A DNA stretch of 32,218 nucleotides. It comes from a virus. Lineage: Duplodnaviria; Heunggongvirae; Uroviricota; Caudoviricetes. The stretch lies in IMG/VR virus record IMGVR_UViG_2534682164_000018, one strand, 5' to 3'. Of this stretch, positions 1 through 32,218 are shown piece by piece. Both the position numbers and the translations under genes were made by a program. Each line of letters starts with the position of its first letter. Position 1 is the stretch's first letter. A model generated the notes under the pieces. The model did not search any database. It had not been told where the DNA came from and saw only the letters and a program-made list of their open reading frames with translations.

Positions 1-17836: not shown

Positions 17837-18229
17837 ATGATGTTAGTACAAAAAGTACGGAATACGATGAAGCAGCTTATCAATGCTACTAAGAATCTGA
17901 CAGTATCACGTGATGTTGATGTATTTGAACAAATTGCTTTTGATTACTCATTAACGAGTTTAAGTTTCAGCAATGAACGCCGGGCAGGTAACTTTGCAAT
18001 TCAGTATCTGATTTCCCCTAAACCAGAATCAGGTAATACAGCCCCATCCATCACTTATGATCAGATTATTAGTACTTTTGATAAAGAGAAAACTTCAGCA
18101 TTCAGTGATGCAGGTTTAATAATGCTTTCGTGTTCTTATGAACAATCCGATATTGTCACAGATCCTATAACTGGCTCGGTTTCCCTATCCTTTACGATAA
18201 ATATTCAAGTTACGGAAAAGACAAGATAA
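17837..18229 (+). CDS. putative neck/tail completion protein
   Basis: Start chosen at the internal Met (MMLVQKV...) so as not to overlap the previous gene; positional assignment. Confidence 0.35.
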   Translation: MMLVQKVRNTMKQLINATKNLTVSRDVDVFEQIAFDYSLTSLSFSNERRAGNFAIQYLISPKPESGNTAPSITYDQIISTFDKEKTSAFSDAGLIMLSCSYEQSDIVTDPITGSVSLSFTINIQVTEKTR

Positions 18230-18246
18230 CTAAAAGGATATAAAGG

Positions 18247-20898
18247 ATGAGTGATATTTTCTCAGGAAGAGAATTATCAGTACAGTATAATGCTGATATT
18301 GGTAACAGAACACCACAGGGAGCAGGCAATGTAGTAATTAAACAGATTAATACTTTTCCAACCTTAACAATAAATTCAGAAGCAAATAATTTTGAAACGT
18401 ATGATAGTGATTACAGGACAGTACTACTATCTGATAAATCAGTAGCACCATTTGATATTGTAGTTAACTACCTACCTGATGATCCTACACATCAATTCTT
18501 GGATAATGCCGCTAAGTCTCAGCAGCTTTTCCAGATCATCATTCAGTACCAGATGAATAAGGATGAAAATACCATTACTTATGCGATGGTGAATGGTTAT
18601 ATCACCTCTTATAAGTTGGACGGTGATAAAGGTTCAGTAGTAACCAAGGCATACAGTTTTGCCCCACATGATGTGATCGCACGTGCAATGACCATTAACG
18701 CACTATCGCCAATCTATCAGGGGGACTACGGTTTAGGTTCGAACACTACGGATGTACCTCAGTACTCACCATCAGTACCTACGGGTAACAGCTTCATCAA
18801 AGTACCATCATCTCAAGCAGGCAATCCTGCCGGGGCGGATCTGATGGGAGTAGGGCTTGTAGATGGCACTACTGTAAGTTCTCTTGCGATGACAAAGACG
18901 GGTACTCTAAGTATCTATGCAAAGAACGCTACAACCGCCTGGACACGCATATATACCGCTACACAGATGGACGGGCGATACGTACCCCTTACACGTACCA
19001 TCAACGGCCATGCACTCACGGCCAATTTAGTACTGAACAGTGAAGATACAGGTTCAGTACCTGATACACGTACTGTGAATGGTAAGCCTCTAAGTGAGGA
19101 TGTAGTACTTACCAGTACTGATACCGGCTCTGTACCAGATACACGGACAGTTAATGGTCATGTACTCAGTGAAGATATAGTACTGAGTAGTGAAGATACA
19201 GGTTCAGTACCTGACACGCGTACAGTGAACGGTCATGTACTTAGTGAAAATGTAGTACTGAGTAGTGAAGATACAGGTTCAGTACCTGATACACGTATGG
19301 TCAACGGTCATGTACTCAGTGAGGATGTAGTACTTACCAGTACTGATGTTGGCTTAGGGAAGGTTACAGATGATGCCCAGCTTACGATAGCAGGTAATCT
19401 AAGTGATCTGGGGGACGTGGAAGAAGCACGTATTAACCTTGCTGTTTACTCAATGGATGAAGTAGATGCAGAGGTAACGGCTTTAGCTGACAGTATTACT
19501 TCCCTTGATTCCGCTTCCATGAAGAAAGCGAGTAACCTTTCTGATCTATCCAGTCTCTCTACAGCACGTACTAACCTACAGGTGAACCGTTTGACTCAGG
19601 GTGCTACGTACACCGATCTGATGAGTAATGACCTGACTAACCGTATCCGAATTCAGGATAACGGGGCATGGGGTGCAAGTACTGGTACTGGATGGATTGC
19701 TTTAGGTATAGGTCAGGGGGGGACAGGGGCTACAGATGCTTTGAGTGCTCGCCTAAACTTTCAGGTGGATCGCTTTAATCAAGGTAGTAATTTAACAACT
19801 ATTAAATCCGCTGATTCTTCCGCTGCATTAGTGGTTTATGATGGAGGGCAATGGGGTTCAGCTACATATATTGCGGGTGCTTTCACTGGCTGGAAAGCAT
19901 TAGCAATTCCGCAGGGCGGTACTGGTGTTAAGACTCAGGCTGAGTTATGGCCTGCGATTCGTCCTACGGGTGCAACTTCTTTAGCAGGAGATCCTGTCTC
20001 TGATTCTGACGCGACTACCAAACGCTGGGTTGAAAACTTGCTGAGTAGTCGTACTTCAGTTAGTCCTCAATGGGATGTTATTGCTTCTTCCCCTTCCTCT
20101 ACGGCAATTGGTAGTTATGTAACTGGAGGGCGTATTCGTTCGATATGCAACATTGGTACATCAACTGAAATATCTGGTGGTTTTCGGGTTGGTAAAACGA
20201 TGGGACAGACTGGACAGGCTGATCTCACCCTTTTTATTTCTGAAAATGGTGCAGAGGATAAACTATGGGGGCTAAAAGGGCCGACTGGAACGATCCTAAC
20301 TGATGTTCAATCAGGATGGATGACTAATACCGCTGTTTCGGGACCGACAGATGCCAATACCATCACCTTTAACGGTATGTATGCAGGGCCAGGTGACTCA
20401 GGTATTAACTATAGTGAAAAATATTCCCCTTTATTGCACATGCAAAGATACCCAGGGGCAAATCGCTCTCAGCTTCAGATAGACGGTGGTGGTACTTTAA
20501 GAGTACGAGGCGGGAACGGTACAACATGGTTTGGATGGTTAGTAATGCAAGCTCAAGGTACATCAGGTCGTGAGTTTAAAAGAGACATAACTCCAGCAAA
20601 TCCAGTTGAAGCATTAGATCGGATAATGTCACAAGATTTAGTAACGTTTATCTACAAGGATGATGAACAAGAAAGGGTTAGGTTTGGTGTTATCGCCGAA
20701 GATGCTGAGTTGACTGCTCCGCAGTACATTAAGCATGATGAAGAAACAGTTGAAATAGAAGGGGAGATTGTCACTCGTGATCATCCACGTGTTGATTTAA
20801 ATCCAATAGTGATGGACTTGATGGGAGCTATTCAAGCCCAACAAGAAGAAATTAATCAGCTAAAAGATTTAGTACAACAGCTATTAAATAATAAATAA
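18247..20898 (+). CDS. tail fibre with tail-tube-like N-domain, five 25-aa fibre repeats and C-terminal intramolecular-chaperone (peptidase S74-like) domain
   Basis: N-terminal 150 aa is paralogous to the 157-aa protein at 20957 (shared DIFSG...NTF...VNYLPD...HQ.L); repeats SVPDTRTVNGHVLSEDVVLTSTDTG; C-terminus ...EFKRDITP...RFGVIAEDAE... resembles autoproteolytic chaperone domains of phage fibres. Confidence 0.65.
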   Translation: MSDIFSGRELSVQYNADIGNRTPQGAGNVVIKQINTFPTLTINSEANNFETYDSDYRTVLLSDKSVAPFDIVVNYLPDDPTHQFLDNAAKSQQLFQIIIQYQMNKDENTITYAMVNGYITSYKLDGDKGSVVTKAYSFAPHDVIARAMTINALSPIYQGDYGLGSNTTDVPQYSPSVPTGNSFIKVPSSQAGNPAGADLMGVGLVDGTTVSSLAMTKTGTLSIYAKNATTAWTRIYTATQMDGRYVPLTRTINGHALTANLVLNSEDTGSVPDTRTVNGKPLSEDVVLTSTDTGSVPDTRTVNGHVLSEDIVLSSEDTGSVPDTRTVNGHVLSENVVLSSEDTGSVPDTRMVNGHVLSEDVVLTSTDVGLGKVTDDAQLTIAGNLSDLGDVEEARINLAVYSMDEVDAEVTALADSITSLDSASMKKASNLSDLSSLSTARTNLQVNRLTQGATYTDLMSNDLTNRIRIQDNGAWGASTGTGWIALGIGQGGTGATDALSARLNFQVDRFNQGSNLTTIKSADSSAALVVYDGGQWGSATYIAGAFTGWKALAIPQGGTGVKTQAELWPAIRPTGATSLAGDPVSDSDATTKRWVENLLSSRTSVSPQWDVIASSPSSTAIGSYVTGGRIRSICNIGTSTEISGGFRVGKTMGQTGQADLTLFISENGAEDKLWGLKGPTGTILTDVQSGWMTNTAVSGPTDANTITFNGMYAGPGDSGINYSEKYSPLLHMQRYPGANRSQLQIDGGGTLRVRGGNGTTWFGWLVMQAQGTSGREFKRDITPANPVEALDRIMSQDLVTFIYKDDEQERVRFGVIAEDAELTAPQYIKHDEETVEIEGEIVTRDHPRVDLNPIVMDLMGAIQAQQEEINQLKDLVQQLLNNK
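18991..19353 (+). repeat. five tandem 75-bp in-frame repeats encoding the fibre repeat
   Basis: Near-identical copies of acacgtac(a/t)gt(g/c)aa(c/t)ggtcatgtact(c/t)agtga(a/g)gat...ggttcagtacctgat read directly. Confidence 0.7.
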
Positions 20899-20956
20899 AT
20901 ATAAACGGGGTGAACGGATTCACTCCAATAAAATTTTCTTATAAGGATATAAAACT

Positions 20957-21430
20957 ATGGCTATGGATATTTTTTCCGGTGCTAACCTTACTGTAGAAGT
21001 AGGTTCAAGTGCTGGTAAAACAGTTGCTACTGACTTTGTAGAAGTACCAGAGGTAAACACCTTCAGTACTTCAGGCTTTGAAAGTACTGTAATTAGCGTA
21101 AAAACATTCAATAATGCTTATGATCGTAAGCTATTGGGTACTAAGTCAATCCCGGACATTTCTCTTGCAGTTAACTACTTACCAGATAATGCAGTACATC
21201 AGAATTTAGAACAACTTGCAGACGATCAGAAACGTTGTCAGGTAAAACTAAGCTATTTTACCGATGCAACTAAAAAAGAAGGTTTCTTTGTAATTTATAC
21301 CTGCTTTGTTTCAAGTACCACTATCGGTGGTGATAAAGATGAAGTAGTAACTAAGACTTTCACCCTTGCAGTTGATGGTGAAGCAATTGATTCAGGTCTG
21401 ATTACTCCAAAACCAGAATCGGGCGAATAA
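20957..21430 (+). CDS. major tail (tube) protein
   Basis: 157 aa, immediately upstream of chaperone and tape-measure genes, followed by a strong terminator; paralogous to the N-domain of the 883-aa fibre. Confidence 0.55.
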   Translation: MAMDIFSGANLTVEVGSSAGKTVATDFVEVPEVNTFSTSGFESTVISVKTFNNAYDRKLLGTKSIPDISLAVNYLPDNAVHQNLEQLADDQKRCQVKLSYFTDATKKEGFFVIYTCFVSSTTIGGDKDEVVTKTFTLAVDGEAIDSGLITPKPESGE

Positions 21431-21438
21431 TAATAAAT

Positions 21439-21470
21439 AAAGGGAAGGTGCTCAACTTTCCCTTTTTATT
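21439..21470 (+). terminator. rho-independent terminator after the major tail protein gene
   Basis: Stem aaagggaa / ttcccttt (8 bp) with 11-nt loop, followed by ttatt. Confidence 0.55.
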
Positions 21471-21536
21471 GGAGATGAAAATGAATTTAAACGAATTGAA
21501 GAAAAACTACAACCAGAATTAAAACCACATGAAGTA

Positions 21537-21779
21537 ATGGGTGAAATCATCTTTATTCATCGTCCAAATGGTCAGGATTTCCAGAAATGCACTGATGTGG
21601 CTAAAACTCTAATCCTATGTGTAAAAGATGAAAATGGTGATCCTATCTTCGCAGAAGAAGATATTGATGGACGAATTAATGTTAACTCTATTGATTTTGT
21701 AATCCAGAATGAAATTTACTCAGCAATTATTGCTTTAATCAATACTGCGAAACCTGTAGATGAAGTAGAAAAAAAGTAA
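21537..21779 (+). CDS. tail assembly chaperone (lambda G analogue)
   Basis: 80-aa ORF between tail-tube and tape-measure genes, ending ...VEKK-stop with slippery A_AAA_AAG one codon before the stop. Confidence 0.55.
   Translation: MGEIIFIHRPNGQDFQKCTDVAKTLILCVKDENGDPIFAEEDIDGRINVNSIDFVIQNEIYSAIIALINTAKPVDEVEKK
21770..21776 (+). other. candidate -1 programmed ribosomal frameshift site A_AAA_AAG
   Basis: In frame 0 the codons AAA AAG sit at 21771-21776; the -1 frame is open from 21764 to 22174. Confidence 0.5.
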
Positions 21780-22174
21780 GAGGTGATATCGAATTAAAGT
21801 ACTTTTGTAAGATGGTTAACAAAAGAGGCTTATCACCTGAAGAATACTTTAGTTTAGATCCTGATGTACTCAATATGCTTATGATCTACGATACTTTTAT
21901 AGAACCATCCGGTACGCAGATTGAAATGATGAAACATGCGTACCAGTGTTACTACACCACTATCAGTAATGGCAACCTAACACCAGAAGCAAGGAAAAGT
22001 ATCAAGGTACAGGATTTTGATTTTCTTGATGTGCTTAGTGATAGTACTAAGAGTACTTCAGAGAAAGCTGAAGAAAGAAAATTAAAAACTAAAGAGGCTC
22101 AATCCAATGATATTAAATCTATAGGGGAGTTAATTAAATCTCAGGTATTAGGAAAGAAAAAGAATGGCAAATAA
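21776..22174 (+). CDS. T-like extension of the tail assembly chaperone, probably made only as a G-T fusion by -1 frameshift
   Basis: -1 frame is open from the slippery site to just inside the tape-measure gene; the track ORF from the ATG at 21812 may not be translated on its own. Confidence 0.45.
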   Translation, partial: VRGDIELKYFCKMVNKRGLSPEEYFSLDPDVLNMLMIYDTFIEPSGTQIEMMKHAYQCYYTTISNGNLTPEARKSIKVQDFDFLDVLSDSTKSTSEKAEERKLKTKEAQSNDIKSIGELIKSQVLGKKKNGK

Positions 22175-24377
22175 TAATAGAATACGTGTAGATATTACGG
22201 GTGATTCTTCCGGTTTACAGCGTGCTTTAAGGTCTGGTACTGAATCATTAGAGGAATTTGGTAGTACTGCTGGTGGCATTGTTGAAGAGTTCACAGGCCG
22301 AATAACTGGTATGGCTGGCGGGTTCGGTACTGCTATGACCGGGATCGCGGGTGCTGCGGCTATTGGTATTGGTGGCCTGGCAGCATTAGTAGAATCATCA
22401 CGTGAATATGTGCGTGAAATGAACCAGATCAGTAAGAGTACCGGATTGTCCGTGGTTCAGTTACAACAGCTATCAGCGGCGTTTAGTGGCCTCGGTCTTG
22501 AGATTGATAAGTTTGGTGATTTCAACAAGGATACCTTGGATAAGCTCGGTGATGCTTTTCGTGCTGGCGGTGGTGTATCCGATGATCTTAAAGAATATGG
22601 ACTCAACCTACAGGACTATAACAAGTACTTAAAACAGGCTGATGGTGGTATGCAGGCTGTGATCCACACCTTTTACGCCATGCGTGATGCAGGTAAATCA
22701 CAGAGTGAAATAGTTAACGTAATGGAAACGTTAGCCAGTGACTCAAGCCACATGATTAGTACTCTTCAGCAGTTCAATAATGAGGCTCAAGCTACAGCCT
22801 ATATCCAGTCACAAAATGCTGAAGTAACTAATGATGCTGCTGAAAAATATGCTGAATTCGATAAAAACCTTGGGAAACTTACTACCAGCATTAAAGGTAC
22901 TATTGCTGATGGCCTATCACCTTTAGTTAATGCCATGAACAGTGTCTATGATGCTGCAAATCAAAAACCTCACGAGGCAGGTTTGTTTGAAGATCTGAAT
23001 GAACGTATTAAAACTTCCAAGGGTTCTCTACAGGATATGTTGGATATCTGGGAAAAATTACGTACAGCAGGGGCATTAAACTACCAGGGTGCAGCACTCA
23101 ATACTGGCATCATGGATGATAAGGGCAACAAGGGTAATGAGTTCGCTCAGGCTAAGGCACGTTTAGAAGAACTGGCAAACAACCTAAAGTCCGATGTTGC
23201 GGTTGCTACCGCTCCTACTGGCGGATGGGTTGATCAGGCAAAAGAAGCTGAAGATGCAGCGAAGAAGTTAGAACAACAACGTAAACAGGCAGAAGCGGCA
23301 CAAAAGGCGGCAGATGCAAAACGCCTACAGGCTCAACGTAATCTGGAAGCTGCTCTTGCTCAAGTTGGGGAAGATGGTTTTCAGGTACGTCTACAGCAGT
23401 TCGACAGACAACAAAAGGCACTTCTTAAAACCATCACCGATAGTGCTCAAGTACTCGGTATCAATCCTGATGAAATGCTAAAGAACGCTACTGCATATGG
23501 TGCTAAACAACGTACTGATTTACTGAATTCAATGGTTGGTTATCAAGATCCTAATCAGGGTCTGAAAGATACCAATGCTCTTATTGGTTCCGGTCTACTC
23601 AATGACAATCAGAAGGGGTATCTGGCACAGCAACAGAATCAGCGTATCAATGGTGGTAATCCATTAGCCTATAACGATACCGATCAGAAGTTGAAAGATA
23701 ACGCTGATGCTATGAATGCTGAACTTCAGCAGAATGAGTTGTTGCTGAAAGGCCATGAGGACTATGAGAAACGTAAAGCTGAGATCACGGCAAAGTACAA
23801 TGCACAGGCCATCCAAATCAGTAACCAGAATGCACAGGATCAGTTAAGTATCTTCTCAAGTACTGCACAGTCACTATCACAGGGCATGGTTGATGCGTTT
23901 GGGGAAAGTAGTGGGGCTGCACAAGCTGCATTTACCCTAAGTAAGAGCATAAGCATTGCACAGACAGTACTTTCAATTCAGTCAGCATTGGCCCAAGCAC
24001 TCGCTACCCCTTGGCCAGCTTCATTGGCAAACTATGCACAAGTACTTTCACTTGGTATGTCGATTATTAGTACTGCAAAGGGTGCTGCTGCTGGTCAGTT
24101 CCATGGCGGGGTAGATGAACTACCAGCAAGTTATGACAACAAATCATTTGTACTTAAGCAGGGCGAGAGAGTGGTGCAGCCTGAAGCGAATAAGAAATTA
24201 ACAGCATTCTTGGATAAACAAGAAGGTGGAAGTACTTCAGGTGATATTACCGTTAACGCACCATTGATCATCCAGGGTGATGTAGCTGATGATGACAAGA
24301 AATTTAATGAGATGCTTAAGAAACACGCCAATAGTGTTTCTCAAGCTGTGAGAAGTAGTCAAAAACGTAATACATAA
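22164..24377 (+). CDS. tail tape measure protein
   Basis: 737 aa, Ala/Gly/Gln-rich and coiled-coil-like, in the canonical position downstream of G/GT. Confidence 0.8.
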   Translation: MANNNRIRVDITGDSSGLQRALRSGTESLEEFGSTAGGIVEEFTGRITGMAGGFGTAMTGIAGAAAIGIGGLAALVESSREYVREMNQISKSTGLSVVQLQQLSAAFSGLGLEIDKFGDFNKDTLDKLGDAFRAGGGVSDDLKEYGLNLQDYNKYLKQADGGMQAVIHTFYAMRDAGKSQSEIVNVMETLASDSSHMISTLQQFNNEAQATAYIQSQNAEVTNDAAEKYAEFDKNLGKLTTSIKGTIADGLSPLVNAMNSVYDAANQKPHEAGLFEDLNERIKTSKGSLQDMLDIWEKLRTAGALNYQGAALNTGIMDDKGNKGNEFAQAKARLEELANNLKSDVAVATAPTGGWVDQAKEAEDAAKKLEQQRKQAEAAQKAADAKRLQAQRNLEAALAQVGEDGFQVRLQQFDRQQKALLKTITDSAQVLGINPDEMLKNATAYGAKQRTDLLNSMVGYQDPNQGLKDTNALIGSGLLNDNQKGYLAQQQNQRINGGNPLAYNDTDQKLKDNADAMNAELQQNELLLKGHEDYEKRKAEITAKYNAQAIQISNQNAQDQLSIFSSTAQSLSQGMVDAFGESSGAAQAAFTLSKSISIAQTVLSIQSALAQALATPWPASLANYAQVLSLGMSIISTAKGAAAGQFHGGVDELPASYDNKSFVLKQGERVVQPEANKKLTAFLDKQEGGSTSGDITVNAPLIIQGDVADDDKKFNEMLKKHANSVSQAVRSSQKRNT

Positions 24378-24387
24378 GAAAGCCCAG

Positions 24388-24861
24388 TTAGGGATTTTCC
24401 GTGTGATAAGACAAATATTGTGAAAGAGAAGATGAAAGGGTATAGAGATTGTAATACTCTTCCCGCAATAATTTAACTTTAGGTGGTGAGTATTTAATAT
24501 TGTATGCAAGCTGTGTTGAAAGAGTACGTAATCTCGATAATGAATAATAACTCTTTACGATGGCATCTACTTCTTTTTTTGGGAGTGATGCTAATTTTTC
24601 TAATTGGGAATAATATACATCATCATGCAAATAAGAAACGGCAGTTGCTACTCTTTTAATAGCTTCTGTATCTTCAGTTGGAAGAGGAATACATATTTCA
24701 TATGTGCCTAACACCTGAGACTCATCGCCACCAGTAGCAAGAGCTAAAAGGTTATTGTTGATTTCGCTCAATAAGATTACACGCATCTTAAAAACATCAT
24801 CTGAACTTTCTTTCCATTTATCATATGCGTTATAGCCTATTTGGCCTGCAAATAACAACAT
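24388..24861 (-). CDS. hypothetical reverse-strand moron inside the tail module
   Basis: 157-aa ORF fills the 583-bp gap between tape-measure and distal tail genes on the opposite strand; no recognised motif. Confidence 0.4.
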   Translation of the reverse strand: MLLFAGQIGYNAYDKWKESSDDVFKMRVILLSEINNNLLALATGGDESQVLGTYEICIPLPTEDTEAIKRVATAVSYLHDDVYYSQLEKLASLPKKEVDAIVKSYYSLSRLRTLSTQLAYNIKYSPPKVKLLREEYYNLYTLSSSLSQYLSYHTENP

Positions 24862-24960
24862 AGCAACGATGACGGATGCAGCCTGCCAATCAAGCCTGTT
24901 AAAAAAATACGAATCGAGGTTTTTAAATAAATAAAGAAAGAAGATATTCGAGGTAACAAA

Positions 24961-25518
24961 ATGGCATCCTTTTCAAATCAAATAAAAGTAACGAACTTTC
25001 AAATTAAAAGTACTGAACCGATCTATTCTAATCAAACATGGACAGGTCAACGTATCATGAGAAGTACTGGAATTCAATACTATCAAATTCAGTTCACCCT
25101 TAATTTTAATCCTGCATCACTAAATGAAGTGAATAGCTTTTTAGCTCAATATGCACAGGGCAAACCTTTCACTATGTCATTGGGGCTTGCAGGTACATAT
25201 TACGGTAAACAGACTGGTGCAGTAACCGCTACTGCTCTCACTAAACCGGGTAATATGGTTGTACCTATCAGTACTAACACATTAGCTGTGGGTGAGTGGG
25301 TACAGTTTTCCAATCACAATAAGCTATATCGAATCGTAGAACGTACCAGTACTTCAATTACTATTTTCCCTGCTCTACAAAATACAGTACAGGCAAGTGA
25401 AGCACTCAAATATAACAATCTCATGATCGAGGCTGTATTAGATCCAGACAATGATTATTCATTGCCTATTGGGAACATCATGAATATTACATTGAAAGCA
25501 ACGGAGAATATCATCTAA
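24961..25518 (+). CDS. minor tail protein (lambda gpM-like)
   Basis: YQIQFTLNFNPASLNEVNSFLAQYAQGKPFTMSL resembles the gpM pattern YSVTLSVPREEATVLESFLEEHGGWKSFLW (recalled); position after tape measure. Confidence 0.45.
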   Translation: MASFSNQIKVTNFQIKSTEPIYSNQTWTGQRIMRSTGIQYYQIQFTLNFNPASLNEVNSFLAQYAQGKPFTMSLGLAGTYYGKQTGAVTATALTKPGNMVVPISTNTLAVGEWVQFSNHNKLYRIVERTSTSITIFPALQNTVQASEALKYNNLMIEAVLDPDNDYSLPIGNIMNITLKATENII

Positions 25519-26140
25519 TGGACTCAGGTATATATACTAATGCTAATCTTCTTAAGTACTGGAAGTTAGTCAGAGGTACAACCAAGACAAGATTAACACT
25601 AATGGAAATTATGAGCTTAGGCGTTAATGTTACTTGTTTTGATGTACTACCAAAAGGTACTAATGGTTTTCACTGGACGGATTCACTAATTGATATAGAT
25701 CTGGATGGTTATAAGTACATAAGTTTCCCCGACATTATCAGTGGTTCATTACCTTCATATTCTGAACAAAAGGGCATGTCTAATGATGCTATCAATTTTA
25801 AAATTAGCAATGTAAACGCCTCGGTTCGTGCTCTTGCCCTTGGTGGTTTCTTGAAAGATGCACAGATGAATATCAAGTTAGTAATTCTCAATCCATATGA
25901 TAGTACTGTAATTGATTCAATGCTCATGTTTACGGGGTTTATTGACTATGTACAGGCAGTAACTGATCCAAATCAGAAGCAAAACGAAATGACTATATAT
26001 GTGAATTCTGTCTATAAGAAATTAGACAGACAACCTGCATTAATTGCCGCCAACTCAGTATATCAATCTTACTATAGAAATGATGAGTACTTTAGTCTGT
26101 TAGGTCAAGTTAATCAAAATCAGAACTGGAAATACAAGTA

Positions 26141-26141
<1 letters not shown>
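25518..26141 (+). CDS. minor tail protein (gpL position)
   Basis: 207 aa; positional assignment only. Confidence 0.35.
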
Positions 26142-27050
<909 letters not shown>

Positions 27051-27141
27051 TAGACTGGCCCCCTGAATCTCCAGACAACCAGTATCACTTAAATAAGTGA
27101 TAGTCTTAATACTAGTTTTTAGACTAGTCATTGGAGTACAG

Positions 27142-27507
27142 ATGATTGATGTCTTAGGGCCGGAGAAACGCAGACGGCGTACCACACAGGAAAAGATCGC
27201 AATTGTTCAGCAGAGCTTTGAACCGGGGATGACGGTCTCCCTCGTTGCCCGGCAACATGGTGTAGCAGCCAGCCAGTTATTTCTCTGGCGTAAGCAATAC
27301 CAGGAAGGAAGTCTTACTGCTGTCGCCGCCGGAGAACAGGTTGTTCCTGCCTCTGAACTTGCTGCCGCCATGAAGCAGATTAAAGAACTCCAGCGCCTGC
27401 TCGGCAAGAAAACGATGGAAAATGAACTCCTCAAAGAAGCCGTTGAATATGGACGGGCAAAAAAGTGGATAGCGCACGCGCCCTTATTGCCCGGGGATGG
27501 GGAGTAA
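27142..27507 (+). CDS. insC: IS2 InsC (orfA)
   Basis: Same translation as the copy at 11699-12064. Confidence 0.9.
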
Positions 27508-28370
27508 GCTTAGTCAGCCGTTGTCTCCGGGTGTCGCGTGCGCAGTTGCACGTCATTCTCAGACGAACCGATGACTGGATGGATGGCCGCCGCAGTCGTC
27601 ACACTGATGATACGGATGTGCTTCTCCGTATACACCATGTTATCGGAGAGCTGCCCACGTATGGTTATCGTCGGGTATGGGCGCTGCTTCGCAGACAGGC
27701 AGAACTTGATGATATGCCTGCGATCAATGCCAAACGTGTTTACCGGATCATGCGCCAGAATGCGCTGTTGCTTGAGCGAAAACCTGCTGTACCGCCATCG
27801 AAACGGGCACATACAGGCAGAGTGGCCGTGAAAGAAAGCAATCAGCGATGGTGCTCTGACGGGTTCGAGTTCTGCTGTGATAACGGAGAGAGACTGCGTG
27901 TCACGTTCGCGCTGGACTGCTGTGATCGTGAGGCACTGCACTGGGCGGTGACTACCGGCGGCTTCAACAGTGAAACAGTACAGGACGTCATGCTGGGAGC
28001 GGTGGAACGCCGCTTCGGCAACGATCTTCCGTCGTCTCCAGTGGAGTGGCTGACGGATAATGGTTCATGCTACCGGGCTAATGAAACACGCCAGTTCGCC
28101 CGGATGTTGGGACTTGAACCGAAGAACACGGCGGTGCGGAGTCCGGAGAGTAACGGAATAGCAGAGAGCTTCGTGAAAACGATAAAGCGTGACTACATCA
28201 GTATCATGCCCAAACCAGACGGGTTAACGGCAGCAAAGAACCTTGCAGAGGCGTTCGAGCATTATAACGAATGGCATCCGCATAGTGCGCTGGGTTATCG
28301 CTCGCCACGGGAATATCTGCGGCAGCGGGCTTGTAATGGGTTAAGTGATAACAGATGTCTGGAAATATAG
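27465..28370 (+). CDS. insD: IS2 InsD transposase
   Basis: 301 aa; one residue differs from the other copy (Asp versus Gly in ...AELD(D/G)MPA...). Confidence 0.9.
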
Positions 28371-28386
28371 GGGCAAATCCAGTGGT

Positions 28387-32218: not shown

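What the first reader, a model, noticed from the sequence alone, without database searches (positions are those of the whole stretch)
18247..21430. Tail fibre gene whose N-terminal domain is a paralogue of the major tail protein
The first 150 aa of the 883-aa protein and the 157-aa tail-tube protein share an ordered set of motifs (DIFSG, NTF, VNYLPD, HQ.L), which indicates a duplicated tube-like domain. The large protein continues into five fibre repeats and a C-terminal chaperone-like domain. This suggests a fibre anchored through a tube-like domain, possibly decorating the tail tube or forming a specialised ring. I do not recognise this as a standard lambda-like arrangement.
Basis: partly seen in the sequence, partly recalled or inferred. 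Interest (0 to 1): 0.6.

Follow-up and report, generated by a model that had tools for sequence, protein, structure and literature searches.

The report
Tail fibre anchored by tube-protein copy
In this decayed Shigella prophage, and in at least a hundred related prophage variants of enteric bacteria, the long tail fibre starts with a diverged copy of the phage's own tail-tube protein, so the fibre is probably built directly into the tail tube, an attachment mode I did not find described for this type of phage.

Summary

The five 25-aa repeats and the C-terminal S74 chaperone domain are also present.

The architecture is a conserved, unannotated family. About 100 cluster representatives from Enterobacterales prophages carry the same N-terminal module: a TTP-like domain, a flexible linker and a small, highly conserved second domain (D2). 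Variable fibre ends follow it. The gene always lies between a separate tail terminator and the true TTP. A separate distal tail protein (Dit) also exists, so the protein is neither of those.

No isolated phage carries it. Papers up to August 2026 list four ways of attaching side fibres, and none uses a fused tube-fold anchor.

Best reading: a side fibre whose three N-terminal domains enter a tube ring, giving two trimeric fibres per hexamer. The ring is most likely next to Dit, as with T5 p140. The ring position and stoichiometry are inferred, not shown. I rate it a new variant of a known kind, of moderate interest.

The parts
17837..18229 (+). Tail terminator, 130 aa. The true start is the ATG at 17837, not the TTG at 17759.
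18247..18696 (+). TTP-like N-terminal domain of the fibre protein (aa 1-150), a paralogue of the adjacent tail tube protein.
18697..18780 (+). Predicted flexible linker (about aa 151-178).
   Evidence: pLDDT is below 50 for aa 157-176 in the AF2 model, with no secondary structure.
18781..18966 (+). Second conserved domain, D2 (about aa 179-240). Small, all-beta, with no family assignment.
   Evidence: Five strands with pLDDT about 80. The region aa 151-245 is 60-88% identical across most of the family, more than the TTP-like domain. It was never found without the TTP-like domain. No significant Pfam or PHROG hit.
18994..19368 (+). Five tandem 25-aa shaft repeats (RT[IV]NGxxLxxxxxLxSxDTGSVPDT).
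   Evidence: Repeat starts at aa 250, 275, 300, 325 and 350. TRF period 75 nt, 4.2 copies, at 19028-19342.
19369..20538 (+). Variable distal shaft and receptor-binding region. It resembles lateral tail fibres of T5-like and other coliphages.
   Evidence: tblastn: 47.5% identity to DT57C and DT571/2 LtfB over aa 485-879, and hits to many 'tail fiber' genes. PHROG tail-fibre families. This part differs between family members.
20539..20898 (+). C-terminal intramolecular chaperone (Peptidase_S74) region and stop codon.
   Evidence: Pfam PF13884 at aa 774-822, E 3.3e-8, 34.1 bits against a cut-off of 22. Ser773-x4-Lys778 is present.
20957..21430 (+). Major tail tube protein (157 aa), with no decoration domain.
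   Evidence: Pfam Phage_tail_3 E 2.8e-8, plus weaker hits to lambda-like TTP families. PHROG 158 E 5.8e-19. Followed by the chaperone and tape measure genes.
21537..22174 (+). Tail assembly chaperone pair (G/GT type) with a slippery A_AAA_AAG at 21770-21776.
   Evidence: Pfam Phage_TAC_13 E 3.6e-5 (24.5 bits, below the 28.8 cut-off) and PHROG 344. The -1 frame is open from the slippery site into 21812-22174 (read).
22164..24377 (+). Tape measure protein (737 aa).
   Evidence: PHROG 13674, E 5.4e-86.
24961..25518 (+). Distal tail protein (Dit, 185 aa), encoded separately from the fibre protein.
   Evidence: PHROG 1302 'distal tail protein', E 7.9e-17. Weak match to the T5 pb9 B-domain.

Best explanation
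The 883-aa protein is a lateral (side) tail fibre. Its attachment device is a diverged copy of the phage's own tail tube protein.

Shown here:
- aa 1-150 are a TTP paralogue with a tube fold.
- A linker of about 25 residues (predicted flexible) and a small conserved domain, D2, follow.
- Next come a repeat shaft, a variable fibre end related to LtfB of T5-like phages, and an S74 chaperone domain. By established knowledge that domain folds trimeric fibres and is then cleaved off.
- The module is conserved upstream of the true TTP in a whole lineage of temperate siphophage prophages of Enterobacterales.
- That lineage also encodes its own terminator and Dit.

Inferred:
- The TTP-like domains take subunit positions in a ring of the tail tube itself, rather than forming an outer collar.
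- The three N-domains of one fibre trimer occupy three neighbouring positions, each tethered by its linker, as the three collar domains of one Ur-lambda Stf trimer are.
- A hexameric ring would therefore carry two fibres.
- The ring most probably sits at the distal end, next to Dit, where T5 places its TTP-derived p140 ring. From there the fibres can reach the cell surface and give a first, reversible binding before the central gpJ-like fibre engages.
For: Paralogy and fold.

The N-terminal motif (D/E)(I/V)F(S/T/A)G is kept in both paralogues in three distant lineages. The alignment needs only 2 gaps, so the whole tube-protein architecture is retained.

Family-wide conservation:
- All 120 best homologues carry the module.
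- About 100 of the library's cluster representatives (proteins clustered at 50% identity), 600-1560 aa long, carry aa 1-260.
- Hosts include Escherichia, Enterobacter, Citrobacter, Serratia, Hafnia, Rahnella, Pantoea, Erwinia and others.

Gene order is constant in the 30 related loci examined: terminator, TTP-fibre, TTP, chaperones, tape measure, Dit. The distant sublineages have one extra fibre gene after the anchor gene.

The protein is not the terminator or Dit, because both are separate genes.

The anchor is modular. In Hafnia and in the DCP80 record, a shorter protein with the TTP-like domain and D2 is followed by a separate second protein. In Hafnia that is an S74 fibre; the DCP80 one has no Pfam hit.

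Precedents:
- T5 p140 arose by duplication of the TTP. It forms the ring above Dit on which the fibre collar sits.
- In Ur-lambda, each trimeric fibre joins three ring-forming N-domains through flexible linkers.
- Nocturne116 has a mixed ring of two tube-fold paralogues.

Co-divergence across 19 loci: N-domain distances track TTP (partial r 0.48, permutation P 0.0025) and Dit (0.27, P 0.009), but not the adjacent terminator (-0.33). Dit is highest (0.57) in the subset of 14 closer loci.
Against: - There is no virion, mass-spectrometry or multimer-model evidence. The ring position and the two-fibres-per-ring count are inferences.
- Gene order would, if collinear with the particle as in T5, suggest a place at the head end. 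The fibre gene lies between the terminator and the TTP, whereas T5's p140 homologue lies after the TTP.
- The co-divergence signal is weak. The terminator term changes sign between the full set and the subset.
- Both genes have the same ribosome-binding context, so nothing points to low expression of the fibre.
- The N-domain evolves about twice as fast as the TTP. That fits a low-copy ring, but it also fits a looser role.
- The window copy sits in a dead prophage, with terL and the gpJ-like gene split by insertion sequences. Function cannot be assumed for this particular copy.
Confidence: 0.5

Rival explanations
1. Sparse co-polymerisation. The TTP-like domain substitutes for ordinary TTP subunits at many places along the tube, so fibres stud the whole tail. 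This would resemble SPP1 gp17.1*, which mixes with gp17.1, but through a separate gene.
For: The N-domain keeps the full TTP architecture, including the N-terminal motif and the T-[YF]-[DN]-x-x-Y-x-x-x-LL hairpin region. The strongest co-divergence partner overall is the TTP. The true TTP has no decoration domain of its own. Both genes share the same ribosome-binding context.
Against: Three tethered N-domains per trimer favour clustered rather than random insertion. In the solved structures read here, TTP paralogues form dedicated rings, not mixed lattices. Fibres far from the tip would contribute little to positioning the tip. The faster evolution of the N-domain argues that it does not face the same lattice constraints as the TTP.
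Confidence: 0.2
2. Head-proximal ring. The protein forms the last tube ring under the terminator and carries neck fibres or whiskers.
For: The gene lies directly after the terminator gene and before the TTP gene in every locus. In T5-like phages tail gene order follows particle order. In the 14-locus subset the partial correlation with the terminator is positive (0.32).
Against: In the full set the correlation with the terminator is negative (-0.33), while those with Dit and TTP are positive. The tape measure is 737 aa. At about 0.15 nm per residue (my own estimate) that gives a tail of roughly 110 nm, so a fibre of about 500 residues at the neck could not reach the tip. The distal part resembles lateral fibres that bind surface polysaccharide at the tip of T5-like phages. 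No known mechanism would place a TTP paralogue specifically in the last ring.
Confidence: 0.15
3. The TTP-like domain is not a tube-wall subunit. It docks on the outside of the tail, or acts only during assembly, or the fusion has no structural role.
For: No direct evidence of incorporation. Pfam TTP models do not detect the N-domain. The N-domain diverges quickly.
Against: The two-domain module is conserved across Enterobacterales in at least 100 cluster representatives and at one fixed gene position. The whole tube fold and the N-terminal arm motif are retained. In the solved tail structures read here, tube-fold domains sit in the tube axis.
Confidence: 0.1

Closest known systems
T5 / DT57C distal ring p140 (TTMP), with the p132/LtfC collar and the pb1/LtfA fibres
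   Different: p140 has two tube domains per chain (a trimer), carries no fibre, and needs a 12-mer Ig-like collar. Here there is a single tube domain per chain, covalently joined to the fibre. No p132/LtfC-like family appeared in the Pfam or PHROG results for the genes scanned. The gene lies before the TTP, not after it.
Ur-lambda side tail fibre gpStf
   Same: A trimeric fibre whose three N-terminal ring-forming domains are tied to the shaft by flexible linkers, which absorbs the mismatch between ring and trimer symmetry. It acts as an accessory adsorption fibre next to a gpJ-type central fibre.
   Different: The gpStf N-domain is an Ig-like sheet that forms an external 12-mer collar around the gpV/gpM junction, and the gene lies after J. 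Here the N-domain has the tube fold, so a hexamer is expected, and the gene lies upstream of the TTP.
TTPs with C-terminal decoration domains (lambda gpV, T5 pb6, YSD1_22, SPP1 gp17.1*)
   Same: A tube-fold domain followed by an outward-facing extra domain. D2 may be the counterpart of such a domain.
   Different: Those extras are small Ig-like or FN3 domains present on every subunit or on a recoded fraction of subunits. Here a separate, 31%-identical paralogue carries a 700-residue trimeric fibre with an S74 chaperone.
Hub/Tal/gpJ-type proteins and tube-initiator paralogues (T4 gp48/gp54, phi92 gp135/gp137)
   Same: Tube-fold domains fused to other modules, or dedicated paralogue rings at the baseplate end of the tube.
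   Different: Those lie on the tail axis below the tube and are encoded after the tape measure gene. This prophage family has its own Dit and gpJ-like hub and fibre there.

Membership tests
Siphophage tail tube protein (tube fold; PHROG 158 / Pfam Phage_tail_3) | Beta-sandwich with flanking helix and long beta2-beta3 hairpin (tube fold) | tested here: met
Siphophage tail tube protein (tube fold; PHROG 158 / Pfam Phage_tail_3) | Significant match to a curated TTP sequence profile | tested here: inconclusive
   PHROG 158 matches at E 1.3e-16. No Pfam TTP model matches the N-domain even at E 10, and there is no NCBIfam hit. The adjacent 157-aa protein passes Pfam Phage_tail_3.
Siphophage tail tube protein (tube fold; PHROG 158 / Pfam Phage_tail_3) | Assembles into stacked hexameric rings around the tape measure protein | not testable with these tools
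   No multimer modelling and no virion data were available.
S74 intramolecular-chaperone tail fibres and spikes | C-terminal Peptidase_S74 domain above the Pfam cut-off | tested here: met
   PF13884: 34.1 bits against a cut-off of 22, at aa 774-822.
S74 intramolecular-chaperone tail fibres and spikes | Ser/Lys pair at the self-cleavage site | tested here: met
   Ser773-x4-Lys778 (SGREFK) has the same spacing as SDERAK, SDIRLK and SDKNAK in homologues P0018, P0003 and P0069. That this pair is catalytic rests on my knowledge of the family.
T5 p140/TTMP-type fibre-anchoring ring | Two fused tube domains per chain, no decoration, surrounded by a p132/LtfC Ig-like collar | tested here: not met
   There is a single tube domain followed by a fibre. 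None of the 17 neck, tail and tail-tip ORFs scanned hit a p132/LtfC-like family. Similar in how it works, but not a member.
Lambda Stf / T5 pb1 collar-anchored side fibres | N-terminal Ig-like or short beta-strand anchor forming or entering a 12-mer collar | tested here: not met
   The N-terminal domain has the tube fold, not an Ig-like fold. For the reference anchors.
Distal tail protein (Dit) | Tube-fold ring protein encoded directly after the tape measure gene | tested here: not met
   A separate Dit lies at 24961-25518 (PHROG 1302, E 7.9e-17). The fibre gene lies upstream of the TTP.
Tail terminator (gpU-like) | Alpha/beta terminator fold, encoded just before the TTP | tested here: not met
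SPP1 gp17.1*-type extended TTP | Same N-terminal sequence as the TTP, with the extension made by recoding of the TTP gene | tested here: not met
   It is a separate gene with its own start and ribosome-binding site, only 31% identical to the TTP.

The most novel reading that the evidence does not exclude
The fibre's anchor is a wall subunit of the DNA conduit itself. If so, receptor binding by a side fibre could be passed directly into the tube lattice as an ejection or commitment signal. Alternatively, the fibres could stud the whole length of the tail and allow side-on adsorption. Either way it would be a fifth mode of side-fibre attachment in non-contractile tails, beside the Dit loop, the Ig-like collar, the TTMP ring with collar, and the central-fibre shaft.
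Probability: 0.2. Interest if true: 0.75.

Novelty: new variant of a known kind. Interest (0 to 1): 0.55.

Why it matters
How side fibres are fixed to flexible phage tails has been worked out for only a few model systems. A 2026 paper lists three characterised solutions and adds a fourth, and all use non-covalent docking onto Dit, a collar or the central fibre. A fibre that carries its own tube-fold subunit would be a simpler, one-gene solution.

It would also show tube-protein duplication producing a new function, as T5 p140 did.

In practice the conserved N-terminal module (aa 1-245) is a ready-made marker. It can be used to annotate these genes, which are now labelled only 'tail fiber domain-containing protein' or 'hypothetical'. 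It could also be used to swap receptor-binding ends in engineered phages or F-type tailocins.

The lineage has no cultured member, so its biology is unexplored.

Tried and rejected
- **Terminator role.** Rejected, because the neighbouring 130-aa protein has the terminator fold.
- **Dit role.** Rejected, because a separate Dit follows the tape measure gene.
- **Recent or local duplication, or an artefact of the decayed Shigella copy.** Rejected. The module is conserved family-wide. In an NJ tree the TTPs of distant lineages group together, apart from the fibre N-domains.
- **Solved-structure sequence searches.** Profiles of the N-module, the TTP and the terminator against PDB sequences gave only chance hits.
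- **Family assignment of D2.** Pfam, PHROG and NCBIfam gave nothing significant.
- **Relatives in E. coli.** Megablast against 5,426 complete E. coli genomes found no close relative.
- **Isolated phage relative.** tblastn of the N-module against 50,697 phage records found only one odd record, DCP80. The capsid protein has no isolate relative above 31% identity.
- **Species-representative genome scan.** It returned only 7 loci, too few for a strong co-evolution test. The mirror-tree result is suggestive only.
- **Literature.** Six searches found no description of a tube-fold-anchored fibre.
Full report
**Observation.** The two ORFs are as described: 18247-20898 (883 aa) and 20957-21430 (157 aa). 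BLASTP aligns aa 3-139 of the large protein with aa 4-138 of the small one, with 42/137 identities, only 2 gaps and E 3e-19. A profile of 27 family N-termini (A1) against a profile of 11 TTP orthologues (A2) gives hhalign probability 99.6%, E 4e-24, over 136 columns. Both proteins hit PHROG 158 'major tail protein'. The small protein passes Pfam Phage_tail_3. The five 25-aa repeats start at aa 250-350, and TRF finds a 75-nt period. The Peptidase_S74 domain at aa 774-822 is present, with a Ser773-x4-Lys778 pair.

Foldseek against predicted viral structures also returns TTPs, many with Ig or FN3 tails.

**Context.** The window is a decayed Shigella sonnei prophage; P0001 is 100% identical. The structural genes in order are:
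- terS
- lambda-type terL, split by an IS3-family element
- a 176-aa connector protein
- lambda-family portal
- a protease-capsid fusion
- a 107-aa FII/stopper-like protein
- a 130-aa protein
- the fibre gene and then the TTP
- the G/GT tail assembly chaperones
- a 737-aa tape measure protein
- an opposite-strand gene of unknown function
- Dit
- two tail-tip proteins
- a gpJ-like gene, split by a second IS copy

**A conserved family.**
[quoted passage not shown] For most of them it is 38-75% identical to the window protein (the two Shigella copies and one near-identical relative are 95-100%).
- The region aa 151-245 is more conserved, 60-88% in most. The C-terminal part varies freely.
- An exhaustive profile search of 1.84 billion cluster representatives finds 253 proteins at E up to 0.001.
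- About 100 of these carry the whole aa 1-260 module and are 600-1560 aa long.
- A more distant set is 278-1209 aa long.
- The hits of about 150 aa are ordinary TTPs.
- D2 was never seen without the tube domain.

Named members come from Escherichia, Shigella, Enterobacter, Citrobacter, Klebsiella, Salmonella, Cedecea, Erwinia, Kosakonia, Leclercia, Atlantibacter, Buttiauxella, Rahnella, Serratia, Pantoea, Kluyvera and Hafnia. They are labelled only 'tail fiber domain-containing protein', 'pyocin knob domain-containing S74 family peptidase' or 'hypothetical'.

In 21 IMG/VR loci, two E. coli loci and seven species-representative genomes the gene order is the same: FII-like, terminator, TTP-fibre, TTP, chaperones, tape measure, Dit.

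**Split form of the module.** A Hafnia prophage (L025) and the first 18 kb of GenBank record PQ671644 (L001) represent more distant sublineages. Their anchor protein is shorter (446 and 698 aa) and consists of the tube domain, D2 and a short fibre. A separate second protein follows it, and then the TTP. In Hafnia that second protein is a 576-aa S74 fibre. The 745-aa DCP80 one has no Pfam hit. The N-module thus behaves as a self-contained anchor.

**Age of the duplication.**
- TTPs of the three lineages are 39-56% identical to one another.
- Fibre N-domains are only 21-28% identical to one another, and 20-29% identical to the TTPs.
- In an NJ tree the TTPs form one clade that excludes the fibre N-domains.
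- Together with the shared D2, this points to one old duplication followed by faster evolution of the fibre copy.
- Across 19 non-redundant loci the mean distance is 0.41 for the N-domain, 0.22 for the TTP and 0.26 for D2.
- The N-terminal motif (D/E)(I/V)F(S/T/A)G is kept in both paralogues in all three lineages.
- The same AAGGATATAAA context precedes both start codons in the window.

**No cultured relative.**
- The N-module finds only PQ671644 among 50,697 phage records.
- The capsid protein has no isolate relative above 31% identity.
- The TTP finds only PQ671644 and a few Vibrio phages.
- Megablast finds no close relative in 5,426 complete E. coli genomes.

**How it probably works.** These are the known ways of fixing side fibres to non-contractile tails:
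- A loop of Dit, in monocin and 80alpha.
- A 12-mer collar of Ig-like N-domains of the fibre itself, in Ur-lambda. There, three collar domains join one trimer through linkers of about 10 residues.
- A TTP-derived p140/TTMP ring above Dit, wrapped by a p132/LtfC collar, in T5 and DT57C.
- OB domains on the central-fibre shaft, in the F2 pyocin.

The last paper lists exactly these modes as of August 2026. None uses a tube-fold domain fused to the fibre.

I combine three points: the tube fold, the flexible linker, and a trimer-forming S74 fibre. From these I infer that three N-domains of one fibre occupy neighbouring positions in a tube ring, giving two fibres per hexamer.

Several precedents bear on where that ring sits. 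Dedicated rings of tube paralogues occur at the distal end in T5 p140, T4 gp54 and phi92 gp135. A mixed ring of two tube-fold paralogues occurs in Nocturne116.

A mirror-tree test gives weak support for a distal, TTP- and Dit-contacting position. The partial correlations of N-domain distances are:
- with the TTP, 0.48 (permutation P 0.0025)
- with Dit, 0.27 (P 0.009)
- with the physically adjacent terminator gene, -0.33
- in the 14 closer loci, Dit is highest at 0.57, but the terminator turns positive at 0.32

Gene order argues the other way. The gene sits between the terminator and the TTP, whereas in DT57C the TTMP gene follows the TTP gene. Position and stoichiometry therefore remain inferences.

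The distal half resembles LtfB of DT57C (47.5% identity over aa 485-879). Those lateral fibres are needed for infection of hosts that produce O-antigen. A role in first, reversible adsorption ahead of the gpJ-like central fibre is the natural reading.

**Verdict.** It is a widespread but unannotated and, as far as my searches show, undescribed way of anchoring a side fibre. I rate it a new variant of a known kind, because T5 already links tube-protein duplication to fibre anchoring and Ur-lambda already uses ring-forming N-domains on a trimeric fibre. Interest is moderate at 0.55. It is a clean, testable structural prediction in a lineage with no cultured member. The particular copy in this window sits in a prophage inactivated by four insertion sequences.

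Noticed in passing
window 10836-12109 (-), 27097-28370 (+), 5125-7094 (-), 30703-31901 (-): Four insertion sequences degrade the prophage. Two IS3-family copies with near-identical ORF pairs (same lengths, same Pfam hits) split terL (fragments 10422-10865 and 12196-13656) and the gpJ-like gene (26538-27053, 28345-29796, 29759-30697). In the intact E. coli relative L023 the gpJ-like gene is a single 1067-aa ORF. There is also an IS21-family istA/istB pair and a further IS3-family element.
   Followed up: partly
window 15654-17498 (+): The prohead protease (Peptidase_S78) and the HK97-type major capsid protein are fused in one 614-aa ORF. The fusion is conserved in relatives (608-638 aa).
   Followed up: partly
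window 21475-21779 and 21770-21776: The chaperone pair has a classic -1 slippery site, A_AAA_AAG, with the -1 frame open into 21812-22174. The first ORF is 80 aa here but 99 aa in L023. An upstream ATG at 21475 runs into a stop after 15 codons, so this copy probably carries a frameshift.
   Followed up: partly
window 24388-24861 (-): A 157-aa gene on the opposite strand sits between the tape measure gene and Dit, with no family hit. Relatives carry a different gene at the same spot (DUF6216 in L023). It looks like a swappable cargo slot inside the tail operon.
   Followed up: partly
window 18230-18246 and 20940-20956; hairpin 20906-20925; terminator-like 21442-21461: The same AAGGATATAAA ribosome-binding context precedes both the fibre and the TTP start codons. 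An 8-bp hairpin lies between the two genes. A terminator-like hairpin with a T-run follows the TTP gene.
   Followed up: no
L001 (GenBank PQ671644, Escherichia phage DCP80) 1-18530: This record is labelled Straboviridae (T4-like, 141 kb). It begins with an 18-kb lambda-like siphophage structural module distantly related to this prophage family (capsid 31%, TTP 40% identity). It looks like a chimeric assembly or a mislabelled record.
   Followed up: partly
window 358-912 and 1959-2702 (+): Two HNH endonuclease ORFs lie in the region upstream of terS.
   Followed up: no
L025 9001-12145; L001 8763-13136: In distant relatives the fibre is made of two consecutive genes: a tube-fold anchor with a short fibre, then a separate second protein (an S74 fibre in L025; no Pfam hit for the L001 one). 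This suggests a two-part or branched fibre like LtfA/LtfB of DT57C.
   Followed up: partly
P0002 (Shigella sonnei, 622 aa) compared with window 18247-20898: Another S. sonnei copy of the fibre carries an internal duplication of the segment MKKASNLSDL...GAWGAST and ends early. The gene varies or decays between strains.
   Followed up: no

What the first reader, a model, noticed from the sequence alone, without database searches (positions are those of the whole stretch)
21537..22174. Conserved G/GT-type -1 programmed frameshift with an A_AAA_AAG slippery heptamer
The 80-aa chaperone ORF ends one codon after A_AAA_AAG (21770-21776). The -1 frame is open from there to the tape-measure start, so a slip would give a fusion of about 211 aa. 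The position between tail-tube and tape-measure genes matches the conserved tail assembly chaperone frameshift of long-tailed phages. The 120-aa track ORF starting at 21812 is therefore probably not an independent gene.
Basis: partly seen in the sequence, partly recalled or inferred. Interest (0 to 1): 0.5.

Follow-up and report, generated by a model that had tools for sequence, protein, structure and literature searches.

The report
Phage tail chaperone G/GT frameshift site
This is a real but ordinary example of the well-known ribosome "slip" that long-tailed phages use to make two tail-assembly chaperones from one message; it sits in a decaying Shigella sonnei prophage, is not annotated in any public record I looked at, and its first gene is cut short in this draft assembly by a one-base homopolymer miscall.

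Summary
A_AAA_AAG (21770-21776) is in phase with the upstream ORF. TAA follows directly, and the -1 frame is open only from 21764 to 22174, overlapping the tape-measure start at 22164. The interpretation, a lambda-type G/GT -1 programmed frameshift, is strongly supported. All 56 related loci that contain the junction (39 distinct junctions among the 46 compared base by base; T identity down to 37%) keep GAAAAAAA[G/A]TAA while the flanks diverge. T is always in the -1 frame. The 11 codons after the slip evolve as coding sequence only in that frame. The "Met13" start has no ribosome-binding site and is a Leu in one clade. G matches tail-assembly-chaperone families.

One correction is needed. The 80-aa ORF is a truncation. 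The window is a Shigella sonnei 53G draft contig whose A-run at 21502-21506 is one base shorter than in every other record. The real gene starts at 21481, giving G of 99 aa and GT of 231 aa.

A hairpin starting 5 nt after the heptamer (21781-21838) is more stable than synonymous recodings. Across clades such structure is enriched at the junction, but it is not universal.

Verdict: a new, unannotated member of a known kind, of low to moderate interest.

The parts
20957..21430 (+). Tail tube (major tail) protein gene, 157 aa; upstream neighbour of the G/GT pair
   Evidence: PF08813 Phage_tail_3 at 34 bits (cutoff 24.2); phrog_158 E = 5.8e-19. NCBI records name it 'phage tail tube protein'.
21442..21470 (+). 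Terminator-like hairpin plus T-run between the tube gene and the G ribosome-binding site. It is a possible attenuator that lowers G/GT/tape-measure expression relative to the tube protein (inferred). Its T-run is one base short in this window.
   Evidence: Consensus scan. T5 here against T6 in all other records.
21471..21474 (+). Shine-Dalgarno GGAG of gene G
   Evidence: Read from the sequence. GGAG lies before the MNL... start in the relatives. Duplex with the 16S tail is -6.4 kcal/mol.
21481..21779 (+). Gene G, tail assembly chaperone: 99 aa in all other records (MNLNELKKKLQPELK...VDEVEKK). In this window a one-base-shorter A-run puts the true start out of frame, so only the 80-aa ORF 21537-21779 is callable.
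   Evidence: phrog_344 'tail assembly chaperone' is hit by 21 of 22 homologues, best E = 1.8e-8. PF16459 Phage_TAC_13 is hit by 20 of 22, all below its cutoff.
21502..21506 (+). A5 run (A6 in every other record): a one-base homopolymer under-call or private mutation that truncates G in this draft assembly
   Evidence: 0 mismatches to HE616528.1 and CP179990.1 over 3.4 kb, with only the T5/T6 and A5/A6 gaps. The 80-aa product is on 1 contig and the 99-aa product on 353.
21770..21776 (+). Slippery heptamer A_AAA_AAG. P-site AAA and A-site AAG are both read by tRNA-Lys, and after a -1 slip both re-pair to AAA.
   Evidence: Invariant as GAAAAAAA[G/A] in 39 distinct junctions (25 with G, 14 with A).
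21777..21779 (+). Zero-frame stop TAA of G, directly abutting the heptamer; invariant in all relatives
   Evidence: The first -1-frame codon is always GTA or ATA, although ATA is only 11% of Ile codons in these genes.
21776..22174 (+). T segment: 132 codons in the -1 frame, read only after the slip. The G-T fusion is 231 aa. It ends at TAA 22172-74, overlapping the tape-measure ATG.
   Evidence: It matches no Pfam or PHROG family. There are only about 14 convincing 50%-identity clusters among 1.84 billion representatives, and none is fused in frame to G.
21781..21838 (+). Predicted 3' stimulatory hairpin. The outer helix pairs AGGUGAUA (21781-88) with UAUCACCU (21831-38). The inner helix pairs CUUUUGU (21802-08) with ACAAAAG (21819-25), with the ATG at 21812 in its loop. 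The spacer after the heptamer is 4 nt.
   Evidence: z = -3.17 against dinucleotide shuffles. z = -2.4 to -2.5 against synonymous recodings. The junction is enriched for structure across clades, Mann-Whitney p = 5e-4. RNAalifold finds no shared structure, and the pair counts are weak.
22164..24377 (+). Tape measure protein gene, 737 aa; downstream neighbour
   Evidence: phrog_13674 E = 5.4e-86.

Best explanation
This is the tail assembly chaperone pair G/GT of a lambda-like siphovirus prophage of Shigella sonnei and related Enterobacteriaceae, expressed by a programmed -1 ribosomal frameshift.

Proposed mechanism:
1. Ribosomes start at ATG 21481 (GGAG at 21471) and translate G, which is 99 aa in intact copies.
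2. At the last two sense codons, AAA-AAG, the P- and A-site tRNA-Lys can slip one base back on A_AAA_AAG and re-pair with AAA-AAA.
3. Most ribosomes do not slip. They terminate at the adjacent UAA and release G.
4. The minority that slip read GUA AGA GGU... for 132 more codons and release the 231-aa GT just inside the tape-measure gene.
5. Slipping is probably helped by a hairpin that starts 5 nt after the heptamer. It may also be helped by slow termination at the abutting UAA, which would allow a P-site A_AAG to AAA slip giving the same product.
6. By analogy with lambda, G and the G part of GT would coat the tape measure protein, and the T part would recruit the tube protein.

Shown here: the sequence geometry, its strict conservation, coding constraint in the -1 frame upstream of any start codon, and the chaperone homology of G. 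Inferred: that the fusion is made, its ratio to G, the roles of the hairpin and the stop, and the binding partners.
For: Geometry and phase.

Conservation:
- GAAAAAAA[G/A]TAA is invariant and T is always in the -1 frame, in 28 IMG/VR loci, 4 genome loci and 24 metagenome loci. Tape-measure identity runs from 36 to 100% and T identity from 37 to 93%.
- In the 22 distinct IMG/VR sequences examined, flanking synonymous sites vary freely. Codon choice at the site is fixed although GAA is 76% of Glu codons and AAA 66% of Lys codons.
- In most of them a -1-frame TGA directly precedes the heptamer, so the overlap is only 10 nt and the heptamer is the only possible crossover point.

T is not an independent gene:
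- The 11 codons after the slip have a synonymous fraction of 0.33 in the T frame against 0.07 and 0.12, and no stops in 22 sequences against 15 and 20 of 22.
- The protein motif [VI]R[GST]D..L[KR][YH][FY][CL]K is kept, including an AGT to TCC serine codon-family switch.
- There is no SD before Met13, and Met13 is Leu in L057-59.

Identity and context:
- G hits phrog_344 in 21 of 22 homologues (best E = 1.8e-8) and PF16459 in 20 of 22.
- Its neighbours are the tube and tape-measure genes.
- The mechanical in-window screen finds only this site and three IS3-family frameshift sites.

Structure: 3' structure is enriched at the junction. Mean z is -1.62 against -0.27 in 171 control windows, p = 5e-4.

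Literature: A_AAA_AAG is among the most efficient -1 heptamers in E. coli, which has a single tRNA-Lys. The lambda G:GT ratio is about 30:1, and the frameshift is conserved in long-tailed phages (PMC5009743, PMC4066793).
Against: - There is no direct evidence that the fusion protein is made.
- The Pfam chaperone match is below the curated cutoff (24 bits against 28.8), and T has no recognised family.
- The 3' hairpin is not family-wide. RNAalifold finds no consensus. L018, L019 and L029 show no excess structure. The covariation score (0.145) is matched by the +3 slid control (0.136).
- There is no dnaX-type upstream SD in the window.
- In this particular copy G is truncated and the J-like gene is split by IS2, so the site may not be in use in this strain.
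Confidence: 0.87

Rival explanations
1. The same fusion is made, but by transcriptional slippage. RNA polymerase adds one extra A on the A7 or A8 run, and standard translation of the edited mRNA then gives GT.
For: The site is a homopolymer of 7 A (25 distinct junctions) or 8 A (14 junctions). A one-base insertion gives exactly the same protein as a -1 ribosomal slip. Only a few percent is needed if the lambda ratio of about 30:1 applies (PMC5009743).
Against: Efficient slippage by bacterial RNA polymerase is documented for runs of 9 A or T (PMC5009743), and no relative here has more than 8. The run is always in the exact X_XXY_YYZ phase, and the commoner form ends in G, the form best suited to tRNA-Lys re-pairing (PMC5009743). 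The 3' RNA structure sits at the spacing typical of ribosomal stimulators. Phase conservation is not independent evidence, because the sequences are homologous.
Confidence: 0.08
2. T is an independent gene translated from ATG 21812 (120 aa), as every public annotation has it, and the heptamer is incidental.
For: Gene callers call a 120-aa 'hypothetical protein' on 261 contigs. Met13 is kept in most relatives.
Against: There is no SD within 18 nt of the ATG in any relative. The 11 codons upstream of it are under -1-frame coding constraint and free of stops. Met13 is Leu in L057-59 and displaced in L029. The invariance of the heptamer plus stop across 39 distinct junctions would be left unexplained. 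In the window's fold the ATG lies in the loop of the inner hairpin.
Confidence: 0.04
3. The frame break is an artefact or a pseudogene lesion. G and T are really one ORF, and the A-run is mis-sequenced or mutated, like the other homopolymer errors in this draft.
For: This draft assembly does have private homopolymer indels at 21462, 21501, 24900 and 29772. One ENA contig (P0002) reads the G tail and T head in one frame.
Against: The A7 run and the abutting TAA are identical in the eight other S. sonnei records compared, including finished chromosomes. The -1 architecture is the same in all 56 junction-bearing loci from independent projects. None of the T-domain representatives among 1.84 billion clusters is a G-T fusion. 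P0002 also has a divergent start and end, which points to a noisy assembly.
Confidence: 0.01

Closest known systems
Phage lambda gpG/gpGT tail assembly chaperone frameshift (Levin, Hendrix and Casjens 1993; Xu, Hendrix and Duda 2004, 2013, 2014; summarised in PMC5009743)
   Same: Two overlapping ORFs lie between the major tail gene and the tape measure gene. The second ORF is in the -1 frame with no start signals of its own. A slippery heptamer ending in A_AAG lies near the end of G. The arrangement is conserved despite sequence divergence, and G belongs to a tail-assembly-chaperone family.
   Different: The heptamer is A_AAA_AAG or A_AAA_AAA rather than lambda's G_GGA_AAG (lambda's heptamer is from my own knowledge). 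The zero-frame stop abuts the heptamer (distance 0 nt), whereas the mean distance is 26-36 nt in curated phage sets (PMC10885494). The T domain has no detectable similarity to any Pfam or PHROG family. Product ratio and binding partners are untested.
E. coli dnaX and IS3-family (IS2, IS3, IS911) A_AAA_AAG -1 frameshift cassettes
   Same: The heptamer and the host translation apparatus are identical (a single tRNA-Lys with mnm5s2U34). A 3' hairpin is predicted a few nucleotides downstream. Three IS3-family examples sit in the same window (27459, the reverse complement at 11741, and 31614). Some dnaX variants also have the zero-frame stop directly after the shift site (PMC5009743).
   Different: There is no upstream Shine-Dalgarno-like stimulator in the window. 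The hairpin has a 4-nt spacer and is not conserved across the whole family. The product is a structural-assembly chaperone fusion rather than a polymerase subunit or a transposase.
'Shifty stop' frameshifting (Weiss et al. 1987, cited in PMC5009743)
   Same: A shift-prone A_AAG is followed at once by a stop codon. Slow termination could therefore give the P-site tRNA-Lys time to slip -1.
   Different: This is only an inference here. A full tandem-slippage heptamer is present and would suffice without the stop. The invariance of the stop could equally reflect constraint on the G C-terminus.

Membership tests
Long-tailed phage G/GT tail assembly chaperone with programmed -1 frameshift | Two consecutive ORFs located between the major tail (tube) gene and the tape measure gene | tested here: met
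   Tube 20957-21430 (PF08813, phrog_158); G/T 21481-22174; tape measure 22164-24377 (phrog_13674).
Long-tailed phage G/GT tail assembly chaperone with programmed -1 frameshift | The second ORF overlaps the end of the first in the -1 frame, and a slippery sequence lies in phase inside the overlap | tested here: met
   The overlap is 21764-21779. A_AAA_AAG at 21770-76 is in phase. The overlap is 10-43 nt in the relatives and always contains the heptamer.
Long-tailed phage G/GT tail assembly chaperone with programmed -1 frameshift | The second ORF has no translation start of its own and is translated from the slip site | tested here: met
   No SD before Met13. Coding constraint and no stops in the -1 frame upstream of Met13. 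Met13 is Leu in L057-59. This is indirect evidence: translation itself was not observed.
Long-tailed phage G/GT tail assembly chaperone with programmed -1 frameshift | The frameshift arrangement is conserved among diverged relatives | tested here: met
   All 56 junction-bearing loci keep the motif and the -1 frame; the 46 compared base by base give 39 distinct junctions.
Long-tailed phage G/GT tail assembly chaperone with programmed -1 frameshift | G is homologous to recognised tail assembly chaperone families | tested here: met
   phrog_344 is hit by 21 of 22 homologues, best E = 1.8e-8. PF16459 Phage_TAC_13 is hit by 20 of 22 but always below the 28.8-bit cutoff. There is no sequence match to a solved structure. 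G is therefore a remote member.
Long-tailed phage G/GT tail assembly chaperone with programmed -1 frameshift | The T domain is similar to a known T-domain family | tested here: not met
   No Pfam or PHROG hit for any of 22 T sequences. T domains are known to be very diverse, so this does not weigh against the mechanism.
Long-tailed phage G/GT tail assembly chaperone with programmed -1 frameshift | Both G and a minor GT fusion are made (a few percent), both are needed for tail assembly, and neither is in the virion | not testable with these tools
   Needs reporter assays, proteomics and genetics.
dnaX/IS3-type A_AAA_AAG cassette | Shine-Dalgarno-like stimulator 6-17 nt upstream of the heptamer | tested here: not met
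   The window segment cctgtagatgaa has no SD core, and its duplex energy with the anti-SD is +0.4 kcal/mol. Only 4 of 30 distinct relatives have an SD-core 4-mer.
dnaX/IS3-type A_AAA_AAG cassette | Stable stem-loop or pseudoknot a few nucleotides 3' of the heptamer | tested here: inconclusive
   The window hairpin 21781-21838 has z = -3.2 against shuffles and z = -2.5 against recodings. Junctions are enriched over control windows, p = 5e-4. But there is no consensus structure, covariation is weak, and three clades show none.

The most novel reading that the evidence does not exclude
The strictly invariant juxtaposition is itself the functional unit. The heptamer is abutted by UAA, and in many relatives a -1-frame UGA sits directly before it. 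On this reading GT would be made by two routes: tandem slippage on A_AAA_AAG, and a termination-coupled P-site slip (A_AAG with UAA in the A site). The GT:G ratio would then respond to release-factor availability and to a clade-variable 3' hairpin. That would be a tunable, 'shifty-stop'-assisted version of the tail chaperone frameshift. The orphan T domain might then load two tube paralogues: the 157-aa tube protein and the 883-aa tube-fibre fusion encoded just upstream.
Probability: 0.15. Interest if true: 0.4.

Novelty: new member of a known kind. Interest (0 to 1): 0.25.

Why it matters
Practically, G, T and the tape measure protein are labelled 'hypothetical protein' (or, at most, generic 'Phage protein' / 'Phage-related protein') in the S. 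sonnei and E. coli records listed here. T is called as a free 120-aa gene in all eight gene-call tables examined. The correct annotation is one chaperone gene with a -1 ribosomal slippage join, giving G of 99 aa and GT of 231 aa.

The family is a clean natural data set for testing the contribution of an adjacent stop and of variable 3' hairpins to -1 frameshifting in enterobacteria. It has 39 distinct junctions, an invariant 12-nt core, and a heptamer abutting the stop.

It does not change what is known about tail assembly.

Tried and rejected
- Megablast of the region against GenBank phages and complete E. coli genomes found nothing.
- tblastn of the fusion against phages gave one remote T-like hit, phage DCP80, whose G/T overlap lacks a canonical heptamer. 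I did not pursue it.
- RNAalifold on 16 junctions returned no consensus structure.
- Explicit pair counting for the window's two helices was only weakly better than the slid controls. I therefore do not claim a conserved, homologous structure, only a clade-variable tendency to fold.
- A profile search of G against PDB sequences found nothing meaningful.
- The word-indexed search with the fusion returned only two T-like proteins, so I did not attempt structure prediction.
- I considered that the strongly SD-like GAGGUGAU just after the stop (-13.1 kcal/mol with the 16S tail) might be an internal ribosome-binding site or a frameshift stimulator in its own right. I rejected this. There is no start codon at SD spacing, the sequence lies downstream of the shifting ribosome's A site, and L017 carries CCUC at the same position while still pairing.
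- I considered that the A5 run at 21502-06 might be a second programmed shift. I rejected this. G_AAA_AAC is not a canonical heptamer, and every other record has A6 with an intact ORF.

Full report
1. THE OBSERVATION

The sequence is as described. The zero-frame codons read GTA GAA AAA AAG TAA. A_AAA_AAG (21770-21776) is therefore in the X_XXY_YYZ phase, and the stop (21777-79) abuts it. The -1 frame has a TGA at 21761-63 and is then open from 21764 to the TAA at 22172-74, which overlaps the tape-measure ATG at 22164. That frame has no ATG, GTG or TTG before 21812. A slip gives ...VEKK-VRGDIELK....

The crossover can only happen inside a 16-nt window, and the heptamer fills it. As an internal control I screened every AAAAAA[AG] on both strands for being in phase with at least 60 open codons upstream and at least 60 open -1-frame codons downstream. 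Four sites pass. They are this one and three IS3-family transposase orfA/orfB junctions (27459, the reverse complement at 11741, and 31614-20). Two of those lie in IS2 copies that are 99.3-99.6% identical to E. coli IS2. The criterion therefore picks out only this site and known frameshift sites.

2. WHAT THE WINDOW IS

The window is 100% identical to contig ADUU01000102.1 of the draft assembly GCA_000188795.2. By its locus tags (SS53G_3232) this is Shigella sonnei 53G.

The region is the late operon of a siphovirus-type prophage. In order it encodes large terminase, a head-tail joining protein, portal, a protease/major-head fusion, an 883-aa tube-fibre protein, the 157-aa tube protein, G/T, the tape measure protein, the distal tail protein, two further tail proteins and a J-like central fibre. 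Relatives are prophages in Scandinavium, Buttiauxella, Pseudescherichia and Pluralibacter, plus a partial tape-measure match in Enterobacter.

This copy is decaying. IS2, flanked by a 5-bp duplication GTGGT, and a 1-nt indel split the J-like gene. That gene is a single 1100-aa ORF in the otherwise identical L002.

3. CORRECTION TO THE 80-AA ORF

In every relative G is a 99-aa protein, MNL(N/Q)xLKKKLQP..., preceded by GGAG. In the window that start (ATG 21481, GGAG 21471-74) is out of frame, because the A-run at 21502-06 has five A where all other records have six.

Over 10.9 kb the window has no substitutions relative to L001-L003. It has only four single-base indels, three of them in T or A runs. 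Eight other records all show T6/A6. They include the finished chromosomes HE616528.1 and CP179990.1, which have no mismatches to the window. The 80-aa product is on one contig and the 99-aa product on 353.

A homopolymer under-call in the draft is the simplest reading, and a private mutation cannot be excluded. Either way the real products are G of 99 aa and GT of 231 aa. The A7 run at the slip site is identical in all these records.

4. COMPARATIVE TEST OF THE FRAMESHIFT

I collected 28 IMG/VR loci (tape-measure identity 36-100%), 4 genome loci and 24 metagenome loci (T identity 37-93%) that contain the junction.
- All 56 keep GAAAAAAA[G/A]TAA, with T in the -1 frame. The 46 loci compared base by base give 39 distinct junction sequences, 25 ending in G and 14 in A.
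- In the 22 distinct IMG/VR sequences examined, flanking synonymous sites vary freely. Codon choice at the site is fixed, although GAA is 76% of Glu codons and AAA 66% of Lys codons in these genes. The first -1-frame codon is always GTA or ATA, although ATA is only 11% of Ile codons.
- In most relatives a -1-frame TGA directly precedes the heptamer, which leaves a 10-nt overlap.
- L011, which my first screen flagged, keeps the site and merely has a premature stop later in T.

5. T IS NOT AN INDEPENDENT GENE

- The 11 codons between the slip site and Met13 have a synonymous fraction of 0.33 in the T frame, against 0.07 and 0.12 in the other two frames. They contain no stop in 22 sequences, against stops in 15 and 20 of 22.
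- The encoded motif [VI]R[GST]D..L[KR][YH][FY][CL]K is kept, including a switch between the AGT and TCC serine codon families.
- No relative has an SD before Met13.
- In L057-59 the position is Leu, and in L029 the Met is displaced.
- An exhaustive phmmer search of T against 1.84 billion representatives found only about 14 convincing clusters. All are 90-130 aa and none is fused in frame to G.

6. IDENTITY OF THE PARTS

G hits PHROG 344 'tail assembly chaperone' in 21 of 22 homologues, best E = 1.8e-8. It hits Pfam PF16459 Phage_TAC_13 in 20 of 22, always below the curated cutoff. T has no Pfam or PHROG family.

7. STIMULATORS

3' structure in the window. The window folds into a two-level hairpin that starts 5 nt after the heptamer. 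The outer helix pairs 21781-88 with 21831-38. The inner helix pairs 21802-08 with 21819-25, with the ATG at 21812 in its loop. It scores z = -3.17 against dinucleotide shuffles and z = -2.4 to -2.5 against synonymous recodings that keep the T protein.

3' structure across the family. RNAalifold finds no shared structure, and explicit pair counts are only weakly above the slid controls. The 5' arm stays in place while its partner changes between clades. L015 has a compensatory U-A to C-G change. In L017, L018, L055 and L057 the 5' arm pairs instead with the KRGL codons. With locus-specific codon usage, 15 clade representatives have a mean z of -1.62, against -0.27 for 171 control windows in the same genes (Mann-Whitney p = 5e-4). 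47% of junction windows fall below -1.64, against 13% of controls. L018, L019 and L029 show nothing. I conclude that a 3' hairpin is a likely but clade-variable helper.

Upstream SD. There is no dnaX-type upstream SD in the window.

The adjacent stop. The abutting UAA is invariant. It may add a 'shifty stop' route, but that is inference.

8. MECHANISM AND RIVALS

The best explanation is a -1 ribosomal frameshift on A_AAA_AAG by the single enterobacterial tRNA-Lys. This heptamer is among the most efficient in E. coli (PMC5009743, PMC4066793). By analogy with lambda, where G:GT is about 30:1, it would give a minor GT fusion (PMC5009743).

Transcriptional slippage gives the same protein and cannot be excluded by sequence alone. 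It is less likely, because efficient bacterial slippage is documented at runs of 9 (PMC5009743) and no relative here exceeds 8. Independent initiation of T, and an assembly artefact at the A7 run, are both contradicted by the comparative data.

9. COMPARISON AND NOVELTY

This is the classical G/GT recoding of long-tailed phages. The differences from the lambda prototype are the heptamer, the zero distance between heptamer and stop (the mean is 26-36 nt in curated sets, PMC10885494), and an orphan T domain.

The records seen here label G and T 'hypothetical protein' (G in one case generically 'Phage protein') and call T as a free gene. The finding is therefore a new, unannotated member of a known kind. 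Interest is low to moderate.

Noticed in passing
21458-21462 and 21502-21506; also 24900 and 29772: The window differs from otherwise identical S. sonnei records only by single-base indels: T5/T6, A5/A6, A7/A8 and AA/A. Two of them break ORFs (G and the J-like fibre gene). This is the signature of homopolymer sequencing error in the draft contig ADUU01000102.1, or of very recent decay.
   Followed up: yes
27051-28381 (+) and 10825-12155 (-): Two IS2 copies, 99.9% identical to each other and 99.3-99.6% to E. coli IS2. The first has a 5-bp target duplication GTGGT and interrupts the J-like central tail fibre gene, which is a single 1100-aa ORF in L002. Each copy carries its own in-phase A_AAA_AAG orfA/orfB frameshift site (27459, and the reverse complement at 11741).
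   Followed up: yes
about 30703-31901 (-): A third IS3-family-like ORF pair (110 aa and 279 aa) with an in-phase A_AAA_AAG at 31614-31620 and a 303-codon -1 frame. It lies at the end of the contig. Its family was not identified.
   Followed up: partly
18247-20898 (+): An 883-aa protein. Its first ~140 residues are a paralogue of the neighbouring tube protein (31% identity, E = 4e-21). These are followed by about five 25-aa repeats (TRTVNGHVLSEDVVL.SEDTGSVPD), tail-fibre domains and a C-terminal Peptidase_S74 chaperone domain. It may be a tube subunit that carries a side fibre. Its called length varies among the records examined (883, 808, 633, 542 and 286 aa).
   Followed up: partly
21442-21470 (+): A terminator-like hairpin (GGGAAGGTGCTCAACTTTCC plus a T-run) lies between the tube gene stop and the G ribosome-binding site. 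The T-run followed by GGAG recurs in the relatives. It may be an attenuator that sets tube protein well above G, GT and the tape measure protein.
   Followed up: partly
24388-24861 (-): A 157-aa ORF on the opposite strand between the tape measure and distal tail genes. It matches no PHROG or Pfam family. The alignment with the 95%-identical relative L004 breaks across this segment, which suggests a moron-like insertion.
   Followed up: no
21780-21787: GAGGUGAU directly after the G stop is a very strong Shine-Dalgarno mimic (-13.1 kcal/mol with the 16S 3' tail), yet there is no start codon at SD spacing. Its pairing partner UAUCACCU (21831-38) mimics the anti-SD. L017 has CCUC at the same position, so the conserved feature seems to be the pairing, not SD-likeness.
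   Followed up: partly
P0002 (ENA, 1.37-Mb contig): A predicted 132-aa protein reads the G tail and T head in one frame (...DEIEK-IRGDSHLL...), as if the A-run were two bases shorter. Its start and end also deviate from the relatives, so it is probably a noisy assembly rather than a natural fusion.
   Followed up: no
L031 (Escherichia phage DCP80, PQ671644.1) 5639-6324: The only GenBank phage with a T-like ORF (36% identity). It has a 118-aa ORF and then a -1-frame ORF before an 805-aa tape-measure-sized gene. The 37-nt overlap has no canonical heptamer, only an A_AAA tetramer (UCA AAA G). All its genes are annotated as hypothetical.
   Followed up: partly
L011 5620-5919: In this relative the T ORF is cut to 99 aa by a premature TAG, while the slip site is intact. 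This is a mutated prophage copy or an assembly error.
   Followed up: no

Follow-up and report, generated by a model that had tools for sequence, protein, structure and literature searches.

The gap between the tape measure protein (TMP) gene and the distal tail protein (DTP) gene of the prophage analysed here holds a reverse-strand gene that extends beyond the open reading frame (ORF) first reported there, as it does in relatives, where it encodes 190 aa. This 190-aa frame is under strong purifying selection, including the codons upstream of the ATG first taken as its start. The DNA analysed, referred to below as the window, is the whole stretch of 32,218 nucleotides from IMG/VR virus record IMGVR_UViG_2534682164_000018. 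The best explanation of the whole, which is given an even chance of being correct in all its parts, is that the gene is moron-type cargo encoding an inner-membrane protein that likely protects the lysogen, and that the frameshift seen in the window is artefactual. In the proposed mechanism, a moron-type gene would sit in a fixed, exchangeable slot between TMP and DTP of a defective, IS-riddled siphovirus-type prophage. The intact gene would give a 190-aa bitopic inner-membrane protein, whose basic N-terminus (~25 aa) would be cytoplasmic and whose single transmembrane helix leads to a ~145-aa helical bundle, predicted to be periplasmic. Its family, the small phrog_3829 family, would be carried as accessory cargo by unrelated phages, in slots of their tail operons, as well as by a conjugative element and integrative islands, and the protein would guard the lysogen at the inner membrane by hindering DNA entry from incoming phages.

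The cargo gene, its limits and its interruption in the window

The plus strand of the window carries a late operon of siphovirus type, and the features at and around the junction are given below.

20957-21430, plus strand: major tail protein, followed by tail assembly chaperones
22164-24377, plus strand: TMP (tape measure, 737 aa), phrog_13674 at E 5e-86, left flank of the hotspot
24378..24399: imperfect hairpin GAAAGCCC AGTTA GGGATTTTC, left edge of the slot, directly after the TMP stop
24388..24861, minus strand: 157-aa ORF as first drawn, with ATG start, the longest ORF in the TMP-DTP gap
24388..24959, minus strand: full cargo gene, TTG start at 24959-24957 and TAA stop at 24390-24388, 572 nt here
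24826..24882, minus strand: predicted single transmembrane helix, residues 27-45, AASVIVAMLLFAGQIGYNA (Kyte-Doolittle)
24837..24959, minus strand: 40-aa ORF, the true N-terminus MLPRISSFFIYLKTSIRIF and then out-of-frame residues past the homopolymer
24901-24907: frameshift site, A7 run (T7 on the coding strand), A8 in seven near-identical sequences
24923..24936: AT-rich motif, window variant of the (T)TATAAATAC box, right edge of the slot
24961-25518, plus strand: DTP, phrog_1302 at E 8e-17, right flank, followed by tail-tip genes

The sequence-only reading described a 583-bp gap filled by a 157-aa reverse-strand ORF with no recognisable motif. The gap measures exactly 583 bp from the TMP stop to the DTP start, and the ORF exists and is not a product of chance, as its homologues and dN/dS indicate, but its limits were drawn wrongly and the gene encodes 190 aa. 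The 157-aa ORF is the C-terminal 83% of the cargo gene, and its ATG sits in the middle of the transmembrane helix, where it corresponds to the invariant Met34 of the family alignment. No Shine-Dalgarno sequence was found upstream of this internal ATG at 24861. The 33 codons upstream of it are spread over two frames in the window, with FNRLDWQAASVIVAM... in the frame of the 157-aa ORF, while the first 19 residues of the 40-aa ORF agree with the N-termini of homologues P0003 and P0001 and the Citrobacter homologue also begins like MLPRISSFFIYLKTSIRIF. All relatives (P0002, P0003, L012-14, L016, L022, L027, L011, L059) have an open frame of 190-191 aa; the gene is 572 nt long in the window because one homopolymer base is absent. 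The start codon lies 1-9 nt from the DTP ATG in relatives and is mostly TTG, with ATG in L016 and L022; the TTG of the window (24959) is 1 nt from the DTP ATG. This abutting codon is the sole canonical start upstream of codons 22-33 and has AAGGA upstream at a 7-nt spacing. The result is a corrected gene model for a membrane-protein family that annotation pipelines repeatedly shorten at an internal Met. A scan of 23500-25800 against Rfam returned no RNA family.

Homologues of the cargo protein range from 45 to 100% identity and occur in Shigella, Klebsiella, Dryocola, Buttiauxella, Citrobacter and Enterobacter. Among 5.8 billion proteins searched, five clusters matched at 58-100% identity, and the full-length clusters, at 190 aa, are 33 residues longer at the N-terminus than the ORF first drawn. 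Over the full length, comparison with the copies from Citrobacter and Enterobacter (~80-86% identity) gives a dN/dS of 0.09-0.13; with the Dryocola copy (59% identity) it is 0.07-0.22. Codons 22-33 have a pN of 0 and a pS of 0.44-0.75 against the Citrobacter and Enterobacter copies and are therefore translated; their third-position changes in the alignment include Arg AGG/CGA, Ser TCC/TCA/TCG/TCT and Ile ATC/ATT/ATA. A chance antisense open frame in a non-coding spacer would account for an AT-rich 157-aa ORF that has no family match and no promoter or terminator call. This explanation was rejected, and its probability is negligible, given the dN/dS of 0.09-0.13 with many synonymous third-position changes, the same architecture kept in remote homologues and a confident AlphaFold2 (AF2) model from 13 sequences only.

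The interruption of the gene in the window comes from an A run that is one base shorter than in seven near-identical sequences, namely Shigella sonnei short-read contigs L006-L009 and IMG/VR isolate contigs L012-L014. In these seven the run is A8 and the 190-aa frame is open throughout; the window is otherwise the same, and there the shorter run splits the gene into the 40-aa ORF and the 157-aa ORF. Compared with L006, L012 and L013 over 14.5 kb, the window has 0 substitutions and four single-base homopolymer indels, as follows.

21462: T5 in the window, T6 in relatives; intergenic
21501: A5 in the window, A6 in relatives; tail assembly chaperone ORF shortened from 99 to 80 aa
24900: A7 in the window, A8 in relatives; cargo gene split
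29772: A5 in the window, A4 in relatives; tail-tip gene J split into 28345..29796 and 29759..30697

Three of the four differences thus break genes (tail assembly chaperone, cargo gene and tail-tip J), and the window is the odd one out at every one of the four sites against at least three independent assemblies. Real divergence is expected to bring more substitutions than indels, by about tenfold in E. coli mutation-accumulation data, and miscalled A/T runs are a classic error mode of long-read or pyrosequencing assemblies. Zero substitutions with four homopolymer indels make assembly error the likeliest cause, and indels only, all of them in homopolymers and in both directions, are the signature of homopolymer miscalls. 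The comparison of assemblies suggests that the frameshift is probably a sequencing or assembly artefact, and the source organism probably carries an intact cargo gene. Either homopolymer errors or slippage mutations in its assembly turn at least three genes into false pseudogenes. Viral and metagenome collections contained no second instance of the exact T7 form, and a metagenome scan for the exact T7, T8 or T9 site gave no match.

A genuine frameshift, which would make the cargo gene a pseudogene in this strain as part of the decay of a dead prophage and leave the 157-aa ORF without function here, is rather unlikely but has several observations on its side. The prophage is defective, with IS2 interrupting the terminase gene (10836-12109) and a tail-tip gene (27051-28381) and with IS21-family and IS3-family elements also present in the window, and most of the homopolymer differences disrupt genes. 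Other S. sonnei assemblies also seem to have an insertion in cargo codon 11: contigs L006-L009 all end at 24927/24928, within codon 11 and the AT-rich box, and these breaks are probably an IS insertion, which suggests that the cargo gene is dispensable in S. sonnei. However, four indels without a substitution over 14.5 kb are unlike neutral mutation, all four lie in A/T runs of 4-8 bases, and the window alone deviates at each of them. Programmed -1 ribosomal frameshifting or transcriptional slippage on T7 would yield the full 190 aa with one Phe-to-Leu change; the TTG frame reads AUU UUU UUA, which contains U_UUU_UUA, a canonical X_XXY_YYZ heptamer, and a -1 move restores exactly the family frame. 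This possibility is very slight and was rejected, as the two-frame arrangement is not conserved. Relatives all have a single frame and do not need a shift, L016 has T6 at this site and L022 lacks the run, no stimulatory structure is evident, and the three other homopolymer differences in the window have no such rationale.

An exchangeable slot between TMP and DTP

The TMP-DTP junction was surveyed with DTP as the probe, and the spacing between the two genes was measured in each of 35 related IMG/VR loci. Its states were as follows.

20 loci: junction empty, 31-129 bp
1 locus: junction of 257 bp with a 54-aa plus-strand ORF alone, counted as empty (21 in all)
6 loci: cargo family, 190-191 aa, 45-99% identity
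4 loci: multi-pass membrane protein of 208-225 aa, Pfam DUF6216 (E 1e-23)
4 loci: GHSLG protein of 260-280 aa, Pfam DUF726, alpha/beta-hydrolase-like
1 locus: IS1

The cargo genes at the junction are all opposite in strand to the tail genes. The states are mixed along the gradient of DTP identity, with DUF6216 at 96%, the cargo family at 91%, an empty junction at 90% and DUF726 at 86%, and this interspersion indicates that the slot has been refilled repeatedly. The sequence-only reading had proposed a moron, to be checked by comparative genomics at this site; cargo present in some close relatives and missing in others favours that proposal (6 and 21 of the 35 contigs, respectively), and wherever a gap of ~584 bp occurs the ORF is kept as a coding frame. 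The divergence of the cargo is decoupled from that of the flanking tail genes. Compared with L016, the ORF is 63% identical, DTP 91% and the TMP C-terminus 93%; compared with Buttiauxella prophage L059, the ORF is 85% identical and DTP 71%. A moron in a tail operon is unsurprising to a specialist, and the value of this one is as a well-supported candidate for functional work.

Four alternative occupants and the empty state share the same edges. At the left, TMP and cargo converge with 10 bp between their stops. The hairpin at 24378-24399 sits at this spot, has the cargo stop in its loop and folds at -9.9 kcal/mol on the plus strand. Its stem is perfect, GAAAGCCC-N5-GGGCTTTC, in L015, L016, L025 and L039, whatever the cargo. 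At the right, the (T)TATAAATAC box is found ~30-40 nt upstream of the DTP ATG and is conserved in occupied and empty junctions; the variant in the window lies ~25-38 nt upstream of the DTP ATG and overlaps cargo codons 8-13 (FIYLK). What is new in detail is the definition of this slot with three unrelated reverse-strand occupants, together with the corrected model of the family gene, and the slot has at least three unrelated and unstudied occupants.

Morons in the Juhala/Hendrix sense are recognised by patchy presence, their own promoter, their own terminator, a distinct composition and expression from the prophage (PMC3594210). The cargo gene is not distinct in composition: its GC content is 34.4%, close to the 35-37% of the adjacent distal tail genes (DTP 36.9%, next tail gene 34.6%; TMP 43.9%). 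A scan of 24000-25700 showed no consensus sigma-70 promoter for the minus strand, and neither did a relaxed scan of the 470 nt upstream (minus strand, 24860-25330). Only a weak extended -10 candidate (TGATAGTAT) was seen, at 25077-25085 on the minus strand inside the DTP gene. As the cargo start abuts the DTP ATG and leaves no intergenic room, a promoter of its own would have to be within the DTP gene. A consensus scan called no intrinsic terminator, the hairpin at 24378-24399 included. The first ~400 bp of the DTP gene may hold the cargo promoter on their antisense strand, and the cargo would presumably be expressed from the prophage.

The best clue to the position of this promoter comes from two decayed remnants, in both of which ~400 bp of DTP are kept upstream of the cargo gene. 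In Citrobacter (L001-L004; 17 contigs from several samples) and in Enterobacter (L005), the cargo gene lies outside any prophage, with its 190-aa ORF intact between truncated or frameshifted TMP and DTP. By tblastn, the left flank is a C-terminal TMP fragment (residues 617-737 in Citrobacter, 662-737 in Enterobacter) and DTP is broken into frameshifted pieces; the Citrobacter remnant also keeps 80 residues of the next tail gene. Both remnants are 1.2-1.8 kb long and centred on the cargo gene, equivalent to 24012-~25779 of the window in Citrobacter and 24147-25370 in Enterobacter. One is near modABC and the other near mipA/prkA, and the different chromosomal sites and deletion end points show that the two are independent. 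An intact cargo gene after decay of the prophage is the signature of a host-beneficial function.

The protein and its family

The cargo protein is likely to be located in the inner membrane, as judged by one predicted helix with a positive N-terminal flank in all 14 family members. By Kyte-Doolittle analysis, each of the 14 has one hydrophobic segment, with a net charge of +1 to +6 on the N-terminal flank and near 0 on the C-terminal flank, so an N-in/C-out orientation is predicted by the positive-inside rule. An AF2 model built with 6 close sequences was unusable (pLDDT 46), and an alignment of 13 sequences was used instead, which gave an all-helical model with a pLDDT of 78 and a pTM of 0.63. 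The model has a short N-terminal helix, a long helix (25-76) that continues beyond the membrane, a poorly predicted loop that bears a conserved GGD...C-I-P-L-P stretch, and three or four further helices (98-125, 128-152, 159-187). The modelled protein is a membrane-anchored helical bundle. Residues F37, E66 and N70 (SEIxxN motif), L126 and Y138 are invariant across the wide family, and in remote homologues that start at an ATG of their own a basic N-terminus precedes NW(E/Q)A(A/S)SVI. Foldseek gave no significant match in PDB or BFVD; what it listed were generic bundles of four helices, FAT domains among them (E >= 0.09, TM < 0.55).

The family is small. In an exhaustive HMMER profile search, only 10 of 1.84 billion representative proteins reached E < 1e-3, and a second profile search, of the 5.8-billion set, gave 11 clusters, every one annotated as "hypothetical". 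Among 185,579 species, each represented by one genome, the close subfamily occurs in 2. The claim that the ORF has no recognisable motif is true of its truncated form, which has no match in Pfam, PHROG, NCBIfam or PADLOC, but full-length relatives do match phrog_3829. This PHROG matches 9 of 13 family members (best E 6e-27), among them P0003 (86% identical to the protein of the window) at 4e-5; its function is unannotated in PHROGs v4, so that membership assigns no role to the cargo family. The 157-aa ORF of the window has no phrog_3829 match at E <= 0.1, since most of the match falls in the N-terminal region, which is lost or frameshifted there. Searches of Pfam, NCBIfam, PADLOC and PDB sequences with the cargo protein gave no annotated match, with nothing below E 0.15 in the PDB sequence profile search. 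The DNA of the region had no match in E. coli complete genomes (near), phages (distant) or plasmids (near), and tblastn of the 157-aa ORF and of distant member P0017 against phages also gave none.

More distant members of the family are found in several kinds of mobile DNA. P0008 is again an opposite-strand gene at a TMP-DTP junction, in this case of a more distant phage. P0016 is flanked by traC and traU within the transfer module of an ICE-type element, ~7 kb from a GmrSD-like gene, and P0007 is chromosomal and next to a Sel1-repeat protein. P0017 is in an integrase-bearing island and adjoins a DUF4238 protein (PADLOC DUF4238-Pers, E 2e-19). The single-gene type of DUF4238 protects against T7 (Rousset et al. 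2022, PMC9122126). The defence neighbours of distant members amount to this DUF4238 gene, one methyltransferase (MTase)-like gene and the GmrSD gene ~7 kb away, a thin basis for a defence-island context. A multi-gene system was considered, as L001, L005 and L050 share a 331-aa protein, a DUF2188 protein and a 236/99-aa MTase-like protein. It was rejected: the arrangement of these genes differs, prophage copies lack them and the neighbours have no useful annotation. Because of the variable arrangement and the absence of these neighbours from prophage copies, the cargo gene is treated as stand-alone.

P0016 is ~30% identical to a "hypothetical protein" in 13 P2-like phage records. This homologue belongs to the same phrog_3829 family (hhalign probability of 97% and E 3e-11 against the family profile), and its deposited start is an internal Met, with an upstream ATG and Shine-Dalgarno sequence that give the full basic N-terminus. 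It sits between a tail fibre assembly gene and sheath gene FI, which is taken here to be the slot of Z/fun in P2 itself.

Function and comparison with known systems

Accessory genes within the structural operons of phages have proved to be a source of new anti-phage and host-conversion functions. By analogy with HK97 gp15 (described below), the favoured function of the cargo protein is superinfection exclusion, or else some other anti-phage action on DNA entry; this has somewhat less than an even chance of being right. Searches of Pfam, PHROGs, NCBIfam, PADLOC and PDB, and of PDB and BFVD with Foldseek, found no homology of the cargo protein to any characterised exclusion or defence protein. 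A wider proposal, in which phrog_3829 and its relatives form a new class of single-gene inner-membrane exclusion factors acting from the periplasmic face and the TMP-DTP junction is a cassette slot not described before, with a resident antisense promoter, is speculative and rather doubtful. If it holds, one type of exclusion factor would be common to siphoviruses, P2-like phages and conjugative elements and directed against DNA delivery machines. Promoter-less reverse-strand cargo (the cargo family, DUF6216 and DUF726) would then plug into an antisense promoter in the 5' end of DTP, which would explain why each of the two remnants still has ~400 bp of DTP ahead of the gene.

The retention of the gene has also to be weighed under other functions. 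An intact gene in two decayed remnants means that the host benefits, in whatever way, and would also fit a lysogenic-conversion or host-fitness factor that is not concerned with phage exclusion, such as an envelope modifier, a stress protein or a protein akin to conjugation entry exclusion. The distant member between traC and traU in an ICE transfer module speaks for such a role, and known entry-exclusion proteins are also small inner-membrane proteins. The recurrent slots in phage tail operons and the DUF4238 neighbour lean towards an anti-phage function instead, and no virulence or envelope-enzyme signature was found, so that a host-fitness factor is considered unlikely. An abortive-infection effector acting in the membrane is less likely still, at a low probability. 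A role in the lytic cycle of the phage itself, whether in lysis (i-spanin-like or holin-like) or in aiding tail assembly or DNA injection, is suggested by the predicted type II topology with a ~150-aa helical periplasmic domain, which resembles that of Rz-type i-spanins, and by the position of the gene beside TMP. This role is highly improbable, as the gene is missing from 21 of 35 related phages with the same tail module, lies on the strand opposite to the late operon and is intact in remnants that are unable to lyse cells or build tails. The lysozyme gene is elsewhere, ~6 kb away in the intact relative L011, and neither a lipoprotein partner nor a spanin or holin match in PHROG or Pfam was found. 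An Rz-like i-spanin was rejected on the lack of a lysis cassette or o-spanin partner and the same absence from relatives.

The favoured function in exclusion can be compared with several known systems. A recent survey places a hotspot for accessory and defence genes among the tail genes of P2 (PMC13586616). The TMP-DTP slot differs from the P2-like hotspots in belonging to a siphovirus-type group and in that its occupants are not validated defence genes; it resembles them as a fixed slot between core genes at which unrelated accessory or defence genes interchange (PMC9122126; PMC13586616). HK97 gp15 is the original moron; its gene adjoins the TMP gene and is expressed from the prophage, its product is an inner-membrane protein (PMC3594210), and it blocks genome injection in a tail-dependent manner (Cumby et al. 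2012, summarised in PMC3594210). The cargo protein has no similarity to gp15 in sequence or fold, gp15 being much smaller and YebO-like. The HK97 gene lies between the tail assembly chaperone and TMP and has its own promoter and terminator, whereas the cargo gene occupies the TMP-DTP junction, is on the opposite strand and has no recognisable ones. The two are alike as accessory genes of a tail operon next to TMP, with a small inner-membrane product, homologues outside prophages and patchy presence. P22 SieA and lactococcal Sie2009 are inner-membrane proteins, encoded by prophages, for which a block of genome entry has been proposed. Pfam, PHROGs and PADLOC gave no homology of the cargo protein to Sie proteins, and P22 SieA is polytopic, unlike the cargo protein; Sie2009-type proteins are similar to it in size and in its predicted type II topology.

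Occupants and edges of the tape measure-distal tail junction

The junction between the tape measure protein (TMP) and distal tail protein (DTP) genes, which holds the membrane protein cargo gene in the window, also houses reverse-strand cargo unrelated to this 190-aa family in relatives. Among the related IMG/VR loci, these occupants are as follows.

Other occupants of the TMP-DTP junction
L015, L025, L038 and L039, about 3330-3990, reverse strand: DUF6216 multi-pass membrane protein, 208-225 aa
L017-L019 and L041, about 3030-3990, reverse strand: DUF726-like protein with a GHSLG motif, 260-280 aa
L023: IS1

The DUF6216 and DUF726-like proteins are candidates for putative accessory or defence functions; PADLOC returned no match for either. 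Both edges of the junction carry elements that occur with and without cargo, namely a GC-rich hairpin immediately 3' of the TMP stop and a conserved (T)TATAAATAC box that precedes the DTP ATG by 30-40 nt (24923-24936 in the window; about 3930-4000 in the empty junctions of L020-L037). Read on either strand, the box is similar to a -10 element (in several loci the complement is TATAAT), and it may be a promoter internal to the late operon or a regulatory site.

Position 1 of four independent S. sonnei short-read contigs (L006-L009) corresponds to window 24927/24928, a point inside both the cargo gene's codon 11 and the AT-rich box that precedes the DTP gene. Because the four ends coincide within 1 nt, insertion of an IS or other repeat at 24927/24928 is suggested in these strains. 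In the homologue cluster P0001, 38 members are labelled 'partial'.

Insertion sequences, homopolymer differences and a tail-tube-like protein

Several mobile elements and further genes are located elsewhere in the prophage.

Additional features of the window
358-912 and 1959-2702, plus strand: two HNH endonuclease genes (PF13392, PF01844) in the prophage early region
5125-7094 and 30703-31901, both minus strand: IS21-family element (IstA/IstB-like proteins, 390 aa and 266 aa) and a further transposase pair of the IS3 family
10836-12109, minus strand: IS2 copy truncating the large terminase gene
18247-20898, plus strand: gene for an 883-aa protein, just upstream of the tube gene
27051-28381, plus strand: IS2 copy inside the tail-tip gene; target duplication of 5 bp

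An IS load of this kind is typical for Shigella. The truncated large terminase ORF (12196..13656) aligns to the ATPase profile from position 109 onward, and the IS2 copy in the tail-tip gene is missing from the isolate contigs L012 and L013. Given that IS2 disrupts both of these genes, the prophage is defective.

Single-base homopolymer lengths (at 21462, 21501, 24901-24907 and 29772) are the sole differences between the window and the near-identical S. sonnei and IMG/VR contigs, with 0 substitutions over 14.5 kb. The change at 21501 shortens the tail assembly chaperone ORF to 80 aa, versus 99 aa in L006 and the relatives L010 and L011, and that at 29772 breaks the J-like tail-tip gene into 28345..29796 and 29759..30697. 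Homopolymer errors of the source assembly are probably behind these differences.

The 883-aa protein seems to be a paralogue of the tail-tube protein that carries a fused fibre-like extension. Its N-terminal ~140 residues are major-tail-protein-like, matching the L010 and L011 tail-tube genes at 31-35% identity, and are followed by about five tandem ~25-aa repeats (TRTVNGHVLSEDVVLSSEDTGSVPD). The L006 counterpart matches Peptidase_S74, which is an intramolecular chaperone.

Start sites and island contexts of the cargo family

The annotated starts of family members in L061 (4028-4573, equivalent to Peduovirus P2 NC_070906.1 16012-16557) and P0005 are internal methionines inside the transmembrane helix. 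In both, an in-frame start further upstream (in the P2-like phage an ATG that has a Shine-Dalgarno sequence, in Dryocola a TTG) gives back the conserved basic N-terminus and the complete helix; the reading frames therefore indicate that the family is systematically mis-annotated at its 5' end.

Three islands also carry family members.

Islands with family members
L001 (Citrobacter): 2525-3521
L005 (Enterobacter): 3250-4273
L050: 2214-4147

These members share only 26-28% mutual identity across island types. Even so, the islands have neighbour genes in common, which encode an unknown protein of 331 aa (72% identity), a protein with DUF2188 (63%) and an MTase-like protein of 236/99 aa (75%). Gene order varies from island to island. 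The three islands may thus share a common backbone with a variable slot.
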